From Pseudomonas sp. (GTDB lineage Bacteria; Pseudomonadota; Gammaproteobacteria; Pseudomonadales; Pseudomonadaceae): a stretch of 64,000 nt of DNA. The position numbers and the translations under genes are program-made. Below are positions 1-64,000 of this stretch, piece by piece; within the stretch, counting starts at the first letter, position 1; each line of letters begins with the position of its first letter. The stretch covers positions 785-64,784 of the forward strand of contig JBOFCR010000062.1 of NCBI GenBank assembly GCA_051646165.1, in the 5' to 3' direction. Under the pieces are notes generated by a model. It did no database searches. It saw nothing but the letters and a program-made list of their open reading frames with translations, and was not told the DNA's origin.

Positions 1-636
1 CTGCTCGAAGGTGGCCAGCAGGTGATCCTCACCAGCGACCGCTACCCGAAGGAAATCGAAGGCCTGGAAGAACGTCTCAAGTCGCGCTTCGGCTGGGGCC
101 TGACCGTAGCGGTCGAGCCGCCGGAACTGGAAACCCGCGTAGCTATCCTGATGAAGAAGGCCGAGCAGACCAAGGTCGATCTGCCGCACGACGCTGCCTT
201 TTTTATCGCCCAGCGCATCCGCTCCAACGTGCGCGAACTGGAAGGTGCGCTGAAACGGGTAATCGCCCACTCGCACTTCACCAACCAGCCGATCACCATC
301 GAGCTGATCCGCGAGTCGCTGAAAGACCTGCTGGCCCTGCAGGACAAGCTGGTCAGCGTGGACAATATCCAGCGCACCGTGGCCGAGTACTACAAGATCA
401 AGATTGCCGATCTGCTTTCGAAGCGGCGCTCGCGTTCCGTGGCGCGACCACGCCAGGTGGCCATGGCCTTGTCGAAAGAATTGACCAACCACAGCCTGCC
501 GGAAATCGGCGATGCATTTGGCGGAAGAGACCACACCACAGTTCTGCACGCCTGTCGTAAGATTGCCGAACTGCGGGAATCCGACGCGGATATCCGCGAG
601 GACTACAAGAACCTGCTGCGCACCCTGACTACCTGA
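1..636 (+). CDS. dnaA: Chromosomal replication initiator DnaA (5'-truncated by window edge)
   Basis: Open frame from position 1; AAA+ C-terminal part and domain IV motifs ([32 protein letters not shown]); followed by dnaN-recF-gyrB. Confidence 0.98.
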
Positions 637-667
637 CACGCAGCCACATTAGGCAAGGGACTAGACC

Positions 668-1771
668 ATGCATTTCACCATTCAACGCGAAGCCCTGTTG
701 AAACCCCTGCAGCTGGTCGCCGGCGTCGTCGAACGCCGCCAGACCCTGCCGGTCCTCTCCAACGTGCTACTGGTAGTCGATGGCCAACAGCTGTCGCTGA
801 CCGGTACCGATCTGGAGGTCGAGCTGGTCGGCCGGGTCACCCTGGAAGACAGCGCCGAGCCGGGCGAAATTACCGTGCCGGCGCGCAAGCTGATGGATAT
901 CTGCAAGAGCCTGCCGAACGATGCGCTGATCGATATCCGCGTCGACGAGCAGAAGCTGGTGGTCAAGGCCGGACGCAGCCGCTTCACCCTGTCGACCCTG
1001 CCGGCCAACGACTTCCCGACGGTGGAAGAAGGCCCGGGCTCGTTCACCTTCAGCCTGATCCAGAGCAAGCTGCGCCGTCTGATCGAGCGCACCAGTTTCG
1101 CCATGGCCCAGCAGGACGTGCGCTACTACCTCAACGGCATGCTGATCGAAGTACAGACTGGCGTGCTGCGTGCCGTCGCCACCGATGGTCACCGCCTGGC
1201 CATGTGCGCCATGGAAGCGGCCATCGAGAACACCGAGAAGCACCAGGTCATCGTGCCGCGCAAAGGCATTCTCGAACTGGCCCGTCTGCTCACCGAGCAG
1301 GATGGCGAAGTGGCTATCGTCCTCGGCCAGAATCATATTCGCGCGACCACCGGCGACTTCACCTTCACCTCCAAGCTGGTCGACGGTAAGTTCCCCGACT
1401 ACGAGCGCGTGCTGCCACGCGGTGGTGACAAACTGGTTATCGGTGATCGCCAGGCGCTGCGTGAAGCGTTCAGCCGTACCTCGATTCTGTCCAACGAGAA
1501 GTACCGTGGTATCCGTCTGCAACTGGCCAGCGGTCAGCTGAAAATTCAGGCGAATAACCCGGAGCAGGAAGAAGCGGAAGAAGAAGTGGCAGTCGACTAC
1601 AACGGCGGTTCGCTGGAGATCGGTTTCAACGTCAGCTACCTGCTCGACGTGCTGGGCGTGATGACCACCGAACAAGTGCGTCTGATCCTCTCCGATGCCA
1701 ACAGCAGTGCCTTGGTTCAGGAAGCGGGTAACGACGACTCGTCCTACGTTGTCATGCCGATGCGCCTGTAA
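668..1771 (+). CDS. dnaN: DNA polymerase III beta sliding clamp
   Basis: 367 aa, MHFTIQREALLKPLQLVAGVVERRQTLPVLSN start, C-terminal YVVMPMRL; synteny. Confidence 0.98.
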   Translation: MHFTIQREALLKPLQLVAGVVERRQTLPVLSNVLLVVDGQQLSLTGTDLEVELVGRVTLEDSAEPGEITVPARKLMDICKSLPNDALIDIRVDEQKLVVKAGRSRFTLSTLPANDFPTVEEGPGSFTFSLIQSKLRRLIERTSFAMAQQDVRYYLNGMLIEVQTGVLRAVATDGHRLAMCAMEAAIENTEKHQVIVPRKGILELARLLTEQDGEVAIVLGQNHIRATTGDFTFTSKLVDGKFPDYERVLPRGGDKLVIGDRQALREAFSRTSILSNEKYRGIRLQLASGQLKIQANNPEQEEAEEEVAVDYNGGSLEIGFNVSYLLDVLGVMTTEQVRLILSDANSSALVQEAGNDDSSYVVMPMRL

Positions 1772-1778
1772 CCGCTGA

Positions 1779-5305
<3,527 letters not shown>

Positions 5306-5310
5306 TCCAG
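5306..5310 (+). repeat. 5-bp target-site duplication TCCAG (left copy; right copy 14550-14554)
   Basis: TGA|TCCAG|TGTCG at the left end and CGACA|TCCAG|TCAG at the right end. Confidence 0.9.
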
Positions 5311-5317
5311 TGTCGGT

Positions 5318-5390
5318 GGGCACATTTGATGTCATGTACTCACCTATAGAAATCAGATACTTAGCGCCATAAGTGGGCATTTAAAATGTC
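5318..5390 (-). repeat. Two putative transposase (TnsB-like) binding sites in the gyrB-proximal end
   Basis: Reverse complements GACATCAAATGTGCCC (5318-5333) and GACATTTTAAATGCCC (5375-5390), the same motif as the four distal-end sites. Confidence 0.72.
5351..5363 (+). promoter_or_regulatory. Putative IHF binding site between the two proximal-end transposase sites
   Basis: AATCAGATACTTA matches WATCARNNNNTTR at all fixed positions. Confidence 0.6.
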
Positions 5391-5410
5391 GTCTTAGGGA
5401 TCTAAGTAGT

Positions 5411-5444
5411 AAAGAAAAACCCCGGGATTCCGGGGTTTTTCTTT
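5411..5444. terminator. Bidirectional intrinsic terminator carried by the element (gyrB on +, M48 gene on -)
   Basis: Perfect 15-bp inverted repeat AAAGAAAAACCCCGG-gatt-CCGGGGTTTTTCTTT. Confidence 0.88.
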
Positions 5445-5469
5445 TATAAACATAAGCTTAGGTTGTTCT

Positions 5470-6198
5470 TCAGCGATCCCATCGCTCCTCGGCGAGCAGA
5501 CTGGTGTTGAGTTCGTCCCGAACCAATCGCCACTGGGGAAGTTGTTGATCCAACAGAGCAATGAAGCGGTCGTTATGGTGGCGCTCATGCAGGTGAGCCA
5601 GTTCATGCACCAGGATGTACTCCAGGCACTGCACCGGCTTCTTGGCCAGTTCCAGATTGAGCCAGATGCGCCGCGCTTCGATGTTGCAGGTGCCCCATTT
5701 GGTCTTCATCCGCTTGATGCCCCAGGCCCGCGCTTCAACCCTAAGCTTGGGCTGCCATTTCTCCAGCAGCTCCGGCACCAAGCGCTTTAACTCAGCTCGA
5801 TAGAAGTCATGCAGTACCTGCTCGCGGCGTTCGACTGTAGTGTCAGGGCGAACAAACAAATCCATGGTGGCTTTGCCGCGCAGGGCAATACGTAACGCGC
5901 CTGTGGTTTCGTGAACACGTAGGCGGTAGCGACGGCCAAGGAAGTAATGGCTCTCGCCACTGACCATACGCCGCTGGGATTGCCTGGGCTGGGCCTGAAA
6001 CTTTGCCCGCTGGCGTTTGATCCAGCCTAGCTTGCCCACCACGGCCAAGCGCACAGCTTCATCGTCTACCGCCAACGGAGCGGCCACACGCACGCGCCCC
6101 TGCGGCGGATAAACGCCCAGGTGCAGGTTTTTGATCGGCTTGCGCACGACCTCCACGGTCAAACCGCTGACCGTGATGCTGCGCGACTCAGTATTCAT
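5470..6198 (-). CDS. M48/YgjP (DUF45, SprT-like) zinc metalloprotease of the kind found 3' of type I R-M loci
   Basis: MKTKWGTCN and ILVHELAHL (HExxH) motifs; likely ATG at 6198 overlaps the hsdR remnant's end. Confidence 0.85.
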   Translation of the reverse strand: MNTESRSITVSGLTVEVVRKPIKNLHLGVYPPQGRVRVAAPLAVDDEAVRLAVVGKLGWIKRQRAKFQAQPRQSQRRMVSGESHYFLGRRYRLRVHETTGALRIALRGKATMDLFVRPDTTVERREQVLHDFYRAELKRLVPELLEKWQPKLRVEARAWGIKRMKTKWGTCNIEARRIWLNLELAKKPVQCLEYILVHELAHLHERHHNDRFIALLDQQLPQWRLVRDELNTSLLAEERWDR

Positions 6199-6376
6199 GC
6201 TGATGCTTGACCAGTTCAAGCAAGGCTTTCAGCCGCTCGTTGTCTTGCCCGGCCGAGTAGCTGCCCTGCGATTCGGCGGAGTCTTTGCCCCACTGATCCA
6301 GCACGTTCTTAATCGCCAGGCGAACACGTTTGATCTTCATGGAATTGCTGCGCCAGTCGTCCTGCCGGCTACGCAC
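6188..6376 (-). pseudogene. hsdR: 3'-terminal remnant of type I restriction subunit HsdR
   Basis: RQDDWRSNSMKIKRVRLAIKNVL...LLELVKHQHEY* resembles type I HsdR C-termini; lies directly upstream of the M48 gene; no upstream body. Confidence 0.7.
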
Positions 6377-6522
6377 CTGGTGAAAATGGGGTATGCGGTA
6401 TGAGTGCGGAGGTTAAGCCAGGCTATCGAAGGACTGAGGTGGGGGTAATACCAAACGAATGGCAGGTCAAAAGCCTATCTGAAATTTCAGACAAGATCAT
6501 GGTTGGTATTGCCAGTTCAGCG
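6368..6522 (+). pseudogene. hsdS: Inverted fragment: last codons of hsdM (ATHLVKMGYAV*) plus first 41 codons of hsdS
   Basis: ATGA stop/start overlap at 6400-6403; MSAEVKPGYRRTEVGVIPNEWQVKSLSEI is a typical HsdS N-terminus; opposite strand to the flanking hsdM and hsdR remnants. Confidence 0.75.
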
Positions 6523-6704
6523 AAGCTACCGCCCTCGGGCACCTCAATCAGAGAGTTGGGGTCACCAGCGTACTTGTCCGAAACGTACTTCACGAACAGC
6601 AGTACCAGGACGTAGTCCTTGTACTGCGAGGCATCCATGCCGCCGCGCAGCTCGTCGCAGGATTTCCACAGGGAGGAATAGAGTTCGGATTTCTTGATGG
6701 CCAT
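6516..6704 (-). pseudogene. hsdM: 5' remnant (~62 codons) of type I methyltransferase HsdM
   Basis: MAIKKSELYSSLWKSCDELRGGMDASQYKDYVLVLLFVKYVSD is the HsdM N-terminal domain; the frame then runs into antisense hsdS and stops at 6423. Confidence 0.85.
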
Positions 6705-6709
6705 TATTT

Positions 6710-6985
6710 TTGCCTTACCGCTTTCGGGGCGAAGATTTTTTGAGTGCCTCGTCAATATCGCGAAGCGCTGAAACGCTTCGAACTGCCGCGCGGTGCTGGC
6801 AGGAGGCGCAGTTGATTCGTGCCTATCTAGATGCTCTTGAGCAGGGGGCCCAATCGAGCCAAGAAGGGGTGAGCGATGCTCAACGCGACTATTTGCATTG
6901 GGCGCGGGCTAAGGCCAATTGGCTGGATCCATTAGTTGATTCGCCGGATGCCATCTTGGATCAGGTAATCCGGGTGCCCTACTGA
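6710..6985 (+). pseudogene. Probable C-terminal remnant of a hypothetical protein
   Basis: WQEAQLIRAYLDAL...YLHWARAKANWLDPL looks like a conserved helical C-terminus; no convincing start or RBS. Confidence 0.4.
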
Positions 6986-7013
6986 CTGAGCGGACGCCAA
7001 GGGAGTCGATGCT

Positions 7014-7460
7014 ATGTTGGAGCTGCGGCCATATCGGCCCGAACCTGTTGTTGCATCCGGTTTCTGGGAGCAACTAGGAATCCCCCTACAGGGGAATGCC
7101 CTCATTGAGCAGGTACGGGCCGGATTTTCCTTTGCCACTCTAGAGCGTTTGGCCGTCGCATCTGCGTTTACCGAGACAGAGCTGGCGGGCATGGTGGGTT
7201 TGTCCCGTTATGCTTTGCGTCAGGGTCGCCGTAAGGGGCGATTGTCGACGCCGCAAAGTGATCGGCTGTACCGGGTAGCTCGCATTATCGCCGCAGCTAG
7301 CGAGTTATTTCGGGGTGATCAGGTGGCTGTAAAGCAATGGCTGGTTGCGCCGCAATTTGGTCTTGGTGGGGTGCAGCCAGTGGCGATGCTTGCTACTGAA
7401 ATTGAGGGAAACGTTGTTCTCAATCTGATTGGCCGAATTGAACATAGCGTTGCTATCTAG
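7014..7460 (+). CDS. Xre/MbcA/ParS-type antitoxin (HTH + DUF2384-like domain), no cognate RES toxin gene
   Basis: RBS AAGGGAG; GRLSTPQSDRLYRVARI and KQWLVAPQFGLGGVQPVAML...VLNLIGRIEH motifs. Confidence 0.8.
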   Translation: MLELRPYRPEPVVASGFWEQLGIPLQGNALIEQVRAGFSFATLERLAVASAFTETELAGMVGLSRYALRQGRRKGRLSTPQSDRLYRVARIIAAASELFRGDQVAVKQWLVAPQFGLGGVQPVAMLATEIEGNVVLNLIGRIEHSVAI

Positions 7461-7585
7461 GCGACTGGCTTCAGTTTTCGCTACGGTTACAGGGGGGGCG
7501 GCCAGCGGTCTGACCTTGATCGGTACATTGAACAAGGTGTGCAGGTTTAAAGTGCCGCACAGAAAAGTCTAGGCGGCTCTTTGCT

Positions 7586-10078
7586 TCACGTTTCTATCAT
7601 GACCGGTGTGGCGATCAGGGTTTCAATGGCGTTGTACAGATCGACGGTCGTCTGCTGTGTCTTGATTGAAACGACCAAGCTATACCGGACACGGTTATTG
7701 AAGCGACCCTCTTTGAGGATGGTTTTCCACCACCCCAGCGCAGGGTAGATCGCCAGCATGCCTAAGCCTGCCAAGTCCGCCGCAGTGCCTCGCCAAATAT
7801 CGGAGTGCAGAGACCCTCGATGCCGTGCTCGTGTGCCGAGCAGCCAGCGTGGATCTGAACCGCCCCCTTGGTAAGTACCCTCTTCTTCGTCGCGGGCACG
7901 TTGGTTGATGCGCTGACGGAAGTCGGTTTCATCTTCACCAGGGCGGCTTACTTCAAATCGTAAGCCGTGCGATTCATAGCGATACCGCCCTTTCACCCCC
8001 CGCTCTGTGACACCGGGGTTGGGCTCGATGAAATACGAGAGGGTGACGCGCATTTCAACATCAGCTGCACCTAGGTCGAGCAGCTCTTGCTTGGGCCAGG
8101 GCAGCAAATGCAAGTGCATGTCACGGGCTGTAGGGTTTTTGGAGCCCTGTCTCATGAACGGCTGGAGTTCGTCTTCGACGACCAGGGTCAAGGAGTCTGC
8201 GGCACTCCAGAGCGCTTGCTCTAAGTTCGGGACACCGAAGCCGCAGGTTCTCACCAGGCCTGCGTAGTCGGCTTTGGCCGACCCGGCTAAGAAGTCCTGT
8301 TGCATGCGCTCGGTCCACTCTGCCGAATGAACCATCAGCGCGCGAACTGTTTCGGGCCATAACTGTGGATATGTGGAGAGAATCTGCGCCGCCATACGTG
8401 CTGCTAACGCCGACGCGGCACTAGTGGCCCAGGTCGTTGCAAATAAGCGTTGTTGCGGTAGGTGTGAGGCGGTCAGCAGTGATAGGGCAGCATGTGTGCA
8501 TGCCCACTGGGAATCTTTAGCAAGGTTGCCACCTTCAAATACCACATCGGGTTTCAGCGGCCATGGAGAGCGCTGCCAGGTTAGTGAGGTGGTACTAAAC
8601 GGACTAAGGCTGCCCCCAGGAGCAAGCGGCTCATAACCAGGGCTAGGCGGGTCGATCCTCACCTTCTGCGTATACGCGCCCACGCTGAGAGCATTCCATG
8701 CCTGTGCGGGATCATGAATGCTATCGCTCAGGTTGCTGTTGGGGTAGTCCAAGTACTTCTGTTCATCGGCATTGCCCGCAGACACGATCATCAGCCGAGG
8801 ATTGTCCCGCTCACCCAGCACATCAAATGCCAAAGCATCCACGGCCGCAGACCAGGCTGAGGGGCGACCTCGGTCTCGACCATCGGTACTGGTGACCGCC
8901 ATGCTGAAAATTCGTTTGCGGTAGGGCTGAGCTATTTCTGGTTCAGATACCGCGCGCATGGTTAGGGCACCAAACGGTTCATCTTGGTTGCCTGACGCCG
9001 CAGGTAAAACTTTCACGGACTCAAGGCGGTGATTTATCACCAGTGGCCCTTGCCCGGACAACGGGTCTGTTAGGTCTCCATAGAGCGCGATGCCAGCTAA
9101 CCCAGTGCCGTGACCGTGATTGTCTTGCGAGCCCCAGCTGGCATCAATGGAATAGAGGTCTGCCATGTTGATGTGAGGTGCCAGGAGGGGGTGGCCGGAG
9201 TTCACGCCTGTATCGAGTAGGCAGACATGAACAGATTCCTGACCGGCGACGGTGGTCCGGCTGAGTAACTCATCGACCCAGGCCCGTTGTTCCGTTGGGG
9301 GCAGTGAATCAAAGAACTCAGCAGTTTCTTTGGCTCTTCGGATCTCCGCGACCTCGTTGAGCAATGACATCGACTGAGTGATTTGAGCTTGTGTCCCATG
9401 AACGTTGAGTACGGTGCGTTCAGGGAAGTGCAAAGTGTGTTGGGAGGTGCGAAATCCGCAGGCTTCGGCGATTGAGCGAAAGCGTTGGAGAACGGCTTCT
9501 CGGCTATCCCGAACAGGGAGCCAAAACTCCCACCAAATGGCTTGCTCTTCATGCTCAGGTAGAGCGGTCCGATCATCTGTCCACAGGGCACCAAATGTGG
9601 CGACTCGGATTTCCTGGATAGTATTCAGGAGCGGCGCGTTGCGAGGATTACCTTTGGCTGTGTCTGTTTCGAGGTATTGCCTGACAAGTCCTTCAAACGC
9701 TTTTAGTTGCCCGTCCGGGACAAATACAGTCGCCAGGGTTGTTTGAGTTTCTCTATCGTGGCGCACGTTGAGCAACTCAATGTGCTGCTGGCTACGGGCC
9801 AGCCCCTCAAACGCAAGCTCGAAACCCGGTTGGCTTTTGAACTCAATCTGAAGACCTAGACCTGCCTCAAGGCCAGAGCGACGCTGAAGCTGAACCGCAT
9901 CTGCTACCTGGTGTCGGACTTGACCGAGCTGCCCTAACAGGGCGATGCCGTGGGCCGCTCGATCCAATCTGGGTAAGCGCTTTTCTCCAACGACGGAAGC
10001 CGTGGATTGGAATCGCTCGGCCTTGCCGGTTCCCTGAAAAAGAAAATGTGGACGCTGTCCTGCGTTCTGTTCCGTCAT
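7586..10078 (-). CDS. S8 subtilisin-like serine protease (IetS-like)
   Basis: 830 aa; catalytic D (LLDTGV), H (HGHGTGLAG), S (ATSAAS); KPDVVFEGGN; directly downstream of an AAA ATPase. Confidence 0.9.
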   Translation of the reverse strand: MTEQNAGQRPHFLFQGTGKAERFQSTASVVGEKRLPRLDRAAHGIALLGQLGQVRHQVADAVQLQRRSGLEAGLGLQIEFKSQPGFELAFEGLARSQQHIELLNVRHDRETQTTLATVFVPDGQLKAFEGLVRQYLETDTAKGNPRNAPLLNTIQEIRVATFGALWTDDRTALPEHEEQAIWWEFWLPVRDSREAVLQRFRSIAEACGFRTSQHTLHFPERTVLNVHGTQAQITQSMSLLNEVAEIRRAKETAEFFDSLPPTEQRAWVDELLSRTTVAGQESVHVCLLDTGVNSGHPLLAPHINMADLYSIDASWGSQDNHGHGTGLAGIALYGDLTDPLSGQGPLVINHRLESVKVLPAASGNQDEPFGALTMRAVSEPEIAQPYRKRIFSMAVTSTDGRDRGRPSAWSAAVDALAFDVLGERDNPRLMIVSAGNADEQKYLDYPNSNLSDSIHDPAQAWNALSVGAYTQKVRIDPPSPGYEPLAPGGSLSPFSTTSLTWQRSPWPLKPDVVFEGGNLAKDSQWACTHAALSLLTASHLPQQRLFATTWATSAASALAARMAAQILSTYPQLWPETVRALMVHSAEWTERMQQDFLAGSAKADYAGLVRTCGFGVPNLEQALWSAADSLTLVVEDELQPFMRQGSKNPTARDMHLHLLPWPKQELLDLGAADVEMRVTLSYFIEPNPGVTERGVKGRYRYESHGLRFEVSRPGEDETDFRQRINQRARDEEEGTYQGGGSDPRWLLGTRARHRGSLHSDIWRGTAADLAGLGMLAIYPALGWWKTILKEGRFNNRVRYSLVVSIKTQQTTVDLYNAIETLIATPVMIET

Positions 10079-10095
10079 TGAAAAGCTTCACTGCC

Positions 10096-11085
10096 TTATG
10101 AGCGCTGTTTCCCGTGGAAAGCCTTGCGCTCCTCAAGGTTCTTCGCCACATCGTCAATTGCCACATTGGTACGATCATGAATGATTGCATCCTTGATCGT
10201 ATCGTCAGTCGCTCGGGCTAATTCTGCATAGCTGAGGCCATCTGCCACTTTGCAAAGGCTATCCCAGCGCTTAATCGATTTTGAGAAATTCGCGAGTCGG
10301 CTTTTCAGTACAGCTTTAATTTGATCCTGGCTGGGTAGGCCGTACTCGATGACATCATCAAAGCGCCGGAACAAGGCGTAGTCGAGGATTTCCGGGTGGT
10401 TCGTCGCCGCGATAATCAAGCTATTTGACTGATCTTGCTCGATCATCTGGAGGAAGCTGTTTAGGACCCGGCGGATCTCACCGACATCGTTGGCCATGCC
10501 TCGCTGGGAGCCAATCGCATCGAACTCGTCGAAGAAGTAGATGCCTCTCGTGTCGCGGATGGCGTCGAAGATCTGCCGGAGCTTGGCAGCGGTTTCACCC
10601 ATGAATTTCGTGATCAGGCTGTCGAACCTTACGACGTAAAGCGGAATGCCTAGCTCACCGGCTAGTGCAGACGCTGTCATCGTTTTGCCTGTTCCAGGAG
10701 GGCCGACCAGCAAGAGTTTTCGTCGAGGAGAGAGACCGTGAGCACGAATTTTCTCAAAATTTCGCTGCTCACTGATGATGCGGGCCAACCGCTGGTGGGT
10801 GCCCTCATCAAGGATCATTTCCGAAAAGCGAGTATGAGGTAGAGCGACGGTTAGTAGATTGCTTAGCTCGCCTCTTGGCTGCCCAATGGGTACAGGCTGC
10901 CCGGACGGCAATTGCTTGGCTCGCGACTTGGCAGAGTCGATGAGCGCTCGCAAATCCTCTGCCAGTTTTCCATGACCCTGTTTTGCCTCATGTGCAGCTA
11001 ACTGCATAGCAACAGCGAGGAAATTGCTGTCATCTCCTTTTATATGTGAGCGCAGTAGTGCTTTGAGGTGTTCGCCGCTAGCCAT
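10096..11085 (-). CDS. AAA+ ATPase (IetA-like)
   Basis: Walker A GPPGTGKT, Walker B FFDEFD, ATNHPEILD/RRFDD second region of homology; 17 bp from the S8 gene. Confidence 0.9.
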   Translation of the reverse strand: MASGEHLKALLRSHIKGDDSNFLAVAMQLAAHEAKQGHGKLAEDLRALIDSAKSRAKQLPSGQPVPIGQPRGELSNLLTVALPHTRFSEMILDEGTHQRLARIISEQRNFEKIRAHGLSPRRKLLLVGPPGTGKTMTASALAGELGIPLYVVRFDSLITKFMGETAAKLRQIFDAIRDTRGIYFFDEFDAIGSQRGMANDVGEIRRVLNSFLQMIEQDQSNSLIIAATNHPEILDYALFRRFDDVIEYGLPSQDQIKAVLKSRLANFSKSIKRWDSLCKVADGLSYAELARATDDTIKDAIIHDRTNVAIDDVAKNLEERKAFHGKQRS

Positions 11086-11216
11086 GATTACCTACCTATT
11101 TGTGGTGATAGTGTAACCTGCTTAGACGTTGTGGTTTCTTTCCGTGCCATACCGATCATCCTCTGATCTTCCCCTCTTTTCGTTCAGTCGTCTGTCGTCG
11201 GAACGAATGCTTCAAC

Positions 11217-11654
11217 CTAGGCAGGAATGAGGGGAACAACATCTGCTTTGGCTAACCCTTTCTCTTCCTGGGAGCGCGGCGCTCCTTTTGCTCTGAATTT
11301 CTCTATCAGAATTCGGGCTTTCTCCGCGTGCTTGGCAAATGGTGCCTTACGAGCCCAGCTTTCAGGACCGGAGCATTCATTTACCCTCACGACGGTATGC
11401 TGGCCATAGCGTCTCTGCATGACTGGTTCAGCGAAGCTCGCAAGCTCTGCCGCTTGAGCATGATCAAGCAGCATGATTTGCGAACCATTCCGGAAGTTGC
11501 AAGGGCGAAGGCCGGGGCCAAGGCATACGTCATAGTGCTCATGAGCATAGAACAGATCGAATCCAGGGCAGCGTTCTGCATCAAGCGCCAATGTGTAGTA
11601 AGTCACTCTGGGTGGAAGCGTCGGGAAGACCGGAATTGAGATAGTGAAAACCAC
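11217..11654 (-). CDS. Hypothetical protein
   Basis: 145-aa ORF co-oriented between the MBL hydrolase and the ATPase; no family recognised. Confidence 0.5.
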   Translation of the reverse strand: MVFTISIPVFPTLPPRVTYYTLALDAERCPGFDLFYAHEHYDVCLGPGLRPCNFRNGSQIMLLDHAQAAELASFAEPVMQRRYGQHTVVRVNECSGPESWARKAPFAKHAEKARILIEKFRAKGAPRSQEEKGLAKADVVPLIPA

Positions 11655-11698
11655 CTTGTCTGCTCCGCTAGTAGCTAGTAGTTGTGGGGGCGTAGACG

Positions 11699-12970
11699 TT
11701 AAACACAGATGCAGTCATGTGAGGACACCCTAAAGCATGGACTGTGTCGGCCCAGGTGAACTATTGCTTCTCGTGGTGCCAAACGCCTTTGCGGGCAATG
11801 GGTGCACGCGCGACTGGAGGGTGGAAGGGTTTTGTAAGTCGACCCCGGCTGTTTTATCGAGCCGCCACTTCGAACCCAGAGCCTGACATCAGCCCATGAC
11901 TGAAGGTGTCCGTAGGCTGGCTGGTTGTGCTCCGAGCCGTGATGCGGTGCTGTCGCTACTACTGGAAAGTCGGAAGCTGAAGGATTTTTGGCAAGGAAGG
12001 AATTGGCGTATTTTTGGCCATCGCCTAGAGGAGAGTCGCCACAAAAAACAACTCCGAGCCCTTCGTTATCCGATGGAGGTGCTAGAAACGCAAGGCACTC
12101 TTCATTTGCAGGAGACAGGCGAGCCAGGTACGAGAGCATTTGCGGAGGCTGCGGTGGTAGCTCTACCGAGTTTAACGGTTCGAGAAAGCCAGAGTTGCCG
12201 CCTTTTGCCATACGGCTCGATGCGAATGCGCTGTAGTCAAACCAGCGGACGTGTGCGCGGGATAGCAGTGCCTGAGCTGCGATGGCTCGAATTACCTGAG
12301 CCGCATCTAACAATTCCAACCAATAGCTGGCGACCTGTTGGTTGATTATGTTTTTTGCTTGCCGATAACGAACTTGGCGTCGTCCCCATTCAAGTGCCTG
12401 ACCGGCGTACGACATCCGGTACTCGAAATATGTGCGCGAAGGCTCCTCGTACCAGCGACATGCATCTGTAAGCTCGACAAGGTCGTTCCAAGACACAGTA
12501 TTCGCTAATTTTTCCACACCACCTGCTGCTGGCTCGATCCACGGCCGCTCACGGCGGTTTGCTCGCCGTTCTTCAACCGCCATAGTGTCGAAATGGCGGC
12601 TTACATCCTCATGATCCATCCGCAGATGTTTGAGTTCCTCCGGTAATCGGTCCAGCTCCGAAAGAACACCACTTACCGCCGCTTTCGGATTGGTAATGAG
12701 TTCAGGTATTGAGCCTAACCAGGTTCCTGGGAGCCAGAACTCTCCTACATCAAGTCCAGATGCATTGATCAAATTGCATAAGCCACCAGCATGGTCGCGA
12801 TCCGCATGGGTGCAAACCACAATATCGATCTGCTTCAGGTCAGAAGCATGGGTTTTAAGTGCTCTGGATAGGTCAAGGCTGTTGTACCCCCCATCGACAA
12901 GGACTGTCCTATCGCCTCGGCGCAACAGGAACGACTCCCCCTTGATTGGCAGTGCAATAAGCTTGTCCAT
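11699..12970 (-). CDS. Metallo-beta-lactamase-fold hydrolase (ComEC/Rec2-like nuclease fold)
   Basis: VLVDGG, THADRDH, GDSP and PHHGS motifs; RBS AGGGAG; Cys/His-rich tail (CTHC...HDCIC). Confidence 0.8.
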   Translation of the reverse strand: MDKLIALPIKGESFLLRRGDRTVLVDGGYNSLDLSRALKTHASDLKQIDIVVCTHADRDHAGGLCNLINASGLDVGEFWLPGTWLGSIPELITNPKAAVSGVLSELDRLPEELKHLRMDHEDVSRHFDTMAVEERRANRRERPWIEPAAGGVEKLANTVSWNDLVELTDACRWYEEPSRTYFEYRMSYAGQALEWGRRQVRYRQAKNIINQQVASYWLELLDAAQVIRAIAAQALLSRAHVRWFDYSAFASSRMAKGGNSGFLEPLNSVELPPQPPQMLSYLARLSPANEECLAFLAPPSDNEGLGVVFCGDSPLGDGQKYANSFLAKNPSASDFPVVATAPHHGSEHNQPAYGHLQSWADVRLWVRSGGSIKQPGSTYKTLPPSSRACTHCPQRRLAPREAIVHLGRHSPCFRVSSHDCICV

Positions 12971-13222
12971 CTGAACTCCCTTTCATGCTTCGGTTGTGAG
13001 GGCAAATATGCCCTTCTGTGTTAACCGCGGAAAGCTAATTGTCTGGCTGTATACTATTGGATAGACTGCTGCCCGGCGCCTGCCCAACTTGCACACGAGT
13101 TAAAAAAGGCATTTTGTTCTCCGCTCACTTTCTCTTCAGCTAGAGACCCTCCAAAGCCTGCACGTCCGGGGCTTAAACGTGTGCCGACTGCTCCGAGTAC
13201 GTCAGGCGATGAGGATGGTTTC

Positions 13223-14404
13223 ATGGCTATCAAAGCATTCGTCTACACCACCAAGCACCAGCTTGAGGCTGCCACCCAGCAGTCGTTTCGTCATACTCAT
13301 GTCTACGAGCTACTTGCGGCGAGTTTTGGGTTTAACTCCAATGCTGCCTTGAGCGCGGCTCACGTCTTTGCAGCAATGGGTCAGGCATATCAACCGTCAA
13401 CTACTTCGCTCGGCGCGCTCCATAAACGTTTGGTTGAGCTGGGGTACCAAGAGATTGCTGACCTGGCTGGAGCCGAATTGCTGAAAGTAATTGCCGAACG
13501 CCGCCTGGGGGCAGTTACGGTTGAGTCAGTGATTGATGCGTTGCGGGGCGACCACTGGGAGTACCCAGATGAATGGCGGGAGAGTGACGACGAGGATGAC
13601 CCCTTGGAGTCTGAGGTCTTCAGCAGCGCATCTCCGAGCATTGATCTCGACGATGTCGGACTGCTGGTTGATAGCCTGAGCGGGGCGGCTGCCAAAGGGA
13701 GTGCGGCAGCCCACTACGCGCTTGCACTTATATATAGAGGGGATGACCTCGACGAAGAGGTAGGTTCGGCTTACTGGCATTCACTGATGGAGCAAGGTCG
13801 CGAGCTGGAGGGGGTGCAGCTTGAATGGGCCATGGCCTACCAGAACGGAATGGTCAACGCTGAGCGGGAGGCTTTGCACTTGAAAGAGGCTGCTCGCCTG
13901 GGGTGGTCGGATGCCAGATTGGATATCGCTCTTGAGTGCGCCGAGCATGCTGAAAAGCAAGGTGATCTTGAGCAAGCCCAGTATTGGTATAAGGAAGCTG
14001 CGCTCTTGGGTGATATCGAGGCAATGCGTACATTAGCTTGGCTGGCAGAGGACGCCGATGATCTGGAGTCTGCAAAGCATTGGAGCCATCAGGCCGCTTT
14101 GCTTGGGGACACCGATGCCATGCGTGCGCTGATTGACGACTATGACCAGCGGAACCTGCTCCAGAACTGGGTATGGGTTTATCTATCTGAGCGTCTAGGT
14201 AAGGATCTGCGTGTAAGTACGATGCGTGCCTACCACGATGGAGGTATGTACGCAGGTCAAGAGTACGATGATGACCAGGGTGGCCCGTTGTACGTTGATG
14301 GGGATGAGGGGGTGGAGTTAGAGCCGCTGAGCGTCGAAAATGATGTCGAAGCGAAACGGCTTGCCTACGAGCGTTTCAGCCTTATTCAGCCATCAGGCCG
14401 GTAG
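13223..14404 (+). CDS. Acidic Sel1/TPR-like repeat protein with a small N-terminal helical domain
   Basis: Repeats such as AQYWYKEAALLGDIEAMRTLA and AKHWSHQAALLGDTDAMRAL; ATG 13223 preceded by GAGGA. Confidence 0.75.
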   Translation: MAIKAFVYTTKHQLEAATQQSFRHTHVYELLAASFGFNSNAALSAAHVFAAMGQAYQPSTTSLGALHKRLVELGYQEIADLAGAELLKVIAERRLGAVTVESVIDALRGDHWEYPDEWRESDDEDDPLESEVFSSASPSIDLDDVGLLVDSLSGAAAKGSAAAHYALALIYRGDDLDEEVGSAYWHSLMEQGRELEGVQLEWAMAYQNGMVNAEREALHLKEAARLGWSDARLDIALECAEHAEKQGDLEQAQYWYKEAALLGDIEAMRTLAWLAEDADDLESAKHWSHQAALLGDTDAMRALIDDYDQRNLLQNWVWVYLSERLGKDLRVSTMRAYHDGGMYAGQEYDDDQGGPLYVDGDEGVELEPLSVENDVEAKRLAYERFSLIQPSGR

Positions 14405-14416
14405 GTTGCGGAAAGC

Positions 14417-14542
14417 GACATTAATTAGAGTCAGAATGCTGGAAATGGACATTAATTACGGTCCAAAAGCGACATTTGAAGCGCCCACAATCTGTCTGTA
14501 ACCCCCGTTTTTTCTGAGGGGGCAGCGACACTTAATGTGCCC
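14417..14542 (+). repeat. Four putative transposase (TnsB-like) binding sites in the distal end
   Basis: GACATTAATTAGAGTC (14417), GACATTAATTACGGTC (14448), GACATTTGAAGCGCCC (14471), GACACTTAATGTGCCC (14527). Confidence 0.75.
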
Positions 14543-14574
14543 GTCGACATCCAGTCAGCTGGTTCGCTACATAG

Positions 14575-14606
14575 AAAACCCCGGCCAAGTGCCGGGGTTT
14601 TTCTTT
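14575..14606 (+). terminator. Native gyrB terminator, displaced ~9.2 kb by the insertion
   Basis: AAAACCCCGGC-caagt-GCCGGGGTTTT then TCTTT, 20 bp after the right TSD. Confidence 0.82.
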
Positions 14607-14642
14607 GCGGTCATAACCGGATTTGCTGGCTTACAGAGCAGG

Positions 14643-14710
14643 TATAGCGAAAGGCTTACACAAGATGGCGCAATGAGAGTCTGTCGCAACTAGGTCGTGC
14701 TGACTAATAT
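14643..14710 (+). promoter_or_regulatory. Putative GacA-type upstream element and -10 box of the sRNA
   Basis: CTTACA half-sites at 14630 and 14655; the 18-mer 14643-14660 is a partial match to TGTAAGNNATNNCTTACA about 57-74 bp before the inferred start; TAATAT at 14705-14710. Confidence 0.45.
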
Positions 14711-14715
14711 GACAA

Positions 14716-14820
14716 CCACACCGGCACAGGATGTTCCGGAGTCAAGGAAGACAGACCGCGCCAGGATGGCAGACGACAGGATGTCGGAAGGTCAAAAAAA
14801 CCCGCCTCGGCGGGTTTTTT
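14716..14820 (+). ncRNA. RsmX/RsmY-type (CsrA/RsmA-sequestering) small RNA; 5' end approximate
   Basis: Six GGA motifs in ~70 nt, several in hairpin loops (GCCA-GGA-TGGC, CGACA-GGA-TGTCG, ACA-GGA-TGT), followed by terminator AAAAAACCCGCC-tc-GGCGGGTTTTTT. Confidence 0.8.
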
Positions 14821-14874
14821 GTTGCCTGCCATTCCATGGCGGCAACCCTTCGGGCCGTCGCCGGAGGCAACGTC

Positions 14875-14897
14875 AAAAATGGCTCCCGGCCATTTTT
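14875..14897 (-). terminator. Hairpin at the 3' end of the ynb-like operon
   Basis: AAAAATGGC-tcccg-GCCATTTTT. Confidence 0.55.
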
Positions 14898-14921
14898 TGT
14901 TGCCTGCGGAAAAGTGGGCTC

Positions 14922-15854
14922 TCAAGCCCACCAGTAGCGTACGAAGTGAAAGAAGATCGGCGCTGCGAAGCACACTGAGTCCATCCGGTCGAGCATGCCG
15001 CCGTGGCCTTCGATCATGTGGCCCCAGTCCTTCACTCCGCGGTCACGCTTGATTGCTGACATCACCAAGCCACCGGCGAAGCCCAGCAGGTTGACGGTCA
15101 GCGCCATCAATGCGGCCTGCCAGAAGCTGAATGGGGTGATCCAGCACAGCAGAGCGCCGACCAGCGTGGCCAGTGCCACGCCGCCGACAAAGCCTTCCAC
15201 AGTCTTCGAAGGCGACAGCTTGGGAGCGATCTTGTGTTTGCCAGCCAGCTTGCCGCAGACGTACTGCAGCACGTCCGACAGCTGCACGACGATGATCAGC
15301 CAGGCGATCAGCAGCAGGTTGCGCCCTTCATAGCCGGGAATCTCCAGGGTCAGCAGCGCCGGCACCATGGACACGCAGTACACCGCGATCATCAGGCCCC
15401 ACTGCACCTTCGATGCACGCTCAAGGAAGCGTGTGGTATCGCCGCCCAGCGAAGCCAGGATCGGCAGCAGGAGGAACAGGTAGACCGGGATGAAGATGCT
15501 GAACAGGCCGTACCAGTCTATGGAGATCAGCAGGTACTGCATCGGCAGGGCGAAGTAGAAGGCAGCGACCAGCGCCGGGTAGTCGCTGCGTCGAGTCGGG
15601 GTGAGCGTCATGAATTCGCGCAAGGCGTAGAACGACACGCCGTAGAACAGCAGCACCACGCCGTTCTTGCCGAAAGCGAAAGCGACACCGATCACTAGCA
15701 CCATCACCCACCAGGCATCGATGCGTGCATTGAGGTTGTCGATCACCGAGTTGGGGGTATCACCGGCGCGGCGTTTGAGCACGCGGCCGATCAGGCTGGC
15801 CAGCAGCAGGACGGCGCCGATGCCGGCGAACAACAGCAGGGTATTACGATCCAT
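14922..15854 (-). CDS. ynbB: Phosphatidate cytidylyltransferase family (YnbB-like)
   Basis: SPSKTVEG, KRDRGVKDWG, GHGGMLDRMDS CTP_transf_1 motifs. Confidence 0.88.
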   Translation of the reverse strand: MDRNTLLLFAGIGAVLLLASLIGRVLKRRAGDTPNSVIDNLNARIDAWWVMVLVIGVAFAFGKNGVVLLFYGVSFYALREFMTLTPTRRSDYPALVAAFYFALPMQYLLISIDWYGLFSIFIPVYLFLLLPILASLGGDTTRFLERASKVQWGLMIAVYCVSMVPALLTLEIPGYEGRNLLLIAWLIIVVQLSDVLQYVCGKLAGKHKIAPKLSPSKTVEGFVGGVALATLVGALLCWITPFSFWQAALMALTVNLLGFAGGLVMSAIKRDRGVKDWGHMIEGHGGMLDRMDSVCFAAPIFFHFVRYWWA

Positions 15855-15855
15855 C

Positions 15856-16485
15856 TCAGACTTCCTCCGGTGCCAGGGCCAGCAGGGCGTTGCGCGCGCG
15901 TTCGAGGAATGCCGTCTTGGCTTCCCCGTCGACAGGCTCCAGCGCTGCGCCGAAGCTCAGGGTGCACAACAGCGGCAGGGGCAGTGCCCTGCCCTTGGGC
16001 ATTACGCGGTTGAGGTTGGCGATCCACACCGGGATCAGCTCGACTTGTGGGTTGGCCTGGGCCAGGTGGTACAGGCCGCTCTTGAATGGCAGCAGCGGCT
16101 CATCGCCAAGGTTGCGCGTGCCTTCTGGGAAGATGATCAGCGAGTCGCTCTGCTCAAGCGCATCGAGCATCGGCTGCAATGGGTTGTGCTCCGGGTTGCT
16201 GCGGTCGCGGTCGACCAGCACGCCGTTGAACACATCGTTGATCAGGAAGCTGCGCAGGCCGCCCTTCTGCCAGTAATCGGCGCCAGCCACCGGACGGGTG
16301 CTACGGCGCAGTTCGGCGGGTAGCGAGGCCCACAGCAGCACGAAATCGCCGTGGCTGCTGTGATTGGCGTAATACAGCCGTTGCACCGGTTGCGCGGTGC
16401 TACCCAGCCACAGGGCGCGAGCCCCGGTGAGCAGACGCGCCGCCGAGGTAATGGCGAAGGCGGTTAGTGAAGCGAGCATGGACAA
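15856..16485 (-). CDS. Lysophospholipid acyltransferase family protein
   Basis: ANHSSHGD (HX4D) and FPEGTR motifs. Confidence 0.88.
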   Translation of the reverse strand: MSMLASLTAFAITSAARLLTGARALWLGSTAQPVQRLYYANHSSHGDFVLLWASLPAELRRSTRPVAGADYWQKGGLRSFLINDVFNGVLVDRDRSNPEHNPLQPMLDALEQSDSLIIFPEGTRNLGDEPLLPFKSGLYHLAQANPQVELIPVWIANLNRVMPKGRALPLPLLCTLSFGAALEPVDGEAKTAFLERARNALLALAPEEV

Positions 16486-16488
16486 CTC

Positions 16489-16932
16489 CTATCCAGCGAA
16501 GGAAAACCACGGCACGACCAGGATCATGATCAGTGCCAGCAATAGTTGGGCGGCCAGCCACAGCCCCTGCATGCGCAGCAGGCGGCGGGCGCCGCGGATG
16601 CGTGCGTCCCACGGGCGGGCGGTTTGGCTGGCGGGCTGCAGGCGCAGTTCGACCAGGGCGCTATCGAGTTCGGCAATGCGTGCCTCGCGTTGCAGCGGGT
16701 CGGCCGCCAGCGCGGCAAACAGCTCGGCATCCAGGGCTGAGCGAATCGCCCAGTATTTCTGCGCAAGGCCGAACAGGATCAGCAGCACGCACGGCAGAGC
16801 CATCAGCAGATTGCCGCGTCCGATCAGCATGGGCAGAAGACCGCCGGCCAGGCCTAGCAGGGTCAGCCCGGTGGACAATTGGTCGAGCTGACGACCACGG
16901 CGCAGCAGGCCGGTGATCAGCAGCAGGGACAT
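16489..16932 (-). CDS. Membrane protein of the ynb-like cluster
   Basis: Hydrophobic helices; tightly packed between neighbours; ATG at 16932. Confidence 0.7.
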   Translation of the reverse strand: MSLLLITGLLRRGRQLDQLSTGLTLLGLAGGLLPMLIGRGNLLMALPCVLLILFGLAQKYWAIRSALDAELFAALAADPLQREARIAELDSALVELRLQPASQTARPWDARIRGARRLLRMQGLWLAAQLLLALIMILVVPWFSFAG

Positions 16933-16933
16933 C

Positions 16934-18280
16934 TCAGAGACCATGAACCACCTCGTGGACTGTGGGTTGCTGTTCCGGTTGCCGCAGCAGTGCCAGGGTC
17001 TGTCGGTGCGCCTCGCCCAGGACGATCTGCGGGCGCGCCTGGCGAATTCGTTGCAGCGCCTGGTCGACATCCTGGCAACCGCCGTACTGCAGCAGCCATG
17101 CCGCGATGGCGCAGGCGCTGCGTGAATAACCCAGGGCGCAGCAGACCAGCAGCGGGCCCTGCTGACGCAGCTGTTCGATGGCTGCGGCGGCCTGCAGGCA
17201 GTCCGCTGTGCTGGGCGTGGTCAGATCCAGCACCGGCAGGTTGCGATAGGCTTGGCCACGGCTGCGCAGCGGTAGCTCGGCACACAGGTCGAGCACTGCG
17301 GCGAAGGGCTGCAAGTCAGCGGCTGCAGGCAAGCGGCCCAGCCAGATGCCAGGGCAGACCTGGTCGGCCTGCGGATACTTGCGTGTCCATAGCCGCGAGT
17401 TGAGCCAGGCAGAGGCCAGATAAGGTGCAAACAGCCACTGGGCGGCGATGCTGAGGGAGCCATCTGCCTGCTTCTGGAAGCCACCAGCGCCAAGCAGCGC
17501 ATAGTTCAGCGCGACCAGTAGCAGCGAAGTGCACGGCCATAGCAGCCACAGCCAGGCACCCCCGAGATTGACTGCCAGCGCTGCGCAGATGGCACTGCCC
17601 AGCCCGTAGCGCAGGGCCAGGCGCCAGCGCTGCGGTTCGCGTGTCAGGCGCAGCTGCTGCAGCGGGCTGTGGCCCTCGACCGGCCACAGCCAGACGCAGA
17701 GCAGGCCGGCCAAGGCTCCAGTCGGCACGTCGATGAAGTGATGCTGCCAGGTGGTCAGCACCGACAGGCCGATCAGCGCCATCCAGCTGTGCAGCAGGCC
17801 GCGCAACAGCAGGCCACGGGTGTGCCGGGCGAACATCGTCCAGATCACCACCAGCAGGGCGATATGCAGCGAAGGCGCCTGGTTGAAAGGTTTGTCGAAG
17901 CCCATCAGCACATCGAACATCCAGCCGAAGAAACCACTCAGCTCCGGTCGCTCGAAGGTGAAACGCAGCGGCCAGAGCAGGAAGCAGGCGATGCAGATCA
18001 GCTGGGCGCTGAGCAGGCGCAGGCCGTGCCGATCCATCTCCCGGCGGCTGGCCGGGAGCAGGAAGGACAGGCCGTAGAGCAGGTCGATCGACCAGTAGGG
18101 CACGATGCTCCAGGGCCACAGCGGGGTCTGGCCTTCCCAGGCGAACACCAGGCTGCCGACATCGTCGCGCTGACCGCTCAGCCAGTTGGCGAAGCTGTAG
18201 CTGGTGAAGAACAGCGGGGCCAGCAGCAATAGCCAGAGAACCCCGCGCTTCCATAATCCTGGCTCGCGGGCGGACTCCAT
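16934..18280 (-). CDS. ynbD: PAP2-like + dual-specificity phosphatase (YnbD-like)
   Basis: APSLHI and HHFIDV PAP2-like motifs; C-terminal CCALGYSRS (CX5R). Confidence 0.85.
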   Translation of the reverse strand: MESAREPGLWKRGVLWLLLLAPLFFTSYSFANWLSGQRDDVGSLVFAWEGQTPLWPWSIVPYWSIDLLYGLSFLLPASRREMDRHGLRLLSAQLICIACFLLWPLRFTFERPELSGFFGWMFDVLMGFDKPFNQAPSLHIALLVVIWTMFARHTRGLLLRGLLHSWMALIGLSVLTTWQHHFIDVPTGALAGLLCVWLWPVEGHSPLQQLRLTREPQRWRLALRYGLGSAICAALAVNLGGAWLWLLWPCTSLLLVALNYALLGAGGFQKQADGSLSIAAQWLFAPYLASAWLNSRLWTRKYPQADQVCPGIWLGRLPAAADLQPFAAVLDLCAELPLRSRGQAYRNLPVLDLTTPSTADCLQAAAAIEQLRQQGPLLVCCALGYSRSACAIAAWLLQYGGCQDVDQALQRIRQARPQIVLGEAHRQTLALLRQPEQQPTVHEVVHGL

Positions 18281-20034
18281 CAGGACACCCGCTGGGCCAG
18301 GGACACGCTGAATATGCCCCATTCGTCGATGCGTTGTTCCAGCTTGCGGAAGCCGGCGGCCGCCACCAACTGGTCCATTTCCGCCTGGCTGCGGCGGCGC
18401 ATGACCCAGGGCTGGCCTTCACGGTGGCTGGTCAGGGCGCGGGCGATCAGTTCCAGCTGCGGGTGCCAGGGCTGGCCGGTATAGATCAGGTAGCCGCCCT
18501 CCTCGACCGCTGCCGCCAGGCCGGCCAGCGAGTCGCCGACCATCTGGTTGCTGCCGAACAACTCGTACAGCCCGGAGACCACCGCCAGGCTCGGCTTGGG
18601 CTCAAGCGCGGCCAGGTCGGCCTTGTCGAAGGCGTCGCCTTTGATAAAGCGGGCGATCTCGCCCAGGCCTTTCTGCTCAATCAGCGCGCTGCCGTCGCGC
18701 ACGTTGATCTCGCTGTAGTCGCGCAGCAGGATCGAGTCCGGCTTGTGCTCCAGGCCTTCCAGCGATTCGAGGATGTAGCGGCCGTGGCCAGCGGCGATAT
18801 CGACGATGCGCACGGCCTTGCCCGCCTCGCGCAGCTTGCCCATGGCCAGGCGCAGCAGTTCTTCGGCGTGCAACTTGCGCTGGCGAATGCCGCGCCAGCC
18901 GATGGAGTTGAGGTAGTTCTGATCGATCAGCCGGCCCAGCGCGCTTTTGCCGCTTGGGCTGTTGCGATAGACATAGTCCAGGGTGCTGCCGGAGTCGAAG
19001 CCGGTCTCGAAGCCCAGTTTCACGCCGTCGGACAGCCCGCTGCCGAGATTGAGGCCGGCACGGGTGGCGCGCCAGTACAGGTCGGCGAGGGAGTTCTTCG
19101 GCAGCGGCGCGGCCAGCTCCTCGGCTTCGGCGCAGGTGGCGCCGAGGCGGTCGGCATCCAGCAGCGAGGGACGGTTCAGTGGCTCCTCGAAGCTGCGCAG
19201 GATAAAGCGCCGGGCACGCCCCAGAGCATGGGCGCGGTCGCGCTCGCCGAGGGTGTCGTGGAAGAAGCCGGGGAGGATGTGCTTCTCCTTGCGCAGGCTG
19301 CCCAGGCGCTCGAAGAATTGTTCCTGCGGCTTACGGTGCACCACGAAGTCGGCACCGGAGATCAGCAGCTGGGTCGGGATCTGGATCGCCTGGGCATCGG
19401 CCACCACACGGTCGGCGGCTTCGTACAGGCCGAGCAGCATATTCACCGAGATCGGCCGGGTGATCAGCGGATCGTTCTCGAAGGAGCGAATGCGCTCGGG
19501 ATCGTGGCTGAGGAAGCGCGCTTTGACGTAGCTGTTGACGAAGAAGTTGCCGCGCCAGGCGCGCAGCAGCTTGAGGCCGGGCCGGGCGAAGGGCACGTAG
19601 AGCTTGACCTTGAATGCCGGCGAGGCGAGCACCAGGCAGCGAATCTGCGGTGCGTAGTCATGGGCCCAGGTCGACACCACCACGGCTCCGACGCTTTGTG
19701 CCAGCACGGCCATATCTTCGACGGCTACGGCATGGGTTGCCGCGATGTGCTCGATAAAGGTCTGCACGTCGCGCACGCTGGTGGCGAAGCTCGGGCTGTC
19801 GCCACGGGCGCCGGGCGACAGGCCATGGCCACGGGCATCCCAGGCAAAGAAGTCGTAGTCGGGCAGATCCAGCTCGCCCGGCAGATGGGCCATGCGCCCA
19901 CCGTGCTCATGGCCGCGGTGGAACAGCACCACTGCTTTGCGCGGACCTGCTGCGGGTGTGGTGGCCGGCCAGTGGCGATAGAGCAGCTCGACGCCATCGT
20001 GGGTGGTGAAGATGTGGTTCTGAGCTTCGCGCAT
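18280..20034 (-). CDS. ynbC: Bifunctional alpha/beta hydrolase / class I SAM methyltransferase (YnbC-like)
   Basis: HRGHEH, AQSVG nucleophile elbow, DIAAGHGRY SAM-binding motif. Confidence 0.88.
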   Translation of the reverse strand: MREAQNHIFTTHDGVELLYRHWPATTPAAGPRKAVVLFHRGHEHGGRMAHLPGELDLPDYDFFAWDARGHGLSPGARGDSPSFATSVRDVQTFIEHIAATHAVAVEDMAVLAQSVGAVVVSTWAHDYAPQIRCLVLASPAFKVKLYVPFARPGLKLLRAWRGNFFVNSYVKARFLSHDPERIRSFENDPLITRPISVNMLLGLYEAADRVVADAQAIQIPTQLLISGADFVVHRKPQEQFFERLGSLRKEKHILPGFFHDTLGERDRAHALGRARRFILRSFEEPLNRPSLLDADRLGATCAEAEELAAPLPKNSLADLYWRATRAGLNLGSGLSDGVKLGFETGFDSGSTLDYVYRNSPSGKSALGRLIDQNYLNSIGWRGIRQRKLHAEELLRLAMGKLREAGKAVRIVDIAAGHGRYILESLEGLEHKPDSILLRDYSEINVRDGSALIEQKGLGEIARFIKGDAFDKADLAALEPKPSLAVVSGLYELFGSNQMVGDSLAGLAAAVEEGGYLIYTGQPWHPQLELIARALTSHREGQPWVMRRRSQAEMDQLVAAAGFRKLEQRIDEWGIFSVSLAQRVS

Positions 20035-20044
20035 CGAAACGTCC

Positions 20045-20668
20045 CTATTCCGATTGAGAGGTTTGTGCCACCTCGGCCAGGCCTTGGCGCACGCGGTTGA
20101 CCAGGGTTGCCAGTAGCAGCAGGAGAAGCACTGCCAGCAGCCCGTTTATCCAAGACGACGGCAGCAGGCCAGACGCCACACCGGCGCCCAGCACACCGAA
20201 GCAGAAGGCGCGGTCGCTCTTGCCCATCGGGCCATCGTAGCGCCGCGTGGCACCAACCATGGGGCCGAGCACGCCGGCGTATTCGCTGATCACCGCCAGC
20301 ACCACCACCAGCACCACCAGGGTCGGCGAGACACCGACCAGCAGGGCGAAAGGCAGATACAGGGCGCTGTCGGCGACCACGTCGCTCAGTTCGTTGAGGT
20401 AGGCGCCGAGCTTGGATTGCTGGCCGAACTCGCGGGCCAGCATGCCATCCACGGCGTTGAGGGCCATGCGCAGCAGCATCCAAAGTGGGATCAGGGCAAA
20501 CAGCCAAGTGTAATGCGGCAACCAGGCCAGCAGCGCGCCGAGCAGCACCGAGACTAGCGCTGCGGCCAGGGTCACCTGGTTGGCGGTAACGCCGCAGTCG
20601 AACAGGCGTTGCACGCCAGGGCGCAGCAGATTCTGGAAGCGTGGCTTGAGCTGGTAGATGGACGGCAT
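20045..20668 (-). CDS. ynbA: CDP-alcohol phosphatidyltransferase family (YnbA-like)
   Basis: NAVDGMLARE...GAYLNELSDVVAD, GPMGKSDRA. Confidence 0.88.
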   Translation of the reverse strand: MPSIYQLKPRFQNLLRPGVQRLFDCGVTANQVTLAAALVSVLLGALLAWLPHYTWLFALIPLWMLLRMALNAVDGMLAREFGQQSKLGAYLNELSDVVADSALYLPFALLVGVSPTLVVLVVVLAVISEYAGVLGPMVGATRRYDGPMGKSDRAFCFGVLGAGVASGLLPSSWINGLLAVLLLLLLATLVNRVRQGLAEVAQTSQSE

Positions 20669-20876
20669 GGAGCGAAATTCCCTTTCACGAAATGCGAGTC
20701 CGCCTAGCTTAACCGCTTTAGCACAGGGCCGTTCCGGCAAGACTGTGCGGCATTGCCGAATTCCCCAAGCCGGGTGGCCGGGAAAAACTTATGCCCCGCC
20801 GGGGGGAGATCGATCGATTAGAGAATATTCATTTAGATCATGAAGTTACGATCCGTAATGGCACTGCGCCGGTATT

Positions 20877-20896
20877 TTTTGCACAGCTTATCCACA
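20877..20896 (+). promoter_or_regulatory. Two tandem DnaA boxes
   Basis: TTTTGCACA (20877-20885) and perfect TTATCCACA (20888-20896), both fitting TTWTNCACA, 11 bp apart. Confidence 0.6.
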
Positions 20897-20903
20897 GCTG
20901 CGG

Positions 20904-21677
20904 TCAGGTCGCGCTGGAGGCATCCAGCGGGCTGGCCAGCGGGGCCACAGCGGAGATCTGCTGCTGGGTCTGACAGACCCAGGCGAAGGCACGCTCGTTG
21001 AGTTCGGCAATGGCACGCGGGCCTTCACCTTCGGCGTACATCAGCGGGCCGATCACCACCTGGATGGTGCCGGGGAATTTGGCCCAGCCCTGCTTGGGCC
21101 AGAACTCGCCGGCGTTGTGGGCGATTGGCAGCACCGGCAGGCCGGCATTCACCGCCAGGGCGGTGCCACCACGGGAGAACTTGCCGATCTGGCCGGGCGG
21201 GATGCGCGTGCCTTCGGGGAACACCAGCACCCAGGCACCCTGCTCGATGCGCTCGGCGCCCTGCTTGGCCAATTGCTTGAGCGCGGCCTTGGGGTTGCTG
21301 CGGTCGATGGCGATGGGCCGCAGCATGGCCATGGCCCAGCCGAAGAACGGCACGTACAGCAGCTCGCGCTTGACCACCTGCGACAGCGGTTCGAAGAAGG
21401 CGGAGAGGAAGAAGGTTTCCCAGGTGCTCTGGTGCTTGGCCAGGATCACGCAGGGCTGCGCCGGGATGTTTTCCAGGCCGTGCACTTCATAGCGGATGCC
21501 GACCATCACTTTGGCCAGCCAGGTGGCGCAACGGCACCAGGTCTGGATCACGAAGCGGTAGCGAGCACGGAAAGGCAGCAGGGGCGCGACGAACACGCAG
21601 AGGATGCACCAGAAGAAGGAGCTGGATGACAGCAGCAGGTAGAAGAAGAAGGTTCTGATGGCCTGCACTGTCGTCAT
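20904..21677 (-). CDS. plsC: 1-acyl-sn-glycerol-3-phosphate acyltransferase (LptA/HdtS type)
   Basis: KHQSTWE and FPEGTR motifs; synteny with gmhB-glyS. Confidence 0.92.
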   Translation of the reverse strand: MTTVQAIRTFFFYLLLSSSSFFWCILCVFVAPLLPFRARYRFVIQTWCRCATWLAKVMVGIRYEVHGLENIPAQPCVILAKHQSTWETFFLSAFFEPLSQVVKRELLYVPFFGWAMAMLRPIAIDRSNPKAALKQLAKQGAERIEQGAWVLVFPEGTRIPPGQIGKFSRGGTALAVNAGLPVLPIAHNAGEFWPKQGWAKFPGTIQVVIGPLMYAEGEGPRAIAELNERAFAWVCQTQQQISAVAPLASPLDASSAT

Positions 21678-21692
21678 GGGGGCTCGCGTTCT

Positions 21693-22223
21693 CTAGAGAA
21701 GAAGCTGATCGGCAACCGCCGCCAGATCATCGAATATCAGGGTTCCCGCTGGCAATGGCTTGGCCAGGGTACGTTCACCCTTACCAGTTTTTACCAATAC
21801 GGGCTGGCAATGGACGGCCAGCGCCGCGTCGAGGTCACCGCTGCTGTCGCCGACGAACCACACGCCTGCCAGTTCTGTGCCGTAGTGCGCGGCAATCTGC
21901 TGCAACATCCCTGGCTTCGGTTTGCGGCAGGCACAGCCGTCGTTCGGGCCGTGCGGGCAATGCACGATCAGGCCGACTTCGCCGCCTTGCTCGGCCACCA
22001 GCTGGCGCAGGCGCGCGTGCATCGACTCGAGGGTGGCTTCGTCGTAATAGCCGCGCGCCAGGCCTGACTGATTAGTGGCTACGGCCACGGTCCAGCCGGC
22101 CTTGCTCAGGCGCGCGATGGCAGCGATGGCGTCCGGAATCGGCAGCCATTCGTCGAGGGATTTGATATAGGCGTCGGAGTCTTCATTGATGACGCCGTCG
22201 CGGTCGAGAATCAGCAGTTTCAT
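21693..22223 (-). CDS. gmhB: D-glycero-beta-D-manno-heptose 1,7-bisphosphate 7-phosphatase
   Basis: LDRDGVIN HAD motif, CPHGPNDGCACRKP zinc site. Confidence 0.93.
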   Translation of the reverse strand: MKLLILDRDGVINEDSDAYIKSLDEWLPIPDAIAAIARLSKAGWTVAVATNQSGLARGYYDEATLESMHARLRQLVAEQGGEVGLIVHCPHGPNDGCACRKPKPGMLQQIAAHYGTELAGVWFVGDSSGDLDAALAVHCQPVLVKTGKGERTLAKPLPAGTLIFDDLAAVADQLLL

Positions 22224-22268
22224 GCAGTTACCCAGGCGACCGGGCGGCATGCGCCGCCCGGCAACCCG

Positions 22269-24323
22269 TCAGCCCAGCAGGGAGATATCGGCGACGCCGA
22301 GGAACAGGCCGCGCAGCTGGTTGAGCAGCGCATAGCGGTTGGCGCGTACGGCGACGTCATCGGCATTGACCATCACCGCGTCGAAGTACGCATCCACTGG
22401 CTCGCGCAGGCTGGCCAGCTGGGCCAGGGCTTCGCGGTAGCTGCGTGCAGCAGCCAGCGGGGCCACGGCCTGGGCGGCAGCGGCTACGGCTTGGGCCAGG
22501 GCCTGTTCGGCACCGGCTTCCAGCAGGGCGCTGTTCAGCGTGGCCGGCAACTCGCCTTCGGCTTTGGCCAGGATGTTCGACACGCGCTTGTTGGCGGCAG
22601 CCAGGGCGGCGGCTTGTGGCAGCTGACGGAAGGCCTGCACGGCCTGCACGCGCTGGTCGAAGTCCAGCGGCGCGGCCGGGCTGAGGGCACGCACGGCCTG
22701 GTACACGGCCACTTCTACACCTTCGTCCTCGTAGCGCGCACGCAGGCGGTCGAAGATGAAGTCCAGCACTTGCTGGGCCAGGCCTGCGGCCTTGACCTTG
22801 TCGCCGTACAGGCCGATGGCGAAGGCCACGGTTTCGACCAGGTCGAGGTCCAGCTGTTTCTCGATCAGGATACGCAGCACGCCCAGCGCGGCGCGGCGCA
22901 GGGCGTAGGGGTCCTTGGAGCCGGTCGGCAGCATGCCGATACCGAAGATGCCGACCAGGGTGTCGAGCTTGTCGGCCACGGCCACGGCAGCCCCGGTGAG
23001 GGTCTGCGGCAGCTCGGCGCCGGCGCCGCGCGGCATGTACTGTTCGTTCAGCGCCTGGGCTACATCGTCGGCTTCGCCATCATGCTTGGCGTAGTAGTAA
23101 CCGGCGATGCCCTGCATTTCCGGGAACTCGCCGACCATCTCGCTGGCCAGGTCGCACTTGGAGAGGATACCGGCACGTGCCGCGCGGCTGGCGTCGCCGC
23201 CGATGCGCTCGGCGATAAAGGCCGCGAGTTTCGATACCCGCTCGGCCTTGTTGAACACGCTGCCGAGCTGGGCCTGGAACACCACGTTGGCCAAGCGCTC
23301 GTTGCGCTTCTCCAGCGGCTGGCGCTTGTCCTGCTTGAAGAAGAACTCGGCGTCGGTGAGGCGCGGGCGCACCACTTTCTCGTTGCCGGAAACGATCTGC
23401 GCCGGGTCTTTCGACTCGATGTTGGCCACGGTGATAAAGCGCGGCAGCAGCTTGCCGTTGCCGTCCAGCAGGCAGAAGTACTTCTGATTGTCCTGCATGG
23501 TGGTGATCAGGGCTTCCTGCGGTACGCCGAGGAAGCGCTCCTCGAACGAGCAGACCAGCGGCACCGGCCATTCGACCAGGGCGCTGACTTCATCCAGCAG
23601 GGCCGGCGGCACGATGGCGCTGCCGTTCTCGGCCTTGGCCAGCTCGGCGACGCGGGCGTCGATCTGCGCGCGGCGTTCGGCGAAGTCGGCAATCACATAG
23701 GCAGCGCGCAGGTCTTCGGCGTACTGCGCCGGGCTGCTGATCTGCACGTCACGGTTGGCGTGGAAGCGGTGGCCGCGGGAGATGCGGCCGGACTGCTGGG
23801 CGAGGATCTGGCAGTCGATCACGGCATCGCCGAACAGCATCACCAACCACTGGCTCGGGCGGACGAACTCGGTCTTGCCGGCGCCCCAGCGCATGCGCTT
23901 GGGAATCGGCAGGTCGTTCAGCGAGGCTTCGACGATGCCCGGCAGCAGGGCGGCGGCCGGTTGGCCGGCGATCGATTGGCTGAATTTCAGCTTGGGCCCG
24001 CTCTGGTCGATCTGGCTCAGCTCGACGCCACACTTCTTGGCGAAGCCCAGCGCGGCCTGGGTCGGGTTGCCGTCCTTGTCGAAGGCGGCTTGCACGGGCG
24101 GACCGTCGAGGTTGACGGTGCGGTCCGGCTGCTGCGCGGCGAGTTGTTCGACCAGCACGGCCAGGCGGCGTGGCGCGGCGTAGAAGCGCGCCTTGGCGTA
24201 GCTCAGGCCGGCGGCCTTGAGGCCTTTTTCCACGCCGGCGAGGAAGGCTTCGCCGAGGCTTTTCAGCGCTTTGGGTGGCAGCTCTTCGGTGCCCAGTTCA
24301 ACCAGAAAATCTTGAGCACTCAT
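22269..24323 (-). CDS. glyS: Glycine-tRNA ligase beta subunit
   Basis: [29 protein letters not shown]. Confidence 0.97.
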
Positions 24324-25267
24324 TCTGCAGCCTCCAGCTTAGCCAGCACTTCGTCACGCAATTCGGGGGTGGCCATCGGGAAGCCGAGCTTGGCGCGGGC
24401 CAGCAGGTAGCTCTGGGCGATGTTCCGCGCCAGGGCGCGTACGCGCAGGATGTACTGCTGGCGCGCGGTCACCGAGATGGCGCGGCGGGCGTCGAGCAGG
24501 TTGAAGCTGTGCGAGGCCTTGATCACCATTTCGTAGGCCGGCAGCGGCAGCTGCAGCTCCATCAGGCGGTTGGCTTCGGACTCGTAGAAGTCGAACAGGT
24601 CGAACAGCTTGTCGACGTTGGCGTGTTCGAAGTTGAAGGTGGACTGCTCCACTTCGTTCTGGTGGAACACGTCGCCGTAGGTGACCTTGCCGAACGGGCC
24701 ATCGGAGTAGACCAGGTCATACACCGAGTCGACGCCCTGCAGGTACATGGCCAGGCGCTCGAGGCCGTAGGTGATTTCGCCGGTGACCGGGTAGCACTCG
24801 ACGCCGCCGACCTGCTGGAAGTAGGTGAACTGGGTGACTTCCATGCCGTTCAGCCAGACTTCCCAGCCCAGGCCCCAGGCACCGAGGGTCGGCGATTCCC
24901 AGTTGTCTTCGACGAAGCGGATGTCGTGCACCAGGGTGTCGACGCCGATGCGGCGCAGCGACTCCAGGTACAGGTCCTGGATGTTCGCCGGGTTCGGCTT
25001 GAGCACCACCTGGAACTGGTAGTAGTGCTGCAGGCGGTTGGGGTTCTCGCCGTAGCGGCCATCGGCCGGGCGGCGCGAGGGCTGCACGTAGGCGGCGTTC
25101 CAGGTTTCCGGGCCGACGGCACGCAGGAAGGTGGCGGTGTGGAAGGTACCGGCGCCCATTTCCATGTCATAGGGCTGCAGGATCACGCAGCCCTGCTCGG
25201 CCCAGTAGCTTTGCAGGGCAAGGATCAGACCTTGGAAGGTGCTTACGTCGGGCGTAGTCTGGCTCAC
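24320..25267 (-). CDS. glyQ: Glycine-tRNA ligase alpha subunit
   Basis: [35 protein letters not shown]; GTG start at 25267. Confidence 0.97.
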
Positions 25268-25486
25268 GAATTTCACCGATAGCGGGGTGTTGGCGTAAAG
25301 CCGCGCAGTATACCCGATCAAACCCGCACGGGAGATGGCGGCCGCCAGGCCGGGATAGCGCGCAAAGCCGGGGTTCTGCCAGCGCTGCCCGGCGGGTGTT
25401 GATCAGCCCGTGCGCACGGGAGGCGAGGTACCCTGTAGCATTACTGCCCCTTGCCAGTCCCGGCAGCGCTTATTCAGGCCTTTTCC

Positions 25487-26704
25487 ATGTCAGTCGAACC
25501 CTTGCCCTCCGCCGCCACTGCCGCCCGCGACGAGTTTCTCGCCCTGCTGGAAATCAGCGTGGTGCAGAACACCCTGGTCAAGCTGCTGCTGAGCAAATAC
25601 CAGGGCGGGGAAGCCGAGCTGCAGCGCCTGACCATTCGCCCGGTGAGCGTGCGCGGCCAGGCCTGCCTGTCGTTCGTCTCGACCTACAAGACCCGCGATA
25701 TCACCAAGAACCTGCCCGTGGCCGAAGCCCTGGTGCATATCGCCAGCCTGCTGCCGGCGGCGTTCAAGAACGCCCACCTGCTGTCGCTGACCGACGATGT
25801 GCAGCTGACCTTCGGCAAGAAGGACAAGGCGCGCCTGTTCGTCGGCAAAGCGCTTGAGCGCGAAGCGCCTGCCGCCGGCCATGACCGGGAGAAGAAGCGC
25901 TTTCTCGAACTGAGCCGACCCTTCCTTACCGATTTGGGAGTGACTACCGCCAAGCACGAGCTGGTGCCGGCGATGGCGCGCAAGTGGAAGCAGATCAACA
26001 AGTTCATCGAGGTGTTTTCCCACGCCTTGAGCCACTCGCCGCTGCAGCAGCGCGACCCGCAGCTGCCGATCCATGCGGTCGACTTTGGTTCGGGCAAGGG
26101 CTACCTGACCTTCGCCATGCACGACTACCTGCGCAACAGCCTGGGCCTGCAAGGCCAGGTCACCGGCGTGGAATTGCGCGAAGACATGGTGCGCCTGGGC
26201 AATACGGCTGCCGCCCGCCTGGAACAGCCGGGCCTGCGCTTCGAGCATGGCGATGTGCGCACCTACACCCCGGCCGCCATCGACGTGATGATCGCCCTGC
26301 ACGCCTGTGATGTGGCCACCGACTATGCCCTGCACCTGGGTATCCGCAGCGGTGCGGCGATCATCATGTGCTCGCCCTGCTGCCACAAGCAGATCCGCCC
26401 GCAGATGCAGATGCCGAGCCTGCTCAAGCCCATGCTGCAATACGGTGTGCACCTGGGGCAGGAAGCCGAGATGGTCACCGACAGCCTGCGCGCCCTGCTG
26501 TTGGAAGCCAGCGGCTATGAAACCAAGGTGTTCGAGTTCGTCTCCCTGGAGCACACCAACAAGAACAAGATGATTCTTGCGGTGAAGCGCCCCGAGCCGG
26601 TGGAGCCGAACGCGCTGCTGGAGAAGATCCAGGGCATCAAGCAGTTCTACGGGATTCAGGAGCACTGCCTGGAAACCCTGCTGCAGGCGGACGGACGCTT
26701 TTAA
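25487..26704 (+). CDS. Class I SAM-dependent methyltransferase
   Basis: VDFGSGKGYLTF, ALHACDVATD, CSPCCHK. Confidence 0.82.
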   Translation: MSVEPLPSAATAARDEFLALLEISVVQNTLVKLLLSKYQGGEAELQRLTIRPVSVRGQACLSFVSTYKTRDITKNLPVAEALVHIASLLPAAFKNAHLLSLTDDVQLTFGKKDKARLFVGKALEREAPAAGHDREKKRFLELSRPFLTDLGVTTAKHELVPAMARKWKQINKFIEVFSHALSHSPLQQRDPQLPIHAVDFGSGKGYLTFAMHDYLRNSLGLQGQVTGVELREDMVRLGNTAAARLEQPGLRFEHGDVRTYTPAAIDVMIALHACDVATDYALHLGIRSGAAIIMCSPCCHKQIRPQMQMPSLLKPMLQYGVHLGQEAEMVTDSLRALLLEASGYETKVFEFVSLEHTNKNKMILAVKRPEPVEPNALLEKIQGIKQFYGIQEHCLETLLQADGRF

Positions 26705-26761
26705 CGGTCACCGTGCGCACTGCGCTACAGTGCGGCACGACTTTCCTTGGGTGTGAATGCC

Positions 26762-27313
26762 ATGCCGCGCTGCTTCTGGTGTAACGACGATCCGCTGTAC
26801 ATCCGTTACCACGACGAGGAGTGGGGTGTGCCTTCGCGTGATGCCCAGCACCTGTTCGAGATGCTGCTGCTGGAAGGTGCTCAGGCCGGGCTGTCGTGGA
26901 TCACCGTGCTGAAGAAGCGCGAGCGCTACCGCCAGGTGCTGTTCGGTTTCGATGCCGAGCGCCTGGCGCTGATGAGCGACGCGGAAATCGAAGAGCGCAT
27001 GCAGGACCCCGGCATCATCCGCAACCGCCTCAAGCTCAAGGCGGCGCGGCAGAACGCCCAGGCCTGGCTCAAGCTGGAAGACCCGGTGACGCTGCTCTGG
27101 TCCTTCGTCGGCGGCGCGCCGAAGATCAACCATTTCAGCGGGCGCGGCGACGTGCCGGCGGTGACGCCCGAGGCCGAGGCGATGAGCAAGGCGTTGAAGA
27201 AGCTCGGCTTCACCTTCGTCGGCCCGACCATCTGCTACGCCTACATGCAGGCCACCGGCATGGTCATGGACCACACGGCCGATTGTGATCGATACGTTGC
27301 CCTGAAAGGCTGA
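26762..27313 (+). CDS. tag: DNA-3-methyladenine glycosylase I
   Basis: RCFW...YHDEEWG, LEGAQAGLSW, GMVMDH. Confidence 0.95.
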   Translation: MPRCFWCNDDPLYIRYHDEEWGVPSRDAQHLFEMLLLEGAQAGLSWITVLKKRERYRQVLFGFDAERLALMSDAEIEERMQDPGIIRNRLKLKAARQNAQAWLKLEDPVTLLWSFVGGAPKINHFSGRGDVPAVTPEAEAMSKALKKLGFTFVGPTICYAYMQATGMVMDHTADCDRYVALKG

Positions 27314-27367
27314 ACCCGACGGTCACAGCCGTTACAATGCCGGCCTTTTGCTATTCGGGAGTTGCTC

Positions 27368-28255
27368 GTGGAGAAGCTCAAAGGCGCTCTAGTCGTCGGT
27401 TTTCTGCGTTTGTTCGCCCTGCTGCCGTGGCGCGCTGCCCAGGCAGTCGGTGGCGCTATCGGCTGGCTGATGTGGAAGCTGCCGAACCGCTCGCGCGAGG
27501 TGGTGCGGATCAACCTGGCCAAGTGCTTCCCCGAACTCGACGAAGCTGCCCGTGAGCGCCTGGTCGGGCAGAGCCTGCGCGATATCGGCAAGACCCTGAC
27601 CGAAAGTGCCTGCGCCTGGATCTGGCCGGCGCAAAAATCGCTGCGAATGATCCGCCAGGTGGAGGGCAGCGAAGTGCTGCAGGCCGCGCTGGCCAGCGGC
27701 AAGGGCGTGGTGCTGCTGAGCAGTCACCTGGGCAACTGGGAACTGCTGCTGCAGTACGTCAGCTCGATCTGCCAGCCGATCATTCTCTATCGCCCGCAGA
27801 AGCTGCAGGCGGTGGACGATCTGCTGGTCAAGCAGCGCACCCAGCTGGGCAACCAGATGGCGTCGTCGACCAAGGAAGGCATCCTCAGCCTGATCAAGAC
27901 CGTGCGCAAAGGCGGGGTTGCCGGGATTGCCGCCGACCCCGAGCCGAGTGTATCCAGCGGTGTGTTCGTGCCGTTCTTCGGCGTGCCGGCGCTGACCAGC
28001 AAGTTCGTGCCCTCACTGGTGAAGGGGCGCAAGGCCGAGGCGGTGTTCATGCACGCCCTGCGTCTGGATGACGGCAGCGGTTACCGGGTGGTGATCGAGG
28101 CGGCGCCGGAGGCTATCTACGGTGAGGACATCGAGGCGGCGGTGGCAGCGCTCAACCAGGGTATCGAGAAACAGGTCAGCCAGGCGCCGAGCCAATACAT
28201 GTGGAGCATGAAGCGCTTCAAGAAGCGCCCGGACGGTGAGAAGAAGTGGTATTGA
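27368..28255 (+). CDS. htrB: Lipid A biosynthesis lauroyl acyltransferase family
   Basis: HLGNWE, ADPEP, QYMWSMKRFK. Confidence 0.85.
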   Translation: MEKLKGALVVGFLRLFALLPWRAAQAVGGAIGWLMWKLPNRSREVVRINLAKCFPELDEAARERLVGQSLRDIGKTLTESACAWIWPAQKSLRMIRQVEGSEVLQAALASGKGVVLLSSHLGNWELLLQYVSSICQPIILYRPQKLQAVDDLLVKQRTQLGNQMASSTKEGILSLIKTVRKGGVAGIAADPEPSVSSGVFVPFFGVPALTSKFVPSLVKGRKAEAVFMHALRLDDGSGYRVVIEAAPEAIYGEDIEAAVAALNQGIEKQVSQAPSQYMWSMKRFKKRPDGEKKWY

Positions 28256-28315
28256 TGCGCAAGGCATTAGCCAGTACCGTTTGAAGCAACTCCAGCCCAT
28301 AACAACAGGACAGGC

Positions 28316-28588
28316 ATGGACAACAAGCGCGAGCACAACCGCAGCCCGCTCAAGGTTCAGCTGCGTATCGACCATCCACTGCATGGCCAGTTGATGGTGA
28401 CCACCCGCGACATTTCCGAGAAAGGTGTGTTCGTGGTTATCGACGATGCCCAGCGCCTGCTGACGATCGGCGAAGTGGTCAGCGGCCAGGTCCAGGGCCT
28501 GCCGATGGAAGCGCCGGTGGTGCAGATGCAGGTGGTGCGTTTCGAGCCCAGTGGGGTGGCGCTGGTGTTCCAGCGCGACGAAGACTAG
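28316..28588 (+). CDS. PilZ domain protein
   Basis: REHNR (RxxxR) and DISEKG (DxSxxG). Confidence 0.85.
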   Translation: MDNKREHNRSPLKVQLRIDHPLHGQLMVTTRDISEKGVFVVIDDAQRLLTIGEVVSGQVQGLPMEAPVVQMQVVRFEPSGVALVFQRDED

Positions 28589-28914
28589 GCGCCCTCTCCC
28601 GCCGCCTTCTCCAGGCGGCGCAGAAACACCGTCATTTCCTTTTCCGTCTGCTTGTCGCCGCGCTTGCGCGCCACTTCCAGGCCGTTGTGCCAGGCCTGGC
28701 GCGCTTCCTCGAGCATGCCCTGGCGCTGGCAGGCCTGGCCCAGCAGCTTCCACGCCGCCGAATAGTTGGGATCGAAGCGCAGACAGTGCTGCAGGTGCTC
28801 GGCCGCCTGCTCGGCCTGGCCGTCATCCAGATAGGCCTTGCCCAGGCCGAAGCGCAGCAGGGCGTTGTCCACCCCGCGGGCCAGCAACTTTTCCAGGGAA
28901 TCCGGAGTAGTCAT
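28585..28914 (-). CDS. Tetratricopeptide-repeat protein
   Basis: LRFGLGKAYL, DPNYSAAWKLLG, GDKQTEKEMTVFLRRL. Confidence 0.8.
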   Translation of the reverse strand: MTTPDSLEKLLARGVDNALLRFGLGKAYLDDGQAEQAAEHLQHCLRFDPNYSAAWKLLGQACQRQGMLEEARQAWHNGLEVARKRGDKQTEKEMTVFLRRLEKAAGEGA

Positions 28915-28924
28915 GCAGCGCGTC

Positions 28925-30298
28925 TCAGAAAAAGGTCAAACCAACCTGGAACAAGCGTTCTACGTCGCGAATGTACTTCTTGTCGACCAGGAACAGGATG
29001 ACGTGGTCGCCAGACTCGATCAGCGTATCGTCGTGGGCAATCAGCACTTCCTCGTCGCGGATGATCGCACCGATGGTGGTGCCCGGCGGCAGGCTGACTT
29101 CGCCAATCATCCGGCCGATCACCTTGCTCGACTTGGCATCACCATGGGCAATGGCTTCGATGGCCTCGGCCGCGCCACGGCGTAGCGAGTGCACGCTCTC
29201 GATGTCGCCACGGCGCACGTGGGTCAGCAGGGTACCGATGGTGGCCAGCTGCGGGCTGATGGCGATGTCGATGTCGCCGCCCTGGACCAGGTCGACGTAG
29301 GCCGGGTTGTTGATGATGGTCATCACCTTGCGCGCGCCGAGGCGCTTGGCCAGCAAGGACGACATGATGTTGGCCTCGTCATCGTTGGTCAGGGCCAGGA
29401 AGATGTCCGCCTCGTTGATGTTCTCTTCCACCAGCAGGTCGCGGTCGGAAGCGCTGCCCTGCAGGACGATGGTGCTTTCCAGGTTCTCCGAGAGGTAGCG
29501 GCAGCGCGCCGGGTTCATCTCGATGATCTTCACCTGGTAGCGGCTCTCGATGGCCTCGGCCAGGCGTTCGCCAATATGCCCGCCGCCGGCGATGACGATG
29601 CGCTTGTAGCTGTCTTCCAGACGGCGCATCTCACTCATCACCGCCCGGATATGGGCCTTGGCGGCGATGAAGAACACCTCGTCATCGGCTTCGATCACCG
29701 TGTCGCCCTGCGGCATGATCGGCCGATTGCGGCGGAAGATCGCCGCCACTCGCGTATCCACATTGGGCATATGCTGGCGCAGCTGCTTGAGCTGCTGGCC
29801 GACCAGCGGGCCGCCGTAGTAGGCCTTGACCGCCACCAGTTGGGCTTTGCCCTCGGCGAAGTCGATCACCTGCAGTGCACCGGGGTGCTCGATCAGGCGC
29901 TTGATGTAGTTGGTCACCACCTGCTCGGGGCTGATCAGCACGTCGACCGGAATCGCCTCGTTGTCGAACAACGCCTCGCGGGTCAGGTAGGCGGATTCGC
30001 GTACCCGGGCGATCTTGGTCGGGGTGTGGAACAGGGTGTAGGCCACCTGGCAGGCGACCATGTTGACTTCGTCGCTGTTGGTCACCGCTACCAGCATGTC
30101 GGCGTCGTCGGCACCGGCCTGGCGCAGCACGGTGGGGAACGAGCCACGGCCAATTACGGTGCGGATGTCGAGGCGGTCGCCGAGCTCGCGCAGGCGCTCG
30201 GCGTCGGTGTCGACCACGGTGATGTCGTTGGCTTCGCCGGCCAGGTGTTCCGCCAGTGTGCCGCCGACCTGGCCAGCACCGAGGATGATGATTTTCAC
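28925..30298 (-). CDS. trkA: Trk potassium uptake system NAD-binding subunit
   Basis: Two RCK domains (GAGQVG, GGGHIG). Confidence 0.96.
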
Positions 30299-30310
30299 GC
30301 GATCACTCCG

Positions 30311-31621
30311 TTAGCCGCGTGATGCGGCGATCTTGATCAGCTTGGCATAGTAGAAGCCATCGTGGCCGTCGATCTGCGGCAGCAGCTGGCGGCCGTGGGC
30401 AGTCTTGAGGCCGAAGTCGCCGGCAATATCCAGTTCACGCGCGCCGGGGGTACGGGCGAGGAAGGCGGCGATGTTGTCGCTGTTTTCCTCGGGCATCACC
30501 GAGCAGGTGGCGTAGAGCAGGATGCCGCCGACTTCGAGAGTGGGCCACAGGGCATCGAGCAGTTCGCCTTGCAGAACGGCTAGCGCGGCGATGTCGTCAG
30601 GCTGGCGGGTCAGCTTGATGTCTGGGTGGCGACGGATCACCCCGGTGGCTGAGCACGGTGCATCGAGCAGGATGCGCTGGAACGGCTTGCCATCCCACCA
30701 GCGGGCAGTATCGCGGCCGTCGGCGGCGATCAGGGTGGCGTTCAGCCTGAGGCGGTCGAGGTTTTCCTGCACCCGTGCCAGGCGCGCCGGCTCCAGGTCG
30801 ATGGCGACCACTTCGCTCAACCCCGGCTCGGCTTCGAGCAGGTGGCAGGTCTTGCCGCCGGGCGCGGCGCAGGCGTCCAGCACGCGCTGGCCGGGGGCCA
30901 GGTCGAGCAGGTCGGCGGCCAGCTGGGCGGCTTCGTCCTGCACGCTGAGGCGGCCGTCCATAAAGCCGGGCAGGGTCTTCACGTCGCAGGGCTGCAGCAG
31001 GCGGATGCCGTCGCGGCTGAAGGTGCAGGGCACGGCTTCGATGCCGGCGCTGTGCAGTTCGGCCAGGTAGGCCTCGCGGCTGCCATGGCGGCGGTTGACT
31101 CGCAGCAGCAGCGGCGGATGGGCGTTGTTGGCCGCGCAGATCGCCTGCCAGTGCTCGGGCCAGCGTGCCTTCAGGGCTTTCTGCAGCCAGCGCGGGTGGG
31201 CGGTATGCAGCACCGGGTCTTTGTCCAGGCTGGCGCACAGGGCTTCGCCGTCGCGCTGGGCATTGCGCAGCACGGCGTTGAGCAGGCCCTTGAGCGAGGT
31301 CTTCTTCAGCTTGTCGACACAGGCCACCGTCTCGCCGATCGCCGCGTGAGGCGGGATGCGGGTGTAGAACAGTTGGTACAGGCCGATCAGCAGCAGCGCC
31401 TCGACATCGCGGTCGGCGGCCTTGAACGGCTTCTGCAGCAGCTTCTCAGCCAGCAGGGCCAGCCGCGGCTGCCAGCGTGCGGTGCCAAAGGCCAGGTCCT
31501 GGGCCAGGCTGCGGTCACGCGCCTCGACCTTGTCCAGCAGTGGCGGCAGGCTGCTGCCCAGCGAGGCCTTGCCATTGAGTACGGCGGCCAGGGCGCGGGT
31601 GGCGGCCAGGCGTGGATTCAT
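30311..31621 (-). CDS. rsmB: 16S rRNA m5C967 methyltransferase
   Basis: NusB-like N-terminus, [23 protein letters not shown]. Confidence 0.96.
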
Positions 31622-32550
31622 TGCCCAAGCACCAGGCCGACGGCGAACTGCTCGCGGCGGCTGTTGTACAGGTCGGCGAAGGCCAGCGGCTTGCCGCCAG
31701 GCAGTTGCAGGCGGGTCAGGCGCAGGGCGCCGTCACCGCAGGCGACGGTCAGGCCGGCCTTGTCGGCAGCGAGCACGGTTCCGGGAGCGCCTTTGCCCTC
31801 GCCAATCTGAGCAGCCAGTACCTTGAGCGGCTCGCCATTCAGGGTGCTGTGGCAGATCGGCCAGGGATTGAAGGCGCGCACCAGGCGTTCCAGCTCCACG
31901 GCCGGGCGGTTCCAGTCGATGCGCGCCTCGTCCTTGTTCAGCTTGTGTGCGTAGGTGGCCAGGCTGTCGTCCTGCACTTCGCCCTGTAGCTCGCCGGCGG
32001 CCAGTTTACCGATGGCCTCGACCACCGCAGCCGAGCCGAGCCGGGCCAGACGATCATGCAGGCTGCCGCCGGTGTCGTCGGCGGTGATGGTGGTGCTGAC
32101 CTTGAGCAGCATCGGCCCGGTATCCAGGCCGGCTTCCATCTGCATCACGGTGACCCCGCTGCTGCTGTCGCCCGCCTGCACCGCGCGCTGGATCGGCGCT
32201 GCACCGCGCCAGCGTGGCAGCAAGGAGGCATGGCTATTGATGCAACCCAGGCGCGGAGTGTCCAGTACCACTTGCGGCAGGATCAGGCCGTAGGCGACTA
32301 CCACCATCAGATCGGCATGCAGCGTGACCAGCTCGGCCTGGGCTGCCGGGTCACGCAAGGTCTGCGGCTGGTACACGGCGATATTGTGCTGCAGCGCCAA
32401 CTGCTTGACCGGGCTCGGCATGAGTTTCTGCCCACGACCGGCGGGACGATCCGGCTGGGTATAGACGGCGACTATCTCGCGCCCGGCGTCGAGCAGGGCC
32501 TGCAGGTGCTGGGCGGCGAATTCGGGGGTGCCGGCGAAGACGATACGCAT
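31618..32550 (-). CDS. fmt: Methionyl-tRNA formyltransferase
   Basis: [24 protein letters not shown]. Confidence 0.97.
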
Positions 32551-32572
32551 GGATCACTCACTGCTGGAAAAG

Positions 32573-32598
32573 AAAAAGGCTTGCCGGAGCAAGCCTTT
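32573..32598 (-). terminator. Terminator-like hairpin between def and fmt
   Basis: AAAGGCTTGC-cgga-GCAAGCCTTT with a U-tract in the def-to-fmt direction. Confidence 0.5.
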
Positions 32599-32609
32599 GG
32601 AGTCGTGGA

Positions 32610-33116
32610 TCAAGCTTGCTGGCGGTGCTGTTTTTCCAGCTTCTTCTTGATCCGGTCGCGCTTGAGACTGGACAGGTAGTCGACGAACAGCTTGCCGTTG
32701 AGGTGATCGCACTCGTGCTGGATGCACACTGCGAGCAGGCCTTCGGCGATCAGCTCGTAGGGCTCGCCGTTACGGTCGAGCGCCTTGATCTTGACCTTCT
32801 GCGGGCGGTCGACGTTCTCGTAGAAGCCGGGTACCGACAGGCAGCCTTCCTGATACTGGTCCATCTCCTCGGTCAACGACTCGAACTCGGGGTTGATGAA
32901 CACCCGTGGTTCGGACTTGTCCTCGGACAGGTCCATCACCACCAGACGCTTGTGCACGTTGATCTGGGTGGCGGCGAGGCCGATTCCTGGCGCGGCGTAC
33001 ATGGTTTCGAACATGTCGTCGATCAGGGTGTTCAGGGCCGCGTCGAAAACCGTTACCGGCTTGGCAATGGTGCGCAGGCGCGGATCGGGAAATTCGAGGA
33101 TGTTGAGAATCGCCAT
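32610..33116 (-). CDS. def: Peptide deformylase
   Basis: [19 protein letters not shown]. Confidence 0.98.
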
Positions 33117-33249
33117 AGATGTTTGTGATGCACTTGTGGAATAAAGTCAAAAACCGCTGCTAAGATGATGAACAGCTTTGAAAAACGGCTTTGAAGCCAC
33201 GGGTTCTGCGGCTTACAGGCGTCTGCCACATAATAAAGGGATTCACCGC

Positions 33250-34275
33250 ATGAGGAAATCACTACTCGCCCTGCTACTTCTCGCCGTTGGCGGACTGGCC
33301 CAGGCAGAAGTGCAGCTCAAGGAAGGTCACCCGGACCGCTATACCGTGGTCAGGGGTGACACGCTCTGGGACATCTCTGGCAAGTTCCTCAGCCAGCCCT
33401 GGAAGTGGCCGGAACTGTGGCATGCGAACCCGCAGATCGAGAACCCGCACCTGATCTATCCGGGCGATACCCTGAGCCTGGTCTACGTCGATGGCCAGCC
33501 GCGCCTGGTGCTCAACCGTGGCGAGTCGCGCGGCACCATCAAGCTTTCCCCGCAAGTGCGCAGCACGCCGCTGGCCCAGGCCATTCCGGCGATTCCGCTG
33601 GAAGCGATCAACAGCTTCCTGCTGAGCAACCGTATCGTCGACACCCCCGAAGAGTTCGAGGGCAAGCCTTACATCGTGGCTGGCCAGGCCGAGCGCGTGG
33701 TCAGCGGTGCCGGCGATCGCATTTATGCGCGTGGTGCGTTCGACCAGGCACAGCCGGCGTATGGCATCTTTCGTCAGGGCAAGACCTATACCGACCCTGA
33801 GACCCAGGAATTCCTCGGCATCAATGCCGACGATATCGGTGGCGGCGAGATCGTTGCCGAGGAAGGCGACGTGGCCACGCTCAGCCTGACTCGCGCCAAC
33901 CAGGAAGTTCGCCTGGGCGACCGTCTGTTCCCCACCGAAGAGCGTGCGGTCAACTCGACATTCATGCCGAGCGAGCCGGCAACCGATGTCAATGGCGTGA
34001 TCCTCGACGTGCCGCGCGGCGTGACCCGCATCGGTCAGTTCGACGTGGTAACCCTGAACAAGGGCAAGATCGACGGCCTGAGCGAGGGCAACGTACTGGC
34101 GATATACAAGACCGGCGAAACCGTACGTGACCGCATCACCGGCGAATCGGTGAAGATCCCCGACGAGCGCTCCGGTCTGCTGATGGTGTTCCGCACCTAC
34201 GAGAAGCTCAGCTACGGCCTGGTGCTCTACGCCACCCGCGACCTGGCGGTGATGGACAAGGTGAAGAACCCGTAA
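33250..34275 (+). CDS. tsaP: LysM peptidoglycan-binding protein (TsaP-like)
   Basis: Signal peptide, YTVVRGDTLWDIS LysM motif; divergent from def, upstream of dprA. Confidence 0.8.
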   Translation: MRKSLLALLLLAVGGLAQAEVQLKEGHPDRYTVVRGDTLWDISGKFLSQPWKWPELWHANPQIENPHLIYPGDTLSLVYVDGQPRLVLNRGESRGTIKLSPQVRSTPLAQAIPAIPLEAINSFLLSNRIVDTPEEFEGKPYIVAGQAERVVSGAGDRIYARGAFDQAQPAYGIFRQGKTYTDPETQEFLGINADDIGGGEIVAEEGDVATLSLTRANQEVRLGDRLFPTEERAVNSTFMPSEPATDVNGVILDVPRGVTRIGQFDVVTLNKGKIDGLSEGNVLAIYKTGETVRDRITGESVKIPDERSGLLMVFRTYEKLSYGLVLYATRDLAVMDKVKNP

Positions 34276-34282
34276 TACCCAG

Positions 34283-34306
34283 AACCCCCGCGAAAGCGGG
34301 GGTTTT
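34283..34306 (+). terminator. Intrinsic terminator
   Basis: AACCCCCGC-gaaa-GCGGGGGTT then TT. Confidence 0.75.
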
Positions 34307-34352
34307 GCTTTCTGCAGCCCGCATGCGGGCGCGCTCGATCAAGGATGATCAG

Positions 34353-35441
34353 ATGAGTGCTGTTTCTCCCGCCGAACTGGAGGCGCGCCTGCGCCTGCAT
34401 AGCCTGCCCGAACTCGGGCCGCGGCGTTTCCGCCGCCTGTTCGAGGCTTTCCCCTCCGCTTCTGCCGCCCTCAGCGCTCCGGCCGCCGCCTGGCGCAGTC
34501 TCGGGTTGCCGGCGGCCTGTGCCGAGGCCCGGCGCAGCCCGGCGATCCGCGAGCGCGCCGCCCGGGCCCTGAGCTGGCTGGAGCAGCCGGGTCAGCAGGT
34601 GGTGATGTGGGATGCGGCAAACTACCCTGCCTTGCTTGCCGAGCTGAGCGATGCCCCGCCGCTGCTGTTTGTGGCTGGCAATCCGGGGTTGCTTGAGCAG
34701 CCGCAACTGGCCATGGTTGGCAGCCGGCGTGCTTCACGCCCCGGCCTGGATAGCGCTGGCGCCTTTGCCCGCAGTCTGGCGGGTGGCGGCTTCACCATCA
34801 CCAGTGGCCTGGCTCTGGGTGTCGATGGCGCGGCGCATCAGGGCGCGCTGGATGTCGGTGGCAGCACCCTGGCGGTGCTGGGCACGGGCCTGCAATGCAT
34901 CTATCCGCACCGCCATGTCGGCTTGGCGGCACGCATTATCGAAGGTGGTGGCGCGCTGGTTTCCGAACTGCCACTGGACTGTCCGCCGCAGGCCGGCAAC
35001 TTTCCGCGGCGCAACCGCATCATCAGTGGCCTGTCGCTCGGCGTGCTGGTAGTTGAGGCCAGTCCCTCCAGCGGCTCGCTGATCACCGCGCGGCTGGCGG
35101 CCGAGCAGGGGCGCGAGGTGTATGCCATCCCCGGCTCGATCCATCACCCGGGCGCGCGCGGCTGCCATCAACTGATTCGCGAGGGCGCGACCCTGGTGGA
35201 GAGCGTCGAGGACATCCTCCAGGCCCTGCGCGGCTGGCAGCAGGTCGCGCCGGCGCCACAGGCCGGGGTGGTCGATGAACACCCCTTGCTGCTGCAGTTG
35301 CGCGCTGCTCCGCTGAGCAGCGAAGGGCTGGCGCGTGCCGCTGGCCTGGCGCTGGGCGAGACCCTGGCGCAACTGACCGATCTGGAGCTGGCTGGGCTGG
35401 TGGTATGCGAGGCAGGTTTCTGGGTGCCTCGCGGTGCCTGA
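34353..35441 (+). CDS. dprA: DNA-processing protein DprA (Smf)
   Basis: VGSRRAS, TSGLALGVDGAAH, FPRRNRIISG, SGSLITA. Confidence 0.95.
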   Translation: MSAVSPAELEARLRLHSLPELGPRRFRRLFEAFPSASAALSAPAAAWRSLGLPAACAEARRSPAIRERAARALSWLEQPGQQVVMWDAANYPALLAELSDAPPLLFVAGNPGLLEQPQLAMVGSRRASRPGLDSAGAFARSLAGGGFTITSGLALGVDGAAHQGALDVGGSTLAVLGTGLQCIYPHRHVGLAARIIEGGGALVSELPLDCPPQAGNFPRRNRIISGLSLGVLVVEASPSSGSLITARLAAEQGREVYAIPGSIHHPGARGCHQLIREGATLVESVEDILQALRGWQQVAPAPQAGVVDEHPLLLQLRAAPLSSEGLARAAGLALGETLAQLTDLELAGLVVCEAGFWVPRGA

Positions 35442-35544
35442 ACACCTGTTTACAATCGGCCTTGTCCGGCTCCAGTGCAGATGATCGTAAACAGGTTCTG
35501 ACCTCGCTACACTCGCGCCCATTCAAGCCGGTTCGGGGGTAGGC

Positions 35545-36102
35545 ATGCACAGCAGTTGGCGGATACAGCGGGTCGCACGCATCGTGCGCCAGGGTGGCGT
35601 GATCGCCTATCCCACCGAGGCCGTCTGGGGGCTGGGTTGCGATCCCTGGAGCGAGGCGGCGGTCGAGCGCCTGCTAGCGCTCAAGGACCGGCCGATGCAC
35701 AAGGGCCTGATCCTGGTGGCGGACACTATCCGCCAGTTCGACTTCCTCCTCGACGACCTGCCCGAGCGCTGGGTCGACCGCCTGGCCAGCACCTGGCCGG
35801 GGCCGAACACCTGGCTGGTGCCGCACCAGAACCGCCTGCCCGAGTGGATCACCGGCCGGCACGACACGGTGGCCCTGCGCGTCAGCGACCATCCGCTGGT
35901 GCGTGATCTGTGCGCGCTAGTCGGCCCGTTGGTTTCCACGTCGGCCAACCCCGCCGGGCGCCCGTCCGCGCGTACGCGCCTGCGCGTCGAGCAGTACTTC
36001 CATGGTCAGCTCGACGGCGTACTTGGCGGTGCCCTCGGCGGGCGGCGCAATCCCAGCCTGATCCGTGACCTGCGCACCGGCGATGTAATCCGCCCGTCCT
36101 GA
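35545..36102 (+). CDS. tsaC: L-threonylcarbamoyladenylate synthase
   Basis: [16 protein letters not shown]. Confidence 0.92.
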
Positions 36103-36108
36103 CGCCCG

Positions 36109-38124
<2,016 letters not shown>

Positions 38125-38127
38125 TCG

Positions 38128-38350
38128 CTGCTGCGCTCGGCCAGGCTGCGTTGAGAGCGGGCTCGGAAAGCCGCTTGTGGCTAACGCGCTGCAGCGCGGC
38201 CCGAAGGGCGAGTGGAACGAGTAATGCCCATTTACAACCCGTAAACTCCGCTTGACTCGCGGAGCTCGCCCTATGGGCCAGCCGTTGGCTGTTACTTCGC
38301 TGCGCTCGTGTCTCGCCCACTCTCGCCTTGCCTGACCTTCGCTCGCGACG
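38128..38350. repeat. Degenerate dispersed palindromic/MITE-like repeat, copy 1
   Basis: First 35 nt align 32/36 with 52874-52909; internal hairpin TTTAC-aaccc-GTAAA; resembles a Pseudomonas intergenic repeat family (from memory, unverified). Confidence 0.55.
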
Positions 38351-38381
38351 CGCTGAAGGCAAATTTTCTGAGGACTTTCCC

Positions 38382-39206
38382 ATGGATCGCTACGGCGTCT
38401 TCGGCAACCCCATCGGCCACAGCAAGTCGCCGCTGATCCACCGCCTGTTCGCTGAGCAGACCGACCAGGACCTCTCCTACGAAGCCCTGCTGGCGCCGCT
38501 GGACGACTTCGCCGGGTTCGCCCGCACCTTCTTCGCCGAAGGCCGGGGCGGCAATGTCACCGTGCCGTTCAAGGAGCAGGCCTACCAACTGGTCGACCAG
38601 CTCAGCGAGCGCGCGCGCCGCGCCGGTGCGGTGAACACCCTGAAGAAGCTGGATGATGGCCGCCTGTTCGGCGACAACACCGACGGTGCCGGCCTAGTGC
38701 GCGACCTCACGGCGAATGCCGGACTCGACCTGGCTGGCAAGCGCATTCTCCTGCTCGGCGCCGGCGGTGCCGTGCGTGGTGTGCTGGAGCCGATCCTGGC
38801 GCACAACCCCTATGCCCTGGTGATCGCCAACCGCACGGTGGCAAAGGCCGAGCAGCTGGCCCACGAGTTCGCCGACCTCGGCCCGCTGGCCGCTGCCGGC
38901 TTCGACTGGCTCAGCGAGCCGGTCGACCTGATCATCAACGGCACCTCGGCCTCGCTGGCCGGCGAGCTGCCGCCGCTCGACCCGAGCCTGATCCAGCCCG
39001 GCCACACCCTGTGCTACGACATGATGTATGGCAAGCAAGCGACCGCCTTCAACCGTTGGGCCGCCGAGCACGGTGCGGCGCGCTGCATCGATGGCCTGGG
39101 CATGCTGGTCGAGCAGGCCGCCGAGGCCTTCCAGCTGTGGCGCGGGGTGCGTCCGGAGAGTGCGCCGGTACTGGCCGAGCTGCGCCGCCAACTGGCCAGC
39201 ACCTGA
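38382..39206 (+). CDS. aroE: Shikimate dehydrogenase
   Basis: [34 protein letters not shown]. Confidence 0.96.
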
Positions 39207-39297
39207 GCTAGAGCGAGCAGGGGGGGCAAGGCTATACTGAACGGGCCAGCAAGGATCGCTTCAGGCTTTTTTCCCACCTGCCTAGCGGATAGTCCTT

Positions 39298-40206
39298 GTG
39301 AAGATGCTTCGTTGTTTTGCCGGCGTTATGCTGGCCTGTGCGACCCTGATCGCTGCCCCTGCCCTGCAGGCTGCCGGCAAGACCCAGGAACTGGCCTCCG
39401 GCAGCGCCCTGCTGGTCGACCTGAACACCAACCAGGTGCTCTATGCCAGCAACCCCGACCTGCAGGTACCAATCGCCTCGGTGACCAAGCTGATGACCGC
39501 CATGGTCACGCTGGACGCCAAGCCGTCGCTGGATGAGCGGCTCGATGTGGTGATCCGCGATGTGCCGGAAATGCGTGGGATCTACTCGCGCGTACGCCTG
39601 GGCAGCGTGCTGAGCCGTCGAGACATGCTCCTGCTGACCCTGATGAGTTCGGAGAACCGCGCGGCCTCCAGCCTGGCTCATCATTATCCGGGCGGCGTGC
39701 CGGCCTTCCTCGCGGCGATGAACGCCAAGGCCCGCGCCCTGGGCATGACGCACACCCGCTACCGTGACCCGACCGGTCTGTCCGAGGGTAACGTCTCCAC
39801 CGCCAATGACCTGGTCAAGCTGATCAAGGCTGCCGGCCAGTACCCGCTGATCGGCCAGTTCAGCAGCACTCGCGAGCACGTCCAGCAATTCGCCAAGCCG
39901 CGTTACAGCCTGGGCTTTCGCAACACCAACGGCCTGGTGCACAAGGCCGACTGGAGCATCCAGTTGACCAAGACCGGTTTCACCAACGCTGCCGGCCATT
40001 GCCTGGTGATGCGTACCCAGATGGGCGGGCGGCCGGTGGCCTTCGTGGTACTGGATGCTTTCGGCAAGTACACCCATATGGCCGACGCCAACCGCCTGAA
40101 GAAGTGGCTGGAAAGCGGCCGGGTCCAGCCGGTCGCGCCGGCGGCGCTGGCCTACAAGAAGCAACGCCAGCAGGAGCGCGCGCGAACCATGCAGGCTTCG
40201 CAGTAA
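39298..40206 (+). CDS. pbpG: D-alanyl-D-alanine endopeptidase (PBP7)
   Basis: ASVTK (SxxK), SEN (SxN), KTG. Confidence 0.9.
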
Positions 40207-40222
40207 GCGCTTCGCGGCAATG

Positions 40223-40250
40223 AAAAAGCCCGGCTAGTGCCGGGCTTTTT
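40223..40250. terminator. Bidirectional terminator between convergent genes
   Basis: AAAAAGCCCGGC-tagt-GCCGGGCTTTTT. Confidence 0.85.
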
Positions 40251-40266
40251 GCTTTTCAGGCTCGGT

Positions 40267-41619
40267 TCAGAGGAACCAGCGATATTCCCGCGCGCTGACT
40301 TCGTGCATGAAGTCCAGATGGTCCTGGCGCTTGTTCTCGCTGTAGACGAAGACGAACTCGCTGCCCAGCTTGTCGCGCACCACCTCATGCGACGCCATCG
40401 CCGCCACGGCGGTGAGCATGTCCTTGGGGAAGTCGATGCCGCTGCTGCGGTCTTCGTTGAGCGAGGGAATCGGTTCGCGGGCCTGATCCAGGCCGTATTC
40501 CATGCCGCTGAGGATGGCCGCCAGCACCAGGTAGGGGTTGGCGTCGGCGCCGGCCAGGCGGTGTTCGATGCGCAGGTTCTTGCCGTCCGACTCGGGGATG
40601 CGGATGCACGCATCGCGATCCTCGAAGCCCCAGCTGGCCTTGCTCGCCGAGTTGACCATGGCGCCATAACGGCGGAAGGCGTTGTGGTTGGCGGCGAAGA
40701 TCGGCATGCAGTGCGGCAGCAGTTCCAGGCAGCCGGCCACGGCGTGGCGCAGCGGGCGTTGGGCGTCGCCGTCGAGCAGGTTGTTGCCGGCCTCGTCATA
40801 CAGGCTGACGTGCACGTGCATGCCACTGCCCGGCGCCTGCAGGTAGGGTTTGCTCATGAAGCTGGCGCGGTGGCCGTGCTGCATGGCCACGCCACGGGTG
40901 CTGCGGGTGAACAGCGCGGCCCAGTCGGCGGCCTGCAGGCCATCTTCGCAGTGGGCGAAGTTGATCTCGAACTGGCCGGGGCCGAGTTCGGCGGTGATCA
41001 CGTTGGCTTCCACGCCCTGCTCCTGGGCGGTCTCGACCATGTCGTGGAGCACCTCGGAGAAGCGTGTCAGGCGCTCGATGTGCATGTTCGGCTGGTCGTC
41101 GACATCGCCGGTCAGCGGGTCGCGGGGGAACTGTGGCAGGCCATTTTCCAGCTTGCGGTCGAACAGGTAGAACTCCAGCTCGAAGGCCACCACCGGGCGG
41201 ATACCTCGCGCGGCAAGCCGCTGCAGGACTCTAGCCAGCACTTCGCGCGGCTCGAATTCGATGGGCGCCTCGGTGCCGTCGGAGCTGATCAGCATCTGCC
41301 CCATCGGCTGCTTCTCCCAGCGCACCGGCTTGAGCGTGCCGGGGATCAGGCGGCGCGGGGCGTCCGGGTCGCCGTCGTTGAAGCAGTAGTCGCCAATCGG
41401 GTGCAGGCCGCCCTGGGCGCCGAGCAGCACGCAGTTCTGCGGCACTTTCAGCGGGCCGCCGGCGGCGACCTTTTCCAGCATGTCCATGGGGTAGCGCTTG
41501 CCGTAGAAGTGCCCGGGAATGTCCAGGCAGATCAGTTCGACGTAGCGCACCTCGGGGTTGGCGGCGCGGAAGGCGCGGACTTCGCTGAGCAGGTCGGGGA
41601 ATTTCGTTGTTGTTGTCAT
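40267..41619 (-). CDS. Glutamine synthetase family gamma-glutamyl-amine ligase (PuuA/PauA-like)
   Basis: AFELEFYL, ELGPGQFEIN, GSGMHVHVSL, RIEHRLAGADANPY. Confidence 0.88.
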   Translation of the reverse strand: MTTTTKFPDLLSEVRAFRAANPEVRYVELICLDIPGHFYGKRYPMDMLEKVAAGGPLKVPQNCVLLGAQGGLHPIGDYCFNDGDPDAPRRLIPGTLKPVRWEKQPMGQMLISSDGTEAPIEFEPREVLARVLQRLAARGIRPVVAFELEFYLFDRKLENGLPQFPRDPLTGDVDDQPNMHIERLTRFSEVLHDMVETAQEQGVEANVITAELGPGQFEINFAHCEDGLQAADWAALFTRSTRGVAMQHGHRASFMSKPYLQAPGSGMHVHVSLYDEAGNNLLDGDAQRPLRHAVAGCLELLPHCMPIFAANHNAFRRYGAMVNSASKASWGFEDRDACIRIPESDGKNLRIEHRLAGADANPYLVLAAILSGMEYGLDQAREPIPSLNEDRSSGIDFPKDMLTAVAAMASHEVVRDKLGSEFVFVYSENKRQDHLDFMHEVSAREYRWFL

Positions 41620-41636
41620 GGAGGTATCTGCGCGGA

Positions 41637-42194
41637 TCAGGTGAAGACCCAGAGCACTCTTGTGGGGAAATCGGTGAGGTTGGCGTAGCGGAACTGCGCA
41701 TGCGGTGGCAGCTGGAAGCTGTCCCGCGGGCCGAGGGTGACCGGTTCGGCGTCGTCGCCATACCAGACGGTCAGCTCGCCTTCGAGGACGAAGCCGCCCT
41801 GTTCGGAGCTGTCGTTGAGGTGCCCCTCGCCGCTGCTGGCGCCGGGCTCGAGGAAACTCTCGAGCATGGCGAAACCACCGGCCATGCCCGGCGAGGCCAG
41901 CACGTCGGTGATGCCGCCGGCGTAATACAGGGTGCGGCGCTCGTCCGGGCGGGTCACCCAGCGCACAGCGCGCGGATGGCCGGGGTTGTAGAAGTAGGTG
42001 GTCGGCACGCCGAGCGCTTCGCTGATGGCGGTCAGGTCGGCCACGGTCGGGCGCGACAGGCCGCGCTCGACCTGGGACAGGAAGCCCACCGAGCGGCCGA
42101 TCTGCTCGGCCAGATCATTGAGGGTAACGTTCTTGTGCTTGCGCAGGTCGCGCACCAGAATCGCCAGCCCTTCGATTTCGTCCTGTTTGTCCAT
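41637..42194 (-). CDS. XRE-HTH/cupin transcriptional regulator (PuuR/PauR-like)
   Basis: LSQVERGLSRPT HTH plus C-terminal cupin. Confidence 0.88.
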   Translation of the reverse strand: MDKQDEIEGLAILVRDLRKHKNVTLNDLAEQIGRSVGFLSQVERGLSRPTVADLTAISEALGVPTTYFYNPGHPRAVRWVTRPDERRTLYYAGGITDVLASPGMAGGFAMLESFLEPGASSGEGHLNDSSEQGGFVLEGELTVWYGDDAEPVTLGPRDSFQLPPHAQFRYANLTDFPTRVLWVFT

Positions 42195-42208
42195 GCCTGT
42201 CTCTCGTC

Positions 42209-43495
42209 TCAGATGATGTCGCGCAGGCGGTACCAGGCCTTGCCCACCGCTTCGATCGGCGCTGCCAGCAGGTCGCCGCCGGGGAAGCGCGGGTTGCTCA
42301 GGCCCTGGTACAGGCCGAGCAGCTGGTCGTCGCCAAGGATCGCATCGCTCACCGCGCGGGCGGCGGCCAGGGTCGGCAGGATGCCGTGGCCGGAGAAGCC
42401 CTGCAGCCAGTACTTGTTGCCCTGACGGCCGACATCCGGGGTGCGGTGCATGGTGCAGTCGATATGCCCGCCCCAGCCGTAGTCGATCTGTACCCCGCGC
42501 AGTTGCGGGAAGACTCGCTCCAGATACGGCCGGGTGGCCGCCGGCACGTCCGCCGGGATGCCGCCCAGGTAGGTGCAGCCGCCACCGAACAGCAGGCGGT
42601 TGTCCGGGGTGACGCGGAAGTAGTCGGGGACGAACTGGTTGTCGATGGCGCAGGTGCCGCGCGGGAACAACGAGCGCGCCAGCTCCGGGTCCAGCGGTGC
42701 GGTGGCCACCTGGTAGGAGCCGACCGGTAGCAGGCGCTTGGACAGCGTGCGGTCGAGGCGATCGATATAGGCGTTGCAGGCCAGCACCAGGACATCGCCG
42801 CGCACTTCGCCGTGCTCGGTGCGGGCAACGAAGCCGGCGGCGGTCTCGCGGTAGTCGAGCACCTTGCTCTGCTCGAAGATGCGCCCGCCGGCGGCCTCGA
42901 TGGCGCTGGCCAGGCCCTGGGCCAGCTTCAGCGGGTTGAGGTGGGCGGCGCCGGCGTCATGCAGCGCGGCCTGGTAGCGCGGGCTGGCAATCCACTGCGG
43001 CAGGTCCTGCTTGGGGATAAAGCTCAGCTGCTGGTAGCCGTACTTCTCGCTGGCTTCTTCGAGGTTGTCCTGCAGCAGGCGCACCCGGCGCGGCAGCACG
43101 GCGGTGTAGATGGCGCCGGTGCGGTAGTCGATGTCGAAGCCGTGGCGTTCAGGCAGCTCGCGCATTTCCTCGGCGGCCCAGACCATGCTGTCCCACAGCT
43201 GGCGGGCGCGCTCGGTGCCCAGGGCCTTTTCCAGCGGCGGCATATCGCAGGACCAGCCCGGCAGCGCCTGGCCACCGTTGCGCCCGGAAGCGGCCCAGGC
43301 CAGGCGGCTGGCTTCCAGCAGCACCACCTTCTTGCCGGCCAGGGCCAGACGCAGGGCGGTGTGCAGGCCGCTAAAGCCGCCACCGATCACCAGGATCTGG
43401 GTGTCGGTCTGGCCTTCCAGGCTCTGACGCAGCGGGATCTGGCCGTAGGTGGCGGCGTAGTAGGTTCCGACATGCTGCGCGGATTGCTTGAACAT
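42209..43495 (-). CDS. FAD-dependent oxidoreductase (PuuB-like)
   Basis: IGGGFSGL, ASGRNGG, QGFSGHG. Confidence 0.88.
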   Translation of the reverse strand: MFKQSAQHVGTYYAATYGQIPLRQSLEGQTDTQILVIGGGFSGLHTALRLALAGKKVVLLEASRLAWAASGRNGGQALPGWSCDMPPLEKALGTERARQLWDSMVWAAEEMRELPERHGFDIDYRTGAIYTAVLPRRVRLLQDNLEEASEKYGYQQLSFIPKQDLPQWIASPRYQAALHDAGAAHLNPLKLAQGLASAIEAAGGRIFEQSKVLDYRETAAGFVARTEHGEVRGDVLVLACNAYIDRLDRTLSKRLLPVGSYQVATAPLDPELARSLFPRGTCAIDNQFVPDYFRVTPDNRLLFGGGCTYLGGIPADVPAATRPYLERVFPQLRGVQIDYGWGGHIDCTMHRTPDVGRQGNKYWLQGFSGHGILPTLAAARAVSDAILGDDQLLGLYQGLSNPRFPGGDLLAAPIEAVGKAWYRLRDII

Positions 43496-43503
43496 GGAAG
43501 GCC

Positions 43504-43533
43504 TCATGAAATTTCTTATTAGAAAGTTCATGA
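43504..43533. promoter_or_regulatory. Putative operator of the amine-catabolism operon
   Basis: TCATGAAATTTCT-tatt-AGAAAGTTCATGA, 12/13 inverted repeat 8 bp upstream of the first ATG. Confidence 0.6.
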
Positions 43534-43624
43534 AAAATTACACGATAAAATTCACAAGGCCAAGCCTTTTGCGCCAAGGCCCGGGCCAGAGCCTGCGCCT
43601 GACCTTCTTATAGCCTTCTGCGCC

Positions 43625-44530
43625 TCAGCGGGCGATCCAGGGCTGCCGCGCCAGCTGTTCGGCCAGGTAGTCGAGGAAGCACTGGATGCGCGAGGCCAGC
43701 GCGGTGTTGCGGTAGTACACCGCGTTGATCGGCTGGCGCAAGTCCAGGGTCTGTTCGTCCAGCACCTGCACCAGGGCCCCGCTGGCGCGATCGGGGCTGG
43801 TCATGAAGTCCGACATGTAGGCGATGCCGGCGCCGGCCAGGGCCAGCTGGCGCAGGGTCTCGCCGCTGGAGGCGCGGATCTGCGGGACGACGGCCAGGTT
43901 GTCGCCGAGCGGGTGGTGCAGCGGCCACAGGTTGAGGCTGTCCGGCTGGGTGAAGCCGAGCAGGCTGTGCTGCTCCAGCTCCGCCACGCTGCCGGGCGTG
44001 CCGTGGGTGGCCAGATAGCCCGGGCTGGCCAGCAGGCGCAGACGGTTACTGCCCAGCGGCCGCGCATGCAGGCTGGAGTCGCGCAGGGTGCCGAGGCGAA
44101 TGGCCAGGTCGGTGCGCTGCTCCAGCAGGTCGATGTACTGGTCGTTGCTGGTCAGCTCCAGCTCGATCTGCGGGAAACGCTGGCGAAACCCGGCCACCAG
44201 CGGCACCAGCACATGCAGCATGAAGGGCGAGGCGGCATCGACCCGCAGGCGCCCGGCGGGTAGCTGGCGGCGCAGGGCCATCTGCTCCTCGGCCTCCTCG
44301 ACGCTGGCGAGAATGCGCCGCGCCTGGGCAAGCAAGGCCGCGCCCTCTTCGGTCAGCTCCAGGCGCCGGGTGGTGCGGCGCAGCAAGGTGACTTCGAGCT
44401 TGTCCTCCAGCCGGCTGAGCGCCCGGCTGACTCCCGAGGCAGTCTGCCCGAGGTGCTCGGCGGCGCTGCTGATCGAGCCGCTGTCGACTACGTTGGTGAA
44501 GGCGAGCAATTCGTCGAGGGTGGTTTTCAT
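43625..44530 (-). CDS. LysR-family transcriptional regulator (YafC/DmlR-like)
   Basis: SGVSRALSRLEDKL, LLRRTTRRLELTEEG, DLAIR. Confidence 0.92.
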   Translation of the reverse strand: MKTTLDELLAFTNVVDSGSISSAAEHLGQTASGVSRALSRLEDKLEVTLLRRTTRRLELTEEGAALLAQARRILASVEEAEEQMALRRQLPAGRLRVDAASPFMLHVLVPLVAGFRQRFPQIELELTSNDQYIDLLEQRTDLAIRLGTLRDSSLHARPLGSNRLRLLASPGYLATHGTPGSVAELEQHSLLGFTQPDSLNLWPLHHPLGDNLAVVPQIRASSGETLRQLALAGAGIAYMSDFMTSPDRASGALVQVLDEQTLDLRQPINAVYYRNTALASRIQCFLDYLAEQLARQPWIAR

Positions 44531-44571
44531 GGCGCTGCCGGTGTGTGGAGCCTGCACTCATGATCGCACGG

Positions 44572-44594
44572 CAAATATCTAGGGTAGATATTTG
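44572..44594. promoter_or_regulatory. Palindrome in the divergent LysR / dioxygenase promoter region
   Basis: CAAATATCTA-ggg-TAGATATTTG, perfect 10-bp inverted repeat. Confidence 0.5.
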
Positions 44595-44760
44595 ATTCCA
44601 TACGCCGGAAGCGTGGCATTTCTACTTTTGCCGTGGGGCTCTATCAGCGCGGCTCACGTTATCTGATGAAGCAAATTGGCGAATCTGCTTAGATGCCGGT
44701 CATATAGACAGCATCTGCCCCCAGTTGGTGGATGTGGGAATGATCGGGAGAGGGCGCGGC

Positions 44761-45783
44761 ATGCTTAGCGAGCAGCAATGGGATGAGTTCGAGCAGCAGG
44801 GTTTTATCCATCTTGGCCGCCTGCTCGACGCCGATGCAATAGCCGCGCTGACCCGGCGCGCGGATGATTTGGCCAGTGGTGTGCAGGTCAATCCTGCAGT
44901 GCAGCTGCAGCTGGATACGGGCGGCGACTACGACGCCCTGCCGGCAGCGGTCAGCCAGCTGGCTACAGGCACGCACCTTTACCGCAAGGTGCAGGGGCTG
45001 GAGAACGACGAGCTGTTCGCTCCCCTGGTGCAGCACCCGCTGTTCGGCGAGATCTGCGCCCACCTCTATGGTTCCCATGCCCCGGTCTCGCTGTTTCGCG
45101 CGATGATCATGAACAAGCCGGCCGGCCAGGGCACCTACCTGCCCTGGCACCAGGACGGTGGCGACGTGTGGGCGCTGGATCGCGATCCGCTGGTGACCAT
45201 CTGGGTCGCGCTGGATCCGGCTACCCGCACCAACGGCTGCGTCGAGGTGATTCCCGGCTCCCACCGCCTGGGTCTGCTCAGCGCCCACGGCAGCACCCTG
45301 AGTGCGGATGACATGCAGCGTCATTGTCCCGCGGAACAGGTGTTGCCGCTGGAGCTCGAAGCCGGACATGGTTTGCTGCTGCACAACTGGCTGATCCATC
45401 GCTCGGGTATCAATCCGTCCAATCAGCCGCGTCGTGCCTTCACGGCCTGCTACATGGATGGGCGCACGCGCAGCGTGCTGACCGGCAACCATTTCCCGCT
45501 GGTCTCCGGCGCATTGGATGAGGCGCCGCACCATTACGTGCGCCAGCTGCATACCGACCTGGCCGCCCTGCGCCATTCCCAGGGTGTGGCCGAGGAGTAC
45601 GCGCACTCTCTGGAAGCAGAGGTGGCACGCCTGCGTAGCAAGGTGAGTGAGGTGGAGGCCTATGCCAAGAGCCTGGAGCAGGAGCGCGCCAGTCGCTCGC
45701 CGGATACAGCCCCGGCTCCGATCCCGGAGCGCCGTGGCCTGATGTCCAGGGTGGCGGATGCGCTAGGGTCGCGCTCGCGGTGA
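44761..45783 (+). CDS. PhyH-family 2-oxoglutarate/Fe(II) dioxygenase with C-terminal coiled coil
   Basis: WHQD (HxD), TIWVALD, GCVEVIPGSH, IHRSG-N...RRA; helical tail. Confidence 0.82.
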   Translation: MLSEQQWDEFEQQGFIHLGRLLDADAIAALTRRADDLASGVQVNPAVQLQLDTGGDYDALPAAVSQLATGTHLYRKVQGLENDELFAPLVQHPLFGEICAHLYGSHAPVSLFRAMIMNKPAGQGTYLPWHQDGGDVWALDRDPLVTIWVALDPATRTNGCVEVIPGSHRLGLLSAHGSTLSADDMQRHCPAEQVLPLELEAGHGLLLHNWLIHRSGINPSNQPRRAFTACYMDGRTRSVLTGNHFPLVSGALDEAPHHYVRQLHTDLAALRHSQGVAEEYAHSLEAEVARLRSKVSEVEAYAKSLEQERASRSPDTAPAPIPERRGLMSRVADALGSRSR

Positions 45784-47432
45784 GCGCGCCACCACCGCCC
45801 CTCATCAAGAGCATTGGCCATGTCCTGCTGATTGGCGACCTGGCTGGGCCCGAGCATTTCCATGTCGGCGACGAGGCGATGCTCGAATGCAACCTGCAGA
45901 TGCTGCGCCGTCTGTTGCCGGCGGCCAGTTTCAGTCTGGTCTCGCGCAACCCGGCTGCCAGTGCCGATCTGTACGGCACCAGGGCCGTTGCGCGGCCCGG
46001 CTTTTCCACGGTCTCCGCCGACCGGCAAGCGGAATTGCATCAGATAGACCACTGGCTGGAGTTGGCCGGGCAACAACCCGAGCAACTGCCAGAGGCCCTG
46101 CAAGCTTTGTTGCAGGCGGATCTGCTGGTGATCTCCGGTGGCGGCAATCTGTCCAGCACCTGGCCCGAGTACATCCTCGAGCGCCTGGCCCTGGTGCGCC
46201 TGGCCCGTCAGCAAGGCATTCCGCTGCTGGTGTTCGGCCAGACCCTGGGGCCGCAGCTGGATGAGGTCGATCGCGCCTTGGTCAGCGAAATTCTCATGGC
46301 GGCGCAGTGGGTTGGTCTGCGCGAGGCCGGCTCGGTTGCTCAGGCACTAGAGCTGGGTGTGCCGCTGGCTAACATCGATTATCAGCTGGACGACGCCATG
46401 GCCTTGGCTCCTCGCCCAAGCGCTCTATTGGCGTCGGCCTGGGCAGAGGAGGCGAATCGTGGCCCGCTGATTGCCTTGACCTTGCATCCGCTGTTTGTTG
46501 GTGCGGAGCGTGAGTGTTGGCTGAATGACGTGGCGGCGGAGCTGGATCAGGTGGTGGCCGAGTTGGACGCGCGTCTGCTGTTCATCCCCCATGTGCGCGA
46601 CCAGCAGGAGAGTGGCGATGCGGGTGATCGGGCGGTTGGTCTGGCTCTGGCTGCGCGACTGCAGCAGCCGGCGGCAATGTCCGTGCTCGACGTGCAGGGG
46701 AGCGGCGAAACTGCCTGGCTCACCCAGCAGGCTGATCTGGTGGTCAGCTCGCGTTATCACCCACTGGTATTCGCCCTGGCCCGCCAGCGGCCCTGCCTGG
46801 GCCTGCCAACAGACCATTACACCCTGATCAAGCTGCAGGGTGCGCTGAGTCATGCGGGTTGCGAGGCCGATCTACTGGTGATTCGCGACAGGCGTTGGGA
46901 TGGGCTGGGGCGTCGCATCATCGCGCAGATCCGTGCCGCTAGCATTGACTCTCAGGATCGGTACTGGTCGACCAGGCTGGAGCAACATGGCAGGGATCGC
47001 GAGCAGCGCCTGGCAGCCTGGTTGTACAAACAGCAGCAGCCCCCTGCTCACGACAATACCGAGCTGGTACTGGCCCTGGCTCGCCTGCTTGATGGGGCGG
47101 CGCAGACTCGTCTGGCCCTGGCGCGTGAGGCGGAATTGCGTGATGCCATCGAGCACTGGCAGCAGAGCGCCCAGGAGGCCGAGACCTATGCACTGGATCT
47201 GGTGGCCGGGCTGCGCCGGGAAACCGATGAGAGTGCCAGTTTGCGTGTTGCGCTTGAAGCGAGCTTACGGCGTGCTGAGTTGGCGGAGCGCTATGCCCAG
47301 GGGCTTGAAGCGGCCCGTCAGAGCGAAGCAGCGCAATATGCGCGCAACCTGGCGCTGGAGCGCAGTGGTCGAGCGAAAACCTTGCTCAGGCTGCGGCGCC
47401 TGATGCGCCGGCTGTCCCGTAGCTCGCGCTGA
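45780..47432 (+). CDS. Polysaccharide pyruvyl transferase family protein with C-terminal coiled coil
   Basis: HVGDEAM, SGGGNL, GQTLGP, LREAGS, SSRYH; overlaps the upstream stop (GTGA). Confidence 0.8.
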   Translation: MSAPPPPLIKSIGHVLLIGDLAGPEHFHVGDEAMLECNLQMLRRLLPAASFSLVSRNPAASADLYGTRAVARPGFSTVSADRQAELHQIDHWLELAGQQPEQLPEALQALLQADLLVISGGGNLSSTWPEYILERLALVRLARQQGIPLLVFGQTLGPQLDEVDRALVSEILMAAQWVGLREAGSVAQALELGVPLANIDYQLDDAMALAPRPSALLASAWAEEANRGPLIALTLHPLFVGAERECWLNDVAAELDQVVAELDARLLFIPHVRDQQESGDAGDRAVGLALAARLQQPAAMSVLDVQGSGETAWLTQQADLVVSSRYHPLVFALARQRPCLGLPTDHYTLIKLQGALSHAGCEADLLVIRDRRWDGLGRRIIAQIRAASIDSQDRYWSTRLEQHGRDREQRLAAWLYKQQQPPAHDNTELVLALARLLDGAAQTRLALAREAELRDAIEHWQQSAQEAETYALDLVAGLRRETDESASLRVALEASLRRAELAERYAQGLEAARQSEAAQYARNLALERSGRAKTLLRLRRLMRRLSRSSR

Positions 47433-47461
47433 TAACACTGTCTGCATCTGCAGGCGCGATC

Positions 47462-48754
47462 CTACTGAGCCGGTTGTTTCAGTGTTCTCCGCTCCAGGCG
47501 GCTCGTCAGCCAGCGCAGCGGTGCGGTAATCCGCCATGAGCGGCTCGAATGAATAAGCCTCAGTCGTTCTTGGGCATAAGCAAGCTGGGCCTGTGTATCG
47601 GCCAGCAGATCTTGTGCATGCCATAGCTGGATCTGGGTGGAATCTGCTCGCGCTGCGTGTTCGGCGGCCTGGCGTTCACGGAAAATGGCGTTGATGAAGG
47701 TCTGTGCGACGCGCTGCTGTCTCTCCAGTTCAAGTTGTACCTCCAGCGCTGTTGCCGTGCTGGCGGCAACAGGTATCGGTCCCGTGCTGTAGGCCTTGGC
47801 CAGTAGCGCGTCAAGGTCGAAGAAGGCCAGTGGTTGTGCGGCGCAGGTGGTGACCAGAATGCCATGCGCGGCCTGGATATCCAGGCCCTTTGGACCGCCT
47901 TCCTGAGGGTTGCCATCACTACCCCGACGAAACACCTCGTCGTCCATCACTTGCAGGCTTATGCACGGGTCGTAGATGCCCTGCCAGTGGCCGTCGGTCT
48001 GGGCATAAACATGCACATAGGGTGCACCGGCATCCGTCATCAGCACATAACGGTCATCGTCACTGATGCGCAGGCCATGGGGATACGTTGCCCCGCGCAA
48101 CACCGCCACAGGGTCCGCTTCTGTATTCAGGCTGCTGTCATTGGCGTAGAGCAGGCCACTCTGCGTGCTATGGCTGCTGACGGCCAGCCAGCGCCGGTTG
48201 CGGCTGATGCTGATGCCATCCGGCATTTCCAGCCACTTGTCCACCAGCATGTGTTCTTCAGTGATGGCGTAGCCCTGCTCGGCATCAATCAGATGCCGCG
48301 ATACCTGATGGCCTATGGTGCGGCAGACCAGTAGTTCGTATTGGCTTGGGCTCAGCCGCGAGACAACTACCGATCCCGGACCCTGCATGGCCCACTTCTC
48401 GGTCGAGAAGCGCTGGATTAACGGTAATTCATCGCCATTGCGGATATCTGCCGGCAGGTGAAACAGGCATAGATCACCATCGCGATTGGCTACCGCGAGC
48501 GTTTCGTTATCGAGGAAATCCAGGCCGTGGGGATATTGCAGATGGCTGGAGACCAGAAATGCACCCGCACTCAGGTGAATCTGTTTGCCGGCGCTGGTGT
48601 GCAGTATCTCGATATCGAAAACGAAGATCTGATCGCGACTGATCGAGGTCAGGGCGAGGCGCCGGTAATCGGGGGAGAAGCGCAGATCCTCGGTGCGCTG
48701 GATGATGGCGAGGAGATCCAGTACTGCCGGCGTGGCGGAGAAGCCGAGTTGCAT
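47462..48754 (-). CDS. Beta-propeller protein with coiled coil and SRSWRITAPLR tail
   Basis: Repeated YPHG/MPDG/YPHG/GPKG blade motifs; C-terminal IHSSRSWRITAPLRWL. Confidence 0.7.
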   Translation of the reverse strand: MQLGFSATPAVLDLLAIIQRTEDLRFSPDYRRLALTSISRDQIFVFDIEILHTSAGKQIHLSAGAFLVSSHLQYPHGLDFLDNETLAVANRDGDLCLFHLPADIRNGDELPLIQRFSTEKWAMQGPGSVVVSRLSPSQYELLVCRTIGHQVSRHLIDAEQGYAITEEHMLVDKWLEMPDGISISRNRRWLAVSSHSTQSGLLYANDSSLNTEADPVAVLRGATYPHGLRISDDDRYVLMTDAGAPYVHVYAQTDGHWQGIYDPCISLQVMDDEVFRRGSDGNPQEGGPKGLDIQAAHGILVTTCAAQPLAFFDLDALLAKAYSTGPIPVAASTATALEVQLELERQQRVAQTFINAIFRERQAAEHAARADSTQIQLWHAQDLLADTQAQLAYAQERLRLIHSSRSWRITAPLRWLTSRLERRTLKQPAQ

Positions 48755-48823
48755 ATCGCTATCCGTGAATGATGAGCCGTGATCTTTTGCAGGCTCGCAG
48801 GGAATGGTCGCGAGGACACAAAG

Positions 48824-48849
48824 CAAAAGCCGCCCTAGGGCGGCTTTTG
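48824..48849. terminator. trpBA terminator
   Basis: CAAAAGCCGCCC-ta-GGGCGGCTTTTG. Confidence 0.75.
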
Positions 48850-48863
48850 AGTGCTGGCGATGG

Positions 48864-49672
48864 TCAGCCGCGCGCGCCGCGCACCCCTTCGGCCAGCTGG
48901 CGGCACAGGCCGAGTACGCCGTCCACGGCTTGCTGGTCGTTCTGCGCATTGGCGATCTGGTCGATCAGCGCCGAGCCGACCACCACGCCGTCGGCCAGGC
49001 GGGCGATGGTCGCCGCGTGTTCCGGGGTGCGGATGCCGAAGCCGATGCTGATCGGCAGGTCGGTGTGGCGGCGCAGGCGGGCCACGGCTTCCTGCACGTG
49101 CTCGATGGTCGCGCTGCCCGAGCCGGTCACGCCGGCCACCGAGACGTAGTAGACGAAGCCGGAGCTGCCGTTGAGCACGGTGGGCAGGCGCTGGTCGTCG
49201 GTGGTCGGGGTGGTCAGGCGGATGAAGTCGAGGCCGGCGGCCTGGGCCGGGTCGCACAGGTCGACGTTATGTTCCGGCGGCAGGTCGACCACGATCAGGC
49301 CGTCCACGCCGGCTTCCTTGGCGTCGGCGATAAAGCGCGGCACGCCGTAGTAGTGGATCGGGTTGAAATAGCCCATCAGCACCAGCGGAGTGGTCTGGTT
49401 CTCGGCGCGGAACTCGCGAACCATCTGCAGGGTTTTCGCCAGGTTCTGCTTGGCCGCCAGGGCGCGGATGTTGGCCAGCTGGATGGCCGGGCCGTCGGCC
49501 ATCGGGTCGGTGAACGGCATGCCCAGCTCGATCACGTCGGCGCCAGCGTCCGGCAGGCCCTTGAGGATGGCCAGGGAGGCGTCGTAGTGGGGGTCGCCGG
49601 CGGTGACGAAGGTCACCAGGGCGGCGCGGTTCTGTTGTTTCAGCTCGGCAAATCGGCTTTGCAGACGGCTCA

Positions 49673-49673
<1 letters not shown>
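48864..49673 (-). CDS. trpA: Tryptophan synthase alpha chain
   Basis: [37 protein letters not shown]. Confidence 0.97.
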
Positions 49674-50932
<1,259 letters not shown>

Positions 50933-51035
50933 TCAGTTTACGGCTGGACAGCGGTGGAGAAAAACCGATAATTCCGTCAGAAACTGTGAGATTTAATCAA
51001 TTATCTATAAGGCATCTAGGACAAGGAGTGTACCG

Positions 51036-51704
51036 ATGAGAATGGCCTGGCTTTGGCTTTTTCCGCTGATCGGCGTGGCGTTGTTGGCGGGTGCAGTGGC
51101 GGTTCAGGTACACCGCGTGGGCGACCAGGCCAACATGTTGGCCGCCACCGGCACGGTGACCGATATCGCCGGCGGTTGCCCGACCATTGAGTTTTCAACG
51201 GTTAATGGTGATGCCGTGAGCTTCCGTGGCGGGGTCTGCAGCAACCCGCCGAGCTTCGATATTGGCGAACCGGCGGCGGTGCTCTACGACGCGGCCAACC
51301 CCAGCCACGCCCAACTCGATAGCTTCATGGAGAACTGGTTTGCCAGCCTGATACTGGGCGGCATCGGCGCGCTGTTCACCCTGCTTGGTCTGGTCTTCGT
51401 ACTGCCTCCGCTATTTGCCAAGCGCCGCGCCGCCGAACTGAGCGTCAGCGGCCAGCCGGTGTTTGCCGACCTGGTCAGCGTGCGCCTCAACGAGTCGCTC
51501 AGCGTCAACGGCGTGCACCCGTGGAAGATCGACGCGCAGTGGCTGAACCCGGCGACCAACAAGCTACATCTGTTTTCCAGCGACAACCTGTGGTTTGACC
51601 CCAGCCCCTACATTACCCAGCAGCAGGTACGCGTGTTGATCGACCCGCAGAAGCCCAAGCGCTACAGCATGGATACCAGCTTCCTGCCGGAACTGGCGGA
51701 CTGA
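51036..51704 (+). CDS. DUF3592-like membrane protein
   Basis: RBS AAGGAG; TM helix - beta domain (VLYDAANPSHAQLD) - TM helix - second beta domain; stop 3 bp before trpI. Confidence 0.7.
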   Translation: MRMAWLWLFPLIGVALLAGAVAVQVHRVGDQANMLAATGTVTDIAGGCPTIEFSTVNGDAVSFRGGVCSNPPSFDIGEPAAVLYDAANPSHAQLDSFMENWFASLILGGIGALFTLLGLVFVLPPLFAKRRAAELSVSGQPVFADLVSVRLNESLSVNGVHPWKIDAQWLNPATNKLHLFSSDNLWFDPSPYITQQQVRVLIDPQKPKRYSMDTSFLPELAD

Positions 51705-51707
51705 GCC

Positions 51708-52595
51708 ATGAGCCAGGAACTGCCGTCGCTCAACGCCCTGCACGCCTTCGAGGCCGTCGCCCGTCTGCACAGCGTCAGCCGTGCGGCGGATGAGCTGCAC
51801 GTGACCCACGGGGCGGTGAGCCGGCAGATCAAGACCCTGGAGGAACAGCTCGGCGTCGCCCTGTTCGTCAAGGAAGGCCGTGGCCTGCGCCCCAGCGACG
51901 CCGGCCTGCGCCTGCGCGATGCCGCCAGCGAGGCCTTCGAGCGCCTGCGCGGGGCCTGTGCCGAACTGCGCCGGCAAGGCCAGGATGCGCCCTTCGTCCT
52001 GGCCTGCCCGGGCAGCCTGCTGGCGCGCTGGTTTATCCCGCGCCTGGATCGGCTCAATCGCGAACTGCCGGAGCTGCGCCTGCAGCTGTCCGCCAGCGAA
52101 GGCGAACTCGACCCACGCCGCCCCGGGGTGGATGCCACCCTGTGCTTCGCCGCGCCGCCCTGGCCGGCGGACATGCAGGTGTTCGAGCTGGCTGCCGAGC
52201 GCATCGGTGCGGTGCTCAGCCCGCGTTACGGCCGCCATGCTGCGCTGGCTGCGGCATCGGCCAGCGCCTTGCTTGGCGAACCCCTGCTGCATACTGCGTC
52301 GCGCCCGCAAGCCTGGCCGCAGTGGGCGCAGGCCCATGGGCTGGACGCGCGCCAGCTGCAGCTCGGGCAAGGCTTCGAACACCTGTATTACCTGCTGGAG
52401 GCGGCAGCGGCGGGGCTGGGCGTGGCCATCGCGCCGCAGCAGCTGGTAGCCGATGACCTGGCCGCCGGGCGCCTGGTGGCACCCTGGGGCTTTGTCGAAA
52501 CCTCGGCGCGGTTGGCCTTGTGGGTGCCGGGGCGCAGCCGCGATGGGCGGGCCGAGCGTCTGGCGCAATGGCTGCGTCAGGAGCTGGGCGGCTGA
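51708..52595 (+). CDS. trpI: LysR-family activator of trpBA
   Basis: [36 protein letters not shown]; position between trpB and dodecin. Confidence 0.9.
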
Positions 52596-52642
52596 ATCTC
52601 GTCTAGCCTCAGACATGAGCCTTACTGCCTGAGGAACCTGCC

Positions 52643-52858
52643 ATGTCCGATCACCACACCTACAAGAAAATCGAAGTCGTCGGCTCGTCGAAGACCAGCA
52701 TCGAAGACGCGATCAACAACGCCCTGGCCGAATGCGCCAAGTCCGTGCGCAACATGGACTGGTTCGAAGTCACCGAAACCCGCGGGCATATCGATGGCGG
52801 CAAGGTCGGCCACTATCAGGTCACCCTCAAGGTTGGTTTCCGCATCGGCAATAGCTGA
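52643..52858 (+). CDS. Dodecin family flavin-binding protein
   Basis: YKKIEVVGSS, WFEV, YQVTLKVGF. Confidence 0.92.
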   Translation: MSDHHTYKKIEVVGSSKTSIEDAINNALAECAKSVRNMDWFEVTETRGHIDGGKVGHYQVTLKVGFRIGNS

Positions 52859-52873
52859 GAACCCGCCCAAAGT

Positions 52874-52993
52874 CTGCTGCGCGTCGGCCCTGCTGCGTTG
52901 AGATCGGGCCCTAGCCCGCAAGGCTTTGCACAGGTTTCGAGGCCGGGCGGAACTCTCCGCCACCTTGCGCTAGGCTGCCTGAGTCTGGCCGCG
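52874..52993. repeat. Degenerate dispersed palindromic/MITE-like repeat, copy 2
   Basis: CTGCTGCGCGTCGGCCCTGCTGCGTTGAGATCGGGC aligns with 38128-38162. Confidence 0.5.
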
Positions 52994-53093
52994 TGGCGCT
53001 GGAGTTCGAACAAGAGCGCGCGCCTTTCCGTCTGGGGTGGTTTGCCCCGCCATGGCTCACTTGAGCCGCTTGCACAACGAAGGAGCGTGACCG

Positions 53094-53318
53094 ATGAAAC
53101 GACTGATGCTGGGCATCGCCCTGTTCTCCCTGGCCGGTTCGGCCCTGGCCGCCGGCAAGCCGTGCGAGGAGCTCAAGGCGGAAATCGACGCCAAGCTCAA
53201 GGCTAAGGGCGTGGCGGCCTACAGCCTGGAAGTGGTGGACAAGGGCAGCGTGACCGACAAGACCGTGGTCGGCAGTTGCGACAAGGGCAGCAAGGAAATC
53301 GTCTACCAGCGCGGCTGA
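53094..53318 (+). CDS. DUF1161 family small secreted protein
   Basis: Signal peptide; [14 protein letters not shown]...[16 protein letters not shown]. Confidence 0.85.
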
Positions 53319-53337
53319 ACCCGCGCCGCGTGACCCG

Positions 53338-53370
53338 GGCCGGAGCCTCTGCAAGGAGCTCCGGCCTTTT
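53338..53370 (+). terminator. Intrinsic terminator
   Basis: GGCCGGAGC...GCTCCGGCC then TTTT. Confidence 0.65.
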
Positions 53371-53454
53371 CATTGGCGTAGTCGGCAATCGGCGAACGGG
53401 GATTGCCTTTCTCGACAACGGCCCCATAAAGGACTGACGACCCCAGGAGGCTGT

Positions 53455-54474
53455 ATGAGCACGCTGTCCACCACCCCTTTCTCGATCCTCGACCTGGCGC
53501 CAATGCGCGACGACGACGGTGGTCCGGCGCCTGCCCTGCAGCGTTCCCTGGCCCTGGCGCAACACGCCGAGCGCCTGGGCTTCTCGCGCTACTGGGTCGC
53601 CGAACACCACAACATGGAAGGCATCGCCAGCTCGGCCACCGCCGTATTGCTCGGCTACCTGGCCGCCGGCACCTCGACCCTGCGCCTGGGCTCGGGCGGC
53701 ATCATGCTGCCCAACCATGCGCCGCTGGTGGTAGCCGAGCAGTTCGGCACCCTGGCCGCGCTCTACCCCGGGCGCATCGAACTGGGCTTGGGGCGTGCGC
53801 CGGGCGCCGACCAGGCCACCGCCCGCGCCTTGCGCCGCGACCGCCTGGGCAGCGCCGAGGACTTCCCCCAGGATGTCGAGGAACTGCAGGCCCTGCTCGG
53901 CCCGCGCCAGCCGGGGCAACAGGTGATCGCCATGCCCGGCATGGACAGCAACGTGCCGATCTGGCTGCTCGGTTCCAGCCTGTTCAGTGCTCAGCTGGCG
54001 GCGCAGCAGGGTCTGCCTTATGCCTTCGCCTCGCACTTCGCGCCGCGCTATGTGCACCAGGCGCTGCGTATCTACCGGGAAAACTTCCAGCCCTCCAGGG
54101 TGCTGGCCAAGCCCTACGCGATGATCGGCGTACCGCTGGTGGCGGCGCCCACTGACGAGGAAGCCGAATTCCTCGCCACCACCGCCTTCCAGCGCGTGCT
54201 GGCGCTGATGCGCGGGCAGAGCCTGGTGCTGCGTCCGCCGGTGGAATCCATGGCCGGGCGCTGGCAGCCCCACGAGCAGCAGGCGGTTGGCGATTTCCTC
54301 GGCCTGGCGGTGATCGGCGGGCCGGACAAGGTGCGCGCGCGCCTGGAAGTGCTGCTGGAACAGACCGGTGCCGACGAGCTGATCTTCACCTGCGACCTGT
54401 ACCAGCACGAGCACCGCCTGCGCAGCTTCGAGATCGCCGCCGGGCTGCGTGGCCAAGTGGCCGGCAGCTGCTGA
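53455..54474 (+). CDS. Luciferase-like (LLM class) flavin-dependent oxidoreductase
   Basis: [34 protein letters not shown]. Confidence 0.9.
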
Positions 54475-54491
54475 GCCGTAGATACCGTCTT

Positions 54492-54544
54492 GGGTTAGCC
54501 GCGCTTAGCGTGTCCGTGCTTAACGAAAAAGCGCGGCGTAACCC
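54492..54544. repeat. REP-like palindrome between convergent genes
   Basis: GGGTTAGCCGCGCTT ... AAGCGCGGCGTAACCC inverted arms. Confidence 0.6.
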
Positions 54545-54663
54545 GGTGCCTTATGCACACTCTCACGCCCGTGCGGGGTTACTCCGGCGCAAGCCAGTTT
54601 CCAGAACTGACAGCCTGTTGGCGGCTAACCCGCCCTGTTCTGCATGCCGAATCGGCCGGCAGG

Positions 54664-55086
54664 CTAGAAGCTGCCGCAGCGCAGCACGCGGGCGCGGGCC
54701 AGGACGTTGCGCTGCTCGTCGTACAGCCAGCCCTGGGCCCGCATCGCCAGCGGGCGGGCTTCCAGACGGTAGCGCTGGCCGGCGACGAAGTTGTCGTAGC
54801 GCAGCTGCAGGTAGCAGGTGATCTGCATCGGCCCCGAGTTGAGATCACCGGTGCCGCCACCGCCGTTGTTCACATCGAACTGGAAGCGCGCCTCCAGCTC
54901 ATGTACGCCGGGGGCTACCTGGAAGAAGCGCCCGTCGCGCAGGTCGCGACCATCGAGTGTGTGCGCCATCAGCAGGTGGCCCGGCAGGGCATGCAGGTCG
55001 ACCCAGGCCTTTTGCGGATCGGGCGTTGGCAACGGGCTGGCGCAGGCAACCAGGCCGAACAGGCTGCAGAGGAGCAAACGGCGCAT
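54664..55086 (-). CDS. Lipoprotein (PA0061/PA0062-like)
   Basis: MRRLLLCSLFGLVACAS lipobox; DGRFFQVAPGVHELEARF. Confidence 0.7.
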   Translation of the reverse strand: MRRLLLCSLFGLVACASPLPTPDPQKAWVDLHALPGHLLMAHTLDGRDLRDGRFFQVAPGVHELEARFQFDVNNGGGGTGDLNSGPMQITCYLQLRYDNFVAGQRYRLEARPLAMRAQGWLYDEQRNVLARARVLRCGSF

Positions 55087-55141
55087 GGCGGGACTCCGTG
55101 GCGGTGGCGCGGGGCGTGGGCGATGCAATAGGCTCGTGGCC

Positions 55142-56212
55142 ATGTCGCCATCCTTTGTCGTTGTTTTACTCGACCCTGCGCTGCGCCGCTCGGTTCCCCT
55201 GCTGCTCGGCCTGCTGCTGAGCGGTTGCGCGTCGCTGGACTATTACGCCCAGCTCGGCCGTGGTCAATTGGCCCTGTTGCAGGCGCGCGAGTCGGTCAGC
55301 CAGGTGCTGGCCGATCCACAGCGCGACCCCGTGCTGCAACGGCGCCTGGCCCTGGCCCAGCAGGCACGCGACTTCGCCAGCGCGCGCCTGGCCCTGCCGG
55401 ACAACCGCAGCTACCGCCTGTATGCCGACCTCGGCCGGCCCTATGTGGTGTGGAATGTGTTCGCCACGCCGGAACTGTCGCTGGTGCCGCTGAGCCACTG
55501 CTTCCCCATCGCCGGCTGCGTCGCCTATCGCGGCTTCTATGCCCAGGGCCGGGCCCGTGGCGCCGCCGCGCTGTTGCGCGAAGAGGGGCTGGATACCTAT
55601 GTCGCCGGCATCGAGGCCTACTCCACCCTGGGCTGGTTCGCCGACCCTATCCTCAACACCATGCTGCGTTGGGATGACCAGCGTCTGGCCGCGACCCTCT
55701 TCCACGAGCTGGCCCACCAGCGCCTGTATGTGGCCGACGACACCGCGTTCAACGAGTCCTTCGCCAGCTTCGTCGAGCAGCAGGGGCTGCGCGAATGGCA
55801 GGCCAGCCGTGGCCTGCCGGTGCAGGACGGAGGCCGCCAGCGCCAGCAGTTCACCGCCCTGGTGCTGGCCAGCCGGGCGCGCCTGGAGGCGCTGTATATC
55901 AGCCCGGTGAGCGACGCGCAGAAACGCGCCGGCAAGGCCGCCGAGTTCGCCCGCCTGCGTAGCGAGTACCGCCAGCGGCGCGACCGCGAGTGGGCCGGCG
56001 ACAAGCGCTACGACGCCTGGATCGAGGCGCCGCTGAACAATGCCAGGCTGCTGCCCTTCGGCCTTTACGACCAGTGGGTAGCGGCCTTTGCCGCGTTGTT
56101 CCGCCAGGTCGATGGCGCCTGGCCGGCCTTTTATGCACGGGCCGCAGAGTTGGGCGAGTTGCCCCAGGCACAGCGCGAGCAGGCGCTGGCAGCCCTGGCG
56201 GCGGGTGGCTAG
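55142..56212 (+). CDS. Predicted zinc aminopeptidase lipoprotein
   Basis: LSGC lipobox, AYSTLGWF, FHELAHQ (HExxH), NESFASFVE. Confidence 0.82.
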   Translation: MSPSFVVVLLDPALRRSVPLLLGLLLSGCASLDYYAQLGRGQLALLQARESVSQVLADPQRDPVLQRRLALAQQARDFASARLALPDNRSYRLYADLGRPYVVWNVFATPELSLVPLSHCFPIAGCVAYRGFYAQGRARGAAALLREEGLDTYVAGIEAYSTLGWFADPILNTMLRWDDQRLAATLFHELAHQRLYVADDTAFNESFASFVEQQGLREWQASRGLPVQDGGRQRQQFTALVLASRARLEALYISPVSDAQKRAGKAAEFARLRSEYRQRRDREWAGDKRYDAWIEAPLNNARLLPFGLYDQWVAAFAALFRQVDGAWPAFYARAAELGELPQAQREQALAALAAGG

Positions 56213-56213
56213 C

Positions 56214-56265
56214 GCAGGGCGGGTGCAAACCGCGAGGCCTGCACCGCGGGTTGCACCCGCCCTAC
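56214..56265. repeat. Inverted pair of GTAG-family REP elements
   Basis: GCAGGGCGGGTGCAAACCGCG and reverse complement GTAGGGCGGGTGCAACCCGCG. Confidence 0.7.
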
Positions 56266-56369
56266 GACTGAGTGCACTTCACGCCCTCCTGCCCGGCACG
56301 TGCCATAGGTCAGCCCAGGCTGGGCTGCTGGCAATCGCGCTTGCGTTGCGAACGGTTTTCATTAGAGAA

Positions 56370-56392
56370 TAAATGATAGTAATTATCATTTA
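56370..56392. promoter_or_regulatory. Fur box
   Basis: TAAATGATA-gtaat-TATCATTTA; core TGATAGTAATTATCA is 13/14 to the 7-1-7 Fur consensus. Confidence 0.85.
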
Positions 56393-56926
56393 GTGCGATT
56401 GCCGTTGCTTACGCCCACTCCCGCCACCGACCCCGCCACGCAGCAAGCCGTGCACACGCTTTACCGCGAGCACCACGACTGGCTGCGCCTGTGGCTGCGC
56501 AAGCGCCTGCCGTGCGCGGAGAGTGCCGCCGACCTGGCGCAGGACACTTTCGTGCGGGTGTTGGTCAGCCGCAAGGCGTTCGACCTGCGTGAGCCGCGCG
56601 CCTACCTGAGCAGCATCGCCCGCAGCCTGATGATCGACGGCTTCCGCCGCCGCGCCCTCGAACAGTCCTACCTGGAGGCCCTGGCCCAGCTGCCCGAGCC
56701 GCAGGAAATCTCGCCGGAAGCGCGGGTGCTGATTCTCGAAACCCTGCTGGAAATCGACCGCATGCTCGACGGCCTCGGCGCGCGCGGCCGCGAGATCTTC
56801 CTGCTGGCCCAGCTCGATGGCCTCAGCCATGTGGAGATCGGCCGGCGCCTGGGCCTGTCGACCAACACCGTGCGCAAGCACCTGCTGCGCGCGCTGACCC
56901 AGTGCCTGCTGCTGATCGAGGATTGA
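56393..56926 (+). CDS. FecI-like ECF sigma factor (start uncertain)
   Basis: LYREHHDWL, DLAQDTFVRVL, IFLLAQLDGLSHVEIG. Confidence 0.9.
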   Translation: MRLPLLTPTPATDPATQQAVHTLYREHHDWLRLWLRKRLPCAESAADLAQDTFVRVLVSRKAFDLREPRAYLSSIARSLMIDGFRRRALEQSYLEALAQLPEPQEISPEARVLILETLLEIDRMLDGLGARGREIFLLAQLDGLSHVEIGRRLGLSTNTVRKHLLRALTQCLLLIED

Positions 56927-56928
56927 GC

Positions 56929-57879
56929 ATGAGTGCCGCCGCCCCTTCCCCGGCCGTGCTGCGCGCCGCCGCCAACTGGTACCTCGACCTGCAGGAGGCG
57001 CCGGCCTGCGCCAGCACCGCCGCAGCGCACCGCCGCTGGCTGGACAGCGATACCGCGCATCGCCAGGCCTGGGCCCGGCTGGAGAAGCTGCAAGGCAAGC
57101 TGGCCGGGCTGCCCGGCGAACTGGCCCGGCCGGCCTTGCGCGGCGTCGATAGCCGGCGCCGCGAGAGCCTCAAGCTGCTCGGCTTGTTGCTGCTCGGTGG
57201 CGGTGCCGCCGGCTTCGGCTGGCAATCCGAGCCGCTGCGCAGCCTGCGTGCCGACCAGCGCACCGCTACCGGCGAACAGCGCAGCCTGCGCCTCAACGAT
57301 GGCGGCAGCCTGCAGCTGAATACCGGCACGGCGGTGAACCTGGCCTACGGCGAGCGCCTGCGCGAAGTCCAGTTGTTGCAAGGCGAAGTGCTGGTACAGA
57401 CCGCGCCTGATCCGCAGTCGCGGCCCTTCGTCGTGCATACCGGGCAAGGCAGCATCCGCGCCCTCGGCACACGCTTTCTGGTACGCCGCGACGGCGAGCG
57501 CACCCAGGTGCGCGTACTCGAGCATGCGGTGGAGGTGCGTACCCAGGCCGCGCCACAGGCGCCGGTGCGCATCGCGGCGGGGCAGCAGCTGTGGTTCAGC
57601 GCCAACGCCTGCGCCGCGCTGGAGCCGCTGGATGCCTACGCCGATGCCTGGACGCGCGGCATGCTGGTGGTCAGCGACTGGCCGTTGCCACGCTTTATCG
57701 ACGAGCTGGCACGCTACCGCCCGGGCCTGCTCGGCTGCGATCCGGCCCTGGCCGCGCTGCGCATTTCCGGGGCCTTTCAGCTGGCCGACGGCGATGCCCT
57801 GCTGGACAACCTGAGCAGCACCCTGCCGCTGCGCATCCACCGCATCAGCCGCTACTGGGTACGCGTCGAGCCGGCGTGA
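56929..57879 (+). CDS. FecR-like anti-sigma / transmembrane sensor
   Basis: AANWY...HRQAW, RTATGEQR, ALGTRFLVR, LRISGAF. Confidence 0.9.
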   Translation: MSAAAPSPAVLRAAANWYLDLQEAPACASTAAAHRRWLDSDTAHRQAWARLEKLQGKLAGLPGELARPALRGVDSRRRESLKLLGLLLLGGGAAGFGWQSEPLRSLRADQRTATGEQRSLRLNDGGSLQLNTGTAVNLAYGERLREVQLLQGEVLVQTAPDPQSRPFVVHTGQGSIRALGTRFLVRRDGERTQVRVLEHAVEVRTQAAPQAPVRIAAGQQLWFSANACAALEPLDAYADAWTRGMLVVSDWPLPRFIDELARYRPGLLGCDPALAALRISGAFQLADGDALLDNLSSTLPLRIHRISRYWVRVEPA

Positions 57880-57995
57880 ACACCAGCGGGTGAAAAAATA
57901 GTTCTCTCGGGTGTTGTTGATTCCGCTTCTCATTCGACTTGGTAGGAAAGCGCCATCAGTGCGCTGCCAACGCCAACCTATCCAAGGAACTTTCC

Positions 57996-60479
57996 ATGTC
58001 GCGCCCGACCGCACCGCGCAGCGCCCAGCTGCTTCGTTCTCCCGTACCCAGCTCGCTGAGCAAGGCCATCCACTGCGCGTTGCTCGGCGCGGCCCTGGCC
58101 CTGCCGCTGGGCGGTGCGCTGCTGGCTGAGCCGGCCTGGGCGCAAAGCGTGGCGGCCGAGCGCGAGTTCGCCATCGCCGCCGGTTCGCTGGAGTCGGCGC
58201 TGAACAGCTTCGCCGCCACCGCCGGAGTCAGCGTGTCGTTCTCCCCGGATGCGGTGCGTGGCCGTCAGTCGGCCGGCCTGCGCGGGCGCTACAGCGTCGA
58301 CCAGGCGCTCAACCAGCTGCTCGCCGGTAGCGGTGTGCAGGTAGTGCGCCAGGCCAGCGGCAACTACTCGCTGCTGCCGCCGCCGGAAGCCGGTTCGGCC
58401 CTGCAACTGGACGCCACCAGCGTTACCGGCACCGGCCTGGGTGCTACCACCGAAGGCAGCGGTTCCTACACCACAGGTTCGACCAGCACCGCCACCGGCC
58501 TGCCGCTGTCGATCCGCGAGACCCCGCAGTCGGTGTCGGTAATCACCAGCCAGCGCATGCAGGACCAGGGCCTGACCCAGCTCACCGACGTGGTGCGCCA
58601 GACCCCCGGCCTGACCCTCAGCCAGAGTGGCGGCAACGGCGGCGATAACAGCGCCATCTACTCGCGTGGTTTCAAGGTTGAGAACTACCAGATCGATGGC
58701 CTGCAGCTGCTCGACAGCAACTACGAGAGCCCCGCGCAGAGCAACGACATGGCCCTGTACGACCGCGTGGAAGTGATCCGTGGCGCCACCGGCCTGACCA
58801 ACGGCGTGGGCACCCCGGGTGCCACCCTGAACATGATCCGCAAGCGCCCGACGGCCGACTTCAAGAGCAATGTCACGGTGACCGGCGGCTCCTGGGATTA
58901 CCGGCGCACCGAGGCCGACGTCAGCGGTGCGCTGACCGACAGCGGCAATGTGCGCGGGCGCCTGGTTGGCGCGTACCAGGAAAACGATTCCTATGTCGAC
59001 CGCCTCAGCGAGCGCAAGGAAGTGTTCTACGGGGTGATCGAAGCCGATCTGACGCCCGATACCCTGCTGACCTTCGGCCTGGACTCGCAGTCCGACAACT
59101 ATGACGGCCATGCCCGCAGTGGCCTGCCGTTGTTCAACAACGACGGCACTCGGGCCGACCACGACGAGTCGGATTCCGCCGCCGCCGATTGGGCCTACTC
59201 CGAGCGCAGTGCCGTGTCTGCCTTCGCCATCCTCGAGCACAACCTGAGCGAGCGCTGGAAGGCCAAGCTGAGCCTGAATAATCGCCGCAGCGAGTACGAC
59301 GAATTCAGTGGCTATGCCGGCGGCAACAACTATGCGGCTGGCGCCGATCCTGCCTCGATGGTGTTCTATGCCAACCGCTGGAAAGCCAAGCCGGTGCAGA
59401 ACAGCTTCGACCTGAACCTGGCAGGCAGCTACGACCTGTTCGGTCTGGAGCACGACGCCATCATCGGCTACAGCCAGCAGAAGACCGACTACAGCACGCC
59501 TGCCTACACCTGGTGGCGCCCCTTCCCGGTGATCGGCAACATCTACACCTGGGATGGCAAGACACCGGCCAAGCCTGATCTGCAGGCCTACGGTGGCATC
59601 GACTTCAGCGAAGAACAGAACGCCGCCTACGCCAGCACCCGCCTGCGGGCCAGTGACGACCTGTCGTTCATCCTCGGGGCGCGGGTCATCGACTGGGAAA
59701 ACACCATCAAGAACGAGTACTACGACGGCACGCCGAGCGATGGTAGCAAGCGCAGCGAAACCGGCGTGGTCACCCCGTTCGCCGGGGTGGTCTACGACCT
59801 CAACGACATCTGGTCGGTGTACGGCAGCTATACCAGCATCTTCAAGCCGCAGAGCAACAAGACCCTGACCGGTGCCTATATCGATCCGCTGGAAGGCGTC
59901 GGCTATGAAGTGGGCAGCAAGGCGGCCTTCTTCGACGACCGCCTGAACTTCGGCCTGGCCCTGTACCAGATCGAGCAGGACAACCTGGCCGTGGCTCTGG
60001 ACAACCAGTACGCGCCCGATGGCAGCCAGGCTTACCGTGCCGAGTCCGGCACCAAGACCCGTGGTTTCGAGGTGGAAGTCACTGGCGAAGTGGCCACCGA
60101 CTGGCAGGTCAGCGCCAGCTTCAGCCGCAACATCGTGCAGGACAGCGAAGGCAACGCGCTCAACACCAATATCGCGCAGAACACCGCCAAGCTGTTTACC
60201 AGCTACACCCTGCGCAGCCTTGGCAACGGCCTGACCTTCGGTGGTGGCGTCAACTGGCAGAGCGAGGCCTACAGCGACGGCGTCGGCCCGTTGGGCGTGC
60301 GCTTCACCCAGGACGACTACGCCGTGGTCGATGCCTTTGCCCGCTACCCGCTGACCCAGCAGCTGAGCGCCACCCTCAACCTCAACAACCTGCTGGACGA
60401 GGAGTACTACACCACCACCTCCTCCAGCTATTTCGGTGCTCCGCGCAACGCCACCCTCGGCCTGCGCATGGACTTCTGA
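57996..60479 (+). CDS. TonB-dependent siderophore receptor with STN signalling domain (FpvA/FhuE-like)
   Basis: IAAGSLESAL STN, RETPQSVSVIT plug, YDRVEVIRGATGL, C-terminal RNATLGLRMDF. Confidence 0.95.
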   Translation: MSRPTAPRSAQLLRSPVPSSLSKAIHCALLGAALALPLGGALLAEPAWAQSVAAEREFAIAAGSLESALNSFAATAGVSVSFSPDAVRGRQSAGLRGRYSVDQALNQLLAGSGVQVVRQASGNYSLLPPPEAGSALQLDATSVTGTGLGATTEGSGSYTTGSTSTATGLPLSIRETPQSVSVITSQRMQDQGLTQLTDVVRQTPGLTLSQSGGNGGDNSAIYSRGFKVENYQIDGLQLLDSNYESPAQSNDMALYDRVEVIRGATGLTNGVGTPGATLNMIRKRPTADFKSNVTVTGGSWDYRRTEADVSGALTDSGNVRGRLVGAYQENDSYVDRLSERKEVFYGVIEADLTPDTLLTFGLDSQSDNYDGHARSGLPLFNNDGTRADHDESDSAAADWAYSERSAVSAFAILEHNLSERWKAKLSLNNRRSEYDEFSGYAGGNNYAAGADPASMVFYANRWKAKPVQNSFDLNLAGSYDLFGLEHDAIIGYSQQKTDYSTPAYTWWRPFPVIGNIYTWDGKTPAKPDLQAYGGIDFSEEQNAAYASTRLRASDDLSFILGARVIDWENTIKNEYYDGTPSDGSKRSETGVVTPFAGVVYDLNDIWSVYGSYTSIFKPQSNKTLTGAYIDPLEGVGYEVGSKAAFFDDRLNFGLALYQIEQDNLAVALDNQYAPDGSQAYRAESGTKTRGFEVEVTGEVATDWQVSASFSRNIVQDSEGNALNTNIAQNTAKLFTSYTLRSLGNGLTFGGGVNWQSEAYSDGVGPLGVRFTQDDYAVVDAFARYPLTQQLSATLNLNNLLDEEYYTTTSSSYFGAPRNATLGLRMDF

Positions 60480-60679
60480 TTGGCCCCGTCGCCCTGGCGG
60501 GCTCAGGTTCGCCAGCGCGGCTGACATATCCCGTCACAGCTTCGGCTGTGTTCGGGGTGCGGGTTTTGCCCCGCTCGTTCGTCCTGGCTACAGGGACTCT
60601 GCAATTTCCCTGGCCGCTGTTTCTCTGCCGCTGGCGTTGCCGGCGGTTTTTCTTTGTACCGAACGATGGCTGTTTGCTG

Positions 60680-60976
60680 ATGAAACCGACTGACTCCTCC
60701 CCCGGACGCGCCCGCCTGCTGTGGTCGCGCACCGCTGCCGCGATTCTCGGCGGCTATGCGCTGACCTCGGCCGCGGTGATCTTCCTCGGCGCCGTGCTGC
60801 CGCTGCCCAAGAGCCAGGCCGTGCTGGCTGCCTCGCTGGCCAGTTTCGCGGTGTACACCGCCGCCATCGTCTGGGTCTTCGCCGTGCAGGACAACCGTCG
60901 CGCCTGGCTCGGCCTGTTGCTGCCGGCCGTGGTCCTGGCCGTGTCCGGCTGGTGGTTGGGGAGGGGCATGGTATGA
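60680..60976 (+). CDS. DUF3649-like membrane protein
   Basis: SRTAAAILGGYAL; three TM helices; typical position before PepSY-TM. Confidence 0.75.
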   Translation: MKPTDSSPGRARLLWSRTAAAILGGYALTSAAVIFLGAVLPLPKSQAVLAASLASFAVYTAAIVWVFAVQDNRRAWLGLLLPAVVLAVSGWWLGRGMV

Positions 60977-62619
60977 GTCAGCCAGTCGAGAAGGACGGCC
61001 TGCGCCAGTCGATGGCCTGGCTGCACACCTGGGGTGGGCTGTGGGCCTGCTGGGTATTGTTCGTGGTGTTTCTCACCGGCTCGCTCGGCGTGTTCGACGA
61101 GCCGATCACCCGCTGGATGAAACCGCACCTGCCGCAGGCCGCCGAGGCCACTGGCGGTAGCGGCATGGACGATGGCTTCGACCGCCCGCAAGCGGTACGC
61201 ATGGCCAACGCCTGGTTCGTCGAGAACCAGCCTGGCGCGCACTTCTGGAGCATCGGTTTGCCCTCGGACGAAGACCCGTCGATCCGCCTGTTCTGGCAGG
61301 ATCCGCAGGAAAACTTCCACGACGCGCGCATCGACGCGCAGACCGGTCAGCCGGTGGACGGCTCGCTGGAGCGCGAAAGCGAGGGCGGCCACCACTTCGT
61401 GCACATGCACTTCGAGTTCCACGGCGGCACCGCCGGCATCTGGCTGGTCGGCTTCTTCACCATGGCCATGCTGGTCGGCCTGGTCAGCGGGGTAATTACC
61501 CACAAGCGCATCTTCAAGGACTTCTTCACCTTCCGCCCGGGCAAGGGCCAGCGCAGCTGGCTGGACGCGCACAACGCGGTGTCGGTGCTGAGCCTGCCGT
61601 TCCAGCTGATGATCGCCTACACCGGCCTGGCGACTTTCTACGCCCTGTACATGCCGGTCGGCATCGCCACCCATTACAGCAACGAGGAAGCCTACTTCGC
61701 CGAGCTGCTGAACCAGCCGGCGCAGCAGGAACACACCGGCATCGCCGCGCCGCTGGCCAAGGTCGATGAGCTGCTGGTGCGTGGTGAAGCGCAGCTGCAG
61801 CGCCCGGTCAGCTTTGTCAGCATCGAGCACCCCAACGACAGCAGTTCCAGCGTGCGCCTGTTCGGCCGTTTCATCGAGAAGAGCGGCGAGTACCGCCTGC
61901 TCGGCGACGGTGGCGGCCAGGTGCTGTTCAACGGCGTGACCGGCGCACAGACCGACATCCAGATGCCCGGTGAGCTGCGCGGTGGTGCCTCGCAGGACGT
62001 GCAGTCGGTGATGGCCAACCTGCACTTCGCCGCGTTCGGCGGGCAGGCCGCGCGCTGGCTGTACTTCATCTGCGGCCTGGCTGGCGCGGCGATGATGGCC
62101 ACCGGGGCGATCCTGTTCATGGTCAAGCGCCGCCAGCGTTCGCTGCACGAGTTCGGCGCGCGCACGCCGCAGGTCTACCGCTTGATCGAAGTGCTCAATA
62201 TCGCCTCGATCAGCGGCCTGGGCCTGGCCTGCATCGCCTTCTTCTGGGCCAACCGGATCATCCCGCCTGGCATCAGCGACCGCCCCGAGTGGGAAATCGC
62301 CGCCTTCTTCGCGGTCTGGCTGGCCACTTCCATCCACGCCGCCCTGCGCCCGGCGAGCCGCGCCTGGATCGAACAGCTGCTGGCCATCGCCCTGCTCTGC
62401 CTGGCCCTGCCGTTGCTCAATTGGCTGGTGGTCGGCGACCAGTTCATCACCTACCTGCAACGCGGCGACGGCGAGCGCGCTGGGGTCGAACTGGTGGCCA
62501 TCGCGTTCGGCCTGCTCAGCCTGTGGACGGCGCGCCGCGTCTGGCACAAGGGCCAGCAGGCGGCCAGCGCCAAGCCACGCCGCGAGCGTGCGCGCAGTGT
62601 CGAAGCGGAGGTGGCCTGA
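60973..62619 (+). CDS. PepSY-associated TM helix protein (iron-siderophore reductase-like)
   Basis: MAWLHTWGGL, LVSGVITHKRIFKDFFTFR, WLDAHN, LHFAAFGG. Confidence 0.88.
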   Translation: MSQPVEKDGLRQSMAWLHTWGGLWACWVLFVVFLTGSLGVFDEPITRWMKPHLPQAAEATGGSGMDDGFDRPQAVRMANAWFVENQPGAHFWSIGLPSDEDPSIRLFWQDPQENFHDARIDAQTGQPVDGSLERESEGGHHFVHMHFEFHGGTAGIWLVGFFTMAMLVGLVSGVITHKRIFKDFFTFRPGKGQRSWLDAHNAVSVLSLPFQLMIAYTGLATFYALYMPVGIATHYSNEEAYFAELLNQPAQQEHTGIAAPLAKVDELLVRGEAQLQRPVSFVSIEHPNDSSSSVRLFGRFIEKSGEYRLLGDGGGQVLFNGVTGAQTDIQMPGELRGGASQDVQSVMANLHFAAFGGQAARWLYFICGLAGAAMMATGAILFMVKRRQRSLHEFGARTPQVYRLIEVLNIASISGLGLACIAFFWANRIIPPGISDRPEWEIAAFFAVWLATSIHAALRPASRAWIEQLLAIALLCLALPLLNWLVVGDQFITYLQRGDGERAGVELVAIAFGLLSLWTARRVWHKGQQAASAKPRRERARSVEAEVA

Positions 62620-62963
62620 TGAGCGTCGCCTTCGCCCTGATTCTTGGCAGCGCCCTGTGCTACGCCGGCATGGCCGCGCTGTGCCTGGGCATGGACCGCC
62701 ATCACCAGCAGGTCTGGTCGCGCAAGGCGCCGCGTCTGCAGCGCGGGCTGCGCCTGGCCGGCTGGCTGCTGCTGGGCGTGGCCCTGTGGCCGTGCATTCG
62801 CGCCTGGGGCAGCTCGGTCGGTGTGGTGATCTGGTTCGGCCTGCTGACGGGCGCCGCCCTGCTGCTGGTTCTGCTGTTGCCTTACCGGCCCAAGGGCGCC
62901 GCGCTGTTGATGGCCCTGACTCTGCTGGGCAGCTTGCCCGCGCTGTTGTGGAGTGCCGGCTGA
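62619..62963 (+). CDS. DUF3325-like membrane protein
   Basis: YAGMAALCLGMDRHHQQV. Confidence 0.75.
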   Translation: MSVAFALILGSALCYAGMAALCLGMDRHHQQVWSRKAPRLQRGLRLAGWLLLGVALWPCIRAWGSSVGVVIWFGLLTGAALLLVLLLPYRPKGAALLMALTLLGSLPALLWSAG

Positions 62964-62991
62964 TCCGCTGGTGTGCAAGGACGAGCATTCA

Positions 62992-64000
62992 ATGAGTTTC
63001 CCTTCTGCAAAAACTATCCGTCGCGGCCTGTTGCTGGTGCTGCCGCTGGCCGTGGTTGGCGGCGTACTGGCCTGGCGCAGCGAGCCGGCCCCGGCCTTTG
63101 CCACCGAAGCGGTCAGCCGTGGCGATGTCGAGGCCACGGTGGTGGCCATCGGCACCCTGCAGCCGCGCGAGTCGGTGGATGTCGGCGCCCAGGTGTCCGG
63201 CCAGGTCACCCGCCTGCATGTCGAGCCCGGTGATCATGTCGAGAAAGGCCAGCTGCTCGCCGAGATCGACGCCAGCCTGCACCAGGCCACGGTCGAAGCC
63301 GACCGCGCGGCACTCGACGGCCTGCGCGCGCAGCTCGAAGAACAGCAGGCGCAGTTCGACCTGGCCCAGCAGCAACACCAGCGCCAGCAACGCCTGGCTG
63401 TGGACGAAGCGACTCGCGAGGAAGACGTGCAGGTCGCTGCCGCCGGGCTGAAGGCCGCCCAGGCGCGGCTCAAGCAGCTGCGCGCGCAGATCGCCGAGAG
63501 CCGGGCGCGGCTCAAGGGCAACGAGGCGCAGCTCAGCTACACCCGCCTCTACGCGCCGATTGCCGGCACCGTGCTGGGCGTCGACGTCAAGCAGGGCCAG
63601 ACCCTCAACGCCACCTACCAGACGCCGACCGTGCTGCGCATCGCCAACCTCTCGGCGATGACCGCCTGGACCAAGGTCTCCGAAGCCGATATCCGCCAGC
63701 TCAAGCCGGGCCTCGGCCTGTACTTCACCACCCTGGGTGGCGACGGTCGCCGCTGGCACGCCAAGATCCGCCAGATCCTGCCGTCGCCACCGCTGCCGCC
63801 CGTGGCCTCGGGGGAAGCCGGTGCCGCCCCGGTGACCATGAAGGCGGTGCAGTACACCGTGCTGTTCGACGTCGACAACCAGGATGGCGAGCTGATGCCG
63901 CAGATGACCGCCCAGGTCACCTTCATCACCGCCGCCGCGCGTGGCGTGCTTACCGCGCCGCTGGAAGCGCTGCAGGCGGTGGACGGCGAGGTCGGCCTGT
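62992..64000 (+). CDS. MacA/PvdR-like periplasmic adaptor subunit (3'-truncated by window edge; missing from the ORF track)
   Basis: Own translation MSFPSAKTIRRGLLLVLPLAVVGGVLAW...VSRGDVEATVVAIGTLQPRESVDVGAQVSGQV; open to the window end. Confidence 0.85.
   Translation, partial: MSFPSAKTIRRGLLLVLPLAVVGGVLAWRSEPAPAFATEAVSRGDVEATVVAIGTLQPRESVDVGAQVSGQVTRLHVEPGDHVEKGQLLAEIDASLHQATVEADRAALDGLRAQLEEQQAQFDLAQQQHQRQQRLAVDEATREEDVQVAAAGLKAAQARLKQLRAQIAESRARLKGNEAQLSYTRLYAPIAGTVLGVDVKQGQTLNATYQTPTVLRIANLSAMTAWTKVSEADIRQLKPGLGLYFTTLGGDGRRWHAKIRQILPSPPLPPVASGEAGAAPVTMKAVQYTVLFDVDNQDGELMPQMTAQVTFITAAARGVLTAPLEALQAVDGEVGL

What the first reader, a model, noticed from the sequence alone, without database searches (positions are those of the whole stretch)
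5306..14554. Transposase-less Tn7-like element targeting the 3' end of gyrB and carrying defence cargo
Seen: the element starts TGT exactly 5 bp after the gyrB stop and ends ACA at 14549. The 5-bp sequence TCCAG flanks both ends, and the terminal 23 bp are 18/23 inverted repeats. Removing the element rebuilds gyrB-TGA-TCCAG followed 20 bp later by a terminator. None of the internal ORFs looks like TnsA, TnsB/TniA, TnsC/TniB or TniQ/TnsD. Established: TGT/ACA ends, 5-bp duplications, iterated TnsB sites and insertion just past conserved essential genes (glmS, parE, comM and others) define Tn7-like elements, which often carry defence genes. Inference: this is a non-autonomous or internally deleted member of a lineage whose target selector reads the conserved gyrB C-terminal codons ([11 protein letters not shown] region). 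It would be mobilised in trans and act as a defence-island shuttle beside oriC. I do not recall gyrB as a characterised Tn7 attachment site, but could not check the literature.
Basis: partly seen in the sequence, partly recalled or inferred. Interest (0 to 1): 0.9.

Follow-up and report, generated by a model that had tools for sequence, protein, structure and literature searches.

The report
Transposase-less Tn7-like island behind gyrB
A 9.2-kb piece of foreign DNA carrying anti-phage genes sits five bases after the essential gene gyrB in a Pseudomonas genome. It is a Tn7-type transposon that has no transposition genes of its own, and it belongs to a family that always lands at this spot, a landing site I could not find named in the Tn7 papers I could search.

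Summary
gyrB stops at 5303-5305. TCCAG (5306-5310) is repeated at 14550-14554. The element (5311-14549) runs TGT...ACA with 18/23 terminal inverted repeats and further subterminal repeats, and GC is 53-58% against 61-67% in the flanks.

Cargo:
- an IetA/IetS-like ATPase-protease defence pair
- a YgjP-like peptidase beside an HsdM fragment
- an orphan Xre/ParS antitoxin
- an MBL-fold protein
- two proteins with no family match

No TnsA, TnsB, TnsC or TniQ is encoded in the element. The genome's only rve-type (DDE) transposase is an unrelated Tn5053/Tn402-type TniA.

- In a GTDB-wide scan, all 23 Pseudomonas-type hits to this end were gyrB-proximal ends (16, 4-6 bp after the stop), one tandem copy, or distal ends, with matching 5-bp duplications wherever both ends were seen.
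- Two complete relatives (about 26 kb) carry tnsA-tnsB-tnsC-tniQ between such ends.
- About 30% of 104 sampled Pseudomonas species carry a Tn7-like end behind gyrB, from four end families. Most of the rest show empty sites with a terminator.
- Near-identical elements sit in species with about 84% identical gyrB, so the family moves.
- 15 of 23 genomes with this end type lack the cognate TnsB.

Mobilisation in trans and TniQ binding to gyrB are inferred, not shown.

The parts
2885..5305 (+). gyrB, the target gene. Its conserved last ~70 bp is the presumed recognition sequence.
   Evidence: Pfam hits to DNA_gyraseB, GyrB_insert, DNA_gyraseB_C and Toprim. The 3' end is conserved across occupied sites.
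5306..5310 (.). Left copy of the 5-bp target-site duplication, TCCAG
   Evidence: Identical to 14550-14554.
5311..5398 (+). gyrB-proximal transposon end. It holds the terminal TGT and two TnsB-site-like repeats (5311-5333, 5373-5398).
   Evidence: I3, I2, I4. A near-identical end sits at the same site in G042.
5411..5444 (.). Element-borne bidirectional intrinsic terminator. It replaces the displaced gyrB terminator and also ends the YgjP-like gene.
   Evidence: -24.5 kcal/mol, z -5.5. An equivalent hairpin lies 50-110 nt inside 14 of 16 related proximal ends. It shares a 15-nt arm with the native terminator (I15).
5470..6219 (-). YgjP-like (M48/SprT-like) metallopeptidase
   Evidence: PF01863, 1.7e-58. 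78% identical to the G042 homologue.
6423..6755 (-). Fragment of a type I methyltransferase (HsdM N-terminus only). It is a remnant of a deleted restriction-modification system.
   Evidence: PF12161, 2.3e-11. PADLOC MTase_I covers only positions 1-65 of an 810-position profile.
6710..6985 (+). 91-aa ORF of unknown function, recurring in related elements
   Evidence: tblastn hits in the elements of G042 (68%), G127 (46%) and P. brassicae (44%).
7014..7460 (+). Xre/ParS-type antitoxin with no partner RES toxin (orphan)
   Evidence: PF20432 and PF09722. TIGR02293, 3.8e-26. No RES-domain ORF is adjacent.
7586..10078 (-). IetS-like S8 subtilase
   Evidence: PF00082, 3.2e-60. PADLOC IetS, 1.8e-36. 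Below the NCBIfam equivalog cut-off.
10096..11085 (-). IetA-like AAA ATPase
   Evidence: PADLOC IetA, 1.4e-80. PF00004, 6e-32. NCBIfam IteA scores 214 bits against a cut-off of 510.
11217..11654 (-). 145-aa ORF with no family match
11699..12970 (-). MBL-fold hydrolase. Its N-terminal domain resembles those of Avs1a- and LmuA-type defence proteins.
   Evidence: PF00753, 1.1e-8. Weak PADLOC hits to LmuA, PDC-M48B and Avs1a, about 1e-11 to 1e-8.
13181..14404 (+). 407-aa ORF with no family match
14410..14549 (-). gyrB-distal transposon end. It holds the terminal ACA, four spaced TnsB-site-like repeats and a small hairpin inside the terminus.
   Evidence: D4, I2, I3. The terminal 25 nt match 24/25 with the ends of tns-encoding relatives.
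14550..14554 (.). Right copy of the target-site duplication, TCCAG
14576..14606 (+). Native gyrB terminator, displaced 9.2 kb by the insertion
   Evidence: -21.4 kcal/mol. Homologous to the terminator at the empty site of G010.

Best explanation
Positions 5311-14549 are a non-autonomous Tn7-like transposon. It belongs to a Pseudomonas lineage that homes to one attachment site, the first bases after the gyrB stop codon.

The proposed mechanism follows Tn7. A large TnsD-like TniQ (about 610-620 aa, TniQ domain plus C-terminal HTH) recognises the conserved 3' coding sequence of gyrB. It recruits the TnsC/TniB ATPase and the TnsA+TnsB transposase. These cut the element at its TGT/ACA termini and join it at a fixed distance and in one orientation, producing a 5-bp duplication (here TCCAG).

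This copy keeps both ends with their arrays of TnsB-site-like repeats but encodes none of the four proteins, and its genome has no cognate set. It is therefore immobile where it sits unless a related element supplies the proteins.

Its cargo is an IetA/IetS-like anti-phage pair and an MBL-fold protein, plus decayed pieces: an HsdM stub beside a YgjP-like gene, and an orphan antitoxin. A terminator about 100 nt inside the proximal end takes over termination of gyrB.

Shown: the insertion, the ends and duplication, the absence of tns genes, the family's specificity for gyrB and for one orientation, tns genes in relatives, and recent movement of relatives between species.

Inferred: TniQ reading gyrB, the terminator's function, the defence function of the cargo, and how this copy came to lack tns genes. 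I favour internal deletion of a once-autonomous element over arrival by mobilisation in trans, but the data do not decide.
For: - Ends, duplication and rebuilt site.
- Lower GC inside the element.
- No tns genes in the element and none cognate in the 99.5%-complete genome.
- Genus search with the distal end finds the same terminus 5 bp after gyrB in G127 and G100, and in tandem arrays in G113 and G099.
- G127 and G155 carry tnsA-tnsB-tnsC-tniQ between such ends, with duplications TCAGG and TACGT.
- TnsB of G127 matches the solved Tn6677 TnsB (2.4e-27), and its TniQ matches solved TniQ N-domains.
- GTDB-wide scan: 16 hits lie 4-6 bp after the gyrB stop, one is a tandem copy and six are distal ends. 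Four proximal/distal pairs have matching duplications. The 11 hits outside Pseudomonas are at chance level.
- Orientation is constant: all 16 proximal ends share one architecture.
- Recent mobility: element interiors are 97.7% identical between two species whose gyrB flanks are 83.7% identical. A distal module is 99.5% identical between two other species with gyrB at 84.4%, and their duplications differ.
- Cargo.
Against: - No experiment and no in-silico binding evidence links TniQ to gyrB.
- The sub-lineage with this exact proximal end (this genome and G042) has no known autonomous member. G042 also lacks the TnsB.
- The two ends match only 18/23 in the terminal 23 nt, though asymmetric ends are normal in Tn7-like elements.
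- IetA and IetS score below NCBIfam's equivalog cut-offs, so the defence function is by family resemblance only.
- The assembly has 204 contigs, so a transposase gene in an unassembled gap cannot be fully excluded.
Confidence: 0.88

Rival explanations
1. Active trans-mobilised cassette, the stronger form of the first reader's idea. The element never carried, or long ago shed, its tns genes and spreads as a defence shuttle, using the TnsABC+TniQ of autonomous relatives that pass through the same cells.
For: - Both ends, the duplication and the repeat arrays are intact.
- 15 of 23 genomes with this end type lack the cognate TnsB, including contiguous or complete cases (G113, NFX224).
- The same sub-type of tns-less element sits in G042, whose gyrB is only 81% identical. 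Closer relatives have an empty site (G010, 87%) or a different element (G014, 89%).
- P. baetica lacks the tns-bearing contig of P. brassicae yet shares a 99.5% identical distal module and has its own duplication.
Against: - No two tns-less copies were found that are near-identical along their whole length and inserted in different species. The baetica/brassicae pair shares only the distal module.
- This copy shows internal decay: an HsdM stub and an orphan antitoxin.
- The element parts shared by G000 and G042 are as diverged (78%) as their gyrB (81-82%), which fits long residence as well as transfer.
- Loss of tns genes after insertion is already documented as common at the glmS site (PMC11014353).
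Confidence: 0.3
2. A Tn5053/Tn402-family element moved by the genome's resident TniA-TniB-TniQ (contig C86).
For: The genome's only rve-type (DDE) transposase is a TniA with TniB and TniQ beside it. Both families start TGTCG and make 5-bp duplications (the latter from my own knowledge of the family).
Against: - The C86 inverted repeat is the classic TGTCGTTTTCAGAAGACGACCGCAC and shares only TGTCG with these ends.
- That TniA is 22% identical to the TnsB found with this end type.
- Tn5053-type elements are listed as targeting plasmid resolution sites (Table 1 of PMC11406308), not gyrB.
- Every relative of these ends is at gyrB and is paired with TnsA-containing operons.
Confidence: 0.02
3. Not a transposon. 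The terminal repeats and the TCCAG duplicate are chance, and the island arrived by another route such as an integrase or recombination.
For: No recombinase of any kind is encoded inside the element.
Against: - Chance is about 1e-3 for the duplication times about 1e-7 for the inverted repeat (my arithmetic).
- The same termini bound tns-encoding elements at the same base in many species.
- Homologous recombination through gyrB and the downstream core genes could still have carried an already-inserted element between strains. That would not change what the element is.
Confidence: 0.01

Closest known systems
Tn7 (TnsABC+TnsD pathway into attTn7 downstream of glmS)
   Same: TGT/ACA termini, a 5-bp duplication and asymmetric arrays of transposase-binding repeats. 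Insertion is site- and orientation-specific, just past the stop codon of an essential, conserved gene. The autonomous relatives carry tnsA-tnsB-tnsC plus a large TniQ-domain selector that reads away from the target gene.
   Different: The target is gyrB, not glmS, and insertion is 4-6 bp after the stop. This copy has no tns genes. In relatives of this end type and of two of the other three end types (C, D), the tns operon lies 10-15 kb from the proximal end, so cargo sits on both sides. No TnsE homologue was looked for.
parE-targeting Tn7-like elements (for example Tn7017/EasCAST and the parE branch in Acinetobacter; PMC11406308, PMC11014353)
   Same: A TniQ-directed attachment site just downstream of a type II topoisomerase B-subunit gene. 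From my own knowledge, parE is the paralogue of gyrB.
   Different: All copies found here are at gyrB and none at parE. The selector is about 610-620 aa against the roughly 486 aa reported for the parE TniQ. I could not test sequence relatedness of the two selectors, because no parE-type sequence was at hand.
Degraded or tns-less Tn7-like insertions at att sites (glmS-site islands in A. baumannii, PMC11014353)
   Same: An element at an attachment site that lacks the essential transposition genes. That paper reports insertion evidence in 24% of closed genomes and predicted functional elements in only about 9%.
   Different: Here both ends and the duplication are intact and the attachment site is different.
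Tn5053/Tn402 family (TniABQ plus resolvase)
   Same: TGTCG start, TnsB-like TniA, TniB and TniQ. A copy is present in this genome.
   Different: The inverted repeats are different, there is no TnsA, the family hunts resolution sites, and it is unrelated to these ends.
IetAS (Gao et al. 2020) defence system
   Same: An adjacent AAA ATPase and S8 subtilase that match the PADLOC IetA and IetS models.
   Different: Scores are far below NCBIfam's equivalog cut-offs, so this is a distant variant. Function is untested.

Membership tests
Tn7-like transposons | 5'-TGT...ACA-3' termini | tested here: met
   TGT at 5311-5313, ACA at 14547-14549.
Tn7-like transposons | 5-bp target-site duplication | tested here: met
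   TCCAG at 5306-5310 and 14550-14554. Relatives show matched 5-bp pairs.
Tn7-like transposons | Several transposase-binding repeats in each end, arranged differently at the two ends | tested here: met
   two repeats in the proximal end (5311-5333, 5373-5398) and four in the distal end (14410-14549). Binding itself was not tested.
Tn7-like transposons | Encodes TnsB (DDE), TnsC/TniB and TniQ/TnsD, with or without TnsA | tested here: not met
   There are no such ORFs in 5311-14549. The feature is met in relatives with the same end type (G127, G155, P. brassicae). This copy is therefore filed as a non-autonomous derivative, not an autonomous member.
Tn7-like transposons | Site- and orientation-specific insertion next to a conserved gene (att site) | tested here: met
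   16 of 16 gyrB-adjacent hits lie 4-6 bp after the stop, in one orientation. The genus survey agrees.
Tn7-like transposons | Target selector binds the att sequence (TniQ/TnsD to gyrB) | not testable with these tools
   Inferred from fixed spacing and orientation only.
Tn5053/Tn402 family | 25-bp inverted repeats of the TGTCGTTTTCAGAAGACG type, with tniABQ plus a resolvase | tested here: not met
   The ends share only TGTCG with the C86 inverted repeat. There are no tni genes inside.
IetAS defence system | Adjacent IetA (AAA ATPase) and IetS (S8 peptidase) | tested here: inconclusive
   PADLOC gives IetA 1.4e-80 and IetS 1.8e-36. NCBIfam gives IteA 214 bits against a cut-off of 510 and IteS 82 against 900.
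Type I restriction-modification | Complete hsdR, hsdM and hsdS | tested here: not met
   Only an N-terminal HsdM stub is present, beside a YgjP-like gene.
RES-Xre toxin-antitoxin | Antitoxin with an adjacent RES toxin | tested here: not met
   The antitoxin is present. No adjacent toxin ORF exists.

The most novel reading that the evidence does not exclude
The 3' end of gyrB, a few kb from oriC, is a major and so far unnamed attachment site for Tn7-like transposons. In Pseudomonas at least four end families use it. Three of them share a homologous TnsD-like selector of about 600 aa. They occupy roughly a third of species, stack in tandem and carry defence cargo. Most copies of the family studied here are tns-less cassettes with intact ends that could be moved in trans. 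They also bring their own copy of a gyrB-type terminator, so that expression of the essential target gene is buffered.
Probability: 0.45. Interest if true: 0.65.

Novelty: new variant of a known kind. Interest (0 to 1): 0.55.

Why it matters
The result adds a conserved, essential, origin-proximal gene to the list of Tn7-family landing sites (glmS, comM, parE, nrdB, yhiN, tRNA genes and others). That gives a fixed place to look for defence islands in Pseudomonas. It also gives a new natural selector-target pair, a TnsD-like TniQ and the gyrB 3' end, that could be tested for site-specific integration tools.

It shows too that surveys which find Tn7-like elements through their transposase genes would miss most copies of this family. 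The ends and the att site find them.

For this genome the practical result is an annotation: a 9.2-kb foreign island with an IetAS-like system, currently immobile.

Tried and rejected
- **Cognate transposase in the window's own genome.** The end pattern finds only the two ends plus two one-mismatch hits, which is chance level. The rve family scan and tblastn with the G127 Tns proteins find only a Tn5053/Tn402-type tniABQ on contig C86, and its inverted repeat does not match. I rejected it as the mobiliser.
- **Internal ends in G127.** I looked for ends that would make its 26-kb element a composite of a cargo-only and an autonomous element. None were found.
- **Terminator scanner.** The simple consensus scan missed both obvious terminators. 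Folding showed them.
- **Using P. baetica and P. brassicae as proof of trans-mobilisation.** They share only the distal 2.9 kb at 99.5% and their proximal cargo differs. This is module sharing, not proof.
- **Deciding between vertical inheritance and independent acquisition for the G000/G042 pair.** Shared element parts are 78% identical and gyrB 81-82%, while closer relatives have an empty site or a different element. This stays unresolved.
- **Closest relatives.** The 'relatives' search did not return species closer than 89% in gyrB, so no near-isogenic empty allele was available.
- **Literature.** Eight searches and eleven papers were read for gyrB as a Tn7 att site. None name it. One paper places a Tn7-like transposon at locus tags B479_00025-00140 of P. 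putida HB3267, which by numbering should directly follow gyrB. That placement is my inference.

Full report
**1. Observation.**
gyrB (2885-5305, Pfam) ends ...GACTTCTGA. The next five bases are TCCAG (5306-5310), and the element starts TGTCGGTGGGCACATTTGATGTC at 5311. At the other side...GACACTTAATGTGCCCGTCGACA ends at 14549 and TCCAG follows at 14550-14554.

The repeat finder reports three features:
- the terminal inverted repeat (I3, 23 nt, 18/23)
- a second inverted pair further in (I2, 5373-5398 with 14463-14488)
- two direct 30-nt repeats in the distal end (D4, 14410-14439 and 14441-14470)

That gives two repeat units in the gyrB-proximal end and four in the distal end, the asymmetric pattern expected of Tn7-type ends. 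GC is 0.53-0.58 inside against 0.61-0.67 outside.

Removing the element leaves TGA-TCCAG, followed 21 bp later by a strong terminator (14576-14606, -21.4 kcal/mol). Genome G010 has exactly such an uninterrupted site, 85% identical across the junction and with a homologous terminator.

**2. Content.**
Reading from gyrB, the element holds:
- a strong bidirectional terminator (5411-5444, -24.5 kcal/mol, z -5.5)
- a YgjP-like metallopeptidase (5470-6219, minus strand)
- a stub of a type I methyltransferase, covering only the first ~65 positions of HsdM (6423-6755, minus strand)
- a 91-aa ORF that recurs in related elements (6710-6985)
- an Xre/ParS-type antitoxin with no RES toxin beside it (7014-7460)
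- an S8 subtilase (7586-10078, minus strand) and an AAA ATPase (10096-11085, minus strand), which match PADLOC IetS (1.8e-36) and IetA (1.4e-80) but fall well below NCBIfam's equivalog cut-offs
- a 145-aa ORF
- an MBL-fold protein (11699-12970, minus strand)
- a 407-aa ORF with no family match

Nothing resembles TnsA, TnsB, TnsC or TniQ. The stub and the orphan antitoxin show that internal deletions have occurred.

**3. No cognate transposase in this genome.**
The assembly (4.6 Mb, 204 contigs, 99.5% complete) contains the end motif only at the two ends, plus two one-mismatch hits at chance level. Its only rve-type (DDE) transposase is a TniA with TniB and TniQ on contig C86. The inverted repeat there is the classic Tn5053/Tn402 TGTCGTTTTCAGAAGACGACCGCAC, unrelated beyond TGTCG. 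tblastn with the Tns proteins of the autonomous relative finds only that distant TniA/TniB (22-29% identity).

**4. The family and its target.**
A genus search with the distal 145 bp found the terminal 25 nt (24/25 identical) in four other genomes.
- In G127 the element starts five bases after the gyrB stop (TGA-TCAGG|TGTCGATGGGCACATT...) and ends 26 kb later, before a second TCAGG.
- Inside are a TnsA-like protein, a 653-aa TnsB (Mu-transpos_C; 2.4e-27 to the solved Tn6677 TnsB), a TniB-type ATPase and a 613-aa TniQ with a C-terminal HTH. Cargo includes SIR2, reverse-transcriptase and methyltransferase genes.
- A second complete example, G155 (MAG OH_PBlB_24), spans 950-26787 with duplication TACGT and the same operon at 52-72% identity.

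A scan of one genome per GTDB species for TGTCGNNGGGCACATTNNNTGTC gave 34 hits.
- 11 are in unrelated phyla. About 17 are expected by chance from the size of the collection (my arithmetic).
- 23 are in Pseudomonas or Pseudomonas-like MAGs.
- Of those 23, 16 lie 4-6 bp after a gyrB stop codon, and one abuts another transposon end in a tandem array.
- The other six are distal ends next to terminators.
- Wherever both ends of one element were seen, the 5-bp duplications match: P. brassicae CGCAG, P. baetica TTCGT, P. machongensis ATTAC, OH_PBlB_24 TACGT.
- No copy lies anywhere else, and all 16 proximal ends have the same internal architecture, so orientation is fixed.

**5. gyrB is a hotspot for several lineages.**
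I read the 45 nt after the conserved AACCTGGAYTTCTGA in 151 genomes of the genus (classified). That gave 104 recognisable gyrB ends.
- 63 go straight to a terminator (empty sites). Many read TGA-TCCAG or TGA-TCAGG.
- About 32 have a TGT-type end 4-8 bp (one at 12 bp) after the stop, in four sequence families:
  - type A, TGTAGGTTCACAGAAAAG... (about 19)
  - type B, this element's TGTCGnnGGGCACATT (4)
  - type C, TGTCGACGGGCAAGTTAATTGTCATG (5)
  - type D, TGTAGGTGGGCAAAGTTA (about 4)
- A further 9 are unclassified, and some of these also look like ends.

The TniQ proteins of B, C and D align over their full length (36% and 29% identity). Type A is more distant (22%, N-terminal part only).

In G113 a 51-kb type A element and an 11-kb type B element are stacked as gyrB-TCAGG-[A]-TCAGG-[B]-TCAGG. 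This is what two successive insertions into the same five bases would produce.

**6. The family is active.**
- The element interiors of Pseudomonas sp. LP_7_YM and sp. MWU15-20650 are 97.7% identical over 2.7 kb, while their gyrB flanks are 83.7% identical. Both encode the TnsB.
- P. baetica and P. brassicae share the distal 2.9 kb (a TOTE-type primase and helicase) at 99.5% identity against 84.4% for gyrB. Their duplications differ.

**7. Transposase-less copies are the majority.**
Of 23 genomes with type B ends, 8 have a type B TnsB (57-100% identity) and 15 do not. The 15 include contiguous or complete cases: this window, the G113 copy and strain NFX224. Some MAGs may simply be incomplete.

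The G113 copy keeps the proximal end and the conserved distal module of autonomous elements but lacks the middle, which fits an internal deletion.

The present element belongs to a sub-type whose proximal end (TGTCGGTGGGCACATTTGATGTCATGT) I saw otherwise only in G042.
- G042 has the same duplication (TCCAG), the same internal terminator, and homologues of the YgjP-like gene, orf91 and the antitoxin. It too has no TnsB.
- G042 is not a close relative (gyrB 81-82% identical). Closer genomes have an empty site (G010, 87%) or a type C element (G014, 89%).
- The shared element parts are 78% identical.

These numbers fit either long residence with losses elsewhere or independent arrivals of an already tns-less element. 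I cannot decide between them.

**8. Mechanism.**
By analogy with Tn7 and from the fixed spacing and orientation, I infer that the large TniQ binds the conserved 3' codons of gyrB. The flanks of all occupied sites are conserved apart from mostly third-codon-position changes over the last ~70 bp (...GARCCNCGNCGNGANTTYATHGA...AAYCTGGAYTTCTGA). TnsC would then set the distance to the insertion point. The point wobbles by one base either way without any indel in gyrB, so the ruler starts inside the gene rather than at the stop codon.

A hairpin plus T-tract lies 50-110 nt inside 14 of the 16 proximal ends, and here too. Its sequence is very like the native gyrB terminator of this genome and of G010 (I15). 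I read it as a replacement terminator that keeps gyrB's transcript end intact and shields the cargo from read-through. That reading is inference.

**9. Comparison with what is known.**
The element works like Tn7 at attTn7, and its relatives have the defining proteins. This copy fails the test of encoding the transposition genes, so it is a non-autonomous derivative.

I did not find gyrB as an attachment site in:
- Faure et al. 2023 (PMC10293859)
- Benler et al. 2021 and its held supplement (PMC8649781)
- the 2024 Annual Review (PMC11406308)
- the A. baumannii study (PMC11014353)
- the 2025 archaeal preprint
- any full-text search combining gyrB with Tn7 terms

The closest precedent is the parE attachment site. 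One paper lists a Tn7-like transposon at locus tags B479_00025-00140 of P. putida HB3267. By numbering this should follow gyrB directly, but the paper does not say so.

Tns-less insertions at att sites are already documented for glmS, so the transposase-less state is not new in kind. Earlier notes of this scan report gyrB-homing Tn7-like elements in other genomes. They agree with this report but are not independent evidence.

**10. Verdict.**
This is a real, well-delimited, non-autonomous Tn7-like defence island at a gyrB attachment site. Trans-mobilisation and the TniQ-gyrB contact remain to be tested. The main limit on the novelty claim is that only open full texts could be searched.

Noticed in passing
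Own genome, contig C86:18-4000 (outside the window): A Tn5053/Tn402-type module: tniA (596 aa), tniB (322 aa) and tniQ (415 aa, cut by the contig end). The classic inverted repeat TGTCGTTTTCAGAAGACGACCGCAC lies just upstream of tniA.
   Followed up: partly
G113:C1:6230-68412 (L016, L017, L012, L013); G099 contigs C36 and C18: Tandem array behind gyrB: a 51-kb element of a different end family (TGTAGGTTCACAG..., with tnsB/C/Q 1.7 kb from gyrB), followed by an 11-kb tns-less element of this family. There are three copies of the duplication TCAGG. The same arrangement is seen in G099.
   Followed up: partly
Genus survey: Four distinct Tn7-like end families use the gyrB site. About 30% of 104 sampled Pseudomonas species are occupied. 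The insertion point lies 4-8 bp after the stop (one hit at 12 bp).
   Followed up: partly
window 5411-5444 and 14576-14606; proximal ends of L023-L051: The element-borne terminator just inside the gyrB-proximal end is conserved across the family. It closely resembles the native AACCCCGGCC...GCCGGGGTTTTTCTTTG gyrB terminator of a subgroup of small-genome Pseudomonas. This hints that the family captured a host terminator.
   Followed up: partly
G127 (L010/L011), G155 (L070), G112 (L068), G079 (L069): In three of the four end families the tnsABC-tniQ operon lies 10-15 kb from the gyrB-proximal end, so cargo sits on both sides of the operon. In G127 and P. brassicae an N6-methyltransferase gene lies divergently just upstream of tnsA.
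   Followed up: no
L022, L046, L029, L033; G113:C1:65700-68412: A helicase (ResIII/DEAD) plus a TOTE-type archaeo-eukaryotic primase module sits at the distal end of many elements of this family, both autonomous and tns-less. Identity ranges from 71% to 99.5%. In P. brassicae the primase ORF is split in two.
   Followed up: partly
G009:C7 about 110000; P. sp. 2835 (L033): A short sequence, TGTAGGTTCAAAAAAGCAACATCATCAAGCCCGC, lies between the duplication and the terminator. It looks like a solo remnant of a type A end fused to the native terminator.
   Followed up: no
window 6400-6615 (+): A 71-aa ORF on the strand opposite the HsdM stub reads, by eye, like the start of a type I specificity subunit (…VIPNEWQVKSLSEISDKIMVG…). 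It is possibly another restriction-modification remnant in inverted orientation. No tool check was made.
   Followed up: no

What the first reader, a model, noticed from the sequence alone, without database searches (positions are those of the whole stretch)
44761..48754. Three-gene dioxygenase / pyruvyltransferase / beta-propeller module with coiled-coil tails
Seen: a PhyH-type Fe/2OG dioxygenase translationally coupled to a polysaccharide pyruvyl-transferase-family protein, and a convergent beta-propeller protein, inserted between a LysR gene and trpA. All three end in a predicted coiled coil plus a basic amphipathic tail (GLMSRVADAL, LLRLRRLMRRL, SRSWRITAPLRWL). Established: coiled coil plus SxSWRxTxPLR-like tails occur in enzymes of ABC-transporter-dependent glycan assembly. 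Inference: a satellite module that hydroxylates and pyruvylates, or otherwise caps, a surface glycan made elsewhere. This could alter phage receptors. I do not recognise this combination as a described system.
Basis: partly seen in the sequence, partly recalled or inferred. Interest (0 to 1): 0.65.

Follow-up and report, generated by a model that had tools for sequence, protein, structure and literature searches.

The report
Stalked capping enzymes for surface glycan
Three neighbouring Pseudomonas genes encode cytoplasmic enzymes on helical stalks (an iron/2-oxoglutarate oxygenase, a pyruvate-adding transferase and a six-bladed propeller) that most likely modify or cap a surface sugar chain whose polymerase and ABC exporter lie elsewhere in the genome; the oxygenase-pyruvyltransferase pair is conserved, often as one fused protein, across several phyla, and I found no description of it.

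Summary
44761-45783(+) is a PhyH-family Fe/2OG dioxygenase. 45780-47432(+) is a PS_pyruv_trans protein whose GTG start overlaps the PhyH stop (GTGA). 47462-48754(-) is a confidently modelled six-bladed beta-propeller. All three carry C-terminal helical stalks and basic tails. Only the propeller has the SxSWRITAPLR motif.

The "three-gene module" is really two units.
- PhyH+pyruvyltransferase is a tight pair found across phyla. 45 of 75 orthologous loci have both genes, 29 as one fused ORF. It is usually next to a GT-A-like/GT4 glycosyltransferase, and sometimes next to wzm/wzt.
- The propeller is an independent family that usually stands alone. It joins the pair only in a small Pseudomonas lineage. 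In another Pseudomonas the same trpA slot holds propeller x2-wzm-wzt-GT.

This genome keeps the matching GT, wzm/wzt, manC and sulfotransferases on another contig (C174), which has no stalk protein of its own.

My best reading is a satellite set of WbdD-like stalked modifying or terminating enzymes for an ABC-transporter-dependent glycan. The cap chemistry (pyruvate ketal plus oxidation) is undescribed. Nothing here is biochemically tested.

The parts
43625..44557 (-). LysR-family regulator, divergent from the PhyH gene (left flank; possible regulator, not shown)
   Evidence: Pfam HTH_1 + LysR_substrate. The same LysR-DAO-HTH/cupin-GS-like left flank occurs in L098-L100 and in G337.
44761..45783 (+). 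PhyH-family Fe(II)/2-oxoglutarate dioxygenase. Catalytic domain about aa 1-245, helical stalk about aa 250-312 carrying AEEYAHSLE and VEAYAKSLE, basic tail RRGLMSRVADALGSRSR.
   Evidence: Pfam PF05721, E 1.8e-30. H130, D132, H213 and R224/R225 are invariant in 50 orthologues. The nearest solved relatives are PHYHD1 and the sugar-acting EvdO2/HygX-type oxygenases.
45780..47432 (+). PS_pyruv_trans-family (pyruvyl)transferase. GT-B-like catalytic domain aa 14-390, single long helix aa 439-546 with three AxxYAxxL motifs, strongly basic tail LLRLRRLMRRLSRSSR. The GTG start overlaps the PhyH stop (GTGA).
   Evidence: Pfam PF04230, E 6e-28. AF2 pLDDT 81. Foldseek finds a generic GT-B fold. Overlap seen. 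Motif count.
47816..48754 (-). Six-bladed beta-propeller domain (aa 1-313) of P0003. Invariant polar residues open the inner strand of each blade (T21-E22-D23, P75-H76-G77, P126..S128, P178, P225-H226-G227, G287..K289-G290..D292). No signal peptide.
   Evidence: AF2 pLDDT 93. Invariant columns over 39 homologues. Only generic WD40/NHL/YncE/PON matches.
47462..47749 (-). Stalk helix (aa 336-403) and tail helix (aa 405-425) of P0003. The SRSWRITAPLR motif lies at 47513-47545.
   Evidence: AF2 secondary structure. The motif is nearly invariant in the family. DNA pattern match at window 47514-47536.
48824..48849 (-). Intrinsic terminator of trpBA (11-bp stem). It separates trpA from the propeller gene, which must therefore have its own promoter.
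48864..49670 (-). trpA (right flank)
   Evidence: Pfam Trp_syntA, 338 bits

Best explanation
The locus encodes cytoplasmic enzymes, each held on a helical stalk. They modify, and most likely cap at the non-reducing end, a polyprenol-linked surface glycan assembled by the ABC-transporter-dependent pathway.

The polymerase (an 847-aa GT-A-like + GT4 protein), Wzm/Wzt, ManC and several sulfotransferases sit on another contig (C174), so this is a satellite locus.

PhyH and the pyruvyltransferase act as one bifunctional unit. Here they are two translationally coupled proteins with matching AxxYAxxL stalk motifs; elsewhere they are one fused polypeptide. The transferase would put a pyruvate ketal on the terminal sugar using PEP. 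The Fe/2OG oxygenase would oxidise that cap or the sugar beneath it. This is analogous to the kinase + methyltransferase two-step cap of WbdD.

The propeller is a third, independently inherited stalked enzyme of the same glycan system. Its SWRITAPLR/basic tail places it at the membrane face or at the assembly complex.

Shown: domain families, folds, stalks, gene fusion, neighbourhoods and co-occurrence across genomes.

Inferred: substrate, terminal rather than internal position, order of reactions, and the role of the tails.
For: 1. Gene fusion. Many P0002 homologues are PS_pyruv_trans+PhyH proteins of 740-940 aa. Of 75 genome loci with a pyruvyltransferase orthologue, 45 have a PhyH orthologue (50-76% identity) within 2.5 kb, and 29 of these are one ORF. 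Three of three standalone PhyH orthologues from other phyla sit beside a PS_pyruv_trans gene.

2. Glycan context. 38 of 75 loci have a GT-A-like/GT4 gene homologous to own-genome C174:5404-7947 within 10 kb, and 9 have wzt. In Comamonadaceae the order is GT, then Pyr-PhyH-coiled coil-SWRxTRPLR.

3. Satellite arrangement. All 16 genomes that have the pair but no nearby GT encode the GT elsewhere. In 301 Pseudomonas genomes the full-length GT orthologue is in 3 and the pyruvyltransferase in 2, and both of those 2 have the GT.

4. Propeller link. In G337 the same trpA-to-LysR slot holds propeller x2-wzm-wzt-GT orthologue on one strand. In Pseudomonas sp. GM18 two propellers sit beside ABC2_membrane and ABC_tran genes. 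The PhyH+Pyr+convergent-propeller trio recurs in L098-L101.

5. Stalks. Long helices are modelled. Stalk length varies through repeat duplication between orthologues, giving proteins of 542-667 aa.

6. Tail census. The SWR tail profile finds 7,973 cluster representatives. The long ones are GT2, GT4, methyltransferase, RgpF, sulfotransferase, PhyH or PS_pyruv_trans proteins.

7. Literature. A coiled coil is the marker of terminator proteins, and WbdD has a C-terminal membrane amphipathic helix plus a polymerase-recruitment site (PMC11231755, PMC3447403). K. pneumoniae O1 carries a terminal pyruvate added by WbbZ from an unlinked locus, and pyruvate terminators are proposed for P. protegens and B. 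vietnamiensis (PMC10629545).

8. The C174 cluster has no SWR-motif protein. The genome's second wzm/wzt system (C36) has its own built-in Sulfotransfer_3-coiled coil-SWR-RgpF-Glyphos_transf protein.

9. PhyH is much better conserved than the transferase in the same loci (60.8% against 40.3% identity; higher in 43 of 44 loci). This fits an oxygenase acting on an invariant group such as the pyruvyl cap.
Against: - There is no biochemical, structural-glycan or expression evidence.
- The C174 Wzt is only 239 aa and lacks a carbohydrate-binding module. So an obligatory cap-recognition checkpoint of the O9a type is not expected. The cap may only diversify the glycan, as WbbZ does.
- P0001 and P0002 lack the SWR motif, and membrane binding by their tails is only inferred.
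- The propeller mostly occurs alone with mixed neighbours. It is absent from 16 of 16 other PhyH+Pyr genomes. It matches no specific enzyme family, so its chemistry is unknown.
- Pyruvyltransferases commonly decorate internal repeat units, so a terminal position is not shown.
- The Pseudomonas co-occurrence test rests on very few positive genomes.
Confidence: 0.55

Rival explanations
1. PhyH and the pyruvyltransferase decorate internal repeat units or side branches of an exopolysaccharide, capsule or O-antigen rather than its terminus. On this view the stalks only scaffold or oligomerise the enzymes at the membrane and play no part in chain termination or length control.
For: Characterised PF04230 members (CsaB, WcaK and similar) mostly modify repeat units; this rests on family knowledge. 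The C174 Wzt has no CBM, so no terminal signal is required. WbbZ's terminal pyruvate is itself dispensable for export (PMC10629545).
Against: In characterised ABC-transporter-dependent systems, a catalytic head at the far end of a long coiled coil is the hallmark of terminators (PMC11231755). Stalk length varies between orthologues by repeat duplication. The fused forms end in the same SWR tail as methyltransferase and sulfotransferase terminator-like proteins.
Confidence: 0.25
2. The propeller is functionally unrelated to the PhyH/Pyr pair. On this view it is a membrane-tethered enzyme of another pathway, for example a lactonase- or esterase-like hydrolase, that merely landed in a variable chromosomal slot.
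For: 0 of 75 pyruvyltransferase loci contain a propeller, and 0 of 80 propeller loci contain PhyH or Pyr. 0 of 16 PhyH+Pyr genomes contain it. A second paralogue in this genome (C173:10822-12126) sits between unrelated genes. The gene has lower G+C (0.57-0.61) than its neighbours and its own transcription unit.
Against: In G337 it lies in one run with wzm-wzt-GT in the same slot, and in GM18 it lies beside an ABC-2 exporter. The trio recurs with a propeller only about 41% identical while PhyH is about 91% identical, so the slot is kept and the allele swapped. Its tail is the glycan-enzyme tail.
Confidence: 0.3
3. The module acts on a non-glycan or protein-linked target. Candidates are flagellin or pilin glycans, a lipid, or a secondary metabolite, since PhyH enzymes are common in natural-product pathways.
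For: The nearest solved PhyH relatives include antibiotic-tailoring oxygenases (EvdO2 and the HygX type). No glycan gene lies in the immediate window flanks, which encode polyamine-type catabolism and trpBA.
Against: The related loci analysed were screened by tblastn for PhyH, Pyr, propeller, GT and wzm/wzt only, so biosynthetic, flagellar or pilus genes were not looked for systematically. Where gene calls with Pfam domains were available I saw no such cluster, and the recurring partners found were GT-A-like/GT4, wzm/wzt and sulfotransferases. No hit to defence models.
Confidence: 0.07

Closest known systems
WbdD of E. coli O9a / K. pneumoniae O3 (kinase + methyltransferase chain terminator on a coiled-coil ruler)
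   Same: Two catalytic activities sit at the far end of an extended coiled coil. The C-terminal region is membrane-proximal. The protein works with a separate polymerase and Wzm/Wzt, on a mannose-precursor glycan (PMC3482155, PMC3447403, PMC11231755; manC in C174).
   Different: The chemistry differs (PEP-dependent pyruvyl transfer plus Fe/2OG oxidation). Here the activities are split into two coupled proteins. The genes are not linked to the exporter cluster. The partner Wzt has no CBM. I did not test whether WbdD carries the SWR motif.
WbbZ, terminal pyruvyltransferase of K. pneumoniae O1 (unlinked wbbYZ locus)
   Same: A pyruvyltransferase encoded away from the main cluster caps an ABC-transporter-dependent O-antigen. 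The exporter has no CBM, so the cap diversifies the glycan rather than gating export (PMC10629545).
   Different: The papers read mention no coiled-coil stalk and no dioxygenase partner for WbbZ. I did not measure the sequence relationship to P0002.
Single-polypeptide terminator-ruler-polymerases (WbbB of K. pneumoniae O12, ORF6 of O7)
   Same: The architecture is catalytic head, coiled coil, then membrane-proximal part. This genome's C36 protein (Sulfotransfer_3-coiled coil-SWR-RgpF x2-Glyphos_transf, next to wzm/wzt) has exactly this plan.
   Different: In the window the heads are separate proteins and the polymerase is encoded on another contig.
PhyH-family sugar oxygenases EvdO2 / HygX-type (orthoester synthases of orthosomycins) and PHYHD1
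   Same: Best solved-structure relatives of P0001 (E 1e-10 to 1e-11). They share the HxD...H/Arg site and have carbohydrate substrates.
   Different: Identity is low. Those enzymes tailor antibiotics. None is known to pair with a pyruvyltransferase or to carry a stalk.
Six-bladed NHL / PON1 / lactonase-type propellers; YncE
   Same: Fold class, plus weak profile similarity.
   Different: No family threshold is reached. The propeller has its own set of invariant residues and is fused to a coiled coil plus SWRITAPLR tail.

Membership tests
Pfam PF05721 PhyH (Fe/2OG dioxygenase) | Profile match above the gathering score over the whole domain | tested here: met
   107.3 bits against a cut-off of 22; model positions 1-213/213
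Pfam PF05721 PhyH (Fe/2OG dioxygenase) | HxD...H iron triad and a 2OG-binding Arg | tested here: met
   H130, D132, H213 and R224/R225 are invariant in 50 orthologues. Assigning these residues to their roles rests on family knowledge.
Pfam PF05721 PhyH (Fe/2OG dioxygenase) | 2OG-dependent oxidation of a defined substrate | not testable with these tools
   Requires an enzyme assay.
Named PhyH equivalogs (ectoine hydroxylase, PhnY*, chlorinases) | NCBIfam equivalog cut-off | tested here: not met
   Best score is 36.8 bits against a cut-off of 500.
Pfam PF04230 PS_pyruv_trans | Profile match above the gathering score | tested here: met
   99 bits against a cut-off of 25.3; model positions 2-280/280
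Pfam PF04230 PS_pyruv_trans | Conserved family motifs (GGGNL loop, S-x-R-x-H-P near the C-terminus of the domain) | tested here: met
   S119-G-G-G-N-L124 and S323, R325-Y-H327-P328 are invariant in 18 homologues. Their role in PEP binding is recalled from the Pvg1/CsaB literature and was not tested.
CsaB (TIGR03609 equivalog) | Equivalog cut-off | tested here: not met
   93.4 bits against a cut-off of 213.1. P0002 is not a CsaB orthologue.
Coiled-coil glycan chain terminators (WbdD type) | Catalytic domain followed by an extended coiled coil | tested here: met
   Helix 439-546 in P0002 and 336-425 in P0003. P0001 shows periodicity only. Oligomeric state was not tested.
Coiled-coil glycan chain terminators (WbdD type) | Genetic association with a polymerase and a Wzm/Wzt ABC exporter | tested here: met
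   Neighbourhoods in relatives and in G337, plus genome-level co-occurrence. In this genome the partners lie on C174.
Coiled-coil glycan chain terminators (WbdD type) | C-terminal membrane-associated amphipathic helix / polymerase recruitment site | tested here: inconclusive
   The tails are basic with raised hydrophobic moments. No membrane or interaction data exist.
Coiled-coil glycan chain terminators (WbdD type) | Wzt carries a CBM that recognises the cap | tested here: not met
   The C174 Wzt is 239 aa and consists of the ABC_tran domain only.
Coiled-coil glycan chain terminators (WbdD type) | The modification sits on the non-reducing terminus and stops polymerisation | not testable with these tools
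   Requires the glycan structure and mutants.
NHL / arylesterase (PON) / lactonase propellers | Pfam gathering score for any of these families | tested here: not met
   NHL scores 15.1 against 20; Arylesterase scores 14.8 against 21.3. PDB profile hits have E >= 1.7e-4 over a single blade.

The most novel reading that the evidence does not exclude
The PhyH-pyruvyltransferase unit makes a previously undescribed non-reducing-end cap: a pyruvate ketal further oxidised by the Fe/2OG enzyme, for example to a hydroxylated or orthoester/decarboxylated derivative. That cap would terminate or mark ABC-transporter-dependent glycans in Pseudomonadota, Acidobacteriota, Actinomycetota, Verrucomicrobiota, Chloroflexota and Myxococcota. 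The stalked SWRITAPLR propeller would be a further, wholly new class of glycan-end-processing enzyme. In this Pseudomonas the three stalks might co-assemble through their shared AxxYAxxL-type coiled coils into one complex anchored by the propeller's tail.
Probability: 0.3. Interest if true: 0.78.

Novelty: new variant of a known kind. Interest (0 to 1): 0.6.

Why it matters
Terminal caps on ABC-transporter-dependent glycans set chain length, gate export and create dominant epitopes. The known caps are methyl, methyl-phosphate, Kdo and, recently, pyruvate.

An oxygenase obligately coupled to, and often fused with, a pyruvyltransferase on a ruler-like stalk predicts new cap chemistry. Its wide distribution gives a sequence signature for finding such systems.

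The result also shows that a terminator set can be encoded as a satellite in a variable chromosomal slot. In related Pseudomonas that slot is swapped for the exporter/polymerase cluster itself. This is a plausible route to serotype and phage-receptor diversification.

The SWRxTxPLR stalk-tail module has about 8,000 cluster representatives, and no Pfam family matched it in the proteins I scanned. The stalked propeller family has no assigned function. Both are concrete targets for biochemical work.

Tried and rejected
- Literature search for the motif strings found 0 papers. A search for pyruvyl transferase + phytanoyl-CoA dioxygenase + polysaccharide also found 0.
- The Mann 2019 Glycobiology survey and the 2015 ruler paper are not held. 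I could not check whether the PhyH partner was already noted there.
- PDB sequence searches with P0002 and P0003 found nothing. Foldseek gave only generic GT-B and generic propeller matches, so no specific function could be transferred.
- A defence-system reading is rejected: no PADLOC hit.
- A recurrent-neighbour search around 80 metagenomic propeller loci found no dominant partner family.
Two WbdD-sized candidates from the tail search (P0368, P0425) are not WbdD. E. coli genomes cannot be searched by protein, so the claim is left untested.
- In 11 related Pseudomonas genomes the roughly 1.5 kb fetched beyond trpA holds no homologue of the module genes or of the LysR/DAO left flank. I did not identify what lies there, so no clean empty site or insertion scar was defined.
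- The strict DNA pattern for the motif also gave three chance hits in short ORFs (L090, L094, L097), which I discarded.

Full report
**What is there**

The window is a Pseudomonas contig (G000:C65).

- P0001 (44761-45783, plus strand) matches Pfam PhyH end to end, at 107 bits against a cut-off of 22.
- P0002 (45780-47432, plus strand) matches PS_pyruv_trans end to end, at 99 bits against 25.3. It falls short of the CsaB equivalog cut-off.
- The GTG start of P0002 overlaps the TGA stop of P0001 as GTGA, so translational coupling is plausible.
- P0003 (47462-48754, minus strand) reaches no Pfam threshold. AlphaFold2 with 39 homologues gives pLDDT 93: a six-bladed propeller (residues 1-313), a 68-residue helix (336-403), and a second helix (405-425) that carries SRSWRITAPLRWL.
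- P0002 models as a GT-B-like domain (14-390) followed by one 108-residue helix (439-546).
- P0001 was not modelled. Residues 250-315 show a 3.5-3.6-residue hydrophobic period and weak hits to coiled-coil families.
- All three tails are basic, and the P0002 tail is strongly amphipathic.
- None of the three proteins has a signal peptide or a transmembrane segment by inspection.
- A strong terminator after trpA (48849-48824) shows that the propeller gene is not read through from trpBA.

Only the propeller carries the SxSWRxTxPLR motif.

**The oxygenase and the transferase are one unit**

Homologues of P0002 include many 740-940-aa proteins that carry both PS_pyruv_trans and PhyH. Aligned, they read pyruvyltransferase, then PhyH, then coiled coil. 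In Diaphorobacter and Variovorax they end in SxSWR(I/V)TRPLR.

A scan of one genome per species returned 79 loci. Of the 75 with a clear pyruvyltransferase orthologue:
- 45 have a PhyH orthologue (50-76% identical to P0001) within 2.5 kb.
- 29 of those 45 are a single open frame.

Starting from the PhyH side, three of three standalone orthologues sampled from other phyla lie directly beside a PS_pyruv_trans gene.

The iron triad and the arginine (H130, D132, H213, R224/R225) are invariant. PhyH is much better conserved than its partner in the same loci: mean identity 60.8% against 40.3%, and higher in 43 of 44 loci. I read this as the oxygenase seeing an invariant chemical group, such as the pyruvyl cap, while the transferase adapts to different acceptor sugars. 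That reading is an inference.

The closest solved PhyH relatives are PHYHD1 and the carbohydrate-acting EvdO2/HygX-type oxygenases.

**The unit belongs to ABC-transporter-dependent glycan assembly**

Within 10 kb of the pyruvyltransferase, 38 of 75 loci have a GT-A-like/GT4 glycosyltransferase and 9 have wzt. In Comamonadaceae this GT lies immediately upstream of the fusion.

The query for that GT came from the window's own genome. C174:5404-7947 encodes an 847-aa GT-A-like + GT4 protein. It sits next to wzt (239 aa, no CBM), wzm, manC (GMP_PMI equivalog), three sulfotransferases and an AlgX-like protein, in a lower-G+C island.

- All 16 genomes that have the PhyH-Pyr pair without a nearby GT encode the GT elsewhere.
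- Among 301 Pseudomonas genomes the full-length GT orthologue occurs in 3 and the pyruvyltransferase in 2, and both of those 2 have the GT.
- This Pseudomonas sample is small. Leaving out the query genome, it comes down to one positive genome.

The genome has a second wzm/wzt pair on C36. Next to it is a 1,639-aa protein reading Sulfotransfer_3, coiled coil, HSTSWRITAPLRR, RgpF x2, Glyphos_transf. This is a built-in terminator-ruler-polymerase of the WbbB/ORF6(O7) type. The C174 system has no protein with the SWR motif. The trpA-slot genes are therefore the natural candidates to supply its stalked enzymes.

**The propeller is a separate accessory of the same system**

Its family is large. Homologues are about 40% identical over their full length, with invariant polar residues at the start of each blade and a nearly invariant S-x-S-W-R-I-T-A-P-L-R.

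Evidence that it is independent of the pair:
- Present in only 2 of 401 Pseudomonas genomes.
- Absent from all 75 pyruvyltransferase loci and from 16 of 16 PhyH+Pyr genomes.
- In 80 metagenomic loci it has no PhyH or Pyr neighbour and no dominant partner family.
- This genome has a second copy at C173:10822-12126, among unrelated genes.

Evidence that ties it to the glycan system:
- The trio PhyH, Pyr, convergent propeller recurs in four further contigs with the same left flank. There PhyH is about 91% identical and Pyr 73-76%, but the propeller only about 41%. The slot is kept while the allele is exchanged.
- In G337, the only other propeller-bearing Pseudomonas sampled, the same slot between trpI-trpB-trpA and the LysR-DAO-HTH/cupin-GS-like block holds two propellers, wzm, wzt and a 64%-identical GT orthologue, all on one strand. 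G337 has no PhyH.
- In Pseudomonas sp. GM18 two propellers sit beside an ABC-2 exporter pair.
- In Pseudomonas sp. J452 and P. fluvialis the PhyH-Pyr pair lies next to trpA with two GT-A-like genes in place of a propeller.

The trpA-proximal slot is therefore a variable glycan locus in this lineage. PhyH-Pyr and the propeller are optional, independent add-ons to the GT/wzm/wzt system.

**The tail**

A 48-position profile of the stalk end plus SWR motif found 7,973 cluster representatives at E <= 0.001 in 1.84 billion proteins. Many carry tandem copies.

Pfam on 69 of the longer hits gave:
- GT2 in 19
- GT4 in 10
- SAM methyltransferases in at least 11
- RgpF in 3
- FkbM in 2
- sulfotransferase in 2
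- WbsX, WsaF, Glyphos_transf, PhyH and PS_pyruv_trans in 1 each

Further examples support this:
- two-domain methyltransferases beside the GT in Bryobacteraceae loci;
- a methyltransferase-coiled coil-SWR-GT4 protein;
- a Sulfotransfer_3-coiled coil-SWR-GT2 protein;
- a different PhyH protein with the tail.

Two earlier notes of this scan say the module is also present in WbdD. I could not test that.

**Comparison with what is known**

- The literature defines the coiled coil as the marker of terminators in ABC-transporter-dependent assembly. WbdD has a C-terminal membrane amphipathic helix and a polymerase-recruitment region (PMC11231755, PMC3447403, PMC3482155).
- A terminal pyruvate cap added by WbbZ from an unlinked locus is established for K. 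pneumoniae O1. There the exporter lacks a CBM and the cap only diversifies the antigen.
- The same paper says that P. protegens and B. vietnamiensis "offer candidates for chain-termination ... using pyruvate" without biochemical proof (PMC10629545).
- The general idea of a stalked pyruvyltransferase terminator is therefore not new.
- I found no description of the obligate Fe/2OG oxygenase partner or fusion, the satellite/slot genetics, or the stalked propeller.
- I file the locus as a new variant of a known kind.

**Mechanism and confidence**

The most likely reading (about 0.55) runs as follows. [quoted passage not shown] They modify, probably at the non-reducing end, the mannose-precursor, sulfated glycan built by the C174 GT and exported by Wzm/Wzt. 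The propeller is a third stalked enzyme of unknown chemistry acting on the same polymer.

The short Wzt argues that the cap is not an export checkpoint.

Rival readings:
- internal decoration rather than capping (0.25);
- a propeller unrelated to the pair (0.3 for that sub-claim);
- a non-glycan target (0.07).

No expression or biochemical data were available.

Noticed in passing
own genome C36:12256-18705 (locus L185): A second wzm/wzt pair lies directly upstream of a 1,639-aa protein reading Sulfotransfer_3, coiled coil, HSTSWRITAPLRR, RgpF x2, Glyphos_transf (TarF/TarL-like). This is a single-polypeptide terminator-ruler-polymerase candidate with a sulfotransferase head.
   Followed up: partly
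own genome C174:1-10934 (locus L184): A lower-G+C (0.49-0.60) island holds manC, wzm, a short wzt, an 847-aa GT-A-like+GT4 protein, three sulfotransferases (Sulfotransfer_2 x2, Sulfotransfer_3) and an AlgX-like SGNH protein. This suggests a sulfated, mannose-derived surface glycan.
   Followed up: partly
window 45508-45696 and 47094-47417: The stalks of P0001 and P0002 share A-x-x-Y-A-x-x-L motifs (AEEYAHSL, VEAYAKSL; AETYALDL, AERYAQGL, AAQYARNL). P0002 is the only ORF of at least 200 aa in the genome with more than one strict copy. The same motif follows the PhyH domain in fused orthologues. This may mediate hetero-assembly of the split proteins.
   Followed up: partly
L008:10001-11794 (Pseudomonas sp. 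J452), L010:10001-11833 (P. fluvialis), L012, L013: Orthologues of P0002 differ in stalk length (542-667 aa) through internal duplication of a roughly 45-residue helical repeat. Propeller homologues likewise vary by AEQYAAQ-type repeat expansions (385-514 aa). This is the kind of variation expected of a ruler.
   Followed up: no
own genome C173:10822-12126 (locus L006/L186): A second propeller paralogue (about 50-52% identical, tail SHSWQITAPLRR) stands alone between a uroporphyrin-methyltransferase-like gene and an acyl-CoA-synthetase-like gene.
   Followed up: partly
L202:11418-12656 (G337): The first of two tandem propeller genes in G337 has one in-frame TAA stop and is a possible pseudogene.
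   Followed up: no
L008:8238-8486 and L010:14252-14464: A small (70-82 aa) ORF rich in ERRQ/DRR repeats accompanies the two GT-A-like genes next to PhyH-Pyr in J452 and P. fluvialis. It has no family match.
   Followed up: no
window 51036-51704: A 222-aa DUF3592 membrane protein sits between trpB and the trpI-like LysR gene. In 11 related Pseudomonas genomes, trpI directly abuts trpB. A DUF3592 gene also flanks the propeller in L098-L100.
   Followed up: partly
L009:1396-5069 and L200:12341-16005: A UbiA-family gene next to a protein of about 920 aa recurs beside the Pyr-PhyH unit in two unrelated metagenomic loci. The protein has no Pfam hit, and in L009 its sequence looks like a multi-pass membrane protein. 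This resembles the pentofuranose three-component glycan-modification systems.
   Followed up: no
A4/A5; 7,973 cluster representatives: The coiled-coil end + S-x-S-W-R-x-T-x-P-L-R + basic helix module is very widespread and often occurs in tandem copies. No Pfam family matched it in P0003 or in the other tail-bearing proteins I scanned.
   Followed up: partly
L012 and L013, about 5100-7570: In two Pseudomonas-like MAGs the PhyH-Pyr pair lies just downstream of a gene I take to be algC (phosphomannomutase/phosphoglucomutase), judged only by eye from the protein's C-terminal sequence. In L012 it is followed by a cupin-like ORF and an ORF whose N-terminus looks like a GT2. None of these assignments was checked with a family search.
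   Followed up: no
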